Part shown: one piece after another, positions 1 to 64,000 of the stretch | Layout of the letters: every line of letters begins with the position of its first letter | How positions within the stretch are numbered: position 1 is the stretch's first letter | NCBI GenBank assembly: GCA_001600815.1 | Contig: BCKZ01000016.1 | Span: forward strand, 237,077 to 301,076 | Length of the DNA stretch: 64,000 bases | Reading direction: 5' to 3' | Origin: Alloascoidea hylecoeti | Lineage: Eukaryota | Notes under the pieces: generated by a model | The model's input: only the letters and a program-made list of their open reading frames with translations | Told to the model about the DNA's origin: nothing | Databases searched by the model: none | Program-made: the position numbers and the translations under genes

Positions 1-2083
1 ATGATCTTGATGAATCCGAATAATTATTAAAATTTTGGCTAGTCTGTTGAGGTACCGGGATATTTCGATGTTTGTTGGTGTTCATTTTTTCAGATCGATT
101 TGTTTCATTTTGTTCAGATTGAGCTTGGTTCATAGAAATATCAGCATCTGCTTGATTTAGTTCTGAAAATATAACTTTATTTGGTACATACTCAGCATTA
201 CCTTCCCTAGGTGGCTGTGAGGAAACTTCCCTTATTTCTTCATTGAAGAGGAAATACTTTGGGTCTACTTTTGGATTGGATTCATTCTTAACCCTCTGTT
301 TTTTGAGTCTTTTAACAAAAAATGGTTCTATTCTTGACTTAAATCTGTAAGTTTTGTTCTTCAAGTCAGGTGAAGTAATCAAGTTATCATCTTTATCATA
401 GATTTCATTGCAAATAAAGATAGGAGCCATCACAATTCGTATATTTTCAGGGATATTATAACAAACTGGTCCATCTTCCTCTAATGTAGTGTTTATGCCA
501 CGAAGAAAAGAGGCAACTCGAGGACCTTTTAATAGGGAGCACGAGCATAAAATTTCTTCCAATTCATCAGGGTATTGTCCTTTACAGGAAGATTCTTCAT
601 CTTCATCCAATATTATAACCTCCCTATTAGTCACAGGTTTAATGAATTCAGAATTTAAACTGCTTAGCTGCTCAACTGGAGGCATGGGAGATTTGTTGGA
701 ACAGCCATCTGCATAATCTTGCATTTGATTCACTATTCTTGATTGATTTACTCCATCAGTATTTGTTTTCGCGATGTTATATTGATTTCCAGTTAATATG
801 GGAGAATTGATATGATCACTGGCATTTTGTGGTTCACTCATCCCCGGTACTGGATCTGTTAGTGAAATCGAAGAAGATTCTGGAGCCCGATTTTGCTTAT
901 GATTTGAAGGACTCGGGGGATGGGATTCGCGGTCAGATGCTGGGGGTGTTTCGGCTGCTCCTTTAATTTGTTGACTTTTAAGTACCACTACTCGTTGTTT
1001 AGCTTTTTGGTTATTTTGGTTGTCAGTGGAGTTTGTTAGTTTATCAGTCGCATCTGACTCTGATGATCTGATAATCTGTGTTTCAGAGCTATTTGCTTCA
1101 AATGCTTTACTTTCATTATTCGTAGAGTACTGCTTATTTCTTGGTTTCGTAACACCACCAGAACTTACCAGCGGAGAAGAAATTAATTGGTGAGCTTTGG
1201 TAGGTTCTTCGCAAATGGAATCTTTTTCAAATACTGATTGATCATTTATTTCGGAACTTTTTCTTTCCTGGTCTTCATGAGTCGTTATTTTATCTTTCGA
1301 TTCTTTTTCTGCTTCTAATGTTTTAAAGGTAATATGTTTTTTTCGGGTATGTGCCTCTATATTTTCTGTGGTAGAGTCATTACTTGTTATTCTTTTCAAC
1401 GATATCATACCGTCATTAGCATTTCCCTTTTGTGAATCTGAAGGCTGTACCTCAGGCTTGGGTATATTGCTGGTTTTACTTGCCTTATTAGTTTCAAACC
1501 TTTTTGTAGAATCAAATTTTGGGCTATGCTTAGGAGCCTTCGATAATATATTTGATTCAATTTCATTCATTACTTTTCCAGCAGAAAGTATGGAATGTGA
1601 AAGTAATTTGCTATTACTTTTTTGAGTATTAGGATCAGCTTGAACGTCATTGGAAGCAGGGGAGTCAGTAGGTACGGCATGTTTAGCAAATCTATTTGAT
1701 AAGTAGTGATCCTTATTGTTACTCACTTGTTCATCCCCATAATCGATCGCGATGTGGTGCAATTTGTTATCATTTGATTTTAAGGATTCGCGTCGCGTTT
1801 GTTGAACCTTATAGCCCATATGATCATTATGGTTACTATTACCACGCTTAATCGGAGGAGTATCTGCGCCGTTTATTAGATGTACACTACCTTTTCTCTT
1901 CCTGTGGTTTATAAACACAGAAGGAAGTCTTTTTTGAGAGTGTCCAGCTAGGGGCTTCCTGGGAAGGGACGGGATTGTCGCTTTTGGTGCTGATTCCGCA
2001 GCTGGTGTTGAATGACCTGGGTCTTTTTTGGGAGACTCCTTTCCGAACCAGTTAAACAGTCTATTACTGGGGATATCGGGCAT
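1..2083 (-). CDS. Hypothetical low-complexity protein, 3' part runs off the window (>690 aa)
   Basis: ATG at 2083 (MPDIPSNRLFNWFGKESPKK). The frame was open in every segment I translated, down to position 2. It is absent from the ORF track, consistent with no stop inside the window. Contains SIM-like EVIILDEDEE and RVxF-like KHITF; no domain recognised. Confidence 0.75.
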   Translation of the reverse strand, partial: MPDIPSNRLFNWFGKESPKKDPGHSTPAAESAPKATIPSLPRKPLAGHSQKRLPSVFINHRKRKGSVHLINGADTPPIKRGNSNHNDHMGYKVQQTRRESLKSNDNKLHHIAIDYGDEQVSNNKDHYLSNRFAKHAVPTDSPASNDVQADPNTQKSNSKLLSHSILSAGKVMNEIESNILSKAPKHSPKFDSTKRFETNKASKTSNIPKPEVQPSDSQKGNANDGMISLKRITSNDSTTENIEAHTRKKHITFKTLEAEKESKDKITTHEDQERKSSEINDQSVFEKDSICEEPTKAHQLISSPLVSSGGVTKPRNKQYSTNNESKAFEANSSETQIIRSSESDATDKLTNSTDNQNNQKAKQRVVVLKSQQIKGAAETPPASDRESHPPSPSNHKQNRAPESSSISLTDPVPGMSEPQNASDHINSPILTGNQYNIAKTNTDGVNQSRIVNQMQDYADGCSNKSPMPPVEQLSSLNSEFIKPVTNREVIILDEDEESSCKGQYPDELEEILCSCSLLKGPRVASFLRGINTTLEEDGPVCYNIPENIRIVMAPIFICNEIYDKDDNLITSPDLKNKTYRFKSRIEPFFVKRLKKQRVKNESNPKVDPKYFLFNEEIREVSSQPPREGNAEYVPNKVIFSELNQADADISMNQAQSEQNETNRSEKMNTNKHRNIPVPQQTSQNFNNYSDSSRS

Positions 2084-2145
2084 GGAATGAAAGATATGTG
2101 AACTATCCTACTTTGGTTATCAACGGAAATAGAAAGTTTTGATAT

Positions 2146-2153
2146 CCGGGTAA
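2146..2153. promoter_or_regulatory. Reb1-like site CCGGGTAA in a 135-bp divergent promoter
   Basis: Exact match to the S. cerevisiae Reb1 consensus TTACCCGG, between two head-to-head genes. Confidence 0.55.
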
Positions 2154-2218
2154 AACACTGTTACATACATTTACCCCGAAAAGAACAATAACCTACTTGC
2201 TTCAATCCGAGAAGAGAC

Positions 2219-3124
2219 ATGATACACAACAGCTACACCGCTGCCCATGCGATAACCATATCTTTAGTTATTTCTGTTCTGTATGTCGCAGTCTTGTACA
2301 TCTCTAAACACACAAGACCTTCGCCAACCCTCACCAGAAATGACCCGTTGGTGGTATACCATAGAATCACGTGGATTATTATCGCCACAGTTCTCTCCAT
2401 CGTTATAGTCCCCGCCTATATCAGCTTTTATACGGGCAAATCGTGGATAAACTGTTTTGCATCTTTACGTCTACTCATTGGTGTGAAGCCTAAGAAGTCT
2501 TTTATGAAATTTAGCGTCTGGAATGCAGCATTTACATTGATTGACATCGCCAAGGCTCTGCTACTCACCGCTATACTATACATTGGTCCCATAGTGGCTT
2601 ACTTATTTTTTGACGATGGTCTTGAATCATTAACACAGAATTTAATAAATGGAGTTTCAGACATATGGGGTATAAGAGATTATATTGTTGGGCCTATAAC
2701 TGAGGAATTCGTTTATCGAGCTTGTATCATATTAGCTTCTTTATCTGCTAAAATGGGCATCGATTATATGATTTTTATAACCCCTTTATACTTTGGGTTT
2801 GCTCATATTCATCATAGTTATTCTCTATATATTCAGCACAAATACCCATTTGTTTCAATTGTTTTGAGCACGTTCTTTCAATTATGTTATACGACATTAT
2901 TTGGCATGTTTACGGCCTTCTTGTATTTGAGAACAGGGACGATTTGGGCACCCATTGTAAGTCATTCATTTTGTAATATGATGGGTATACCCGCAATTGG
3001 TATCAGTGGTCCAAGGTGGCATAAAACTTTATATTATGCCTTACTTGTGTTAGGTATTGTAAGTTTTATTGGTTTATTGTTTCCATTAACCGAGTCCTCT
3101 CATGGGCTTATAGATTGGTCTTAA
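2219..3124 (+). CDS. RCE1: CAAX prenyl protease 2 (Rce1, Abi/CPBP family)
   Basis: Multi-TM 301 aa with GPITEEFVYR, FGFAHIHH and HSFCNMMG catalytic motifs. Confidence 0.93.
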   Translation: MIHNSYTAAHAITISLVISVLYVAVLYISKHTRPSPTLTRNDPLVVYHRITWIIIATVLSIVIVPAYISFYTGKSWINCFASLRLLIGVKPKKSFMKFSVWNAAFTLIDIAKALLLTAILYIGPIVAYLFFDDGLESLTQNLINGVSDIWGIRDYIVGPITEEFVYRACIILASLSAKMGIDYMIFITPLYFGFAHIHHSYSLYIQHKYPFVSIVLSTFFQLCYTTLFGMFTAFLYLRTGTIWAPIVSHSFCNMMGIPAIGISGPRWHKTLYYALLVLGIVSFIGLLFPLTESSHGLIDWS

Positions 3125-3268
3125 TTCGATCTTGGAATACGCATAACCTTTGACCTTGATATTGAGGAATATAATATATCATATAATAATATTTAGATTT
3201 GATAACTATTTAGGCTTATATATATGCTAAAATATAATATTGTTATTTAAATATAATGTATACTCCAT

Positions 3269-4654
3269 TTAGCTTAGTAATTCAAGGGACTCATCCAAGA
3301 CCCTGATAGCGTCTACAATCTCAGCAAATGTATTATAAAGTGGGAGAGGAGCAAGACGAATAACATCTGGTCTTCTCTCATCGCCAATTATTCCATTTTT
3401 CATCAAATAATTGAACGTCTTTTCCATTACACAATCTTTGGGAGCTGCGGGATTAACTGAGGGAAAAAACAATAAAGACAATTGAGCGCCTCTTTCAGAA
3501 GTGGAATTTGGAGTTATTATAGTGAAACAAGGTGTTTTACTTTGTTCAGCTTTTTCAATTTCTTTTAATGGCACAAAAAATTTGCTTAAAGTAAGTTTAT
3601 TAAACATGAAATTAGTCATTTCAATGCTCTTTTCTCTCAGGTTCTGAATTCCTGCCCTATTAAAAATATCGAGGGAAGTTCTGAGACACGAAACACTAAC
3701 AACATTAGCATTTGATTGTCTAAATCCAAGAGCATTTGGTTCCGGGTCAAACTCTTCATTCATTTGGAATCTTGTTTGAACTTTATTCCCCCACCATCCG
3801 GCCAATCTCGGGAGATTTTTGTCAATGTGTTTCTCATGTACAAAAATACCACCGGTGGAACCAGGTCCGGAGTTCAAGTATTTATAAGTACACAACGCAG
3901 CGAAATCAACCCCCCATTCATGTAGTTTCAAAGGAACGTTTCCGACAGCGTGAGCCAAATCCCATGCAACAGTGATTCCTTTACTTTTAGCATGGGCTGT
4001 GATCGTAGGAATATCAAAGAATTGGCCTGAATAATACTGAACGGCAGGAAAGCACATCAAAGCAATTGTATCACCTTCCTCATCAATTGTTTTCAAGATA
4101 TCTTCTGTTCTAATTTTGAATTCGTCTTTTCTAGATTCCAAAGGGATTAAAGCATCTTTCGGATCTAATCCCCGAAGTTTAGCCTGGAATTGAAATGCAT
4201 AAATGTCAGAAGGGAAGGCTTTTCTTTCATATAAAATTTTATATCTTGTGGTAGTAGGTTGATAGAAGGTAACAAAAAGCCCATTCAAATTGTTAGTGAG
4301 AGAGCCCATTATAGCCACCTCTTTATCGAGAGCACCGAGTAGAAGGGCCAGTTGTGGAATGGGAGGTTCATCGATTGTCAACCATGGTTCAGCAGTTGGA
4401 TGGTTATGATGAGCTACAACGGCCCTACCAGCCCAGGCATCAAGCTCTTTATTTAAATCCAGTCTGGTCTTTTTAGGCATCAAACCCAGTGAGTTTCCAC
4501 ATAGATAAATTGACCGTTTATTTCCACCTTCTGAATCTATCGGATCGAGTCCGAGAGTTGAGAATGTCGGGAACTCAAACTCCTCTCTGAAGACAGGAGG
4601 AAACTTAGTGTCCAAACAAGCAGCTTCTTGTGCGATTTGGCTATAGTCGGACAT
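3269..4654 (-). CDS. BNA5: Kynureninase (PLP-dependent, de novo NAD synthesis)
   Basis: IYLCGNSLGLMP, WDLAHAVGNVPL, CTYKYLNSGPG, PRLAGWWG and RGAQLSL motifs. Confidence 0.96.
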   Translation of the reverse strand: MSDYSQIAQEAACLDTKFPPVFREEFEFPTFSTLGLDPIDSEGGNKRSIYLCGNSLGLMPKKTRLDLNKELDAWAGRAVVAHHNHPTAEPWLTIDEPPIPQLALLLGALDKEVAIMGSLTNNLNGLFVTFYQPTTTRYKILYERKAFPSDIYAFQFQAKLRGLDPKDALIPLESRKDEFKIRTEDILKTIDEEGDTIALMCFPAVQYYSGQFFDIPTITAHAKSKGITVAWDLAHAVGNVPLKLHEWGVDFAALCTYKYLNSGPGSTGGIFVHEKHIDKNLPRLAGWWGNKVQTRFQMNEEFDPEPNALGFRQSNANVVSVSCLRTSLDIFNRAGIQNLREKSIEMTNFMFNKLTLSKFFVPLKEIEKAEQSKTPCFTIITPNSTSERGAQLSLLFFPSVNPAAPKDCVMEKTFNYLMKNGIIGDERRPDVIRLAPLPLYNTFAEIVDAIRVLDESLELLS

Positions 4655-4954
4655 GTATGAGTATATTTTTTCAGAAGTAGAAGATCTTTCCTTTATAGAG
4701 CGCTATAGTATGACGAACACACGTGTAAATTGTAATGAAAGCTAGATCTAAATCCAGAGATTATATTAAAGGATGCGGAGACTATTAAAGTTATCCAATG
4801 GAGCTAAGTGGGGGTAATACCTCATAATCCCCACGGTTATTCCTAGGAAATGGAGGTAAGGTTATCTATTGTTTGATTAGTCATAAAATATGTAATAAAA
4901 AAAAGAATATAGGCCTATACATTAAAATAAAACTAATAAAAATTATGTGATCGA

Positions 4955-5500
4955 TCAGTTAAGATAAGCAGTGATTATATGGTAGGGTAATGGTTAGGTA
5001 ACTCTGGGGAACCCAATCCTCCTAAGTATGTGGAATTTCATCGGATAGCCGTGAAACTAGGATGCAGATTCCTTCTCATTTTCCGGTCATTCAGTATTTC
5101 ATAAATCTCATTATGTGGAAATAGATGATGATAGTTGATAAAGTCCTGAAAGGATACAATTTTTTTTGGTAGTGATTGGCGATGGTATCCCCATAGACCA
5201 GTGGAAGATAGTATGTGCTCCGTTGCCAACAGGAAGTTGTGAAGCTTTGTTGGTAAATGGTTGGGGCGTCCATAGCTAGCCTCGCTAATCGAAAATGGAC
5301 CTCTAGATCTGTAAGGAGCGGAGAAGTCTTCTAGCCAGTTGAATATATATCATTAGGTCTTTAAGATAATCTTGGTGTATCAATATTTCATCGCCGACAG
5401 AATAATTTACTTCTACTGTACATATATTTCTTTTGTGAAATTTGTTGTTGGGCCAGATTATAAGTGGCGCCAAAGACGGTTTCAACATTAGGATCGGCTT
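4955..5500 (-). mobile_element. Degenerate Ty3/Gypsy (chromovirus-like) integrase C-terminus with chromodomain remnant
   Basis: Across frameshifts: VNYSVGDEILI (F.VGD.VL), APYRSRGPFSI (GPY/F motif), then EIYEILNDRKMRRN, FHGYP, EDWVPQSYL, IITAYLN* in chromodomain order. Confidence 0.65.
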
Positions 5501-5995
5501 TTAATTGATGAGTACTTGGGTGACAGTCTTTTCGAAGTGGTGTGAATCCACTAGATCTTTACCAGCCATTGTTGAATAGGCATTGAGGTAGACGTAAAAA
5601 AAGAAAAGCTGTAGGCGGCCGATGGTAAGGAGAAGCCGAGAATTTGACTTGAGGAAGCGGTACATGTAACAGATAAGGGAAGTGAGGGTAATCCCATACA
5701 GCTTACATAAGCAGAGGGAGACTACGCTATATATAGACAACCACGCTGGGCCCGTGGCTGTGGGTTAGCAATAGAATCAATAGAATAACGTAGATTTCGT
5801 GGGGCTGCTGTTTTTACTGTTAATTTCTGCAGCGTTTTGGACCTCTCTTTTGGAAGCAACCCAGTTGCAATACTATTTGCACTGCTCTTTCTGGTTTTGA
5901 TTTTTTATCCAAAACCTCCAAAATCTTCTAAAAACCGAACCTCCCAAACACCCATTCTCTTCTCATTCACCCCTAACCATCCAGCCCTTGACTTC

Positions 5996-7873
5996 ATGTC
6001 AGTACACCTTAATGGCGGATACCCCCACTCCTTCTCCCTCAGCACTAACTCGTCTCTCATGTCTCAAACGTCTCCACGGTCCTCGACGGTAAGCGCTGGG
6101 CTATTTCACGACATCCCCTTCAACCCGATGTTCGCCACTGTTCGTGACTTGTTCCCTTCTTCACCAACAGCCAACTTGCCACGCGATCGGTCTTCTACTA
6201 ACGATCATCCGGTTTCCGATATTCCTCTGCTAACAATCCCAGACTCCTTTGTCCGCGAGTCCTCGAATCTCCCTCGCGCTGCCGGCCAGGACAGCTCAAA
6301 CGGCACCCATCCACCTTATGGTCAGAATAGCAAGCAATCTACCACACTGCCGATTCATCCTTCTTCCACGGCTGGAATCGATCCTTCTGCTATATACAGC
6401 TATGAGCGTGTCTCTTCGGGGCATGAAGCTTACATCCCAAGAAGCTACTCTATTTTCTACAACCCCCTCGGCTCTCAAGGCTCCCCAACTCATCTGGAGA
6501 GTGAGTTCAACCCTGTATCTACAAACACCGCTTTTCGCTACACTTCTATGAATGAATACAGCCCTGATAAAATTGCGCCGTTTTCGTCGTTATTGCCTCC
6601 TATCTTATCAAGAGGTTTCAACCACAACTCCGACAAGAATGCAATGTTACCCTCAGTCCCACTCATAATATCACCCTCCAAACTCTACAACACTTCTTTA
6701 TGGATGTCTGATATGCCCTCTGACGGGCATGGCAACAAAAACCCTCCCCCAAAGCTTCATGAGCCAGATTTCGGATCAGAGTCAAAAAGCAATACTAATA
6801 CTTCATCCCCAGGATCTCATAGCTCAAGTTCGATATTCGAATCAAGTCAATTAGTTCCAAATTTCTCTCAAAGCAAAATTACTTTAAATACTGATAACCG
6901 CCCAAGCATCCGATCTTCTAGTGTGAATTCTCAAGGAAAATCGTTGGGAATGACCGAACCCTCAATCTACCACTTTACCGCATCTTCAACTGTTAGTCGA
7001 CATCAACGTCGTTCTAACTCTTCGGTTCAATCAGATGTTGACGATGTTGACGATGTCGACGATGTCGACGATATTTACCAGGACCATGATGTTCCACAAT
7101 CATGTGTGCCACACACTGTTAAAACCGGCTCTTCATCTAGAAAGTCAACAGTTGATGATCGCTCAAATAAAAAGGAAAGAAAAAAAGGTCAAAGTAAACG
7201 AAAATTCAAATTGCGCCCCAAGTTGCAGAAAACAAAACAATCAGCTGGCACTTCCGTGGGAGCTTCCTCGGGACTGACGGCATCGGACGCGAGACATAGC
7301 TCAAGTTCGACAGGAAAGAACCACCGTTCGGAAAATGGTAATGAAATGAGTGGAGGTAGGATTTCATTAATTGACCCCCTAGCTCCAAACATTAATAGCG
7401 TAGATAATGATTATGATGATGATAGTGACATGAAAGAGGAGAAAGAAGAAGAGCTTTGGCAGCCTGGTGCTAAAAAAAGGAAAATAAATTCTAGAAGGGG
7501 ATCAGAAGGCATCATCACCGAACAAGACTATGTTCATGATAGGCGGCGTCCCAAAAGAACTTGTGTCAATGTTATAGAAGAAGAGGTTTTGCCACCTCCG
7601 CCTACCCCTACTCCACCTCGCAAGACTAATAAACCGAGGTCTAAGAGTGGCTGCTGGACCTGTCGTTTACGAAGGAAGAAATGTACAGAAGAAAAGCCAT
7701 CATGCTCGCAATGTGAAAGATTAGGCCTAATATGTGATGGTTATGAAGCGCAGCGTCCCTCATTTATGCAAAATGCTCAAGCAGGCAGAAAGAAACTTGA
7801 TGATATCAAACAAATTACTGGGGGTAAAAGACGGCTATTTATGACTGGAAGAAAGAAAAAGAAAGGAAAATAA
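5996..7873 (+). CDS. UME6: Ume6-like Zn2Cys6 transcription factor with C-terminal zinc cluster
   Basis: RSKSGCWTCRLRRKKCTEEKPSCSQCERLGLIC followed by a basic tail, the Ume6 arrangement. First ATG is 5996 (the ORF-track start at 5837 is TTG). Confidence 0.75.
   Translation: MSVHLNGGYPHSFSLSTNSSLMSQTSPRSSTVSAGLFHDIPFNPMFATVRDLFPSSPTANLPRDRSSTNDHPVSDIPLLTIPDSFVRESSNLPRAAGQDSSNGTHPPYGQNSKQSTTLPIHPSSTAGIDPSAIYSYERVSSGHEAYIPRSYSIFYNPLGSQGSPTHLESEFNPVSTNTAFRYTSMNEYSPDKIAPFSSLLPPILSRGFNHNSDKNAMLPSVPLIISPSKLYNTSLWMSDMPSDGHGNKNPPPKLHEPDFGSESKSNTNTSSPGSHSSSSIFESSQLVPNFSQSKITLNTDNRPSIRSSSVNSQGKSLGMTEPSIYHFTASSTVSRHQRRSNSSVQSDVDDVDDVDDVDDIYQDHDVPQSCVPHTVKTGSSSRKSTVDDRSNKKERKKGQSKRKFKLRPKLQKTKQSAGTSVGASSGLTASDARHSSSSTGKNHRSENGNEMSGGRISLIDPLAPNINSVDNDYDDDSDMKEEKEEELWQPGAKKRKINSRRGSEGIITEQDYVHDRRRPKRTCVNVIEEEVLPPPPTPTPPRKTNKPRSKSGCWTCRLRRKKCTEEKPSCSQCERLGLICDGYEAQRPSFMQNAQAGRKKLDDIKQITGGKRRLFMTGRKKKKGK
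7034..7072 (+). repeat. 9-bp coding tandem repeat (GATGTYGAC x4, DVD)
   Basis: Directly visible in the sequence. Confidence 0.85.
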
Positions 7874-8221
7874 AATTTTGTGTAATTGATTTATTTAATT
7901 TTGGTTCGGTTTATGTTTTTGTTTGTTCTCAACTGTTGACATTGTTGATTTGCTTCAAACATCTTTCTATTTAATTTTATTTTTTAATTAATTAGTAATT
8001 TAGTATCATATGCCTAAGTAGTAAGTAGAAGAAAGAATGCGTTATGAAATCTAATCAAAGTGAAACTAAATGTATTAAAATATTTAACTTATACCTATAT
8101 TTCCACCAACTTAAAAAAATGTTTGAAAAAGGATGTCCATGAAACCTAGAGTTTTAATTTGGATAGACTGTAGTATGGACTTATTCTAATCAAACAAATA
8201 TAACACATTCAAAAAAATCAT

Positions 8222-11200
8222 CTATTGCGTCCGTGATTGATAATTCAAGGCACTATTACCAAAAGTTATGTTATTGGATGTCCATTCCTGTGATTCCCGA
8301 GCCGCACTAGTAGTTTGCTGCTCGCTTAAAGATGGTTGTACTTGGTAGTTTTCTCCGAAAGGAGAAAATGACCCCGCAACGTTTGTAGCTGAATTATTAG
8401 ATATATTGTTACTAAACTGAGAATAAGCATTCATATTAGGTGTAGAGTTGTAGTAGTTGTTGATGACACTAGTATTGCTTGGAATAGGAGAGGTAAATGT
8501 TTCCTGTTGATAATTAACATTAGAAAATTGGGGTTGATTTTGCAGAATATCTTGTGAAGATACTTGTATCTGAGACTGTTGTTGAGTTTGGCTCTGAGCC
8601 TGTTGGTAGCAAGCATTCATCCATTGATAATATTGAATGACATACTGCTCCCATTGCTGCTGTTCTTCAGCTGTCATGGTTGGCTGATTGGTCCCATTTG
8701 TCTCACTTGAGTAACCATACAAGTTAGCAGCATTTGATGAAGTATTAGCTGGATATTGATTCATTGAGGCCGAAGAAACTCCTATATTGGTATCGTCTCT
8801 TGAATTTGGAAAACCCTCATTTACTGACGGATTTTGAGAAAATTGTACAACATCCATCTGAGCAATTGGATCTGAATTTACTACTGGTGTGTCAACAACG
8901 TTTTCCACCTCTGTGTTGAGAGCAGAACTTGTAGAGGAGCCAACAGTCAATCCAAGAGCATCCTTCAGACTGTTAGTGGCATCGATAACAGCAGAAGGAG
9001 AAGATATAGAGGGGCGAGGCGGACTCCATGCGCTACTTGAATTCATCGTTGGCATTAATTCAATACTTTGCTGTACTTTGCTGCTTCCACCCGATAAAGA
9101 GTATTTCTTTTTAACACATATATCTTCATCGCTATCACCATTGCCTGTGACAATTTGGGTGACCATTTTATTGAGGTTTATTTCTTCTGTCAATCCTTTA
9201 CCTGTAGTCGGGTCCTGTGGTAATGAGTAGAGAGTATCGGGATAATGTGTATTATTTGAAGGCAAAGGTTGACTTTTAATTGACACATTGCTTTTATTAG
9301 TCTCGATATGATCAACCGGTAACGAGATCTTCCCTTGCGAAATATTTTCACTTGAAGCGATTGATTTCTTGTTGTTAATTTTTTCATTAGAACCACTTGC
9401 AATACTTGAGATGGATTTGGAGCTTCTAGATTTTCCAACAGCAGGCAATTCATAGAGGCCAGATTTCCACAAAATCTTCAACCCATTGGAGTCCATTATT
9501 CTTCTTCCTTGTGCAATAATAGCTTTCGCTCTTAAACAATCCTCTTGTTCTGAATTCAACTTATTGTCATAAATACCACGAAGCCGGTATATAAGATCAG
9601 GAGCATCGTAAATTGATGTATCCTTAAAATCTTTAAAAGAATATCCAATCGGAAAAAATTCATTTAATTCAATATCTTCTTCGAAGAAATATTCCCTCAC
9701 AGGCCTATGTCTTTCATTCGCACCAAAAATGCCAGCTAGATTATTGATTACCTCAGCCAATTCACTTCCAAACTCCCAATTTCTACGAGCATATTGAAGA
9801 CATGCTTTCCTATTCCTATCGGCAAGCCAATTTAAAATAAGCCGAATAACTGGAAGGAAATTTGACACCTGCTCAAGGTTCCCCGACAACTTAAATGCTG
9901 AGTTGAAGGCATTAAATATCCTGGAAAGGTATTCAAACGCAAACCTAGTAAAATTCTTGATATAAGGTGAATGGTGAGAGTCGGAGGCTTGGTCATCAGA
10001 ATCAGTTGCTGTAATGTCTTTTTCCATTAATAGGCTGTGCAATCCAATTATCGTAGTGACACTATGAAGATAAAAAAGTTTAAGTTTATCGGATGATTCC
10101 TCAGAATTGATTTTTCCTAGACTTTTAAACAAAGTTAACTGAATGGATTTCAGTGGGATACCATTATACAACGTATTTTCTTTACCTTTCCAATTATCAG
10201 GGAAGGCAAAATATCCTATCAGGCAAATCAAGGCTAATTCTAATTCAGAAACACTTTTTAAATTAGTTCCTCTTTTAACTCTTACCACCTGAAACTCTTC
10301 TAATCCCTTTTTTCTCTGAAATCTGTCAATTAAATTTGTAGTGGCTAGTTGATTATCAACCCTTACGGTCATCCCACGAACGAAGTAATAAATGGAAGTA
10401 AATAGTTCATTATTGTAACTAGAAATCATACCTAAATGATTGAAGGGTTCACCAATTGCGGGGCAGACAGATATCGCAAGTTTGTACATTTTAATAGATT
10501 TGTTGTAATTATCAGCATTGCTGCGGCTATTTGGGGGCAGGCATTTGAGAGCAATACTGGTTCTATATCTTGAAAAATCACCCAAAGCAATGTATGATTT
10601 GTGGAAAACATAAACTACTCTAGCAATTAGGGTTGTGTCGTTAATAACCAGGTCGTCACCATCTCTTTGAGATGTTGGCAGCTCGCCTAAGACCTGCAAA
10701 GCGCTTTGTTGAACGTCTTTGACTCCATAATGTTCATATAATGTCTGCAATAAGTTTTTGTAAAAGGCGGATGATATTTTAATGAATTTAATAAACTTAT
10801 CATATATTTTCCGGGTTTCAACTGGTCGATAGCTGCCTCTTCTGAAACCACGACCATTATCTGCAATGGATCGATTATCAGAAGAGACGTCTTTACAAAT
10901 AGAAACTAGCTGAGTTTGATAATATTTGATGACAGGGTAATAGACATGTGAGAATAAATTGGAAATCAAATCATTGCTGTTAATGATTGATTTCTCAACA
11001 CTTTTTGATATAATGGAGTCCGATAGCTTTTCCAAATCAGATAGAATCCAAGACAAGTACTTCGATTGGGCAAATCTAATACTGCCTATTATTGTGTCAT
11101 CCTCTACAAATCGATTTTTCAACAAAGTGTTCAGTTGTGTGGCTAGTTCAATCGACTTGCTAACGTTAACAAAAATAGAGTCAGTTTAAATATCGGGATA

Positions 11201-11285
11201 TAAAGAAATACAACTATTTCAAAGTAAGAGCAACTTACGATTCAATTTCGGCACCAGATGGGTACTTATCTGAATTATTAGACAT
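8222..11285 (-). CDS. EBS1: Est1/Ebs1 (SMG7-like) family protein; 2 exons 11285-11239 and 11159-8222, ~994 aa
   Basis: LGDFSRYR and YKLAISVCPAIGEPFNHLGMIS..IYYFVRG match the Est1/SMG 14-3-3-like domain. A 79-nt intron (GTAAGT..ACTGAC..TAG, 11238-11160) links ATG 11285 in frame. EST1 versus EBS1 cannot be resolved by eye. Confidence 0.8.
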
Positions 11286-11681
11286 TCCCTATTTGGATGG
11301 CGTTGTAAGATGGTAAAATAAATTTCTTCGGACCTTAGTGAGAATAATGCGCACAAATCGGCTGCCGAATACGAAAAGAGTAAGAAAAAAATATAAGGAC
11401 GCTGTTTAAGTGCTAGTTGTGATTAGTGCCTGAGATGGATCAAGATTAATAGTATATTTAGTGTTTTTGTGTGAATAGTACTAGATCATCCGTTTTCAAA
11501 ATATGGGCATTATCTCATAAAACAAGAATAATTGGGAATTAGAAGAAGTTAACAATATGGACCAAAAGTGTTATATGACAAATAAACCCATGTTCTGGGA
11601 GATGGTCGAAGTGATTAAAGATTCTGAAAGGGAGTAAAGAAAGGAAAAGAAGAAGGGTGGAAGAAAAGAATGGCATCAGGG

Positions 11682-11689
11682 CCGGGTAA
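11682..11689. promoter_or_regulatory. Reb1-like site CCGGGTAA upstream of TOP3
   Basis: Consensus match 55 bp before the ATG. Confidence 0.55.
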
Positions 11690-11744
11690 CTAATATTCGA
11701 TGAAGTCTCCAAAATCAGCTTCCTCAGATGTTAAGCCATAATAC

Positions 11745-13905
11745 ATGAGGATACTCTGTGTGGCAGAAAAGCCCTCGATCGCGAAGTCCATAGCAAATAC
11801 TCTTGGTGGTGGTATTGTAGAGGCCCGCAACTCCAATGTGAAGTTCATTAGAAACTACGATTTCATATACACCTTCGAGTCTTGGGGAAATTGTCAGGTT
11901 ACAATGACCTCTGTGGCAGGACATATCTCAGACTTGGAGTTTCCCCCTCAATATGGCTGGGGAAAAGTAAGGCCAATTGACTTATTTGAAGCGCCCTTGA
12001 GAATTAGGCTGTTGGACGGAAAGGTAAGTACTGGTTCATGGGCCATTACGCGTCGGTCTATTTTCAGCACCTTTGTTAATTCTAGTAGAATCAAAATGGT
12101 AGGAAAATGTCTGAAAACATCAAAAAAGAAGCCCAAAATGCAGACATCCTGATGATATGGACTGATTGTGATCGTGAAGGCGAATATATCGGTTACGAAA
12201 TAGTCCAGGCTGCACAAAAGGGAAATCCTAATCTCAAAGATGGTAAAGTGGCCCGTGCCAATTTCAACAATTTGGAAAGAAGGTATGTGATCCTTGTCTA
12301 TCTGATACAAAGTAATGTACTAATTACAATCGCTTCGTTAAGCCATATTAGATATGCTGCAAATCACCCTCTTCGTCTAGATATGAGACAAGTTCGAGCC
12401 GTTGAAGCTAGACTAGAGCTTGATCTAAGAGTCGGTTACTCTTTTACTAGATTTCAGACCAATGAGTATCAATCAAGGTTTCCGGGATTGAAGGATCATA
12501 TGATATCTTACGGTACTTGCCAATTCCCCACACTCGGATTTATTGTAGATCGGTATAAGAGAAAAACAAACTTTATTCCAGAGAAGTTTTGGTCTATTGC
12601 CATAGAAGTTTCAAAAGATGGTAAAAATGTTCAATTCACTTGGAATAGAGTCCATTTATTTGATCGGCTTGTAACAAGTATAATATTCGAAAATTGCATG
12701 GCAAATCCCAAAGCGCAAGTGGTATCGGTTATTAATAAACCGACTTCAAAATGGTAAATATAAACCTTTAAATTTCATATTAAAATTAATATCTAATATG
12801 ATATAACAGGAAACCTTTACCATTAACTACGGTTGAATTGCAGAAAAATGGATCTAGGTATCTAAAAATGAGTGCAAAATCGGTCTTGGACGTATGCTAT
12901 CTCGAGTATTGCTTGCTCATCAATATTAACTAACTTTATCTATCTCTAGGTGGCTGAAAAACTATATCAGCAAGGATACGTATCGTATCCAAGGACGGAA
13001 ACAAATCAGTTTGATAAGGCTATGGATTTAAGAAGACTTGTAGAAAAGCAAACAGGCCACAATGATTGGGGTGACTATGCTAGAAGGTATATTAATGTTT
13101 TTTTCTCTTGACTTTTGAACGTTTTAGTGCATAATTTTAACCGTTATTCTCAAGCTTGATAGATAATAAATTTAAAGAACCAAGGAAAGGAAAAAACAAT
13201 GATCATGCACACCCTCCTATACATCCAGTTAACCTTCTGCAAAAAAATGTTTTGCCAGCTGAATCGTTTAAGGTATATGAGTTTATTACTCGTCATTTTC
13301 TTGCCTGTTGTTCAGAAGATGCCATTGGAGATCTTGACTCTGTTGAGTTGGATTGGGAGGGAGAAAAGTTTTCTGCTTCTGGGCTTCATGTGAAGGAGCG
13401 AAACTTTTTAGAAGTATACCCTTATTGGAAATGGGAGAATACAAAAGTATTACCAGAATTTCAACTTGGAGAAGCTATTGAGCTTAGTTCCGCTATGTTA
13501 AAGGAGGGGAAAACGGCAGGGCCAAATATTTTAACAGAACCTGAACTGATTGCATTGATGGATGCCAATGGTATAGGCACTGATGCAACGATAGCAGAGC
13601 ACATTGAAAAAGTTATCCAAAGGCAATTTGTTGAAAAATCGAAAGCAGGAGGACAAACAATTTTTGTCCCCACAACACTTGGAATGGCATTGATAGATGG
13701 ATACGAGGAAATGGGGTTGGAAATATCTCTTTCTAAACCCTATTTAAGAAGGCAAATGGAATTGGGTTTAAAAGATATCTGTAATGGTAAAGTTTCAAAA
13801 GATATAGTACTGCATGAATTACTCCACATCTACAAGGGAACTTTTTGTCTCTGTAACCAGAAGAAACAAATACTCATGAACGCTTATCAAAAATACGTGG
13901 ATTAA
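11745..13905 (+). CDS. TOP3: DNA topoisomerase III; 6 exons 11745-12023, 12089-12282, 12343-12753, 12810-12891, 12950-13086, 13155-13905 (617 aa)
   Basis: TOPRIM LCVAEKPSIA, WTDCDREGE, SYGTCQFPTLG, catalytic GYVSYPRTET (exon 5, missed by the ORF track), GIGTDAT. Exons sum to 1854 nt with a continuous frame. Confidence 0.93.
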
Positions 13906-13975
13906 GTATAAAGTATATTGAAAAAAATAGATTGGTGAATTAATGTGTTATTTCCGTAAATAAAATACAATTGTG

Positions 13976-15571
13976 CTAACATAATTCTCTTGGTGGGGGA
14001 ATATCAGGAATTCTTCCCAGTCTGAATTTGGCACCTTCAAATTCGATCCTAGCAGCTTCAAGCAGATCTTCTAATTTTGTTATTGAGTCATCCTTATCAC
14101 TTTGAATAAATCTTGGTTGAGTATTATAATTACCTGTTACCCCCTGGAAGTTATTTTTTGTCGAGAAAAGTGATTGCGTTTGTTGTGTAGATGGAGATTC
14201 CGTTAAAGCACCGCCTATCCTTGATCCAAAAACTGATGAATTATTACCTGATTCGGTACCTGATCCAAAGGGTTTAGATTTACCAAAACCTAAGGTTGGT
14301 TTGGAATCTGTGTTGCCTCCAAAAGCTGAAGTAGTTTGGTTATTTCCAAATACTGTAGTAGTCTGTTTATTTCCGAAAGCTGATGTCGTTTGGTTATTTC
14401 CAAAGGCTGTAGTGGCCTGTTTATTTCCGAAAGCTGAAGTAGTTTGGCCATTTCCAAAAATTGAAGTAGTTTGGGGTCCAAAAGGTGAGGGTTTGTTTTC
14501 GCTTGCTGTTTGAGTGTCAGTTTTACTCGCTCCAAAGACTCCAGAGGGTTTTGGGGGGAGGCCAAAGGCGGATGGAATAGAGGTGGTATTCGAACCAAAT
14601 GCACCTGATCCCGCTTTATTACCAAAAGAAGATGAATCAAAAGCTGAAGTGGCAGTGGAGCCAAATGGAGACAAAGAACTGGTAATACTTGTGCTCTTTT
14701 GACTAAACGCTGTGGATCCGAATGTTGGGGTTGTAGTAGAGCCAAATGCAGAAGAATTTGTAGTTTTTGATGTATCTTTATTTTGATTACCAAATGCTGT
14801 TGATCCAAACCGCGGAGTAGTATTATTAGAACCAAAGGGCTTAGAAGGAGCTCCTGATCCAAAAGCCGAAGTCATTTGTGATCCAAATGCTTGTTGACCG
14901 AATTTGGGCGCATTATTGGCGCCAAACGTTGGAGTAGAAATTGCTGTAGAACCAAAAACTGGCTTTGTTGATGTTTGTCCAAATATACCTGTGCCTGAGG
15001 GGGATACTTTATTTATATTGGTTGTAGTGTCCGTGATTCCTACAGAAGCAATTTTTGGACCAAAAGCTGTGATGCCTTTGCTTTGAAAAGGTTGTGTATT
15101 GGTATTCGGACCAAAAGACGAACATATAGTCATAGCCGGTGCTTCAAACGGTATATAAGGTTTCATTGTAAAATTTTCATTCTCTGCTCTTTTCTCCGTG
15201 GCAATTTGTAGATATCTAGCCGCTTTTCTTGTATCTTCTTTAATGAAAGTTGCGCACTTATTGGTGTCTTCTTTTCTCGAGCGAAGAAAAGATTCATACT
15301 GAGAGGTAGAGTTGTTTTCTTTGGCCTTATACGCCGCTAGCCGTAACTCATCATAAGAAATATCACGTCCAGAAATCAAATTTACTGTTGTCTTTTGAGG
15401 TCCAAAGGAAGAAAAGGGTAGTGGATGTTTAAGCTCTGTGTTGATTTCTTGTGATATAGAGTTTAGTTCTCTCTCGACATTTGTTTGATTTTGGTTTTGC
15501 TTATTTTGGTTATTCCAGGAATTACTTTTGTTGTTATTATTTCCATAATTGTATACGCTATTTCTGGACAT
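13976..15571 (-). CDS. NUP42: FG-repeat nucleoporin Nup42/Amo1
   Basis: Many (S/A)FG repeats and the C-terminal Gle1-binding tail FRLGRIPDIPPPRELC. Confidence 0.85.
   Translation of the reverse strand: MSRNSVYNYGNNNNKSNSWNNQNKQNQNQTNVERELNSISQEINTELKHPLPFSSFGPQKTTVNLISGRDISYDELRLAAYKAKENNSTSQYESFLRSRKEDTNKCATFIKEDTRKAARYLQIATEKRAENENFTMKPYIPFEAPAMTICSSFGPNTNTQPFQSKGITAFGPKIASVGITDTTTNINKVSPSGTGIFGQTSTKPVFGSTAISTPTFGANNAPKFGQQAFGSQMTSAFGSGAPSKPFGSNNTTPRFGSTAFGNQNKDTSKTTNSSAFGSTTTPTFGSTAFSQKSTSITSSLSPFGSTATSAFDSSSFGNKAGSGAFGSNTTSIPSAFGLPPKPSGVFGASKTDTQTASENKPSPFGPQTTSIFGNGQTTSAFGNKQATTAFGNNQTTSAFGNKQTTTVFGNNQTTSAFGGNTDSKPTLGFGKSKPFGSGTESGNNSSVFGSRIGGALTESPSTQQTQSLFSTKNNFQGVTGNYNTQPRFIQSDKDDSITKLEDLLEAARIEFEGAKFRLGRIPDIPPPRELC
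14319..14474 (-). repeat. 27-bp (54-bp higher order) coding tandem repeat, QTTSAFGN(K/N)
   Basis: About 6 units visible at both DNA and protein level. Confidence 0.85.
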
Positions 15572-15659
15572 TTCTTTGAAATTTTTAATTGTTGATGAAC
15601 AATATTACTGTTGTTAGAAAATTAAACACACTCTATTCCACCAAACTACTACACATAGC

Positions 15660-16685
15660 ATGATATGCATCGAATGTACACAGCCAGTATCATCTCTCTT
15701 CACCTCCTACACAAAAGACTACATCAAATTGACTTATTGTCCTCATTGTAACAAAGTGACAGATAAATATATTGAATACGATTCAGTCTTATTATGCATC
15801 GACTTGCTTCTACTAAAAAGACAAGCATACCGGCACCTCATTTTCAATATTTTAGAAAACACTAATGGGAAAGGATGGGATGGCTGTGATCAGAAAAATG
15901 CGGTGGAATCAGAGGTAAAACGTGTGAGTCGTGTTCAAAAGAAATTTCGCAAAATAATCACATTTCTTAGGTCCTTACCTCTAATTAATAAAAGCGCGGC
16001 GTCATCTTGTCATCCAATGGTAGTCCGAATGTGGATCCTAATCTCACTGTTTAATGTCTATTTAACATGGGCAGGGGAAGAAAAGCTTCCAGAAAATGAT
16101 AGATCGTGGATGGTCGATGTCATTCTTGGTCAACAGGCTACGTCCCAATATTTGTTCTTCCTGGTAAAGTGTATCACGGAATCAATATTAACAGAATGGT
16201 CGATTCAAAATTTGGCTTCTCTATTGTGTGGATGGGGAAGTCAGAGGACTGGGAAAGTTCCAGTCATTCCCCCTAATATGGGTAAAACAGAGGATAAATC
16301 TATAGATTACTATGACAATCATCTATTCTACACTGCTCAAGATTATCCCAATTCACTTTCGATAGCTGTATTGATTGCTAGCTCTAGCAAACTCCTTCCA
16401 ATATTAATGATCATATGGTCTTATGATATTCCCGTTGCATCTACATTGACAAGTTTGGCTGTTTATGCAAACATGATTGAAGCCATTGAGATAATAATAG
16501 GCTGTGGATATAAGAAATCTACTTCTATTGTTGTTCTCTCAGTGTTATTTAGATTACTGGTAATAAGGGTAATGGTTATTGTATATACGGGTACAATATC
16601 CGGTATGGGATTTCAGTATGCTCTGTTGAAGGATGCTGAGGATTTATGGAATGGATTTTGCTCTCGAATTCATAATGTTTTCTAA
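15660..16685 (+). CDS. ARV1: Arv1 sterol/lipid homeostasis protein
   Basis: MICIEC..CPHCNKVTDKYIEYDSVLLCIDLLLLKRQAYRHLIFN Arv1 homology domain. Confidence 0.93.
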   Translation: MICIECTQPVSSLFTSYTKDYIKLTYCPHCNKVTDKYIEYDSVLLCIDLLLLKRQAYRHLIFNILENTNGKGWDGCDQKNAVESEVKRVSRVQKKFRKIITFLRSLPLINKSAASSCHPMVVRMWILISLFNVYLTWAGEEKLPENDRSWMVDVILGQQATSQYLFFLVKCITESILTEWSIQNLASLLCGWGSQRTGKVPVIPPNMGKTEDKSIDYYDNHLFYTAQDYPNSLSIAVLIASSSKLLPILMIIWSYDIPVASTLTSLAVYANMIEAIEIIIGCGYKKSTSIVVLSVLFRLLVIRVMVIVYTGTISGMGFQYALLKDAEDLWNGFCSRIHNVF

Positions 16686-16825
16686 CGTAATGTATATTAT
16701 TGACCCTTATTATAACTAACAATTATATCTATGGGTATATAAGCTTATAATTATTATCTTCAAGAAAGAATACAATTCTTATGTAGCAATTATAATACCC
16801 TCCGTAATAAACACAAAATGGAGAT

Positions 16826-19427
16826 TCATTCCCATTCTAAAAATCTCATTCTTCTCCTAATAGTCCCTTCTCTCTCCATAGTTACTATTTCGTCACCTTG
16901 GACCATTAACCAAGGGCCATTTAATCTTGAAATCAGATTAGGGTTATCGTAAGTTAGATTTTGTTCTCTATATTCATCTAAAGTCCTAGATTTTGATTTA
17001 CGAGTATTGGTATTATTCTCACTATTATCATGGTCCCTAAACTCTGTGGAATTTTGTCCTTTAATAGCTCTTAAAGCAATAAAAGTCAATAAAGGAACAT
17101 AATCTTTTTCAAAATTATATAAGATTACCAAAGTTGCTAAAGGTAATGGGGTTAATAATGTTGCCAAAGTATATGCATTTTCTAAAGCAAGAGTTCCAGC
17201 CATGGTCAATTGAAATATCATAAGTCCCAAGATTACTCTTCTAAAAACTAGAAGCCAAACTTTACCGGTTGAATGCTGAGGGTGAACCATTGAAAAGACC
17301 AATTGGTATTTAAAAACAAAAAATCCAATAATGAAATAAACCAATCCCGCAGCTACGATTTTAGTAGACATTATACTATAAATTGTAGTGATAACCAAAA
17401 CTAGTAAAGGCTGTGGTAATTGTAAACCAAAGTTCATAGTAGGCGGTTTATATAAATTTCTAAAATCTCTTGGAGTTTTGCAAGTAAGTCTAAAAAATGG
17501 GAACCGGAATAAGCTCCCGAATTGAAGTAACTTAAAAGGAAGCATTCCCATACCTTGTAGAATTATTAGATCGGTATAAAATAAGGACAATTTTTTTAAT
17601 GATTCTGCTAATTGTCTTGCTATTTTGGTTGTGTCGCTAAGGAGTCCCCAGTAGTTTGAAGCGGTCCCCGCTAAAGTGAACACAAACATATTGACAAACA
17701 AATAGAAGAAGTTTTTAGAAACAGCACTTAGTTCTTCTTCTCCATGGGATAAATAGCCTTGTTTTGAAGATAAAAAGATATTAAAATATGGGACAATAAA
17801 ATTAATCAAAGTAAAGAGATAGGTTGGTAATAAACCTGTTACTAAAGCTTCTGCCCATTTAGATGATTTTAACATTCGACCCAAGGCAGGCCAAAACTTA
17901 GATATTGTTTTTGTATTTAATAAAGCAGCAACATAGCCAACCGGAAATATAAGAATTAAACTTGAGATGCCAACAAAAAAAGTAATGGAGTATGATTTGA
18001 TTACACGCTCTTTCCTAGAAGATACGGAGTTACTCCAGATAATATCATGAGGAGCAGGAGCTAATTTAGTAATTAAAAAATGTGGATGAGGGTCCAAAAC
18101 AGCTTGTGCTACCATTTGTGCAGAAGCAACTGAATCCATTGTTACAAATGCCATTGGAGTTGAAGGATATTCTCTCTTTTGTGCTCTACTTATTTCTTCA
18201 TCAATAATTTCCAATCTTTCAGTGAAATAATCTATTGTATCGACCTCTTGGCCGAATAACCCAAGAAAGCCTAATTTTCTTCTTGGACGAGTATAAGTTC
18301 TTCCTGAACAGTTGGCAAGTTGAATGATACCAGCGGAATCAGGTAACAGACTAGCAGTTGAATCTGAGTCGGAATTTGATAGTGTGTCTTCATTGTCATT
18401 AGAAATGGTGTTGGACGGGCTGAGATCATCAACGGCAGATGTGTTAGTACCAGTACTAGGATTCTGGTTCAGATTTTGATTTTGAGGAGCATTTTGTGAG
18501 AAGGGTCTCCCATCGAGTGCATAAGAAGGATGAATTCTGAATTGAAAAACGGGCAAAGCATCGATATTATTATTATTACCACTTTGGTTGGAGGACGTTG
18601 TATTTAAATATTGAGCCCATAGTTGTTCCAACTTATTGACAACAAATTCGCGCTGGCGGAAGAGGTTATTAAGATATTTCCAGTCGCGGCAAAGAGATAT
18701 TGATTTGACCTCACCAACTTTTAATTTTTCCAGATGATTTTTCAAAGTTTCGGGATCACGTAGTTCTGGTGGGATTCCCGATAAGGATATAGTTCTATCT
18801 GCGATGGAGTTTTGATTGCCGAGGTAGGATTGGCGCACATTGACGATTTTCTTGGTATGCAGAAGCAGGAAGAAAACGGCTGCCAGAGTGAAAAGATAAG
18901 AGAAGACCACATAAGTCCAGAGGTATGTTTTGTAGTCCTCGGGGCCAACCAATGGGATATTTCTCAATTCGCGTCCGTCGTCTCCGTCGTCTCCATCGTC
19001 TCCATCTCCCTGGTCGTACTTACCTGTGAAGTGGTATCTGACGGGGCTGATCACGGTGACGCAGAAAAAGAGGCACACGGTCAGAAACCGGATGACCATG
19101 CGGTAGAAACTCAGGAATATGTAGGCGTCCAGGCCAGCGCTCTCCAGGATATCGTTCTCAGACAGAGACCAGAGGATGGGGATCCAGCCGAACAGCGATC
19201 GGGGAAGGTTGGGAAGATGTTCTATTCCGTGTCAGTAGATGTCAAATGCCCAATTCACTTGCAGTCAAATACTTACTTCTACGAGCCGTTCTGGCAGCGT
19301 ACAACTGGGGCCAGTTGCGTCGCAGGAGGCAGAACGAGAAGAAGGCCGACAGGCCGAGGGTGGCCGCGATGACCAGCTGTGTGGTGGCGACCCTCGCCTC
19401 CGTCCGCGTGCCCTGGTGGTCTGACAT
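16826..19427 (-). CDS. CSC1: CSC1/OSCA/TMEM63 calcium-permeable stress-gated cation channel; exons 19427-19277 and 19221-16826 (848 aa)
   Basis: A 55-nt intron (GTAAGT..TACTGAC..TAG) joins LRRNWPQLYAAR to SLFGWIP..AGLDAYIFL; also LAPAPHDIIW and many TM helices. Confidence 0.9.
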
Positions 19428-19568
19428 ATTGGTGTTGCTGCTATTTCTTTGTGCGATGCTTTCAGATAGCTACAGTATGATCACGAAGGACCCACGTGCT
19501 CGGAGCGTGATGCCTTCGTCTTCTTCAATTTTAAACCTCCTCTGCTTTCTTCTCCACATCTGCACGTT

Positions 19569-20945
19569 ATGTACTACAGTCTGCAAATCAAAATTAACCC
19601 TAAACTGTCCTATGACGGCTTCTACACACAAGGCGACTATGTCTCGGGATCCGTCATTCTCTCCGTCCCCCCTCCCAATAAGTCATCCCTTAAACAAAAC
19701 ACCCCTCCCAAGAAACTAGATATTTCCTCCGTCCAAATATCTCTGGTAGCTTCTAAGCATATCAAAGTAAACGTCCCCCCTTCCCTTCAATCCTTTATCA
19801 GTACCGGTGGCTGGGCCTTGGATGGGGAGAACGAATACCAACTATTTAGTGGCTACAAACCAACGGAACAGTCTGACTCAACCTATTTCTCTGTTTCCCA
19901 AGTCCTTTATAATTCTTTGAAACTCGACGAAAAACTGAAACCAGGCAATACGTACACTTTTCCTTTTGAGTTCCAATATCCTGAGGATCGCTTATTGATA
20001 CCTTATTTAGTGCAGGCTGACAAACATGAAATCAGTAGCCATCGTCTCGAAGTCACTGTTACTAATGGTCCTGATGAGAAAATACTTCATAACTCAGATC
20101 CAATTTTCTACATTATTGCCGGTGGTACTTATCGTCCTTCCAAGACTGCTATACCTTCTAACGTCAGAAAACCAATTACCTTTAACATCCCAGAGCACAC
20201 CAACACCTCATCTCCATTCACTATAAAGACTCTCCTTCTAGAACTAAGATTTTATGAAAATAAGGTGTTCACAGTTGGTGAAAAGTTCCCGCCTTTCGGG
20301 GTATTCTTAATCACTTCACAACCGCCTTCCCATTACAAAGAAGGGAAAGACGATTCAAATGGTTGTGTCTTAATGTTACAAAACTTTAAAATTATTATGA
20401 ATCAAATGGAAACTTTACAAACTGAAAATATCATTAAACGTAAAAAGTATAGAAACAGAACCATGTCCCGTGAAGTCCTTGAAGAGCTCTTAATTGTTGA
20501 TCTTGCAAATTCAACTCCTGTTCCACCAACTTGGAATAAACCTGAGAATGTCAACTTCTGGGAATTGGAAATAAAATCGGAGATCTTTAATAACACTGTT
20601 TTATCTCAGTTCACCGTTCCTTCATTTAAGGTTGAAGACATGTCCATTTTCTATAGTTTTACTTTGGAATTGGATGCTGCAATAATGAATCAAACAGATT
20701 GGCAACATTCGACTCTTCAGACTTTAGTAGAAGTTAAAAGGAGAATCAATCCTTCAACTGTCTCTGCTGGTTTTAAATCTGCCCCTCCACTTATCTCTCG
20801 TTTTTCTCAGTTATCTGTCGTTGATACAAAAGTAAAAGAGAAGGAAGTAAATGAGAAAGATTCCTTAACTGGAAATACAAATAACAGAAACAGTTTTTTG
20901 GCACCTTTCAACGCTTTTAGAGAAAAAAAATATACTTCCTACTAA
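19569..20945 (+). CDS. Arrestin-related protein, Art10-like
   Basis: N-terminal FYTQGDYVSGSVIL and YTFPFEFQYP arrestin-N pattern; VPSFK..IFYSFTLEL near the C-terminus. Confidence 0.65.
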   Translation: MYYSLQIKINPKLSYDGFYTQGDYVSGSVILSVPPPNKSSLKQNTPPKKLDISSVQISLVASKHIKVNVPPSLQSFISTGGWALDGENEYQLFSGYKPTEQSDSTYFSVSQVLYNSLKLDEKLKPGNTYTFPFEFQYPEDRLLIPYLVQADKHEISSHRLEVTVTNGPDEKILHNSDPIFYIIAGGTYRPSKTAIPSNVRKPITFNIPEHTNTSSPFTIKTLLLELRFYENKVFTVGEKFPPFGVFLITSQPPSHYKEGKDDSNGCVLMLQNFKIIMNQMETLQTENIIKRKKYRNRTMSREVLEELLIVDLANSTPVPPTWNKPENVNFWELEIKSEIFNNTVLSQFTVPSFKVEDMSIFYSFTLELDAAIMNQTDWQHSTLQTLVEVKRRINPSTVSAGFKSAPPLISRFSQLSVVDTKVKEKEVNEKDSLTGNTNNRNSFLAPFNAFREKKYTSY

Positions 20946-21183
20946 AACATATCTTTTTTTTTTTTTTGTTCATCTTCTATTTTTTATTTTATTTCTAAAT
21001 CAATGATACAAAAGTAAAAGAAAAGGAAGTAAATGAGAAAGATTCCTTAACTGTAAATACAAATAACAGAAACAGTTTTTTGGCACCTTTCAACGCTTTT
21101 AGAGAAAAAAAATATACTTCCTACTAAAACTTATCTTTTTTTTTTTTGTTCATTTTCTATTTTTTATTTTATTTATAAATCAA
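20822..21183 (+). repeat. 182-bp direct tandem duplication (20822-21003 and 21004-21183) of the last ~40 codons, stop and T-rich 3' flank of the arrestin-like gene
   Basis: Two near-identical copies differing by a few substitutions and small indels. Confidence 0.95.
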
Positions 21184-22282
21184 TAATGCTCTTCACGAAA
21201 TTGGATACTCAATCCTTAAAACAATTAATAATGTCCTTCACTAAATTAAATACTTAGTCCTTAAAAGTTTATAAATATCAATTGTCTTGTGCCATACAGT
21301 TTTAATCTATTTTTACCTCTACTGTAGGTAGAATGAATGTAATGATTTTTATATTTTTTCTTGTTTAATACAACAACTGAATAAATTTGTTTATTTTTTT
21401 CTTTTTAACCTAAAATTATATTTTTGGTATAACTTATTACAAAACCTGAATTTTTTACTGTATTTCTTGCAATTGCTTTATCATTAACGTTTAGTTTAAA
21501 ATGTACCTATGATATTAATGAATGAAATTGATTTTTGTTATAATATCGATATCTTTTACGTAAGCCAATAAATACTAAATTATAAATTTGCAATTGTTGA
21601 TATAATTGTTATAGAACTACACATATACAGTAGAAATCCGTAGGGCTATATATAGCTAAAACTCCGTCAGATAACGGTGCACTCCAATGATCCAATGACA
21701 TTACCCTCGGTATACTTATTATTGCTAGATTTGGTTTGGGGGTTATGATATATGTTGGCTGACCGACTAAAGTTGTTAAGATAAAATTTGCAGTTGAACA
21801 ATTTTGGTGGTGTAATTTCCAACTATCGTTACCATTATGGTATATTTTTCTTTACCAAGTTACATTCACAGACAAATCATAGTCACAGTTTCGAGCCTTA
21901 CCTTGTGTTAGAAATAGAAGTAATAATGGGTAGCACCATAACGGTGCGCCCATGTCAGCTCCAGTAGTGCTCTGTTTCTTGAAGGAAAGTATTAGATGTG
22001 GAGATACTGCGCCTTGCTTGATCCTCTTGAGAAGCACCAACAATTTAAAAGTAATTACGTTAACGCTTTCATTCATTTTATCTTTATATATCATTTACAG
22101 AACATTAAAACTATAAAACAGTATTCGTAGGAAAGCAAGCAAAAAAAAAAGAAGCAAATTGAACTCAGGTTCTTGGCATGTATGTGTGTGTCCGTTACGT
22201 CGGTCAGATCTCATTATAATCATCATTTTAGTCTAATCAGAAATGAAACATTTTCTCTTATTTCATTGTATCTTTATTTTTC

Positions 22283-25200
22283 TTAATTTCCAGGATCACG
22301 AATGTGCAATAATAATGAACCAAACATTCCCTCAATCTCTGGTGTTGCCTTAGTAAACTCTAATTCGAAGAATTTGTAATCAGGATTTTGTAATAATTCC
22401 TTGAAAATGATAGTTAGACCCCATGGATGGGGTTTGTTGCAAATAACTCTTTCTAATAAGACACGTGTAATCAGCTGTTGCATATCTCGCTGGTTGCTAC
22501 CCCAAAGTGCGTTAGAATTGAAAAAATTTAATAACAATCTAATGAACCAATAAGTGTGACTGTTAGGATATCGAATTTGATCTACAATTGCCTGAAACAA
22601 AAAGTATCTTCCCTCCACCGAACTTTCTTCGGCAATCCCAGCAAGAAGTGAAGCATAATTAGATTTACTTAGATCAGAAGTTGATACCTGTTTCGACTTA
22701 TCAACAGTTGCAATCATTCCAACATATAAAACTAATGCTTCTATAGCATTTGAATTGAAATTAACATTACTAAATCCTATTCCCGCTTCTTCTTTCTCAG
22801 TAGGCCATTTCAAACCGGAAATAATGTTTTTCAAAGTGACAGTAGATGGTGTCTTCAGGTAATTATCAATGAGTTTTTTGATTCCAAATCTTGATAAATC
22901 ATCTTTAGGATGAATAAAAATAATTGGATGGTCGGATATACCATTAATTTCTTGTAACTTCTCCACTCTCAATCCTTGGGTGAAGGGATCAGGCATTGAA
23001 ACATCTTTTGTAGGGAAAGCACTAAGAACCAAGTTTCGTAGTTGGATGAAAGATGGAGGCATAACAATACAAAGTTGATAATGGTGTTTAACAAACAACT
23101 CAGGATAATCATGGAGTATCAATAAAAACACTCGAACAGTTCCCTTATAGATAACACTAATAGCTTCAGAATAGTTTTTTCCTTTTATATGTGTTCTCTG
23201 AAATTTCAACAGTGATATTAACAAATTAACAAATAGAGGCCATCCTTTGGAATTTGGCAAGTCGAGCAACAACGGCAAAAACATCCTATGGGAAATGAGG
23301 GTAATCCATGCAAAGGTGAACCCAGGAAACAACAATGGTTGTAAGGAATTTAGAAAAACGGCCATAAACTTATAAAATTCAGCATCCAGTCTCGAATCAT
23401 CTTCACTATCTTTGAATTCCGTTTTCTTACTCAAACGTGCATTCCATTCGCATAAAATGCTTGAAAATATTCTAAAAAATGGCTTTTCGTTAAAAGTAGT
23501 ACCATGTATTTCATGTTCGTTAGCTAAAACCAGCGAAACAACAGTGGTGATTGTTCGCAAGTATGAGATCTTCTTCTTCGAATCATTGGTATCTTGAAGT
23601 TTAACGATAATAACAATTAACCTAGCTAATGCATCAAATGTATCATATGAATCGTCTGAAAATTCTCTATCGGTAATAACATCTTTTCGATAAGATTCGA
23701 TAGCCATCTCTGTGGCCACTCTAAAAAATATTGTCAAATATTCATTATCATTCAAAATATTATGTTCAGCTAATTGATTAACAAAAACAAGTAGATGTTG
23801 ATCTGTAACTGCTGGGTGTTGGTTGAGCTTTGTCCATTCAGCAAAAATGTAGATTATCTGTTCCTCTACGGAGCCTGAATAAGAGAGAGATGGAACCGGG
23901 GATTCATCTAACAATGCAAATAACTCTCTGATTTCACCCTGTAGCGCATAATTCTCAATATTGAGAAGATCCCTTAGTGCATCTAATCCAGCAATAAAAT
24001 CGGATCGGAAAGCACAAGGAGTATCCCTTAATACACATTCTCTGATTAAGTCTATGGTAAATTTAATTACCATTTCGGATGCATCCGAAATGCGTTTGGA
24101 TAAGTTCAAGTCAAACTCGGAAGCAGAAATCATACCGACTTTAATCAAAGAAGAAATAACTAGAGCGTTGAACTTGCGTTCATCTGCTGAGTGAACAAAC
24201 CACGAATTAACTTCTCTGTTTGTTAATGGTGATATACTGCAAAGCTTCTCTAGCAAAAAGACTAAAGTTTCGCGAGCCAATTGAGATTCTGAATTGGTGA
24301 ATAATCCATTTACCGTGAACTGTGCAGCTTTTAAGGTAATCTGCTCGCGGGCCTGAAGTTTATTGCATTGGTTGATAATTTGTGATAATAGTCCTTTAAT
24401 GCGATGCCCATCTACAATATCAATTAGGCTCTTTTCTTGACTGTCCAGAGTGAGAGTCACTAGTGATTCGATCAAGGTTTGAATATATACTGACGCTTGT
24501 TCTAGCATCAGATTTGCTGTAAGAACAGAAGGCGAACCTCGAATCGCATTTTCCGGACCAAAAGATGATCCGATTGCTCTTGGGGTTGGAATATCGGCGG
24601 TGTTCGCAGTAATGAGTTCATGTGGTACAATAGTTGTACCCGAGGTGGCACCTAATGTTAACATATCAGGTTGTGTACTAGAACTAATACGTTGTCTGCC
24701 AAAATTTTCATATAAGGAAAACTGCTGAGGGGTAAGTCCTCCAAGCTTCAGTCCGAGTGGATCAAGAAGTTGCAATGGGTACTTAGAGGTTAGTTGAGGA
24801 CTGTAGAATTGCTGGTTTGGTTGCATTTCGCGATGTCGACGGCGGATCGTAATTGATTGAACTAAAATTTCCTCTATATCCTGAACTGCTTTAGCACCAG
24901 CAGCTTTTTCAATCACATTAGAAATCAAATTAATGTTATCTCTAATAGCCATGGAAACCTCTTCTACAGGAAAATTCTGTTCGCCAAACCCATTAGCAAC
25001 CATCGCTGATCTTAAGTTTAGAACGATACTCTCCTTCAATGGATCTCTAGAAGTAGCCAATGCAAGGGTTTCCGCCAGTTCTCTTACAATAGCAAACGCC
25101 GCCTTTCTTAATTTGAAATCGTCAACCTCTAGTGCAAAGTCTTTTAAAACCAAGAATCTTGCTGAAACAATAGCAATCCCAACAGACCGTTCGACAGCAG

Positions 25201-28200
25201 GGGGTAAAATCTCCCTAACAGATTTAATAATTGTCATCTGAAACAACCTCTTCAACGCAGGATTTGTGACAAATGGTGAATCTCCAACAAGACTTGAAAA
25301 TGGTACTTCTCCAGTTCCGTTTAATGCTAATAGTTGTTCTGTATTGAGTCCTCCAGTGGGTACACTCACCTCATCTTCAACTTGCGGTACTCTTGTAACT
25401 TGTGGATTGATAGTCTGAGGAACATTGCGCTGTTGTGTTAACTGGGCTTGTTGTAACTGCTGGAGTCTCAAGAGGTCAGCATTATCTTGAGAAATAGTAG
25501 AATCAGTTATCATTGTGAAAGACGATGGCTGGATTTGGTCTATGTCCAATTTAGCCAGATCAGTGACAATCGAGTCACTGGCGCTAGAATCTCTGACAAG
25601 ATGAGATGCTTCGATGTCATTAAGATCGATGTTCAAAGTATTACATAGCACCTCAATCTCAAATGTTAAATTTAATTTCAATTCAGCATTATCGTAAAGT
25701 TCTTTCAATACCTGTAGGATGCCTAACAACCATGGATTGGGAGGTTTAAAAACTTTAGATGATGCACAGTTGTTTAATATCTTGCTCACAAAAGGAATAA
25801 CAGTGACTAGTCTTGATGTGTTGTAAGCTTCAACCAGTAGGTTCTTAATCGCAATATTTTGGTATCTGATCGGCTTATCTCGTGCAAGGGTCAAATTACC
25901 AAGCCAGGCACCCAAATTCTTCAGATGGCTCCTTTCAGTGGCGGAGTCAGACAAATCAGTTTTACCCAGAAGCTGAATAATTTGACCGTATGTGACATTG
26001 AGAACATGTTGCTCGAGTAATTTACTTCGAATAGATTCAACAACTTGTACATAAAGTTCGTGGTTGTTTGGTTCTAATCTTGCTCTTTGGCCAACAATAT
26101 ATAAGGCAAACCATTTGAAATATTGCTTCTTTAAGATATCTTTCAATTCTTTGGATTTTTCAGGTAACGTATTCAGTGACATGTTATTGACAAGAAATAA
26201 AACTCTATCATGAATATCTTCAGTGGGATCTTCCTGTGGGCAATCGTTGAGAATAATGTTACTGATAAATAAAGATTTGAATGGGTTCACAGACGTAGTT
26301 GGTCCTTGATGAGGATTTGAGGTTTCACCCCTAACATTAGAGAGTTCACTTGTCGCCGTTCCTGAAATAACATCCTTAACGAGTTGATGGAGCCCAGGTT
26401 GAGTAGACAAAGAAGGAATCTGCAGCAGAATGGAACAGTATTTTGGGAACTCGTTGAATCTTCTACTGAAGGCGAACAACGCTTGGACAGAAAACTTGAA
26501 CATATTGGAATCCGGTGGTTGTCTACATGATTCCAAAATAAATTTCAATGCAATAGACAATGCGGTTCCTTCAATTAACCGGAATGAAATAAGTGAGCCA
26601 AATAGTACAGATGTAGTTGCTAAGGCCTCAATCGGATATTCTGGGAAAAAACGATATTCGTCTAGCAATGAATGAATCATACAAGCAAAAACATCTTGAT
26701 CATCAGGACTATCTGACACTTTCAGTCTTTGAAGCATATCAATCACATCACGAATCTGGATTGCTCTGTTGTACATTCGTTGATAGCATAACTTCATTTT
26801 ACTTTCAATTTCGGGCGAGAATGAATTTGTGCTTCCATGTAACAAAATAGCATCATCGTGGCCATAACCAAAATTAATAAGCCTTGGATATGCTTGGAGG
26901 CATTCGGCTTGGACTGATGCCAATGTCTCAACTACTTCAGGGGCTGGTGATGATTGAGCAGAAGCCACTTTAATAATGGTATAAACAGATTGAACATCAA
27001 GATTTCTCTGCATTGAATTTGAAGGGGAAAGACTGCATTCATTGGTTGCCTTTGATCTCAAAAAATGAAGTGTTTGTAAAATGGCAACGGATCCAGATTT
27101 CTGGAAGGTTTTCGATAAATAAGATTCAAATCCATCCCAGTGTGCCAAACCAGGTTGTGATTGTTGATATTTTCTCATAACTGAGATTTTAGAAGCTTGA
27201 GTAGCAATATCAATCGCATTTGGAAAAATAGTGCATTCATCTAAAAAGACATCTACACATTTGGAATCAACAAGAATAGAAGCCAGTCTCATGGAAATAT
27301 CAACATTATATATATTGTTTATGCAGTGAGTCATCATTTCAAGATCTATTTGAGAAAATCTGTAAAATATTAATGAGCTATCGGGAAGAGTAATAGATAA
27401 TTCAAACAATTGTGTAATGATTCTTTCGATGACTGGTTTCCTGGGTTTTGGTGTTTTAATAGCACCCCAAAGTATAAGCTCGGGCTGAAGCTTAACACAT
27501 TCATCCAATAAAGCCGCATCTTCCATGGTTGAACAAGTGGTTTCCAAGAACAAATTACTAAATGATTCAAGATTCAGTAGCTCCTTTTCCATTTCAGTGA
27601 CAGTTGAGTTAAAGTGGGGGAGCGCCTTGATATTATCTTTAGTGATAACTTTGTCGACTTTTAGTGTAGAGATGTTGAAAAAGGTAGAATCCATATGGAG
27701 AGATTGTTGAACGATATGGAGAGATAAGTTATGCGAAAATTTTTTGTTAAAAAATTCATCCAACAGAATATTTGATTCGTCCAATCCAGCTAATAAATTA
27801 TAAAAAATAGTAAGCCCAGCAGACTTAGGGTATACTGGTCTACTCTGTTGAGAAGCTTCAAGATCAACTACGAAGGTATCAAGAACTTCCGACCAGTTTG
27901 TGGAGTTGAAAACTGTAGTTAGAGCTTTAGCAATAACTGACCCATCTAATGGAAGTTCATTGGTTGCATCTTGAGATGTATCCAATAGAATAAGAGTTTT
28001 GAATAAAGCAATGAAATCAGGAACGCCCGTTTGCATCTTTATAGGTGCGATCACCTCAATAAGTTTTTGAAGGTCTTTTGCAAAGAAGTTCCTTGATATA
28101 AGAAGAGTGTTTGTTAAATTGGCTGAGGGAGACATGGCTTTCAAAATATCAATCAGAGCTGATGGGTTCTCTAGATTTTGAGTTAAATTTTCTGAGAAGA

Positions 28201-29001
28201 CTAATAATTCTGATATATTAGTTTCTCTTTGTGGGGTGATAGATAGTAGGGTAAGATATTGAGTTATTAAAGTGTAAATTTCCGTTTGTGGTAAATTGAA
28301 ATTGAGTTCTACGGCTTTATGGAATAACGATTGAATAATTGATGTTGCTATTGAGTGTTAGTAAGAATTCAAAAACAAAACAAGAATCAGAACTTACCTT
28401 GTGCAGACAGAATAGAACTTGTTGAATCTAAAGTTGCTAATGACAAAATAAACCTTTGTTGGGACGATAAATGAAAATGATCAAAAAAAGCTTCCAATTT
28501 GAAATTCTTGAAAACGTCGGCCTCTGTCGTTGAGATTGCTTGAGAAAACTTGTAGGCTTCAGAGGGAGTGTTTGAAAGTGTCTTAATCTCCTCAAATAAA
28601 AGTTTCTCTCCTGGTATGAACTCTGTGAGTTTTGAAGGAGATATAAATATTGACCCAGTGTTGTTAGAGATTAGTCGGCGAAGATACTTAATATAAACTT
28701 CTGGAGGATTTTGTTCACAAAGATTATGAATTTGTTTAACAGTGACGTTCCACTTCTCTTCTTTGATGGTGGTTGCAAGTACTGCCAATTGTGCAATAAC
28801 AATGCGAGATAACTCGGATGATGGGTTGTTAGAAGAGGTATTACCGACTCCGGGGCTATTGCCGCCCGGTGGCGTCTGAGAAATAGATGTAGGCTGCAAC
28901 TGGAGAGGAAATCTAGATGATCCGAGAGTGATCCCTGTTGATGAGGACAAACGCGAGGAGGAGTTTTGTGATGGGGATAATTGGGCTGGGATTGATGATA
29001 T
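22283..29001 (-). CDS. CDC39: CCR4-NOT scaffold Not1; intron 28397-28348; start codon uncertain (near-cognate candidates ATA 29001 or TTG 28950; first ATG 28135)
   Basis: RIVIAQLAVL N-terminus, CLQAYPRL, DEYRFFPEYP, LKNLGAWLG, QIRYPNSHT, RVLLERVICNKPHPWGL. A 50-nt intron (GTAAGT..TACTAAC..TAG) joins the two ORF-track pieces in frame. Confidence 0.93.
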
Positions 29002-29134
29002 TTTGGAAAGATATTCAAGTAGTTAGAAGAAATTTTTCAAACTAAATCAGGTTTTGCAATATTATATCCCGATTTAATTCAATTTAAAATCAACTATCAA
29101 TATAAAGCAAAATATTTTGAATTTTCTTATTTTG

Positions 29135-29521
29135 CTATTCAGAATATGTGGATTAACTATTCATCAATTGTTTAATCAACCAGTGTTTAATAATAGTTTA
29201 CGTATCCTTCAGAGTATGAGATAGCGAAAACAATGACAGCACTATTGATAAATAAAAGATATGATATTGTGGTATTGCTTTAGCCAAAAAAATAAAGTGG
29301 TGAAAAAATTTGTAAGCCTAATATTACGGTTAGAGTCACGAAAACATTTATAAATTTAGCGAACGGGGACAGAAATTGCAGTCCTTGAGTTCCGACACAT
29401 GCACATTAAATAGTTAGTGGCTCGTGTAAGCTGAGGCATTGTCAAACAATTCTTTCCAACGTTTACTATGGGCGCATCATGTTCTCGGCAAAAAAAACTG
29501 ATCTTATTCAACAAGACATAC
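29135..29521 (-). other. Candidate 5'-UTR intron of NOT1
   Basis: Consensus donor AG|GTATGT at 29521. Candidate branch/acceptor GTTAAT..GAATAG ending at 29135; alternative TTCTAAC..CCCAG ending at 28986. Confidence 0.5.
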
Positions 29522-29708
29522 CTTGAAGTTATAAACAGGTTTAACAAAGAACCACGTAAGTGAGTATGTGGGATGATTGATGGTATAAGACGGTAATTGT
29601 GATCGGAGCGAAGTCGATGATTATGAATTCGCGGTTATTGGTTAGTGGCGAAGGGGTCGAAAGAACAAAATGACTAAGTTGTTCAAAAGTGAGAGAGAAC
29701 TGAAAGGC

Positions 29709-29715
29709 AGGGTAA
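29709..29715. promoter_or_regulatory. Reb1-like TTACCCT site, probable NOT1 promoter
   Basis: Followed on the minus strand by a pyrimidine-rich stretch typical of a transcription start region. Confidence 0.4.
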
Positions 29716-30725
29716 CCTAATCTACTTGGTAACCCCACCATGAATTAGAGAAGTCAACGTCCCTCAACAAGTTATGCTTAAGCTCTGGTATAATTTGAAC
29801 TGAAGAAAAGATAGATTAGAAACAATACAAAATAATGGCAGATGTTGTTTATGGGAAAAAGCAATTGAAAGTTTTAAATTTAAGTCAATTATGAAAGAAG
29901 ATTTAAAAAATCTTAATTGCAACTCTCAGAGTCTCACAGTGGATTGTTCTAGATTAGAAAATAGCTTTGAATAATATTGTGTTGTAGAAACCGGAAACAT
30001 AATAGGCCATATATTTGTAGTTTTAGTATTTAATAGAAATTGATATACAATTACCCGGTATATTGTTTGTGTAGGAATAATTATCATTACCCTTCTGAAT
30101 CTTCCGAATGGTCATATGGGTGTGGAGAAAAAAGTTTAAATTTAACTATTATATATCCAGTTACAAATTTACTTGTTGCATTTACTTGTTTTAAATGTAA
30201 CATGATTGATTATATCATGTCTCGAGAACATTTAAACTAAATCGAAACTCAGAATCAAATAAAAAAAAAACTATATATATAGCTAATATAATTATAATCG
30301 ATAACGGATAACCTAACGGTTGTCCTTGACTTTGTGAATGGGTAGCCCTAATTTTGGAAGAGTGAATTTTAAATTTTTTAATTATAGGTCTTCAACATAG
30401 CCCTATACCATGTCATACTGTACCGGTATATAGGTCTATAGCTAAATTTACTCTAGAGAACTTATTATCATAATTATAAGTTATAACGCATATTGCTAAT
30501 AATTACATAAGCTTATTATTAACAGTTAAACCGCTTATTTAGTTTGAACTCGTACATCTGACTAATGCTTATTCACAGTAAGCAACTACTAAGCATGATT
30601 TGTCACCATTGAATTATCTATTGTATCTTTTTAACAACTTGAATCATTAATCATAAAATTATATTGATATTAGTATATATATCGTCAAATAACTCATTTC
30701 ACTCTAAAATTGAATAGTTAATGGT

Positions 30726-31850
30726 ATGGGTTTGTTGTCTTTTAAGGTCCTTTTAACAACTTTAATTCTTACTTTTATGTCTTATATTTTAAAATCATTC
30801 ATGAACTCTTCTTTAACATCGACAATTACAATGAATCCAGCAAAAAGTGTTTCTTCCAGTGAATCCTATTCTACTTCCACTTCAGGTAGAACCCCAGTGT
30901 ACTTCTTTTCTCATGGTGGTCCAACTTTTATGTACGAAAACGATGAAATGGGCGATAAAGGTGCATGGCAGTTGATTCGCAAAATCGGTAAATTTATGAA
31001 GTCTACGATAAAGCCTGAAGCTATCGTTGTTGTTTCTGGTCATTGGGAGTCGACCGTTGAAAATACTATTCTTGTAGACTGTCCAGGTTCTAAGTCCAAT
31101 GCACCTGTTGAAAAGCTACTAAAATATTCACGTACTCCTGTATCAACACCTACAGAGGCCGACGAATTAAAACTGATCTACGATTTTTATGGATTCCCAA
31201 AATACATGTATGAAGAGAAGTTCATTGCCAACGGTTCTAGGAAATATGCAGATAAGGTTGTCGAGGCTATAAAATCGGTTGATTTAAATGCTAAAACTGT
31301 AACACGGGGTATCGATCATGGAGTTTGGGTTCCATTTAAGGTTGCTTTCCCGGACCAATATGACCAGAACAATTCAAAAAAGCAAATTAAAAACGTTAAT
31401 ATTCCAATTATTCAAGTGAGTTTAGGTTATAATTCTTCAATTGAGTGGCATTTCAAGGTTGGTCAGGCGCTAGGTAAATTAAGAGCTCAAAATATTTTGA
31501 TTATTGGTTCGGGAATGACAGTCCATAATCTTAGAGATCTAGGGATCGCAATGGGAATGGGTAAGCCAATGCCATATGTCTCGCAATTCGAGAATGAGTT
31601 GAAAAGATTGGTTGATTCACATCATGTTAATGAAGAAATGTGTTCTGATATTAAAGCCTTGCTTACGAATAAAAAGGAATTGTATCGTAAAGCTCATCCA
31701 TCTCCTGATCATTTTCTACCGTTTGTTGTTGCCGCTGGAGCTGCTGGAGAAGACTTTGGGAAGCAGTTATATACAAACAGCACTTTGAGTCTGGCCTGGG
31801 GCACTTATCAGTGGGGCGAATGGAAAGCAGGTCAGAATGTTAAAATCTAA
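30726..31850 (+). CDS. Extradiol ring-cleavage dioxygenase, LigB/DODA family
   Basis: FFSHGGP, VVVSGHWE, LIYDFYGFP, RGIDHGVWVP, IIGSGMTVHNL, AHPSPDHFLP. Confidence 0.92.
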   Translation: MGLLSFKVLLTTLILTFMSYILKSFMNSSLTSTITMNPAKSVSSSESYSTSTSGRTPVYFFSHGGPTFMYENDEMGDKGAWQLIRKIGKFMKSTIKPEAIVVVSGHWESTVENTILVDCPGSKSNAPVEKLLKYSRTPVSTPTEADELKLIYDFYGFPKYMYEEKFIANGSRKYADKVVEAIKSVDLNAKTVTRGIDHGVWVPFKVAFPDQYDQNNSKKQIKNVNIPIIQVSLGYNSSIEWHFKVGQALGKLRAQNILIIGSGMTVHNLRDLGIAMGMGKPMPYVSQFENELKRLVDSHHVNEEMCSDIKALLTNKKELYRKAHPSPDHFLPFVVAAGAAGEDFGKQLYTNSTLSLAWGTYQWGEWKAGQNVKI

Positions 31851-31929
31851 GTAGATACACATAGTCTTAAGAACATACAATGGATACATTTGCTAGAATT
31901 CTAGTATTATACTAATTATTATATAACGT

Positions 31930-31937
31930 CCGGGTAA
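31930..31937. promoter_or_regulatory. Reb1-like site CCGGGTAA upstream of TRR1
   Basis: Consensus match ~115 bp before the ATG. Confidence 0.5.
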
Positions 31938-32053
31938 TATATCTAAATAATCGAACATGATTTGTCATCCAAACCACCAAAGTCCCAATTGCAATAGCCG
32001 TAATAAATCTAGACGTATTACATATCAATAATATACTTACTACTATCGATAGC

Positions 32054-33019
32054 ATGGTTCGCAACAGGATTACCATCATAGGTTCTGGCCCTGCTGCCCA
32101 TACGGCAGCCATCTACCTATCCAGAGCTGAGATGAAGCCCACTCTCTATGAAGGTATGCTTGCCAATGGTATCGCACCTGGTGGACAGTTAACGACCACA
32201 ACTGAGATTGAAAACTTCCCTGGGTTCCCAAAGGCAATAAGTGGGATTTCCCTCATGGACAGAATGAGAGAACAATCCAAACAATTCGGCACCAACATCA
32301 TAACAGAAACAATATCAAAAGTTGATTTATCATCTAGACCCTTCAAACTTTGGACTGAATGGAACGAAGATTCACCCCCTATTATAAGCGATTCTATCAT
32401 TATTGCTACGGGTGCATCAGCTAAGAGACTAAATTTACCAGGTGAAGAGATCTACTGGCAAAAAGGCATTTCGGCTTGTGCCGTCTGTGATGGTGCAATT
32501 CCCATTTTCCGGAATAAACCACTGGCTGTCGTAGGAGGTGGTGATTCTGCTGCAGAAGAAGCATTGTTTTTGACAAAGTATGGCTCTAAGATTTTTGTTA
32601 TCGTTCGCAAAGATAAATTACGGGCTTCCAGTATCATGGCCAAAAGATTAACCTCCAATCCAAAAGTCGAGATCTTATTTAATACCGTTTCTCTTGAGGC
32701 AAAGGGAAATGGGAAACTTCTAAATGCACTTAAGATCCAAGATACCATTACAAAAAAAGAAAGAGATTTGAAAATAAATGGTTTATTTTATGCGATTGGG
32801 CACACTCCAGCAACGGAAATTGTTAAGGGGCAAATCGAAACAGATGAAGACGGATATATTAAAACCGTACCTGGTACATCTTGCACATCAGTTGAAGGTG
32901 TCTTCGCTGCTGGAGATGTCCAAGACAAAAAATATAGGCAGGCTGTAACTTCGGCTGGAAGCGGGTGTATCGCTGCTCTTGAAGCTGAAAAGTGGTTAGC
33001 CGAACAGGAAACCAAATAA
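32054..33019 (+). CDS. TRR1: Thioredoxin reductase (low-Mr type)
   Basis: IIGSGPAAH, GISACAVCDG, VVGGGDSAAEEA, FAAGDVQD..YRQA. Confidence 0.97.
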   Translation: MVRNRITIIGSGPAAHTAAIYLSRAEMKPTLYEGMLANGIAPGGQLTTTTEIENFPGFPKAISGISLMDRMREQSKQFGTNIITETISKVDLSSRPFKLWTEWNEDSPPIISDSIIIATGASAKRLNLPGEEIYWQKGISACAVCDGAIPIFRNKPLAVVGGGDSAAEEALFLTKYGSKIFVIVRKDKLRASSIMAKRLTSNPKVEILFNTVSLEAKGNGKLLNALKIQDTITKKERDLKINGLFYAIGHTPATEIVKGQIETDEDGYIKTVPGTSCTSVEGVFAAGDVQDKKYRQAVTSAGSGCIAALEAEKWLAEQETK

Positions 33020-34224
33020 ACTAAATAAATGCTAATTGGAAGCAATATAGCTATTTTTGGATATCTAGCTGTCCATGGACATGTGTTGGTTATGCAGCAT
33101 ATTTTATATTCTACAGAATCTACATCCATCTCCAAGAACTATTGAAATCCCATCAACTAAAAAATATATTTCTTTTAACAATCACAGTTCAGTGTTTTAA
33201 AAGAATTATATCCAAAACTGACACCAGATAGACGTTGTTGTAATGAAGTTTTTCAAATTATATTGTAATTTACCATCCCCACATAAAATTTATAAAACGC
33301 TTAGGAGATAAGCATTTAATTTCTTATTTAATGCCTTCAAATCATTTTATTGTATCTTATCTTACATTATATTTATAAAAGATTTAGGAGAATCAGCTCA
33401 GTATTGATTTTAACTCAAGGATAATTATAAATTATAATCTATTATTCACTGTAAAAGTCCGTAATTATTATTATAAATATTAATCCATGACCTCACTGTA
33501 ATCCAAATTTACAATCTCATCCAAAAAATTAATAATTTTAATTATCAATTATCAAACCCTATCAACATTATAAAAAATTTACATTGCAGAATCAATACTT
33601 GAACTAACATGATAAAAAAGTGATTAGAGATATAGAAAACATCCCCCTGATCCTCTAATATTTTATTTCTTCATCTTCAATATTGGTTATGCAGAATACA
33701 ATATGCGGCTTCAATATGGGTGAAGCCTTTACCTTAAATTGTTTCGAGGTGAGGCGACAGTACATGTATATTTAGTATATGATAATGTAATTAATCTATT
33801 CGAAGGGAAAACTGGCCCCGGTATGCATGTATACATGTAGGTCCTGTTTCTCTGACCATAAGTTCATAGCATAGACTTGTTCTCAACTTCAACATCTTCA
33901 TATAAACCAATTCCAGGATAAACTTTTAAGGGAGAAAAAAAAACTCTACCCAAGGGCCTATGCATTAAAACTTAGATTCATGACAGATAAACGATTATAG
34001 TGAATTGGGAAGATTTGTACCAATCGGAAACCCTATCTAAGGCTGATTACTGATCCATTAGTCGCACAACCTGCATTATCAATGTAGGCATCCATGAGGC
34101 TGTAGAAACTATAACCGTTTATAAGTCAAATAAAGTACGTAAGCTTATACTACATATATATAAATATTAATATCTCTATGATTGCATCTTCTTCATATCC
34201 TCATCATCTCCGTCCAAAAAAACG

Positions 34225-35805
34225 ATGAGTAAAACGGAAGAATTTGTTAGTGTAAAAGTCGATAAAAGTTCAGATTCTTCTCATAATCATCAAATAATTA
34301 CTGATGACTTGGATGATGGTGTCAAAAGAAGTCTACAAACGAGACATTTGTCTATGATGGCTTTGGCTGGGATTATTGGCCCGGGCCTTCTCGTAGGTAC
34401 AGGTAATGCTCTCAAAAATGGTGGTCCAGCGGCATTAATCATTGGATTTGGTGTAATCGGGATTCTTGCTTTTTGTGTTATGCAATCTGTTGGAGAAATA
34501 ACTACCCTATATCCTACAAAGGGAGCTTTCAACACCCTAGCCGATCGATTTGTTGATAAATCGTTGGGGTTTGCAGTGGGTTGGAACTACTTTATTATAT
34601 GGATGACTGTTTTAGCAAATGAGTATAATGTTTTACCAAACTTATTAAACTTTTGGACTGACGATGTTCCTAGTTGGGGATTTTTTCTAATCATGTGGTT
34701 CGTTTTCTTGGGCTTTCAGTTTCTAGGTGTTAGAGCTTTTGGCGAATCTGAATTTTGGTTAGCTTTGATTAAACTGATAGGTCTTACAGCATATTTTATT
34801 TTTTCTATAGTCTACATGGCTGGTGGTGTAAAAGGCGCTGATGCTATTGGATTTAAGTATTGGAATAATCCAGGTGCTTTTTCTGACGGTATTAAAGGTG
34901 TTGCTAGCGTTTTTGTGTATTGTTCTACTTTCTATGCTGGTGTCGAAGCAATTGCCATAGCTGCAACCGAAACTTCAAATCCAAAGAAGGCAGTACCAAT
35001 TGCTGTAAAACAAGTATTTTGGCGTATAATTTTTATTTATATGGGTGCGGCTATCTTCTATGGTGCTACGTGTCCTTGGAATGACCCACTCCTTTCAAGT
35101 AGTAATGGAAGGGCTCTCAAGAGTCCAATCACTGTTGCTATAACTAATGCTGGTTGGGCCGGTGGGAAGCATTTAGTCAATGCTTTCATTCTCATTACAT
35201 GTTTATCTGCCGTTAACAGTTGTATTTATATTGGCTCAAGAACTGTTTTATTCCTGGCAAAGGATGGTAAGGCTCCAAAATTCTTGGGGTGGACAGATAA
35301 AAGAGGTGTTCCAATTCCTGCCATTGTGTTTTTTAATCTATGGGGTGTGATAAGTTTAATGAATTTAAAAACTGGCGCCGCTGATGCATTTGGCTATATT
35401 ATTAATCTCAGTGGTGTTTCTACTTTCTTAGTTTGGGGATCAATCTCTTTCATTCATATAAAGTTTAGAAGAGCCTGGATAGCTCAAGGGCATTCAATAG
35501 ACGAACTACCTTATAAAGCAGCCTATTATCCCTATACTGCGTGGATTGGTTTAATTTTCAATTCTTTCTTAGCTTTAGTTCAGGGATGGGCAGTATTCAA
35601 ACCATTCGACGCTAAAACCTTCGTTGACGCATATATATTGCTCCCCTTTTTCTTTATATTGTTTTTTGGTTTCAAATTTTGGTTTAAGACAAAATGGCTT
35701 GGTCCGTTGGAAGTCGACTTAGATACAGACAGAAGAATTTATGTGGATGATAATGTTATCGAGGAAAAGTTACCTCTTTGGAAACGAATGAAAAATTCAC
35801 TTTGA
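34225..35805 (+). CDS. AGP3: Amino-acid permease (YAT/APC family), Agp3-like
   Basis: RHLSMMALAGIIGPGLLVG, VLANEYN, AGWAGGKHLVNAFILITC and FVDAYILLP are characteristic of the Agp3 clade. Confidence 0.8.
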   Translation: MSKTEEFVSVKVDKSSDSSHNHQIITDDLDDGVKRSLQTRHLSMMALAGIIGPGLLVGTGNALKNGGPAALIIGFGVIGILAFCVMQSVGEITTLYPTKGAFNTLADRFVDKSLGFAVGWNYFIIWMTVLANEYNVLPNLLNFWTDDVPSWGFFLIMWFVFLGFQFLGVRAFGESEFWLALIKLIGLTAYFIFSIVYMAGGVKGADAIGFKYWNNPGAFSDGIKGVASVFVYCSTFYAGVEAIAIAATETSNPKKAVPIAVKQVFWRIIFIYMGAAIFYGATCPWNDPLLSSSNGRALKSPITVAITNAGWAGGKHLVNAFILITCLSAVNSCIYIGSRTVLFLAKDGKAPKFLGWTDKRGVPIPAIVFFNLWGVISLMNLKTGAADAFGYIINLSGVSTFLVWGSISFIHIKFRRAWIAQGHSIDELPYKAAYYPYTAWIGLIFNSFLALVQGWAVFKPFDAKTFVDAYILLPFFFILFFGFKFWFKTKWLGPLEVDLDTDRRIYVDDNVIEEKLPLWKRMKNSL

Positions 35806-37614
35806 TGGCTTTCTATATGTTTTATTGTATAGCTATAGTTTATGATTTTAATTGCATCGTGTTTTGAATTCGAACTACTTACCAGAACAGGCAGAAGGTA
35901 TTGTTATTAGATTATACAGCTACAGTTTTAATCCTTATCACGATCCTTTTTCATATATATTGACTATCATATTCATAATTATATTATAATGTGATCATGA
36001 ATGTTAGAGTTGTGTTTTGTTTTAATATGATTATCTAGATTTTTCTTTCAATAAGTTTCTAGTATAGTGCTAGAATAGTAAATATTAGATTATATAGATA
36101 TTCCCTTTTATAAATTAACCGAGATTACCTTTATTTCCCAACTCGATTTAATCTTATTGTTCAGCTGACAAAACGGAAGTTCAATCCAGATGATCATGAT
36201 GATCTTTTGCCATACTTTTAAGTATCAATAACCCTGATTTCATTTAACTACCACTATTTTTATTTCATTCCTAACATTGCAATTGAGCTAATTATTATTG
36301 TTGAGGAGAAATATCTGTCCTTGTTAAATTTAGGTTATAATATTAAGCAAAGTTTCTGATGGTTTATAATTACTACAATGCTCTAGTCATTATACAAATT
36401 TTGGATTTTAAAAATGAATAACATTTTATTATTGTCTAATGAGCAAGTTAAGTGAGATTTTTTTAAAAATATTTCTCTTCTAACTAAGATAACTAACTAC
36501 AGCTAGTTCCGATGAGTTTTAATGGGCAAAGTGGAGAAAACATCATTTAGAGCTAGTGAGGTCAATATTGGCTTAAGCTTCGGCTCCTTCCTAGGGGTAT
36601 AGAAATCCAAAAAATATCCAGAACCTTCTATCATTTATAAAATTTTCTTTATCTTAATGATATTGTAAAAAAAAAAAGGCTAAGATTTAATTACTTATAT
36701 ATGTCACCAATAAGTTTATGATTCTATGTGATCCTACATGTTTGTGGCGCTACTGTCGAAACCCCAAGTGTAGCAGAAAGTTCCTAGAAATAAGCACTCT
36801 AGCTATAAGTCGAATATCATCTTTTTTTAAATAAAATAATTGCTAGGAAAGACACAAGAGTAATATGTTAGGTGACAAGACTTGTTTGATTGACTTTTCA
36901 ACCTAACCCGAGTGAGATATAAGCTTTGTATGTCTGAGTTAAAAGGGTGATTGCTTAAGTCGATTACAAGTTATTGATTACAAAAGGTTCATATTTTCTT
37001 TTCTTATCTGGAAAGTGAGTGGCTTGTGGTTAGTTCATTTTAAAACTCTCCTTCCTTGGCATTGAAACACGTTCGCGATATATTCCTAACAATTAGACAG
37101 TAAAAACTTCTTGGATTTGTTCATCTCGTTTCCGTCCTATTAATTATAATCATTCCTTTAATATTTATTTTACTTTATTGCTCTCATATTAAATTCTATT
37201 CTTCCCTATGCTTATCGTTAGTTCCTAAAATTGATATCGATATCAGAAAAATTGTAAATTGTAAGTTTGTAAAAGTAGTTATTATATTAATTGTATTTTA
37301 AAGAAAAAGGTTAAGAAGCAAAATCCTTTAAGAGGATTTTGTTCTTTATATAGTTAGCTATGTAAGCGGTATCCAAAAATAATAAAGTGGAGTAAGTGCT
37401 ATAAGAGCATAAGAAAGGTGGGAAGGATTCTCATAGACGTAAAATCACATGATAAATCACGTAGAAATAGAAAGTCTTATAAAGATGACAGGTAAGATAG
37501 AAATGCATATCTTTATTCTTATTTAATTATCCTTTCCTAGACCTTCTTATTTCTTATTATATATCAATTGCAATTTAATTTATGAACAATGTCAATATAG
37601 TGTAGTGTTATAAT

Positions 37615-37990
37615 TAAGGGTGTCAAAATTATTTAATATGTCCATATACAGCCATACAATTCAACCGATCGTTATGGAAGAAGAAAGTCCACCGTTACAA
37701 GATAAATTAAATACTCTCACTAAGGAGAATCTATTGATTCCAATCATAGAAATCTTAGTGAATGAATAAGATAAAAAGAAAGCAAAACAAGCAGATAAAT
37801 CTGAAGTTGTCCAACGCGTCCAACAAAATTGGTCAAATTTTACCCCACGAGGTAAAGGCTGGATCACTCATCATTTCACATTTGACGAAGAATAGAAGTA
37901 TTCTTTTGATCAATATTGCAAATTGGTTTATCCCATATGCATAGTAATCAAAATGATGCTCCCACTCACCTCGCCTCCTTAATTCACTTG
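37615..37990 (+). mobile_element. Possible hAT transposase 5' relic (BED-finger-like)
   Basis: Stop-interrupted frame from ATG 37674: ..GWITHHFTFDEE*KYSFDQYCKLVY, then PTHLASLIHL after a frameshift. Preceded by AAGGGTGTCAAAA. Confidence 0.3.
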
Positions 37991-38202
37991 TAAAGAATGA
38001 TAGTAGTAGTATTAATAAAATTAATAAAGTTAATAATTAAATTAACAATGATAATGATAATGATAAGGGGAAAAAGGTATATTAAAATTTTTTGTAAGTT
38101 TTCTATTTACTATATGAAATATTCTTTGATATCTTTCAGTGTAATTTCATATCCATATAGATTTATTAGATGAGTATTGTTACATTATCTACCTAAATCC
38201 TA

Positions 38203-38614
38203 CTACCGGAAATATGGCAGCATGCATATAAACCCTCCAAATATATTGAGGTAACATACAAAATTGCTTTCACCAAATCTAATACATTCTTTTGGAATTA
38301 ATCCAATGTAATTGCATTCACATTGGTGATCGTTCGCATCACATAGATCAAACATATTGATGAACAACTTATGACAGTCCAGGTATTTTTCTTCAGTCTA
38401 TACATGTATATGTTATATTAGAATAACCAAAAAAAAACCTGAGTGCTGTAGTTCTCATACACAGAGATTTCCAACCTCCTAAAAAAAAGAAATGGGTATT
38501 TGTATGTAGAACGTTGTGGGAGACGCAAACCCGGAGAAATATACCAAACTTACAGATTACATAGATTATATAAATTTGATATGGAAGATCATATATTTGG
38601 CTAATATAGTACAT
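38203..38614 (-). pseudogene. Candidate spliced small Cys-rich (CFEM-like) gene or pseudogene
   Basis: 18-nt exon 38478-38461 (EVGNLC), 63-nt intron GTATGA..CTAAT..TAG, then exon 38397-38203 TEEKYLDCHKLFINMFDLCDANDHQCECNYIGLIPKEC.. First exon uncertain. Confidence 0.45.
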
Positions 38615-39289
38615 TTTTAAAGAAGAAATCAGATCAAGTTTTGGTCTTCAAGAGTGGATTCTTTAATCATAACAAGTTATTGATTGAACTGAAAAAGTGA
38701 CAAGTTTCATGCAGTTCATCATTTTTAGTTGAGTTATTGATTATTGAGTTTTCGACTATCGAGACATCATGTGAGAGTTTGTGTTCTCTTTTAGATATTT
38801 GTTGTCCCTTTTATCTTTTATATATACTTTCGCGTCAAAGTCTAGATATCCAACAGTATTTTATGTTTTTTTGTAAATAACTTTTATTATAACAGACTAA
38901 TAATACTAAAAGTGCTCGGATGTGCCCTGATTGCATATACCCATTCAATAGTGCTTTTAGTCTGTTCTTGAAAATGGTGTCATTGGAAAAGGCGATCTTG
39001 ATAATATTTGTTTTGATTTGGTCTGGTCTATATATAGGCATATACATTGGTATATTTATATAAAAGTGACCAAAAATCTATAATTTTAGTTAGTAACAGA
39101 TCAAATAAATTGAAGATTATAGTACTTTATAACCTAACCAGGTTCCTGAATATTATATATTGGAAAATATGGTTTAGGTCCCATTATAAAATATTATTTA
39201 ATTATGTTCTTCATAATATTGTATAGACAAATTAAAGGCTCATATTATGTGAAGAAGCTTATACCGGTATCTAAGAGATAGCCATAATA

Positions 39290-39510
39290 ATAAGTGACTG
39301 CTACAACCTTTGTAATGTCCGAAATTACTTCTTCTGGTACAGCAACAGCTCAAAATATTGCTACCACATTTGTACACACAAATAGCGCTACCTCTTGGAT
39401 ATATCGATATTATGTTCCACCGGAGATTGTTTTGCGATAGTTTCTAACGGCAAATCACAGTCAGAAAGCACCAAACATGCCAAGCTTCTTGTGATTCTAG
39501 GTAAAAACAT
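39290..39510 (+). mobile_element. Possible LTR-retrotransposon integrase core relic
   Basis: TATAQNIATTFV..WIYRYYVPPEIV resembles TA..IA..F...I.RYG.P.EIVSD; SNGKSQSE in another frame resembles SNGQ.ER. Confidence 0.4.
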
Positions 39511-40134
39511 CTTTTTTCCATGTTTTTCAAAAATCTCACGTATAGAGTTGTTTCTCGCACTGTATATTCTTATCTATTCGACTTCAGTGAAGCGCCTATG
39601 GGTAGACTTTCTCATCGGGAATCTTTCTACAACTTTTAAAATTAATATATAATTGAGTTGATATTTTAGAGTTAAACCTTTTTAGTGCAACCAAAGGATT
39701 ATTTACATATTCAAAGAAATAATCCGAAACAATTTAAAAAGTCAAACATGGAATACAATTTTACGTGTAGGTTTAGGGTTAAAAATTATTTTGAGTCCTA
39801 ATAGAAACCGTTATTGACTATAACTGCCTATAGTAGGTCCTTCATTGTTGAGCAAAGCTTTCTTCTACCTAGAAACGTGCAAACTTTTGATAAACTTTAT
39901 TTGAGAATATCTCATCGAAATATCAATCCATTTTAAACATTCAAAATACAATTGACTCATTTGACTACAGAGCTAAACCAGCTCCTCTTTTATTTCCTTG
40001 GTACAGGCATATACTTATGCTAAAATTAGATTGGTAGAATATAGCAAATCAACTGACGGAAAGCCATAGATAGTTCTCACGCAGGGTCTGGTAAATTTTA
40101 AAAGGGCCTGGTGAAAAAGCAGTAGAAGCTTCAG

Positions 40135-40810
40135 GTGTCCTCCAAAACAACAATTCAGACGACTTTAAATACGGTGAAATTACTGGAAAAACGGCTAAGA
40201 GGTCAATGCTAAACGCACTCCATAGAAAGCGGAGGTTTGAATTTGCAATTACCAAGGATCATATTAATTGGATCTAGACAGCAGATGATTTGAGACGTGT
40301 GATATGCTCGAATGAATCGCCTGCTGCAAAAATGTTTCCAGCTTTACAGCGGCTATAATAATTGTTACTCGTTACCAAAATAACAAGTACCTATGATTAC
40401 TGTGATGGTATGGAGAGCATTTGGGGAAGACAAAAGATCGTTTTGAAGAGGGAAAGAATCATTCAGAGAAGTATCTAGAATAGTACTACAACTGGTAGCA
40501 AAATCTTTCATTCAGGTGCACTTAGAACTTTATTATTTTTGGAGGAAAATTAAATGGAGCAGCCGTGTGCCTGCAAACTCTTCGGACCTAAACCTCATTG
40601 AAAACGCGTAGCACAAGCTTAAAATTTACCTGAAAACCAGACACCTGGAGTTGGTTCAAAGGTGGTATCAAGAAGGTCAAGAATCGTCTTTGGAAGTATT
40701 ACCAGTGCTATGGGATCAGTTAGATACATCACTTTTTGATTGACTCATCACATCCATGTAAAAGCAACTAGAGCTAGTTGTGGCAGCATATTGGGTACTT
40801 ACTACTTAGT
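40135..40810 (+). mobile_element. Degenerate Tc1/mariner (Tc1-type DDE) transposase
   Basis: In order, with stops and frameshifts: HRKRRFEFA..W..ADDLRRVICSNES (WSDES), TVMVWRAF (VMVWG), PANSSDLNLIENA*HKLK (WP.NSPDLNPIENLW), LITSM*KQLELVVAA. TIRs not identified. Confidence 0.85.
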
Positions 40811-41435
40811 TAGCGCTAGACAGGCTAGAGAACATGATTTCTATTTCCGTTTGTAATATTTCTCTAAAAATCGATCCTTTAATCAGGAATTTATTTTCAT
40901 AAATTGTATGTATTTTGCTCCGAAAAACAAAGCTATGCGTAACATCCGATCAAATAAGTTATACACTACAGTATAGGCTTGTATGAATAATTATTGTTGA
41001 TTTGATAATGATTATATCTTATAAAGTTCTTATAGTTTTAATTTTCAAACGTTAGCGTTAATGTCTGACTGTAATTTAATTTAAGAGTAACATACAGAAT
41101 GATAATACATTATAATAATTAATATACTTTAAAAACAACGTTTTTTGACTGGAATATTATTAATAATATATGGGGACTATCATATTAGTCTCATCGGTAC
41201 GTATGTAATTATACATGTATGTTTATTAGCTTTATCCACGACTAGATGTATGTGATTGATATTTTTAAACGGAAAATATCATCCCGAAAATTTTGATATC
41301 CGATCGATATACAGAGCAAATTAGATCCGAAAATATTTGGGATTAATTATTAATGTGGTATCTAAAATTTTTGAAAGTCAAAAGTATAAACTTATATGAT
41401 TATAATTACTTTGGTAATCTAAAATTCTATATATA

Positions 41436-41514
41436 ATGACGGAGGCATATTAACAGGCCTGATAACAGAATAGATTGAATGGCGTAATCAGTCCTGTTTA
41501 TCTGGCCCCGTCAT
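41436..41514. repeat. Imperfect inverted repeat: 31-bp arms (25/31 ungapped), 17-nt spacer
   Basis: ATGACGGAGGCATATTAACAGGCCTGATAAC versus the reverse complement ATGACGGGGCCAGATAAACAGGACTGATTAC. Confidence 0.8.
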
Positions 41515-42484
41515 ATAATCTATATTTTTTGTTATGATCGCAATATTTATTAGCCAACATGATCTAGGACCGAAAGAATAGTCGCATTATGACACAATGT
41601 TACAGGTAACCTAATAGTTCTCCTTATCCTTTGCTTTCCTTGAGATGGTTTCGATATCTGAGAATCATGATTAAACTTATAAACATTTGTGAAATATGCA
41701 TTTTTGTTACATGATTATGAACTGGACTACATGTTTCTGTCCACTGGAAACAAGTTCCAGGCTTTATACTTATAACCAGAACTAGCTATATTATAAAGAG
41801 AAATTTCCCAGTTTATTCCTTGCGAACTTCGCAAATTACTAAAGCCTTATAGAAGACAAGCTCTGATTAAATTTAGGTTATAGTTTCGCAGAATCACAGA
41901 GTCAGTCACACATGTCCATTATCTGTAAACACTGTAGTGATTGATATTTCATGTTTGTTTGCTCTCCAGCTACTAGCTGTTCATGTATTCATGATTAATA
42001 TTTCAAGTTTGTTTGCTATTCCTGTAGCAAATACTTTAGCTAGGTATGATTGATGCATTCATGATAACAACAGTTACCTGTAATACTAAAACAGTATAAT
42101 GCATATATACCGGTGATCTACAATCCTTTATAGCCATAGCCACTTTACAATTGCAAAGTATTGAAAAATAGAAATATCGATGGTTTAATTTGGATAATTA
42201 ATTATAATTACTGGTGTATATAAGAAAGCGCAGTATATTGTAATGAATTCTTTATAATAAATATTAATATTGTACCTGGAATTTTCTTCGCTTGCATCGT
42301 AACTGTCATGTCACTCTTATTTCAAAAAACACGGCCCAAACCGGAAATATTTAATTAAGTCATGTGCATGTACTTAAACTATATACATTTTTAAGTTTAA
42401 ATACATCTACAAATTTATATATATATAGCCTTCTTCAAATCTCATTAATTCTGTTCTATTTTTGAACCATTTGTTTATTTAATA

Positions 42485-43765
42485 ATGTTCTGTTTTCCAC
42501 CCGCAAATGACTATTCACATATTCAATCATCAAACACAACAATGTTTCAGGACTTATTTTTGGATACTACTTTTCAAGATCCCTCAATTGAAAGTTTAAA
42601 TGATCTTGATGCAGACTATTTCCTTGAGTCGCGTCCTGCAAAAGATTTATCTTTTGATATTGATATGAGAAATGCATTTGAACCTTATTTCCCACCATAT
42701 AATCAAATGGACGACTTTTACTATGGTACTACTGGTGATCCAATTGGAAGCAATATAGTTGAATCTAGTCCTAGGCTTGAAAATAATAACACGGACTCGA
42801 CACTAAACACAATAGTAGACGAATCAAATACTAGTTTAATGGAAGTTTGGGGGAGCCAAAAAATAAACAATATTACCGATAATAGTAACTTGTCGTGCCC
42901 AACGTCCTTTCCTAAAAAATCTTACTCCAACTCCTTTTACGCCGATGAAAACAGTTGTATCCTTAGAGACACACCAGATTTGGATGACTCTATAAGGCCT
43001 ATCAAAAGAGCAAGATCACATAATGATATAAATGTGACACAAGGATCTAATTTTCCCGGTGAAAAAATTGAAAATACTCGATCTGTCTCTACTACAGTTC
43101 ATTCGAATAAAACACCCACCAGACAATCACAAGACAAAGTTTTCAAACCTGTAGCTCTTTCCAAGTCGATGAGCAGTAAGAGTTGCTTTCAGCATAACGC
43201 TGGAAACCCTTTTTATGTGCCTCCGTCTTATCTTTCCTCAAGAAGGTCGTCATCATCTTCTTCTAAGAGCTCTGTTTCTAGTGTTTCCTTGGGCTCTTCA
43301 TATTCTTCTAATATTAATAATTCAAATAGCATTCTTAGAACCCCGTCACCAGCTTCTTCATCTCGATCTAGATCTAAGGACACTATAACGGTGTATGCCA
43401 AATCTTCCCCCATAAGTTGTGACAATATCAACACTCAGCTTCAAACTGTAAGCAGAAATCAGTCAAAAAGCAATTCGAAAATATTTGTTAATGATACCTC
43501 CTCAAAAGAAGATATTGTGAAGAAGACTACGAATATTTCACCGATTGATCACACAGTGGTAGCTTTCCGAGTAGCGAACTTCCAACAAAATAAAACTTGT
43601 GATCACTATAGATCAGGATCCAAATCGCTTTTTGGGAGCAGGAATTCCGGTTCCAATAGCAAAAGGAAGAAAAGCATCAATTTAAAATCCAATAAAACAA
43701 CAATTCCGGAATGCACTATGTTTTACACATTCAACATCCACACCGGTTGTTCGCTTGAATTATAA
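42485..43765 (+). CDS. Hypothetical protein (acidic N-terminus, Ser-rich middle, basic C-terminus)
   Basis: 426-aa ORF in AT-rich surroundings with a TATATA run ~65 bp upstream; no domain recognised. Confidence 0.75.
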   Translation: MFCFPPANDYSHIQSSNTTMFQDLFLDTTFQDPSIESLNDLDADYFLESRPAKDLSFDIDMRNAFEPYFPPYNQMDDFYYGTTGDPIGSNIVESSPRLENNNTDSTLNTIVDESNTSLMEVWGSQKINNITDNSNLSCPTSFPKKSYSNSFYADENSCILRDTPDLDDSIRPIKRARSHNDINVTQGSNFPGEKIENTRSVSTTVHSNKTPTRQSQDKVFKPVALSKSMSSKSCFQHNAGNPFYVPPSYLSSRRSSSSSSKSSVSSVSLGSSYSSNINNSNSILRTPSPASSSRSRSKDTITVYAKSSPISCDNINTQLQTVSRNQSKSNSKIFVNDTSSKEDIVKKTTNISPIDHTVVAFRVANFQQNKTCDHYRSGSKSLFGSRNSGSNSKRKKSINLKSNKTTIPECTMFYTFNIHTGCSLEL

Positions 43766-45228
43766 TATATTCATTAACATTAACCATAGATTGAAATTGA
43801 TCAAAATTGATTAAAAAGATTCTACAGAGCTCTATACTAATTATAATCGTGTTCTGTTTTTACAGTTGCAAATTTAAGCTCTAGTTTTTGCTTCCCTCAA
43901 ATTCGAATTGGCTGGCCATGGTATAAGCTTAAAGGTACACATATGCATGTTACAACACTCTTAATAATATAATTTTGAGAGTTTTTTTTTTACCCCATAT
44001 TTTCATGTTTTTGACTGATAAAGGTGTCAATTTTTTCCTGTGCTTTTGAATGTTTGTTTAGTTGTTTATATTAAGTATCCCAGTATTGTTATAGTCTACG
44101 TTATATAGATCATTGTACCATACCACAGTATTTTATAATTAATTTAAATTTGTTTTCTTAATTTCCAAATACCAGTGCTAGGCTGCTAGCTATAGTCCTG
44201 ATTCACTATTTCAAGTTACATGTTTTTCTTCATCTCTCAATTAAAAGAATAACTTTAGTATGCTCAAGCAATTTCATATATTCATGATCATATAGCTAGT
44301 GATTATCACAAGCTGTGATATCTTTCACAAAATAAAAATGTATGCGTATGCAAGAAATTCCTCTAATATATTTATAACCTCTAAATTTATCCACATCGCT
44401 ATATCTGTAATATTCTGCATACCTTGAAGTTTCGACTTCTTGTAATTGATTGACTAAATGATCATGATATATAATGAATTCAATATCAATATTAATGCTT
44501 GCAATTGCTTTCTTCATATCTGAAAATCGAAATTTATTATAAAAATACCAAACTTAAAAAGGGTGCGTATCTTTGTAATCAGATCTATATAACTCACTTA
44601 GCTATAATTGATCATATATGTCTTACTTATATTAATACTTAAATTTGCTCTTCTACTCTTAAAAATTTATAGATAATTAGTGTCCATGGCAGCTGCAGAG
44701 AAGGAAGTGAAAATCAATTTGACATAAAGCTTAATTAAGTTTCAATATTCTATTAATTATTATGGACAATAATAATATATAATGTATTATACATATAATT
44801 ATTACTGAGCATGTTATAATTAATGCTGATAAAACTATTAATAAAATTATTATAATATTAAATCTTCTGTGCTGTTGGTATTTACAGGTATGAAATATAC
44901 CGGTATAGCTTAATTATGGTATAACTGGTGACGACGGTCTAGTGCTAGCGCTATTACAATTTCAATATCGATCAATGTTATAAAATCTAGAACATAACAG
45001 AAAAGCATACGAATCATCTGGTTGGGTAATTTATTTTAGAAATTTCAAGAGCTCAGATACTAACCTAGAGTTCATAAATTTAAACCCAATTGATATTAGC
45101 CCTAAAGGCCTAAGTGAAATAAAAAAGAAGAAAAAAGAAAAAAGACAAGCCATTTTCAAGGTCGTCAATTTCAGTATCAACACCACATATGAACATATAT
45201 GATTCACAACACAAAATATGCAGTCCAA

Positions 45229-46206
45229 TCATCCTACACTATTGATTGATGTTTCATTAGCTCCAGTTTTCCATAACCCATATTCCTTTCCACAGTACTT
45301 CCATAAACGCAATGTACCATCTTCTGAACCAGATATAATCACATTATCTTGTTGATCAAAGTCAATCGAATGAACAGGTCCATGGTGACCTTTCAACTGT
45401 TCGGTTTCCACGTTGGCTTCTTCTCTGCCATTTCCTGACACTTTATGTACTCGGATGTATGTATCATTTTCATTACCAGTGATAAATGTATCCCATGTAT
45501 TACTGAAAGCAACACACGAGGCATTATATTTCAATGAAATTTCTTTTTCTAAATCCCCTACATTGCTATAAACACATATGCGGGACCCCACTGGACCTAT
45601 TAATTTGGCATTCTTAATTTCAAATAAGCCTGTTTTTTCATCAAGGGTTATATCTTTTAGTAGAGACAATTTGTATGATTTACAATCAAAGTCATAATAA
45701 GTAATGTGATGTTCAGATACTATGATAACTTTATTTTCGTTCTTGAAGGTCAAGACTGATTTTATAGGTTTATGATTGAATTGAAAAGTATGTAATAAGT
45801 CAAACGAAGTTGGAAGAGTTAAGGAATATAAAGAAATGGTTCCATTCAACGTTCCGGTGATGAGGAATAAGTTGGAAGACGAGGGATCTGCGACAGTGTC
45901 AGCGGAAGCGACAACGCTCTGGTGCTCCAGATCCAAGAGCAGCTGACCATCCAAAGTCCATACCTTTGCAGTGAAGTCTGCGCTAGTGGATATCACGTAC
46001 AAGTCTGAAGAGGTGTTGACAAATCTGACAGTTTGAGTCGCACCCTTGTGGCCAATGTATGTCCCTATCCAGTCCCCAGTCACGGCATCCCGCAACACCG
46101 GATAGCCGTCCTTGCAACCACTAAGGATGTAGTTTGGAGCCATCTGGACATGAGAGACGGGACGGGAATGGCCTATACAGATCAAAGGGAGGGACTTCAT
46201 TGCCAT
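45229..46206 (-). CDS. WD40 protein, STRAP/UNRIP orthologue-like
   Basis: MAMKSLPLICIGHSRPV..ILSGCKDGYPVLRDAVTGDWIGTYIGHKGA..SADFTAKVW and KGHHGPVH..SGSEDGTLRLW match STRAP. ATG 46206 is preferred over 46308 because it matches the family N-terminus and a Reb1 site lies between the two. Confidence 0.82.
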   Translation of the reverse strand: MAMKSLPLICIGHSRPVSHVQMAPNYILSGCKDGYPVLRDAVTGDWIGTYIGHKGATQTVRFVNTSSDLYVISTSADFTAKVWTLDGQLLLDLEHQSVVASADTVADPSSSNLFLITGTLNGTISLYSLTLPTSFDLLHTFQFNHKPIKSVLTFKNENKVIIVSEHHITYYDFDCKSYKLSLLKDITLDEKTGLFEIKNAKLIGPVGSRICVYSNVGDLEKEISLKYNASCVAFSNTWDTFITGNENDTYIRVHKVSGNGREEANVETEQLKGHHGPVHSIDFDQQDNVIISGSEDGTLRLWKYCGKEYGLWKTGANETSINSVG

Positions 46207-46249
46207 TGGTACTTGGAGGTTGGTTCTGGGAGGAGAGCCATTTCCAGGA

Positions 46250-46257
46250 CCGGGTAA
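46250..46257. promoter_or_regulatory. Reb1-like site CCGGGTAA in the STRAP/CET1 divergent promoter
   Basis: Consensus match. Confidence 0.55.
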
Positions 46258-46352
46258 CCTCTGGCTTAAAGCAAGTGTAGAGTTGTTCGAAAAAAAATCA
46301 CTTTCCATTTATCCAATAAATAATCAACTGGGAGACCTAAGTTCTGTGCAAG

Positions 46353-47678
46353 ATGAACTTCCAGTCTTTGTTGAACCCGGAGCCGGACGGCAACAACGAC
46401 CACACCGCATCATCCTCTTCAATTAATACCCCCAAGCTACCCACGTCACCTTCGTCTGGCCCAGGCAATGCCAATAACAATAACAATACCATTCTACATC
46501 ACCACTCCTCTGTTTCTTCGTCATCTGGAGGACGCCCAATCACGATCTCGGACGTTATCCATAATGCCAACTCTGCCTCCCATCGCAACTCAATCAACCT
46601 AATCACAAACGACGAGGATGTCGACATTAACACAAAGGTTACCAGTCCATCTATAACAAGAAGGAAGAGCAGCTTAATACGGGTCAAGCCAAGAAGATAC
46701 AAAGAAATCCCAATATACGCGAGAAGGTGGAAAAGATCAACAGATGCCAATGTGGCAACCACCAAAGGGAGTTCTGATTCTAAATCTGAAGCTCTAATCT
46801 CCGGTCTTCTGCCGTCTTTCTCGTCTGTCATTCCTTATGAAGACCAAACGCGTCAAGTGGTAAACTGGCTGTATTCACATTTATCCTCTCTACCTAAATC
46901 TCATCTACAATACATAGAGTTGGAACTTAAGCTTGGAAAAATCATTGACTTATCAAGGGATGAAAGACTAAATTTACCCATTCTTAACGAAGCAATATTG
47001 AGTGGGGAGCACAGAGGTATAACATTCATGAGTGGAATTAGCAAAAGAATGTATGACTCTGTCACATCTTATTTAAATACTTTAAATTCCTCTGCTAAAT
47101 CAGAAAGGGCGAAATTCTCAATTGAGAGTATTCATCAGTTAGATAAAATTTACTCTTTCCACGAAAGAAATACAGAACCACAGAATATTAGAATCTCTTC
47201 GAATGCTGCTACCCCCTCACAACCAATTGCTTCCATTATAAAAAAGAGAATCAGTAATTTATGTGTCCATAATCCGAATTCGTTAACAGATTATAGAATA
47301 TCCTTAAGTTTGGAAATACCCGAACCTGAAGCTTCATTAAAATTCAGGAATAAAGAACCACAAATAACTAGGGACAAAGTGAGGACCAGTTTTAAACATG
47401 CCGGCACGAAACAAAGAGTTGACTTAACAGTTATCAAACAAGATTCTGCTGCTGGAAATGGTCATACCGACGGAGGTGTTAAACATGAAGTAGAAATTGA
47501 ATTAGATTCAAAGTATTTAGCAGACACTTTTGTTAAACTTCAAGATTCATCTTTAAACGAGGCTGGAGATGGGAATGGAGGAAATTCAAACGCAGGCCAA
47601 GTATTCGAAGAATTTATAAAAGTATTTTTGGATAACGGAAGACTACTGGTTAGAAGAATAGGGAGTGGTGTACCCTAA
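46353..47678 (+). CDS. CET1: mRNA-capping RNA triphosphatase (TTM family)
   Basis: Motif A ELELKLG, YRISLSLE, RDKVRTSF, RVDLT, motif C HEVEIE, and PIYARRW (WAQKW-like). Confidence 0.9.
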   Translation: MNFQSLLNPEPDGNNDHTASSSSINTPKLPTSPSSGPGNANNNNNTILHHHSSVSSSSGGRPITISDVIHNANSASHRNSINLITNDEDVDINTKVTSPSITRRKSSLIRVKPRRYKEIPIYARRWKRSTDANVATTKGSSDSKSEALISGLLPSFSSVIPYEDQTRQVVNWLYSHLSSLPKSHLQYIELELKLGKIIDLSRDERLNLPILNEAILSGEHRGITFMSGISKRMYDSVTSYLNTLNSSAKSERAKFSIESIHQLDKIYSFHERNTEPQNIRISSNAATPSQPIASIIKKRISNLCVHNPNSLTDYRISLSLEIPEPEASLKFRNKEPQITRDKVRTSFKHAGTKQRVDLTVIKQDSAAGNGHTDGGVKHEVEIELDSKYLADTFVKLQDSSLNEAGDGNGGNSNAGQVFEEFIKVFLDNGRLLVRRIGSGVP

Positions 47679-48475
47679 TAATGCATTCTATATTTTCGTG
47701 TTTGCGAATTTTTATGTCATATATACTGTTTATTAGCAGCCAGAGTATTTGTATGTATCTTATTAGTTATCATTGGCAATTGAAAATGTTATTGGTATCA
47801 ATCATTATTATGATTACCTAGATCGTTTTATTTATTTTTTAGCTGGCGATTGACGTATAGGAAAACCCTCTTCGTTGATATTGTAGATTTTTGTCTATTT
47901 CAAGGAGTTGCTATCTTAAGAGATGTATTTATTTTCAAGTTGAATCTTTTAAACCTGTGTTTTATAGCAATATTAGTATATTCACGTAATACCGGTATAT
48001 TCCATGAGTCGTGGAAGCTGAACTGGTCATGATCATGAATCTATTTTACTGGAATATACGTGAATAATGGAGTTAGTTTCCAGTGGGAGGAATTATTTAA
48101 TCTGTACTTAGGTATATAATATATGAAAGAAATATAGCAGGGAGTATGAAACACGATTATCAGGTGTCTTTGGTGACTTAATAGCAAATGAGATAGCTGG
48201 GGGAGTATTCTAACGTCGGCTTGAATATAAGGAATGGGAACACTTCATAGTATCAACTCCACGTGTATTTATCACTGTATTCCTTAAATTTCAAACTACT
48301 GGAAGAAAAAAAACGTAAATATAAACATGTATTCGCGGACCTGATAACTCTATTACCAGTCATTTTCATACTAGGAACGCACATGATATTTATTGCTACT
48401 TAACTTTTCCTTCACCAATATAATTGAGTAATATCCATAACTTTCCAGTCCGAACCTACCATAATATTGATATCG

Positions 48476-49501
48476 ATGACATTAACGCAACTCCCTGTTT
48501 GGCTTGATTGTGACCCAGGACACGACGATGCCATTGCCATTGTTTTGGCCGCTCTGCATCCTGCCTACAACCTTCTAGGCATCTCAACGGTCCATGGAAA
48601 TGCCTCTTTGGAAAACACCACCAGTAATGCCCTTCGTATTTTAACCGCCTTGGGGGACAGAGGGACTCATATTAAAGTGTACACCGGGGCCTCACGACCT
48701 CTGGTTAAACCTCCCTTCCATGCCCCTGAGATACACGGCTCGTTTGGACTTAACGGCTCAACTCTTCTACCAGAGTCCGTGCTGGCCCCCCAGACCACTG
48801 ATTCCATTGATGCTATTTACGATGCAGCTGTCAAGTATAATGGGGAATTATGTCTTTTAGCCACAGGTACTCTCACCAACGTCGCCGCCTTATATAAGAA
48901 ATATCCAGATGTCAAAGAAAAATTAAGGATTTTGAGTATAATGGGTGGCGCCATCCATACTGGAAATAGCACTAAATGGGCTGAATTTAATATTTATTGT
49001 GATCCACATTCTGCTAAAATTGTGCTTACCGACTCCATGATGGCCCCCAAAACAATTATGATTCCTTTGGATTTAACACACCAAGCAATTGCAACCAAAA
49101 GTGTAAGACAAAGCATATTATATGGACCAAAATCCATCAAAGGAACTACTACAGTTTTAAGGAAATTGATTTTCGAGTTATTGGAATTTTTTTCGGAGAC
49201 TAACAGCATGGCCCAAGGTTTCAATGATGGTCCTCCTGTTCACGACCCAGTAGCTGTAGCAGCTCTGTTACCCATTTGCCATTTACCAATTGGTAAAGAA
49301 TTAGATTTTAAGTACACTCGTTATAATATAGACGTTGTTCTAGAAGGTGAACAGGAAGGAAGAACTGTTGTCCTTGAACCAAGTGATATTGGTGTTTATG
49401 TTGGGGAATCTATGAATGTTCCTTATTTTTGGAGTCTTTTATTAGATGCTTTGGAAATGGGTGATCACACTAACTCGATTGTATCGAAATCAAATAATTA
49501 A
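48476..49501 (+). CDS. URH1: Uridine/IU-family nucleoside hydrolase
   Basis: VWLDCDPGHDDA, STVHGN, APEIHG, AEFNIYCDP, GPPVHDPVA. First ATG at 48476. Confidence 0.92.
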   Translation: MTLTQLPVWLDCDPGHDDAIAIVLAALHPAYNLLGISTVHGNASLENTTSNALRILTALGDRGTHIKVYTGASRPLVKPPFHAPEIHGSFGLNGSTLLPESVLAPQTTDSIDAIYDAAVKYNGELCLLATGTLTNVAALYKKYPDVKEKLRILSIMGGAIHTGNSTKWAEFNIYCDPHSAKIVLTDSMMAPKTIMIPLDLTHQAIATKSVRQSILYGPKSIKGTTTVLRKLIFELLEFFSETNSMAQGFNDGPPVHDPVAVAALLPICHLPIGKELDFKYTRYNIDVVLEGEQEGRTVVLEPSDIGVYVGESMNVPYFWSLLLDALEMGDHTNSIVSKSNN

Positions 49502-49761
49502 AAGGTAGAATCATTTAAGTACATACACATTGATTTCTTTGCCATTGCGTATTATAATAAATAAACCAAATAACTTTAAATTATAGATAATATATCATAT
49601 ACATAGTTATAATTAGGCTATAGTAGAAATCATACAAACAGAAGAAAAAAAATTAGTTGCGAATGAAACACAAATCAATAACTGAAAAAATTTATGCTAT
49701 TCACCATACCATCCATATTGGTATTAATAATAATTACCCACAAAACAAAACAAAAAAACAC

Positions 49762-51279
49762 TTATATATCAATAAGATTATTACTATTGTTTTCCCTTGT
49801 AACTGTGGATGGGGATCCGTTGACTTGATTTCCATAACCACCATATGTTGTAGGAGCAGACTGTTGTTGTTGTTGTTGTTGTTGTGAAACATTGAAAAAG
49901 GGATTATTAGTATGAATCGGAGATGGTGGATTATTATTGATTTGTCGGGGTTGTTGTTGAAAAGCACCAGTTCCCGCTGAGTTCACAAAACCAGTAGAAA
50001 CTGTATGTTGTGCCGGAATTCTTAATTCCCCAGAGTTTCCAAAAGTATCAATACCATCTTCACCTGAATTTGCAAGAAGTGCATTCAAGTCAGAATAATG
50101 GTCATTTATCGGCGAAGATGGAGTATTTGCAGTAGAAACAAATGGCGAATTTGAATGGGATATTGGTGTTGATGATTGGGCATTGGTGGGGGATGGAAGT
50201 GAAAATGGATTTCTTGATCCTGTTTTCGAAGGTTGAAGAGTTCCCATATTGGTATTTGGCACAAAGTTTGAGGTTTGAGGAGCGTTCATATTAGATTGAG
50301 TCGACATGGGATTACTATAAAGCCCATTCAAATATCCTGTATTTAAAGGTTGGAGAGATTCGGGATTAGGAAATGGATTCATACTCCCCATTCTCAATCC
50401 AGTTGATGATTGTGATTGTATGGCCTGTGGATAGGAAGGACCGGAATCCATATCAAGTAACGAGAATTCAGGTTCACTGACAGATTTATTCGTGGCAATC
50501 GTAAGATCATATTTGTAAGATGTTTCAGCGTCTCTTAATCTTTTCTCGTTAGCCAGTTCTTCTTCTTTGCTAAGTCTTAGAGCCTTCTGGAGATCATCAT
50601 CCTCCGCTTGCGCCTGCCTCCGTTGGGCTTCTAATTCAGCTGTTTTTTTACTTTCTTCGAGTGCACGCCTGAGCTCTTCATCCCCATCTGCGACATTGGC
50701 GACAACTTCTGGGGGTGGGTGCGTTGAGTTCGAAGAAGGAGGGACCCCGGAAGGCCTTGAATACTGTGTGTAGGTTGAAGACCCAGTACCACGAGTAGTA
50801 ACACCAGCATTGTAGATAGAGGATGAGGTATTGAGTGTAGCCCTTGATTGTTGTCTCTCCTTCTGCAACCGTTCTTTATCGAGAATCAAAGACACAATGT
50901 CTTTGGCTTTTGTTCGAATGATAACACCTTGGTCCAAACCGGAGTCATCCACATACAAAAATTCTCTTAAAGTTTTAATTTCAAAAAGTCGCTGCCTCGT
51001 CCAATCAACAATACCCTCATCTCCATAATGAAGAAGATAGTCGAGTAACTGAAGAGTTTTGGCGACATGTCTCCAATTTTTGCCTTTGTCATTAAGTCTG
51101 CGTTCAACTATTTCAAGTACATCAAGTCTGTCAGTTAGGGAATAAGTAAGTTGAGCAATTTCCTGGAGTTCGACAACATTGGGACCGTTTATATCATTGC
51201 TGGTAGCATTACGGACTCTTATCTGGGTGTTGGAGTAGCCTCCAGCTTTGTTTTTGATGGTTCTAACAAATGAAGTCAT
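49762..51279 (-). CDS. ENT2: Epsin (Ent1/Ent2)
   Basis: ENTH domain (VRNATSND, RLNDKGKNWRHVAK), two UIMs, NPF motifs and terminal clathrin box NLIDI. ENT1 versus ENT2 naming is arbitrary here. Confidence 0.92.
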   Translation of the reverse strand: MTSFVRTIKNKAGGYSNTQIRVRNATSNDINGPNVVELQEIAQLTYSLTDRLDVLEIVERRLNDKGKNWRHVAKTLQLLDYLLHYGDEGIVDWTRQRLFEIKTLREFLYVDDSGLDQGVIIRTKAKDIVSLILDKERLQKERQQSRATLNTSSSIYNAGVTTRGTGSSTYTQYSRPSGVPPSSNSTHPPPEVVANVADGDEELRRALEESKKTAELEAQRRQAQAEDDDLQKALRLSKEEELANEKRLRDAETSYKYDLTIATNKSVSEPEFSLLDMDSGPSYPQAIQSQSSTGLRMGSMNPFPNPESLQPLNTGYLNGLYSNPMSTQSNMNAPQTSNFVPNTNMGTLQPSKTGSRNPFSLPSPTNAQSSTPISHSNSPFVSTANTPSSPINDHYSDLNALLANSGEDGIDTFGNSGELRIPAQHTVSTGFVNSAGTGAFQQQPRQINNNPPSPIHTNNPFFNVSQQQQQQQQSAPTTYGGYGNQVNGSPSTVTRENNSNNLIDI

Positions 51280-51416
51280 AGTAGATAAATTGGATAATAA
51301 CTGAGCCTAGAATATAGAAATAAATGAGCAGGTAGGTGGGTGGGTGTTCTTATTTATTAGCCCGTCTTGGCTGCTTTGGGATAGTACAGCTTCGTAAATA
51401 GATATATAATAAGGTT

Positions 51417-54400
51417 ATGGACTCCAAACAGCAGAAAAGACTGGACAAACTGTCTCGGTTTGCTCTTGGTATCAAAAATGTCGTTGGGACGGTGGAATCA
51501 AAGACAATAATTCGTCTGTTTAATGAAACGGGTGGAAGTGTGGAATTAGCCATAAATCGGCTTCTCGATACAAATACCCACCAAAATGACAATATTAATG
51601 CCAATAGCAAGAGACCAAACATTTCCAAAGAGAACACGCCAGATATTCCGCTCAAGAAACTGAAGATAGATAAGGCTCAAAATAAGAACGTGTTCCGTGT
51701 CAATGTTACACCTTTTATTCCACAAACTCATCCAACACACAAGAACACCAACAAAATACTATCTGATACCACTAACATCGACCTGACGGACACGCGAGAA
51801 AGCAATCTATATATAGGGAAAATTCACTGTAATGCTTGGGTCACTCGGCATTGCTCTCATCTCCTTAAATATGGCCGAGAATTAATGCTCTCTACCATGC
51901 CACGGGCACAAAAAAATCTATCTAAAAAAACTCTAGACTCACTCGAAACTTCTTTTGTACGCGTTTTAATTGACGACAACACCAAAACCCCACCCCGTGA
52001 AGTTGCCAGATTACCTGAGGAAATAGGGGCTTTCGTTGCTCCCTTATTAAGTATGGACCTGTTGGTTGTTAAAGGTAAATGTCTATTTGTTGATAAGTTA
52101 AACATTGGAGATTCGTTCTTAATTGAAATTAGTTGCTATTTAACTTCTTACGCTTTCATGGAATTGGGTAATCAAACAAGAATTAGAGCAATTGGAGGTG
52201 GTAATTTAAGAAGGTTAATGGACAAGGGATCAAAATCCACCTTTGCCAATCATAGTAAGGAATCCGAAAACTCATCTAATTTTATTTCACATCTCGAGCA
52301 ATTGGAACATGATAGAAAATCAACAAACAAGACACTACGGGAATCTAATATAGAAAATCTGATGAGAAGCAGACAAGTTTCCCTAGTTAGATTATTTGAA
52401 AAATTATATTTAAAGTCAACGAGCGATGAGTTAACTGATACTGCAGATTTAATTAGGGTTTACGCTGGTATGGAAAAATTAGAAAATAATGAAGATGGTG
52501 ATGAAAACCCTCAATTAAATGATAACCAACTTAATGAAATATACAAGAATACCCAGGTAAATGAAACCATGCTGTCTCTTCCTAAAATCGAACCACCTGA
52601 TGATTTCAACCTTAAATTAAGACATTATCAAAAACAAGGTCTCGCTTGGATGCTTCAGCAAGAAAAAGAACTAAATTTTAATATGAGTAAAAATGGTGAA
52701 CTATCAAGTCAAGTGAATTGTCCCTCACAAGAATATGTAAATAATGACACAAAGAATAAATTATTACATCCTCTCTGGATTGAGTATAAATTACCACAGG
52801 AGAAAAGGCGGGATAAGGGGCAAACAATTATTGATCTCAATGATGGAGATTTATATTTTTATGCAAACCTGTACAGTGGCGAGTTGTCACGAAAGAAACC
52901 TACCATTGAAACTCAAACCAAATGTGGGATTTTAGCGGACGAGATGGGCCTAGGTAAAACAATTTCAACTTATAGTCTCATAAATTCCGTTTATGAGGAT
53001 AAGGACGTTGCTTTGCAAATTACCCATCAGGGGAAATCTTTTCGCGACCTAGGAAACTATGCTCATAGAACAACATTGATTGTTGTCCCAATGTCCTTAC
53101 TTTCGCAATGGGAAACGGAATTTTCAAAATCGATTGGAAATAAGAAATTACATCTTATGGTCTATTATGGAAGTGGTGTCTATGGAGATTTGAAACCTAT
53201 TCTCTGTAAATCAGATGCTCCTATTGTCATGTTAACTACATATGGTACGGTCCTTAGTGAATGGACAAAATCAGAAAACAACAAAGTTGCTTCTGGCATT
53301 TTTTCTGTTGAGTTTTTCAGACTGGTCCTTGATGAAGGGCATACAATCAGAAATCGTGTATCAAAGACAGCAAAATCATGTTTTGATCTAAAATCACAAC
53401 GTAGATGGATATTAACCGGCACCCCAATAATTAATAGAATCGATGACTTATTTAGTCTCATAAAATTCCTAAAATTGGAGCCATGGAGTAACTACTCATA
53501 TTGGAAGACGTTTGTATCGTTACCTTTTGAAAGGAAAGAAGTGGAAAAAACATTAAATGTAGTGAAATCGATTGTGACACCCGTTATTTTGAGACGAACG
53601 AAGAACATGAAACAGGCGAACGGTACACCACTAGTTAATTTACCTCCCAAGCGGGTTTTGATTGAAAAAGTACAATTCAATGAACACGAACGAGCGTTAT
53701 ACAATTGGTTTTTCACAAGAGCTAAAAATGAAATCACAGATAGTCTTAACAGAGGAGTTGTATTGAAAAGTTACACTGCAATTTTTGCTCTTATTCTAAG
53801 ATTAAGACAGATCTGTTGTCACCTGGAACTCGTTAAACACACAACCTCTGATGAAAGCTCTAGTTTTAATATATCAGAAGAAGATATGAAACTGAATCCC
53901 GAAATTCATAAATTATTAAACTCTGTCGATGACGAATTATCGTCTCAAGAATCTGCAAGTTTAAAGCAGCGTATCTATTCTCAAGTTGAATCACTCGAAA
54001 ATAGTGAATGTGCTATTTGTACACTCACCCCGATTGAATCTCCTGGTATTACTGCATGTGGACATATCTTTTGTATCAATTGTCTCCTTGAGCATATAGA
54101 TTTTCAAATTGAACATCAAAATACGCCATTATGTCCACTCTGCCGGACTACAGTTTCTAAGCAACGTATTCTGTACGCTAAGAGAAGATGCCTTATTGAT
54201 AATAACTCGACACACAAAGACAGACTATACACGCTTGTACCCTATAGAAATATGTTTAATTCCTCTAAAATTGGACGATTATTATATCATCTACGAATAT
54301 TGCAAGAAACAGAACCCAAAAAGCAAGTAGTTGTCTTTTCACAGTTTACATCATTTTTGGATATAATTGAAAAAGAACTTTTATACGCAGGTAATTTGAC

Positions 54401-54791
54401 CGTTTACAGATTCGATGGTCGAATGTCACGATCAGAAAGACAGAAGGTCTTAGAACGTTTTTCTGAGAAAAAACAAGATGACTCAAAACTTGTAGTTTTA
54501 TTAATATCGTTAAAGGCTGGTGGTGTTGGTATTAATTTGACCTCATCTTCCTATGCATTTATGATGGACCCGTGGTGGTCACCAAGTATTGAAGACCAGG
54601 CCATGGATAGATTACACCGTATGGGTCAGACTGAATCTGTTACTATTGTTCGATTTATTGTTGAAAATAGTATCGAGGAAAAGATGTTACGAATTCAAGA
54701 TCGAAAAAGAAAGATTGGAGAAGCGGTAGGGGCAAACGAAGAGGAAAGAAAACAAATAAGAATCGAAGAGATAAAGATGTTACTAGAGTAA
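51417..54791 (+). CDS. RAD5: Rad5 DNA helicase/ubiquitin ligase (HIRAN, SNF2, RING)
   Basis: GILADEMGLGKT, LVLDEGH, LTGTPIINR, RING CAIC..CGHIFCINC..CPLCR, SLKAGGVGINL. Confidence 0.95.
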   Translation: MDSKQQKRLDKLSRFALGIKNVVGTVESKTIIRLFNETGGSVELAINRLLDTNTHQNDNINANSKRPNISKENTPDIPLKKLKIDKAQNKNVFRVNVTPFIPQTHPTHKNTNKILSDTTNIDLTDTRESNLYIGKIHCNAWVTRHCSHLLKYGRELMLSTMPRAQKNLSKKTLDSLETSFVRVLIDDNTKTPPREVARLPEEIGAFVAPLLSMDLLVVKGKCLFVDKLNIGDSFLIEISCYLTSYAFMELGNQTRIRAIGGGNLRRLMDKGSKSTFANHSKESENSSNFISHLEQLEHDRKSTNKTLRESNIENLMRSRQVSLVRLFEKLYLKSTSDELTDTADLIRVYAGMEKLENNEDGDENPQLNDNQLNEIYKNTQVNETMLSLPKIEPPDDFNLKLRHYQKQGLAWMLQQEKELNFNMSKNGELSSQVNCPSQEYVNNDTKNKLLHPLWIEYKLPQEKRRDKGQTIIDLNDGDLYFYANLYSGELSRKKPTIETQTKCGILADEMGLGKTISTYSLINSVYEDKDVALQITHQGKSFRDLGNYAHRTTLIVVPMSLLSQWETEFSKSIGNKKLHLMVYYGSGVYGDLKPILCKSDAPIVMLTTYGTVLSEWTKSENNKVASGIFSVEFFRLVLDEGHTIRNRVSKTAKSCFDLKSQRRWILTGTPIINRIDDLFSLIKFLKLEPWSNYSYWKTFVSLPFERKEVEKTLNVVKSIVTPVILRRTKNMKQANGTPLVNLPPKRVLIEKVQFNEHERALYNWFFTRAKNEITDSLNRGVVLKSYTAIFALILRLRQICCHLELVKHTTSDESSSFNISEEDMKLNPEIHKLLNSVDDELSSQESASLKQRIYSQVESLENSECAICTLTPIESPGITACGHIFCINCLLEHIDFQIEHQNTPLCPLCRTTVSKQRILYAKRRCLIDNNSTHKDRLYTLVPYRNMFNSSKIGRLLYHLRILQETEPKKQVVVFSQFTSFLDIIEKELLYAGNLTVYRFDGRMSRSERQKVLERFSEKKQDDSKLVVLLISLKAGGVGINLTSSSYAFMMDPWWSPSIEDQAMDRLHRMGQTESVTIVRFIVENSIEEKMLRIQDRKRKIGEAVGANEEERKQIRIEEIKMLLE

Positions 54792-55025
54792 TACGCACGT
54801 TTATAAACTTTAAAGTTTTATTAATGGGTTAATTATTTTTATAAGGATGCTCATACATAGGATATTAATGAAATAAAAGACTTAATTATAATATATAACG
54901 TTATATGCAAGATTAAAGAAACTCCCAAAATAAATTAAATCACAATAATATGGATAATAATAACAAATGCAAAACAAAAATATTAAGAAGCTGGCCATAA
55001 TGAAAAACTATTGGTCCCCAAAGTT

Positions 55026-56807
55026 TTAGATGCTGTTGCCGGAATTATAATTATAACCATTTTTAAACTGTGTTCGTGAAATATCATCCGCTGTATCCTC
55101 ATGAATAGATGAGTATACCATATATGGGAACAAATTAGAGCTCGAGGAGTATGGCTCTTGAGTATTTTCTAAAACTGAATTTTGAACATTGGCGGACCTA
55201 CCTCGATGATTAAGTTCCAAAGTATTTGCATGAGAAGGTAAGACAGGAGAACCATTTTGAGATGATAAATGGTCAAAAGACGTTGTAATAGGTAATTGAT
55301 TTTCGACCAATGGGTATCTAATGACACTTTCATTTGAATCGTTGTCGAAAAGTTTACCTGAAGTTGTTGGGTAATCAGTTTTAGGAAGGTTAGAATTTAG
55401 AGAGATACTAGATTTTTGATTTTGAAGATTGATTTTCGATTTGATAAACAAAGGTGATATAAACCCTTGTCCTAATCCCTTATCATATGGAGAACGAGAA
55501 CGAGAGCAGGTTTGTGTTTTTAGAGGAGGTACAATAGAATGTTCATTATACGATTCATTATATATTTCCTTTGATTTTGATTTTGACTTTGATTTTGATT
55601 TGGTTCTGATATGAAAATGTGAATTAAGGCTGTTAAAGTTGCTATTAATGGTTGAAAGGAATGCGTTTTGAGAAGAGGATTTACTTTTATCTTGGGATGA
55701 GTATAGTTCTTTTGATTGAGATGCTGTTGGTGTAGATGTTTTGCTAAGCGTACGAAGCGGTATTAAAGACTTTTTGGATGCTTGGGAGCCATGTGTGCTT
55801 GATGTTCGATATAAATCGGATCTGTGTGAGAGGTCAAAATGAATATCAGATACTTCATTTGGAATGTAAAGTTCTGGAGAGCAATTACTATATTGATCAA
55901 AAGAAGTGTATGATCCGCTTGTGTTAATATGAGAATGTTTGGTATTAGATTGTGTCAATTTCTGCCAGTCCGATGAGGTTAGACCAAGAGTATTGAAGGT
56001 CGCTTCCTCGTTTACTAAGTTACTTGTGATTCCAAATTTAAACGATGAAGCATAGTTAGGAGAGTTTGCTCCACTTGGAACTGTGGAATGTTCCTTTTTC
56101 TGAGGGTTGAGTGACCCAAAGGCATATCCTTTCTGAATGGAAGCTTTTATTACTGATACTGTAATTTCCATGAATCTAAGAAATTCCTCCTCTGTGATGG
56201 CCTTCCCACTAAATCTTAATCTTTCGTATATTTTTAGGTATTCCTTCCATAAACCATGATCTTTTGTATCTTTATTTGAACTTAAAGTCATGGCGACATA
56301 TCGAAAAGTCCGATTTCTGGGGATGCGTTGCTCCTGCGGCAAGGTCATAAGAGAGCGCCAAACAACTCTTTCACCAACAGAGCGAACAACGTCTTCATAA
56401 GGAAGAGCCCCAGGCAATAATTCAGAGGTTGGATTCGAGAGGCCTGGATGGGATATTAGTTCATGGGGACCGGCTCTTTCCCAGATAGTTTTGCATCTTT
56501 CATATTCTTCAGTTATAAAGTCGGCACATTCTTTCGGAAAATCATCGAGTCTCGGGACATATTTCTTTGGTATATCAGCAAGAGATTGTCGTGCAATAAC
56601 AACACGGATGGTGTATAGAATGATAGCAAAAATGACGAATAAAGAACAAGCACCAACAATGATAAAAGTGTTGAGGGCCAAATTTGTCTGCCTTGACTGG
56701 AGGATTGCGTCTATTGGCATGACTACTATGAAGCCAATCATTATGATGACAAGGAATCCCAGAGAAGTCCAATAAAGGATGGACTGAAGCCTCCGAGAGA
56801 CCACCAT
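55026..56807 (-). CDS. DLT1: Dlt1 (defect at low temperature) family membrane protein
   Basis: Two N-terminal TMs with MPIDAILQS..LNTFII, SLADIPKKYVP, ISHPGL, YERLRFSG. Confidence 0.85.
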   Translation of the reverse strand: MVVSRRLQSILYWTSLGFLVIIMIGFIVVMPIDAILQSRQTNLALNTFIIVGACSLFVIFAIILYTIRVVIARQSLADIPKKYVPRLDDFPKECADFITEEYERCKTIWERAGPHELISHPGLSNPTSELLPGALPYEDVVRSVGERVVWRSLMTLPQEQRIPRNRTFRYVAMTLSSNKDTKDHGLWKEYLKIYERLRFSGKAITEEEFLRFMEITVSVIKASIQKGYAFGSLNPQKKEHSTVPSGANSPNYASSFKFGITSNLVNEEATFNTLGLTSSDWQKLTQSNTKHSHINTSGSYTSFDQYSNCSPELYIPNEVSDIHFDLSHRSDLYRTSSTHGSQASKKSLIPLRTLSKTSTPTASQSKELYSSQDKSKSSSQNAFLSTINSNFNSLNSHFHIRTKSKSKSKSKSKEIYNESYNEHSIVPPLKTQTCSRSRSPYDKGLGQGFISPLFIKSKINLQNQKSSISLNSNLPKTDYPTTSGKLFDNDSNESVIRYPLVENQLPITTSFDHLSSQNGSPVLPSHANTLELNHRGRSANVQNSVLENTQEPYSSSSNLFPYMVYSSIHEDTADDISRTQFKNGYNYNSGNSI

Positions 56808-56884
56808 ATTATTATTTATAATCTTTATATTCTCCGATGGTTATAATCTACTATTATTGAATGGAATTTAGGGAGGAAACCCAT

Positions 56885-56913
56885 ATCACGTGATCATTAT
56901 AACACGTGATCAT
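56885..56913. promoter_or_regulatory. Two E-boxes CACGTG (Cbf1/Tye7/Pho4-type bHLH sites) in a divergent promoter
   Basis: CACGTGATCAT occurs twice, 16 bp apart (56887 and 56903). Confidence 0.6.
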
Positions 56914-57057
56914 CGCTATTTTTTCTGAGTCCTTTTTCAACCTTCTAAAATCAGATCTTGAGATCAGCAAACACCCCCATTGCAAAGGCTAGACTTATAA
57001 AGCTAAATATTTTTTCGAACATCTCTATTATATTCATTTATTTGCCTCTCGATCAGC

Positions 57058-58376
57058 ATGTCGTCCTTGCAATATTATGATAATTCATACCAACAACAAC
57101 AACCGAGTAGAAACTCTGATTTTCGTCCACAAAAAAATGCAAATACTTTGCACAAGGACCAACAAACCTTTAATAGTAATAATCTTAATGAAGATATATT
57201 CAGTCCTTTTGTGAATCAGTTTGAAGGTATGATATCTAGTTTTTTACATATATATATTTTTCAAATTCATCCGGTTAACTAATTCTTTTCTTGAAATTTT
57301 CAGAGGTTGAAAAAGCCATTCAGAATTTTGCACTTCATGGTAAACCATTTAATAATTCTCATATGACTCAAAAGCATATCTCTTCGCAGACTCTCAGTAT
57401 CAGTCGTATTAAGCAAAAAATAATGCTAAACGAGCTCGTGGGATCTCATGGAAAGGGCATAGGATATTCACCCCCTAATGCTGTTGGATCTGCTGGCATT
57501 CCATATAATTTTAATGGCCAGCAACAAAAAAGACTTGTTCCTACGCCAACCTTTGAGAGTAGAAATCATTTAATGCAGTCACAGTTTGAAAATGTAAACA
57601 TGGGGTCTAATCATCCACCTCTTGGTTTAAGCCAAAGCGTTCATAATCATGGTGGGTCGTTACCCAATAGTGTTACTTCATTGCAAAACCCTACCTCAAA
57701 CTGTAATTTAAATATAAAGACTAATAGATCACTACCTTCTAATGTGAACACTCCCAACATGGTGACTGGGGTATCTTGTGCTTCTGGTACTACAATGGGC
57801 TCCAGTCCTTTATCCGGTGCATCTTCGTCTCATTTCCTTGATGAGAAGCCAATGTCACCCTTCATTAATTTAAACTTTGATCCCTTTAGTGATACTTCAA
57901 AAGGAAACACAGCTATTTTATCAAATGTTTCAAGTCAGGCATTTCCCTCCACCTGTTCGGAAAGGAGCACAAGCGCAAGCACTTTGACCCTCAACTCTAA
58001 TGATCGCGACGAATCAAGTACTCTAGCTAGTTCGAGTATTAGCTCAATGAACGAAATCCAACAGTCATCTAAGGAGATGACACAAATCTCCACCGTTTTG
58101 AGTGGTGGTGTTTTCTCAATTTCAAATCCTAATACTCATTCGAAACTAAATGACATCACACCGGCTTTAACTAATGTAAACCCTTTGCCGTCTGCAATAT
58201 CAACGCATTTATCTACAACCAGATCCTTCTTGATTAACGAAGGATCTCTATTTATGGGGTCTATTGGTGCCCCAAATTCATCCTCATATCTTCAGGATAA
58301 CAGTCAGTCTTGGTCATCAATCTGGGGAACAGGAAAAACAGATTTAAACAATGGCATGACCTCTGTTTGGGGTTAG
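57058..58376 (+). CDS. Hypothetical Ser/Asn-rich protein; exons 57058-57226 and 57304-58376 (413 aa)
   Basis: A 77-nt intron (GTATGA..ACTAAT..CAG) joins two ORF-track pieces in frame; ends WSSIWG..MTSVWG. Confidence 0.8.
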
Positions 58377-58607
58377 TCAGTTTCTTCTACGACAGTGTCT
58401 AGTGATAATTGCTCTATAAATATTTTTTATGTTTGTTTCTGATTTTCCTCGTTTTTATTGACCTTGGATAATAATGGATCTAATGATGGTATGAAATATG
58501 TTGGTGAGTTTCTTCTCACTTGATGTTTAAAAACTGGTTTAATATATAATTATTTTCTTTTTGCTTTTTGTTGAAAAGTTTTTTTGAAGGTGTTTTTCTT
58601 GTTTAAA

Positions 58608-58795
58608 CTTTTTATTTTTATTTTTATTTTTATTTTTATTTTTATTTTTATTTTTGTTTTAATTTTTGTTTTTGTTTTTGTTTTTGTTTTATCTATATTT
58701 TTATTTATTTTTATTTTTATTTTTTTATTTTTGTTTTTTAGTTTTAGTTTTATATTTATCATTTTTATTTTTATTTTTACTTTTATTTTTATTAT
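58608..58795. repeat. Degenerate (TTTTTA/TTTTTG)n hexamer microsatellite
   Basis: About 190 bp of T-rich 6-bp units. Confidence 0.92.
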
Positions 58796-59061
58796 ACGTT
58801 ACTTTGGTTATTTTTATAGTTTTTTTTATCATTGTGACTTAGACAGATGTTTAGTGTTTTTTTTTAAATTGGATTGGGTTTTTCTTTATTCAAAAAGAAT
58901 TTTTGTTCACAAATTGAATGTTAATGTCACGGAAGAAGATGGCTGGAAAGTGTCGTATCAACATGTCATGATCATGGATTATAGAAGTAAAATAGTAAAT
59001 ATAATATACGTCTATCAATTTATAGTATATGCAACAGAAGCTAAGCTTAAATCTGTAGGCA

Positions 59062-59069
59062 CCGGGTAA
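59062..59069. promoter_or_regulatory. Reb1-like site CCGGGTAA upstream of the FLO8-like gene
   Basis: Consensus match followed by a long pyrimidine-rich leader. Confidence 0.55.
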
Positions 59070-59408
59070 CAATGCGAGATAGCGTGCTGAGATATACGCC
59101 GATAGTCTCCTCCATCGAAAGTTCGCTTTTTGCCCAAATAAACTCTTCTCGTTATCCTCGCTGACCTAGTCTCCCATCTTTCCTGCTTCTTCAAGGCCCC
59201 TGCTCCCGTCGTGCGAGTGACTGATTTCCCTCAAATATCAACTTCGTTTCGCCTCTCTCCTGACACCGAACCTTCTAGGTGGCCGCACACATTTTGCTTC
59301 CAAGACGACGGCACTTCTATTTGCTTGGGACACCCTCTACCACCAAAATCTTCTGTATTTCTTTTCCGACTTCCTTGAACGCCAAAACCCCCTTTGGCCA
59401 TTCACAGT

Positions 59409-62400
59409 ATGAGTCTTAACCACCAGACTCCCCAACCCTCGACTCATGTTTCGGCTCAAAACTTCGCCGTCTCAGACCAAAATGCTACAAATAGTAAACA
59501 ATCTCTTAATGCCTATATCTACGACTATATGCTCAAATCTCAGATGTTTAATTCCGCAAAGGTTTTTGTGAGCGAAGCAGATGTTCCTAAACTATTTCGC
59601 TCAGATGCCCTTAACCCGAAGAAGGAGGAGAACACTTCAAACTCTATACCACCCCACCCCCAAGAGCCCGCGTCAGAACTTGGTTCTACTGATGATGTGA
59701 GTGATCTTTTTATCATTTGTTCTGACTGAGTTGAAGTTTGGCTTTTGTCTCTGCCTGACTCTACTCTTTTTTCTGTGCCGCCAATTTGTTCAGCATTCTC
59801 GATGTTGAATATTTGACTAACTTGTCAATCCTTATATAGGCTAACCAGCACGCGGGGACGAATAAAGGTAAGTTCCATGTGAAATTTTCCTGATCCAGTT
59901 CTTTCCTGTCTCTAACTAAAGTTTTCAAATAGGCCCGGAATTACCTGATGTTATTTTAACATCTGATTCTACTGATGGATTTTTGTACGAATGGTGGCTA
60001 ATATTTTCTGATTTATATAATTGGAAAGCTGATAAACGACCTAACACGAGTAATCATACGGTCCAACAAGTTCTACAAATGCAATTGATTAGACAACGGC
60101 AAGATCTCATTCACTATCAGGCCAGTCAAGCGCATAATATGAATCCATGGCCCAATGGAAATGGAAATGGTTTCTATCAGAATCAACCTAATAATGGTCC
60201 AGACCATGCTGCTACTATGGCTGCCTTACTAAATGCCCGCCAAAATTCTGCTTTCAATCATAATGGACCTCCCGTAATTAATCAACGACCGTATGTTTAA
60301 ACTTGTTTAATTTGGCAATATATTATGGAATACCTAACTCGGACAATTCTTTTGAATAGTAATATTAATCTTAATGACCAAAATTTTATAAGATCTCAAC
60401 AACTACAACAAATGATGTTTAGACAACAACCACATCACAATCGTTCACAGATGAATAATCAGTTAATGAAACAGCAATTTCAATTACCTTCTCAACCTCA
60501 AGGGCAAGCTCCACAACTATCATCTCCACATCTTCAATCGCGATCACAATTTGAACCTAAACCACAACCACAACCTCGACCCCAACCCCAACCCCAACCT
60601 GAACCAGAATCTCAACCTCAATCACAGCAAATGCATACACCTCAAATGAGAACGCGCCCATCTCAGACGGCTTTACGGCCCCAATCAATGATGGGAAATC
60701 AGGGAATTTCACCTTCAACTAAACGACAGAGAGTCTCTGAAACAACATTTATCAATACAACTGGATTGGATACTTCTTCATCACCTCATTCAATAACGTT
60801 ACAAACAAATAGTAATATGAGTAGAGGAACAACACCAAATCACGGCCAAATGTCACCCCAAAATAATGTTTCCACCCGTTTGAACCCTCAACAAATGAGT
60901 ATGAATGGTATAACTGGATCGACAGTAATGGCCAATAGACAATTGTATAGTAATGGCAACCCTCCACCTCAAAACATGACAGGGCTACTACCTAACAACC
61001 CACACTTTTCTCCCCAAATGATGCACCACGATCAACAGAAATTCAATCCTAATATTGCTCTCCAACATCATTCATTTTCTGAACACCAGTCACCACAGTT
61101 TGCTATTCAACAACCAGCCCTTGACAGGACAATGTCTCTGTCCTCGATACAAAACATGGCAATGCGGCAAGCAGAAATTGCACAGCTGCAAGCTGAGACT
61201 CAGCAAAGACAGACGCAAATCCCCAATCATAATCCCAATCAAATTCCAGGTCCAGGCATAATACGCCCTCATATCCCCCCCGGACAAGAGCTAATAAACC
61301 CACAAGGTCAAATTGGCATGCCGGGAATAGTGTATCATGCGGAATCTGACAAAACGGATAGTGTTCCCAGTTTGCAGGATTATCAACATCAGTTGGGGGT
61401 TTTAGAAAAACAAAATAAGAAACGATTGAGCATTGCTAGACGTGACGGATTTGGTACAAACAATAAGAATGGGAAATCAATTAATCCAAATGCGAACGAT
61501 ACTGCGACTGAAACCATGAATGGAAACGTACCTCAGCAACAAAGATCTCCATCGGGTAATGGCAATCGCAGACCTTCAGCCGCACATCAAAATTCTTTTA
61601 ACGAAGGTGGTTTAGTAAACTCATTTTCTCCGAATTTATCGGTTACTATGCCAGTCAGTGTAAATGGTATGACACATTCACCATTATCGCAAGGCTCACC
61701 TCAGACGGCGAATCAAAGCATGTTGTCGCACCAATCACGATTACAACAACAATATAACATTGTGACTGAAAATGAATTTAATATGACTAACCTATCTAGT
61801 CAAGAGAGAAGGAGTATGGATATGGCACGTTGGCAACATGCCCAGCAAGCGGTTCAACAAACTCAGCAACAAATCCAACAACAACAATCTCAAATAAATG
61901 GACAAACGATGCAGGAACATCAAATGGCTATGGCGCAACAGATTCAAGGACAAACATCAGCAACACCTTCACAGACATCACAGCCTCCGACACCGATTGC
62001 AAAGAATATTCACGCAGCTAAGCAAAACAAAAAGAAGACAGTGAGACGAACAAGAAAAACTCAAATTGGAGGCCCTCGGACCCCTGGAAATGAGCCGCCT
62101 ACACCTACCACGCCGATGACCCCGCATCCACCTAATAATATGAGCTTTTCCGATGCAAATGGCAGTACAAATGGCCATCCAGAAGGCAATACAAATGGTA
62201 ATGCTAATGCAACTGGAAACGGTAATGAAAATAGTCACAGTAATGGAAATGGGTCCGATGCAAAGAAAGAACAATCTTCAAACGAATCATTAACTGTTAG
62301 CTCCACTGTTGTGGCTACTACAACGACAGACGCGGGTGGCTTAATACCTGGCATGCTAGAGCCAGATCATACGAACTCCCTACTACAGTTTGACATGAAT

Positions 62401-62529
62401 CTACCTATAGTAGATCCGAGCGGCTCTACTGATTTTCTCGATGCAAATGGGTTTCTAATGGACTTTGGAGGAGATATGGGGGGAATTGGTATAGGAGGAG
62501 TTGGTGAGATTGGAGATATTGACTTCTAA
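59409..62529 (+). CDS. FLO8: LisH/LUFS transcriptional regulator, Flo8/SomA/Som1 family; exons 59409-59696, 59840-59867, 59933-60290, 60360-62529 (947 aa)
   Basis: LNAYIYDYMLK (LisH), GFLYEWWLIFSDLY (LUFS), SLQDYQHQLGVLEKQNKKRL, Q-rich. Three introns (donors GTGAGT, GTAAGT, GTATGT; CTAAC branches) give a continuous 2844-nt frame. MSS11/MFG1 paralogy not excluded. Confidence 0.8.
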
Positions 62530-63174
62530 TAGATTATGCTAATGTAGGGACTAAAGATTTGAGTTTTATATCTTTTTACCTACGTTGTGACCTCCTTACA
62601 ATCTAGTACATCACAACTGTAGTGTAGTAGGGGCTCTCCAGTCGCCTTTTAAGTAACTAAGATCCACCTGCTGAACGAAGTCTCCAATGATCATGAGGCC
62701 CTAGACATTATGGCAGCAGTTCGAGTGCTTGGAACGGCATCCAGAGCGTTACCTCCAGAGAAGAGTAATCATCTAATAAAACTCACTTGTAAGTTGTAAT
62801 TACGAGATTTGCTTCAAACATGCAGGATTGTATGAAATGACTGATCTTTGCCTATTGGTGGTATCTTTGATTTATTTTCATTTCCTTTTGTAGTCATCTT
62901 TATCATTTTCATGCCAATTTTTCTTATCATGATCTCTTCGTCCAATCATCATTATATTTTTCTGTATTTTATTTATGATCAAATCATCTATCGAATTTAC
63001 TGTCTCTATGTTGCAGATGTATTATATGTTTATGTTATAGTTATAATTATATGAAGAAACTGAAAAATTGAAAAACCGAAATTCTCCCAAAATATACACG
63101 GTTAATGTAAATTACCTTTTCCATTTTACACTTTAAACCGAATTTAATTAGTTGCACATCAATTATCCATTATG

Positions 63175-64000
63175 TTATTTCTCCTTCCTTTCCAAAGTAA
63201 TATCCTCTTGAGGTGTCTCCAAAAATTTTGAATCGGAGAACCAAATACTCCCAATTACTACAACGAGTGAAGATATTAAAATACCAGAGCTTAAATTAGT
63301 ACTTGGGAAAACATTCCACGCAAATTCCTGTAATAACCAAAGGACAGGAATTATAGGACCAAGGTTCGTCAGGTATAGCGAGAAAGGGAAACTCCATGCA
63401 AACCATGAATAGAATTGATAGTGAAGTGATCTTGCACATAGTATACCAATTAAATTGGATGTCGTCAAAACTTTCAAAATATATCGGGGCACATTCAAAT
63501 TGTTAAGACACTGATTATTTTTATTTTTACTAATTCCCAATGCATTAAGAACAAATATTATAAAAGGTCTTTTTGTAATTAAAGGACTTACCCATCGTGT
63601 AGTAGCAAATAATACAAGTAAAAACACTTGCAACAATAACAGACTGATTGCAAATTTATCACTTAAGAAAACATCCTCTGGAACAAATCGCCAATTTACA
63701 GTCCATTTGAAAAAAAATTTCCTACCCAATTCAAATGACTTTTCCAAATAGTGAGTTCTTGCTACATTGGTCGTGAAAAGGAAATCCCAGGCAACCAAAA
63801 CGTTGATTGCAACAATTGTTGCTGATAAAATAAGAGTTTTTATGAGTGATTCGTTTGTTGCAAAGAAAAATACAATAAGAATTCCCGGAAAATACAAAAT
63901 CGCATTCATTTTAACGGTTGTACTTATAGAATAAAAGAAAGTTCCAAATGATAATAAGGTCAATTTTTTTCTCTGGGATGGTTGCTTGAATGTTAACTGG
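63175..64000 (-). CDS. ALG3: Dol-P-Man-dependent alpha-1,3-mannosyltransferase, 5'-partial
   Basis: VKMNAILY, FELGRKFFFKWTVNWRFV, ARSLHYQFYSW, EFAWNVFPST. Frame is open to the window edge. Confidence 0.93.
   Translation of the reverse strand, partial: QLTFKQPSQRKKLTLLSFGTFFYSISTTVKMNAILYFPGILIVFFFATNESLIKTLILSATIVAINVLVAWDFLFTTNVARTHYLEKSFELGRKFFFKWTVNWRFVPEDVFLSDKFAISLLLLQVFLLVLFATTRWVSPLITKRPFIIFVLNALGISKNKNNQCLNNLNVPRYILKVLTTSNLIGILCARSLHYQFYSWFAWSFPFSLYLTNLGPIIPVLWLLQEFAWNVFPSTNLSSGILISSLVVVIGSIWFSDSKFLETPQEDITLERKEK

What the first reader, a model, noticed from the sequence alone, without database searches (positions are those of the whole stretch)
28135..29161. NOT1 has a ~1-kb AUG desert covering its conserved N-terminus: near-cognate initiation plus leaky scanning to make two isoforms
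Seen: by manual count the NOT1 sense strand has no ATG in any frame from 29161 to 28136 (1026 nt), versus about 23 in the adjacent ~1 kb downstream (27121-28135). The desert contains an open frame bounded upstream by TAA (29025-29023). That frame encodes the recognisable Not1 N-terminal helical domain (RIVIAQLAVLATT..VYIKYLRRLI) and is joined in frame by a canonical 50-nt intron. The first ATG (28135, AAAGCC-ATG-TCT, good context) lies ~272 codons in. Candidate near-cognate starts are ATA at 29001 in an ideal yeast context (AAA-ATA-TCA) and TTG at 28950. Established: S. cerevisiae Not1 is reported to be made as long and short forms from two in-frame AUGs. Inference: here the long form (~2220 aa) starts at a non-AUG codon, and ribosomes that skip it scan >800 nt to make a 1950-aa form lacking the N-terminal module. 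The isoform ratio of the central CCR4-NOT scaffold would then depend on start-codon stringency. Loss of out-of-frame ATGs as well argues for selection on scanning, not on protein composition.
Basis: partly seen in the sequence, partly recalled or inferred. Interest (0 to 1): 0.88.

Follow-up and report, generated by a model that had tools for sequence, protein, structure and literature searches.

The report
ATG-free leader in yeast NOT1
The start of this yeast's NOT1 gene has no ATG for a kilobase, which matches a design already proven in baker's yeast for making a long and a short form of the protein; what is unusual here is that the long form has no visible ATG start codon.

Summary
On the NOT1 sense (minus) strand no ATG occurs in any frame between 29164 and 28135. 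This 1029-nt gap is the largest in the window; the next largest is 424 nt. Dinucleotide shuffles expect about 10 ATGs, and 0 of 5000 shuffles had none. Out-of-frame ATGs are also depleted given the protein (P 0.014-0.024).

The feature is not new in kind. In S. cerevisiae, NOT1 has no ATG in any frame between AUG1 and AUG-M163. Mutagenesis showed that leaky scanning makes a major short isoform and a minor full-length isoform, and only the full-length one binds Caf130 (PMC8970588, passages read).

The same design appears across budding yeasts. 37 of 37 Not1 models with the N-domain have no Met until residue 154-310. The window's exon 1 folds like the CNOT11-docking N-domain of CNOT1.

What differs here is that the exon has no in-frame AUG1. 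My estimates for the long-form start are:
- about 0.33, a 7-nt ATG microexon at 29164 spliced through a weak GTTAAT donor;
- the remainder, loss of the long form, another upstream exon, an assembly error or chance.

No RNA data were available. Interest is moderate.

The parts
28136..29161 (-). ATG-free tract (all three frames) between ATG 29164 and ATG 28135
   Evidence: Largest ATG gap in the window; 0 of 5000 dinucleotide shuffles reach zero ATGs.
28133..28135 (-). AUG2, the presumed start of the major short isoform (1950 aa), in context aaagccATGtct
   Evidence: It lies in the linker after the N-domain, 9 residues from the second-Met column shared by other budding yeasts. It matches the 'KM[SN]SL' seen in the closest relatives P0006 and P0010.
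28398..29022 (-). Exon carrying a disordered S/P-rich leader (about 29022-28825) and the Not1 N-terminal helical domain (from about 28824). It contains no ATG.
   Evidence: P0001; 95 relatives, best E=1e-23; residues 67-208 helical, pLDDT above 90; top folds are the CNOT1 N-domain in 8bfi_A, 8fy4_A and 8fy3_A.
28348..28397 (-). 50-nt intron (GTAAGT...TTACTAAC...AATAG) that keeps the frame
   Evidence: P0006 and P0010 begin their open frames at the homologous point, consistent with an intron at the same position.
22283..28347 (-). Main NOT1 exon, running to the stop codon
   Evidence: P0002. One search finds Pfam Not1, CNOT1_CAF1_bind, CNOT1_TTP_bind, DUF3819, ARM_Cnot1 and CNOT1_HEAT.
29153..29164 (-). 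ATG AAT AGT TAA. This is the only ATG upstream of AUG2 in the presumed leader, in a weak context (T at -3). It is either AUG1 on a 7-nt microexon or a 3-codon upstream ORF.
   Evidence: A phase-1 GT follows at 29157; by chance this occurs in 42 of 449 ATGs with equally short frames.
28986..29157 (-). Candidate 172-nt intron: weak donor GTTAAT, branch-like TTCTAAC at 29028-29022 (which contains the TAA that closes the frame), and the first AG at 28987-28986. Splicing would give M-N-T-QLSPS...
   Evidence: Against it: 0 ATG where 2.6-3.8 are expected, and T at +3 is seen in none of the 5 donors read by eye in this window.
28999..29001 (-). ATA, the best in-frame near-cognate candidate (aaaATAtca, A at -3). 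It is the first of 7 in-frame near-cognate codons before the domain.
   Evidence: No downstream hairpin (z=+1.24).
29318..29521 (-). Candidate 5'-UTR intron: GTATGT donor, CTCTAAC at 29335-29329, TAG at 29320-29318. It encloses all seven ATGs from 29519 to 29347.
   Evidence: One search took 29321 as the lower bound. The flanks 29740-29522 and 29320-29165 are ATG-free and G-poor (0.13 and 0.12) against 0.19 inside.

Best explanation
The ATG-free kilobase is the counterpart in this yeast of the leaky-scanning tract of S. cerevisiae NOT1.

How it works: ribosomes that do not start the long form keep scanning through a leader and N-terminal coding region that selection keeps free of ATG in every frame. 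They start at the first ATG (28135), which lies in the linker after the N-terminal domain. This gives a 1950-aa Not1 that lacks the domain which docks Caf130 in S. cerevisiae (CNOT11 in animals). A minority of ribosomes start upstream and make the full-length scaffold carrying that domain.

Shown here:
- the tract and its statistics;
- the identity and fold of the N-domain;
- the Met-free N-domain and shared second Met in other budding yeasts.

Shown elsewhere (S. cerevisiae): that such a tract yields two isoforms by leaky scanning.

Inferred: that the same happens in this organism.

Unresolved: where the long form starts, since the exon has no in-frame ATG. The options are a spliced ATG microexon at 29164 (about 0.33) or a near-cognate codon such as ATA 29001 (about 0.30). 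Loss of the long form, another upstream exon, an assembly error or chance make up the rest.
For: -: the 1029-nt ATG gap is the largest in the window.
- 0 of 5000 dinucleotide shuffles reach zero ATGs. Out-of-frame ATGs are depleted given the protein (P 0.014-0.024), and there is no Met in 279 codons.
- (PMC8970588, passages read): S. cerevisiae NOT1 has no ATG in any frame between AUG1 and AUG-M163. The M163L and M163A mutants, and inserted out-of-frame ATGs, abolish or reduce the major short isoform. Only the long form binds Caf130, through residues 21-153. AUG1 has T at -3.
- 37 of 37 budding-yeast models with the N-domain have no Met from residue 6 to residue 154-310. All 7 Pezizomycotina-like models have a Met by residue 8-94.
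- 31 of those yeast rows place the second Met in one alignment column. Species of the S. cerevisiae family have it at 154-170.
- 11 public models start exactly at that Met (MSFKELL... and similar).
- the exon-1 product folds as the CNOT1 N-domain of the NOT1:NOT10:NOT11 module.
- AUG 28135 has a purine at -3, while ATG 29164 has T at -3.
Against: - No RNA, ribosome or protein data exist for this organism in what I could reach, so transcript ends, splicing and isoforms are all inferred.
- The tract is G-poor, which lowers the ATG expectation, although the shuffles keep composition.
- MAFFT places the window's Met 9 residues downstream of the common second-Met column.
- AUG1, a defining element of the S. 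cerevisiae design, is not identified here.
- Protein-level Met deserts in relatives say nothing about their out-of-frame ATGs, because I could not fetch their DNA.
- The orthologue rows are related sequences, so 37 of 37 is not 37 independent events. One of the 37 (P0222) has a first residue that its JGI twin P0031 reads as V.
Confidence: 0.8

Rival explanations
1. Long-form start by splicing. ATG 29164 is AUG1, in a weak context. Its 7-nt coding microexon (ATGAATA) is joined through a weak GTTAAT donor to the acceptor at 28986|28985, giving M-N-T-QLSPSQ... Unspliced mRNA would read a 3-codon upstream ORF and still deliver ribosomes to AUG 28135. Weak splicing would then set the isoform ratio together with leaky scanning.
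For: - ATG 29164 is the only ATG left in about 1.4 kb of presumed mature leader once the candidate GTATGT intron is removed. In S. cerevisiae the one ATG upstream of AUG2 is AUG1.
- It has T at -3, as S. cerevisiae AUG1 does.
- The only GT available before its stop gives phase 1, which matches the only stop-free acceptor that has a branch-like motif and the first AG. The chance rate for such a GT is 42 of 449.
- The stop that closes the frame lies inside the TTCTAAC motif.
- Relatives' open-frame models read 'VLTFAQ' just before the leader (P0020, P0025). This is what a read-through TACTAAC...CAG would give, so a 5' intron at this spot may occur in other yeasts.
- Exon-1 fragments from relatives start MNTGPSD (P0168) and MNSSS (P0220).
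Against: - The GTTAAT donor has T at +3 and A at +5. All 5 donors I read by eye in this window have A at +3.
- The branch-to-AG distance is 36 nt, against 9-15 nt in those introns.
- The putative intron has 0 ATG where 2.6-3.8 are expected, and it is as G-poor (0.10) as the flanking leader.
- Other equally weak microexon options exist: ATG 29741 with GTAGAT, and ATG 30231 with GTAAAT. Such matches therefore arise easily.
- The residues 'SKIS', which match P0220, would fall inside the intron.
Confidence: 0.33
2. The long form starts at a near-cognate codon in the exon: ATA 29001 in aaaATAtca, possibly with help from the six further in-frame near-cognates before the domain. Its level would then be a few per cent of the short form and would depend on start-codon stringency. 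ATG 29164 would be either outside the mRNA or a tolerated 3-codon upstream ORF.
For: - The exon frame is closed by TAA at 29025-29023 and has no ATG, yet it still encodes a confidently folded, conserved N-domain.
- No ATG exon with a consensus donor lies within the 1.7 kb up to the divergent gene.
- The ATG-free state continues 140 nt upstream of the frame. This is expected if that stretch is mature leader, but is a 2-7% coincidence if it is an intron.
- ATA has A at -3.
- The domain is dispensable in S. cerevisiae, where an M1L allele is viable, so loss of AUG1 would be tolerated.
- A second yeast model (P0031, JGI copy) also has no Met before the domain.
Against: - From my own recall, not from any call, AUA is among the weaker near-cognate starts in yeast.
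- No hairpin follows it.
- Conservation of the codon could not be tested.
- The apparent starts of relatives' leader models scatter: equivalent positions -20, -7 and +6 to +17 relative to the window frame.
- One ATG (29164) is tolerated in an otherwise purged leader, and this reading does not explain why.
Confidence: 0.3
3. The long form is no longer made. AUG1 was lost recently, and the N-domain exon now serves only as an ATG-free 5' leader for the essential short form.
For: There is no AUG1 in the exon. The domain is non-essential in S. cerevisiae. The ATG-free state would still be selected for the sake of the short form.
Against: 279 codons stay open across an intron in a 36% GC genome. The N-domain remains 41-52% identical to its closest relatives and folds with pLDDT above 90. 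Decay would be expected unless the loss was very recent.
Confidence: 0.12
4. The start lies elsewhere or the sequence is wrong. Either an ATG exon further upstream (for example ATG 29741 with GTAGAT, or ATG 30231 with GTAAAT, giving 740-1200 nt introns) joins at 28985, or the assembly carries an error at the true start.
For: The divergent intergenic space is 1.7 kb, large for this compact window. Phase-compatible candidates exist. GTAAAT is a donor form used in TOP3.
Against: The known introns here are 50-77 nt. The candidate donors are weak or need very long introns. I could not inspect DNA reads, because my one run search asked for RNA runs.
Confidence: 0.15
5. The desert is a by-product of composition and chance and has no role in translation.
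For: The segment is G-poor.
Against: 0 of 5000 composition-preserving shuffles reach zero ATGs. The same protein re-coded seldom lacks out-of-frame ATGs. The orthologous tract is functional in S. cerevisiae and Met-free in 37 of 37 yeast orthologues.
Confidence: 0.03

Closest known systems
S. cerevisiae NOT1/CDC39 two translational isoforms by leaky scanning (Pillet et al. 2022, eLife, PMC8970588; passages of the Results read)
   Same: - Same gene.
- No ATG in any frame from the long-form start to a second in-frame Met that lies after the N-terminal domain.
- The upstream ATG has T at -3.
- The skipped part is the Caf130-binding N-domain.
   Different: - The tract is about twice as long: 1026 nt, of which 837 nt are coding, against 486 nt.
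- It is interrupted by a 50-nt intron.
- The exon has no in-frame AUG1, so the long-form start must be spliced on or be non-AUG.
- Nothing has been tested experimentally here.
Human CNOT1 long and short isoforms (review PMC12746107, passages read)
   Same: The two forms differ by an N-terminal region of at least 235 residues that docks CNOT10/CNOT11. The window's exon-1 model superposes on that domain.
   Different: The review states that the origin of the human isoforms is unknown (transcription, translation or splicing). No ATG analysis of the human gene was done here.
Non-AUG-initiated N-terminal extensions, such as yeast GRS1 (UUG) and ALA1 (ACG) (both recalled, not looked up), and N. crassa cpc-1 (PMC5487733, search listing only)
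   Same: There is conserved coding sequence upstream of the first AUG, closed by an in-frame stop, with near-cognate codons available.
   Different: In those cases the non-AUG start is experimentally mapped and the codon is conserved. Here neither is known, and a spliced AUG is an equally good reading.
S. cerevisiae DOT1 two isoforms by leaky scanning (PMC2790890, abstract seen in search listing)
   Same: One mRNA gives two in-frame starts, with the ratio set by scanning.
   Different: It is a different gene. I did not check whether it has an ATG-free tract.

Membership tests
Not1/CNOT1 scaffold of CCR4-NOT | Ordered Pfam domains CNOT1_HEAT, CNOT1_TTP_bind, CNOT1_CAF1_bind, DUF3819, ARM_Cnot1 and Not1 | tested here: met
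   P0002 matches all of them (Not1 E=1e-131, CAF1_bind E=1.6e-88); 257 homologues, named CCR4-NOT subunit 1 wherever a name is given.
CNOT1 N-terminal (CNOT11/Caf130-docking) domain | Helical N-domain superposable on CNOT1 in the NOT1:NOT10:NOT11 module | tested here: met
   residues 67-208 have pLDDT above 90. Foldseek's top three are 8bfi_A, 8fy4_A and 8fy3_A (E=3e-4 to 7e-4, probability 1.00, about 140 columns, rmsd 2.9-3.4). A sequence search of the PDB found nothing.
CNOT1 N-terminal (CNOT11/Caf130-docking) domain | Binds Caf130 or CNOT11 | not testable with these tools
   No genome is held for this organism, so I could not even look for a Caf130 gene.
S. cerevisiae-type NOT1 leaky-scanning tract | No ATG in any frame between the long-form start and the second in-frame Met | tested here: met
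S. cerevisiae-type NOT1 leaky-scanning tract | Second Met located after the N-domain and conserved among orthologues | tested here: met
   The window's Met is 9 residues from the common column and matches the 'KM[SN]SL' of its closest relatives.
S. cerevisiae-type NOT1 leaky-scanning tract | An in-frame AUG1 in weak context at the 5' end of the tract | tested here: inconclusive
   ATG 29164 has T at -3, but it is in frame only if a weak GTTAAT donor is used. The exon itself has no ATG.
S. cerevisiae-type NOT1 leaky-scanning tract | Two protein isoforms from one mRNA | not testable with these tools
   No RNA holder was listed, and nothing was laid from three metatranscriptome runs.
Non-AUG-initiated N-terminal extension | Conserved coding sequence upstream of the first AUG, with an in-frame stop and no AUG further upstream in the exon | tested here: met
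Non-AUG-initiated N-terminal extension | A near-cognate codon in good context that is conserved in relatives | tested here: inconclusive
   ATA 29001 has A at -3.
Non-AUG-initiated N-terminal extension | Mapped initiation (footprints, N-terminal peptide, mutagenesis) | not testable with these tools
   No data were available.

The most novel reading that the evidence does not exclude
In this yeast, and perhaps in a few others whose open-frame models also lack a Met before the domain (such as P0031), AUG1 of NOT1 has been replaced by near-cognate initiation. The full-length, Caf130/CNOT11-docking form of the CCR4-NOT scaffold would then be made only at the low rate set by start-codon stringency (eIF1/eIF5). 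Every other ribosome would scan about 870 nt of spliced, ATG-free message to make the short form. This would be a natural 'M1-less' allele of a two-isoform switch conserved throughout budding yeasts.
Probability: 0.3. Interest if true: 0.7.

Novelty: new member of a known kind. Interest (0 to 1): 0.45.

Why it matters
Not1 is the scaffold of the main eukaryotic deadenylase. Its N-domain recruits the Caf130 module in S. cerevisiae and the CNOT10/11 module in humans. In S. cerevisiae the Caf130 module is needed for negative regulation of RPL3 and RPL4 mRNA levels.

A recent review still lists the origin of the two human CNOT1 isoforms as unknown, and treats two isoforms as possibly general.

This window, together with the Met-free N-domains of 37 of 37 budding-yeast orthologues, suggests that the leaky-scanning design proven in S. 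cerevisiae is old and widespread in that subphylum. It can be read directly from DNA as an ATG-free tract.

The missing AUG1 offers a natural test of how little long isoform a yeast can live with, and of whether splicing or start-codon stringency sets the ratio.

I did not find the comparative point in the eLife paper by term search ('orthologues', 'evolutionarily conserved' and 'other fungi' each had 0 occurrences). I did not read that paper in full or see its supplements.

Tried and rejected
- **Own genome:** none is held.
- **RNA runs:** no RNA holder was listed. Three metatranscriptome runs of the same study laid nothing on 22000-31000.
- **DNA reads:** my single run search asked for RNA, so no DNA runs were listed and I could not check ATA 29001 against reads.
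- **Relatives' DNA:** the metagenome scan with P0001 returned one locus, L001. On reading, it is an unrelated TPR-like frame that matched the pattern EQNPPEVY. I found no route to yeast genome DNA with these tools.
- **Word-index protein searches with exon 1 alone:** none scored, either among longer proteins (capped at 2000 aa, below Not1 length) or among proteins of similar length.
- **PDB by sequence:** only a chance Ankyrin-2 hit at E=0.92.
- **Hairpin after ATA 29001:** none. The region folds worse than shuffles (z=+1.24).
- **Continuous frame from ATG 29164:** rejected. Read by eye, its own frame ends after 3 codons (ATG AAT AGT TAA) and the NOT1 frame opens only after the TAA at 29025-29023.
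- **Acceptor at 28813|28812 (TTCTAAC, 14 nt, GAG), which would make the S/P-rich leader intronic:** rejected. The leader is GC-rich (0.5 against 0.2 upstream) and aligns with relatives' leaders of the form '..QQL..PKGVGGG..SEL..IV(I/V)AQL'.
- **Window-wide intron scan to enlarge the donor sample:** too noisy to use.
- **tRNA and Rfam scans of the window:** nothing found.
- **Earlier notes of this scan:** none.


Full report
**Observation**

NOT1 lies on the minus strand. The main exon runs from 28347 to the stop at 22283. A 50-nt intron (28397-28348: GTAAGT, TTACTAAC, AATAG) separates it from an upstream exon. That exon's frame is open from 29022 to 28398 and is closed upstream by TAA at 29025-29023.

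On this strand no ATG occurs between 29164 and 28135. The 1029-nt gap is the largest on either strand of the window, and the next largest is 424 nt.

Dinucleotide-preserving shuffles of the 1026 nt expect 10.4 ATGs, and none of 5000 shuffles had zero. Within the 279 spliced codons there is no Met. Shuffling codon order gives zero ATGs in 0.5% of trials. Re-coding the same protein with the gene's own downstream codon usage gives zero in 1.4%, and permuting synonymous codons within the segment gives zero in 2.4%. The depletion therefore affects out-of-frame ATGs as well, which points to selection on scanning and not only on protein composition.

**What the region encodes**

The main exon carries the full set of CNOT1/Not1 Pfam domains.

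The upstream exon (P0001) has no Pfam match. In an exhaustive HMMER search it finds 95 relatives, the best at E=1e-23, and they match at or near the N-terminus of full-length Not1 proteins.

An AlphaFold2 model built on 45 sequences has a disordered S/P-rich leader (residues 1-66) and a confident helical domain (residues 67-208, pLDDT above 90). Foldseek's three best PDB matches are the CNOT1 N-terminal domain in the human and chicken NOT1:NOT10:NOT11 modules. The tract therefore covers the docking domain for CNOT11, whose counterpart in S. cerevisiae is Caf130.

**What is already known**

Pillet et al. 2022 (PMC8970588; I read the relevant Results passages and the Figure 2 legend) report the following for S. 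cerevisiae NOT1:
- The M163L and M163A mutants remove the major short isoform.
- Silent out-of-frame ATGs at codons 40 or 156 suppress the short isoform.
- The authors conclude that leaky scanning makes a less abundant full-length form and a major form starting at M163.
- Only the full-length form binds Caf130 (residues 21-153) and mediates RPL3 and RPL4 mRNA regulation.
- The native AUG1 context is tacATG.

A 2025 review (PMC12746107, passages read) adds that human CNOT1 also has two isoforms, of unknown origin, differing by the CNOT10/11-docking N-terminus.

**Conservation**

I took the N-termini of the Not1 models returned. 37 of 37 budding-yeast models that contain the N-domain have no Met between residue 6 and residue 154-310 (median 235). 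All 7 Pezizomycotina-like models have a Met by residue 8-94.

Rows left out of the 37:
- P0025 and P0031, open-frame models without a first Met.
- P0020, which has a long spurious extension.
- The models that start at the second Met.

One of the 37, P0222, has a first residue that its JGI twin P0031 reads as V.

In a MAFFT alignment, 31 of those yeast rows place the second Met in a single column. Members of the S. cerevisiae family have it at 154-170. Eleven public models begin exactly there, with MSFKELL... or similar.

The window's Met is aligned 9 residues downstream of that column. However, it matches the 'KM[SN]SL..LL' found in its closest relatives, a Yarrowia-like group whose models start at or just before this Met.

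The orthologues are related, so these counts are not independent events, and I could not see their DNA to test out-of-frame ATGs.

**The real peculiarity: no AUG1**

In this window the exon that encodes the leader and N-domain has no in-frame ATG. I examined the options in turn.

*(a) Spliced microexon.*
- For:
  - ATG 29164 (caattgATGaat, T at -3) is followed by AAT AGT TAA.
  - The only GT before that stop (GTTAAT at 29157) leaves one extra base.
  - The only stop-free acceptor with a branch-like motif needs exactly one base. This acceptor is CAG at 28986, the first AG after TTCTAAC at 29028-22.
  - Among ATGs with equally short frames, 42 of 449 have such a GT by chance.
  - If the candidate GTATGT...CTCTAAC...TAG intron (29521-29318) is real, it removes all seven ATGs between 29519 and 29347. 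ATG 29164 is then the sole ATG in about 1.4 kb of leader. That is the position AUG1 holds in S. cerevisiae.
- Against:
  - The five donors I could read in this window are GTAAGT (twice), GTAAAT, GTATGC and GTATAT, and all have A at +3.
  - Their branch-to-AG distances are 9-15 nt, not 36.
  - The putative 172-nt intron has no ATG where 2.6-3.8 are expected, and it is as G-poor as the leader.

*(b) Near-cognate start.*
- For:
  - Seven in-frame near-cognate codons precede the domain.
  - Only ATA 29001 and ATC 28932 have a purine at -3.
- Against:
  - No hairpin follows ATA.

*(c) Exon further upstream.* Phase-compatible ATG exons exist, but they need introns of 740-1200 nt and weak donors.

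*(d) Loss of the long form.* This is hard to square with an intact, well-conserved 279-codon frame.

*(e) What relatives add.*
- Exon-1 fragments (P0161, P0168/P0220, P0187, P0204) share the leader and the domain. P0204 has the same longest-contig length as P0010, so the two may lie on one contig.
- Their apparent first Mets scatter, and some may be read-through of introns or leaders.
- Models P0020 and P0025 read 'VLTFAQ' before the leader, as a TACTAAC...CAG intron end would. P0031 has no Met before the domain.
- A 5' intron and a missing in-exon AUG1 may therefore not be unique to this window.

I put the microexon at about 0.33, the near-cognate start at about 0.30, loss at about 0.12, and another exon or an assembly error at about 0.15.

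**Limits**
- No genome is held for this organism.
- No RNA holder was listed, and nothing was laid from three metatranscriptomes.
- The metagenome scan gave only a false locus.
- Transcript ends, splicing and isoforms are all inferred.
- I saw only passages of the two key papers and none of their supplements.

**Verdict**

This is a real, non-random feature. It is best read as the local version of a published NOT1 leaky-scanning design, with comparative support for that design across budding yeasts. The open and testable question is how, or whether, the long isoform starts here.

Noticed in passing
window 29318-29521 (-): Candidate 5'-UTR intron with a perfect GTATGT donor and CTCTAAC, 11 nt, then TAG. 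All seven upstream ATGs (29519-29347) fall inside it, while both flanks are ATG-free and G-poor. An alternative acceptor lies at 29384 (CACTAAC...AAG). A TATAAA at 29352-29347 overlaps ATG 29347.
   Followed up: partly
window 11745-13905 (+): A TOP3-like gene (Toprim and Topoisom_bac domains) is split by four short introns (about 55-77 nt). Its donors are GTAAGT, GTAAAT, GTATGC and GTATAT. Its branch motifs are TGTTAAT, TCTAAT, AACTAAC and TTTTAAC, lying 9-15 nt from the AG. This yeast therefore tolerates A at donor position +5 and degenerate branch sites.
   Followed up: partly
window 35806-42448: A 6.6-kb AT-rich stretch (GC 0.25-0.39) has no open frame of 100 codons on either strand. It has no tRNA and no Rfam match, in an otherwise compact gene array.
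   Followed up: no
window 29541-29741 (-): A 66-codon ATG-started frame (MVGLPSRLGY...) lies in a C-rich, G-poor stretch upstream of NOT1 and ends 20 nt before the GTATGT donor. I did not test whether it is an upstream ORF, a small gene or chance.
   Followed up: no
proteins P0018, P0023, P0061, P0064, P0066, P0069, P0071, P0079, P0080, P0089, P0092; P0004, P0005, P0007-P0009, P0016: Many public Not1 models, including the Yarrowia lipolytica entry P0008, begin at the conserved second Met and lack the N-domain. They may be annotation truncations caused by the same ATG-free design or by 5' introns.
   Followed up: partly
proteins P0020, P0025, P0031/P0222: Open-frame NOT1 models from other yeasts read 'VLTFAQ' before the leader, consistent with a read-through TACTAAC...CAG. 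Others start with V or L instead of M. This hints that a 5' intron or a missing in-exon AUG1 recurs in other lineages.
   Followed up: partly
locus L001 1610-1879: The single metagenome 'relative' of exon 1 is a chance match through the peptide EQNPPEVY, in a 54% GC contig encoding a TPR-like frame. It is not NOT1.
   Followed up: yes
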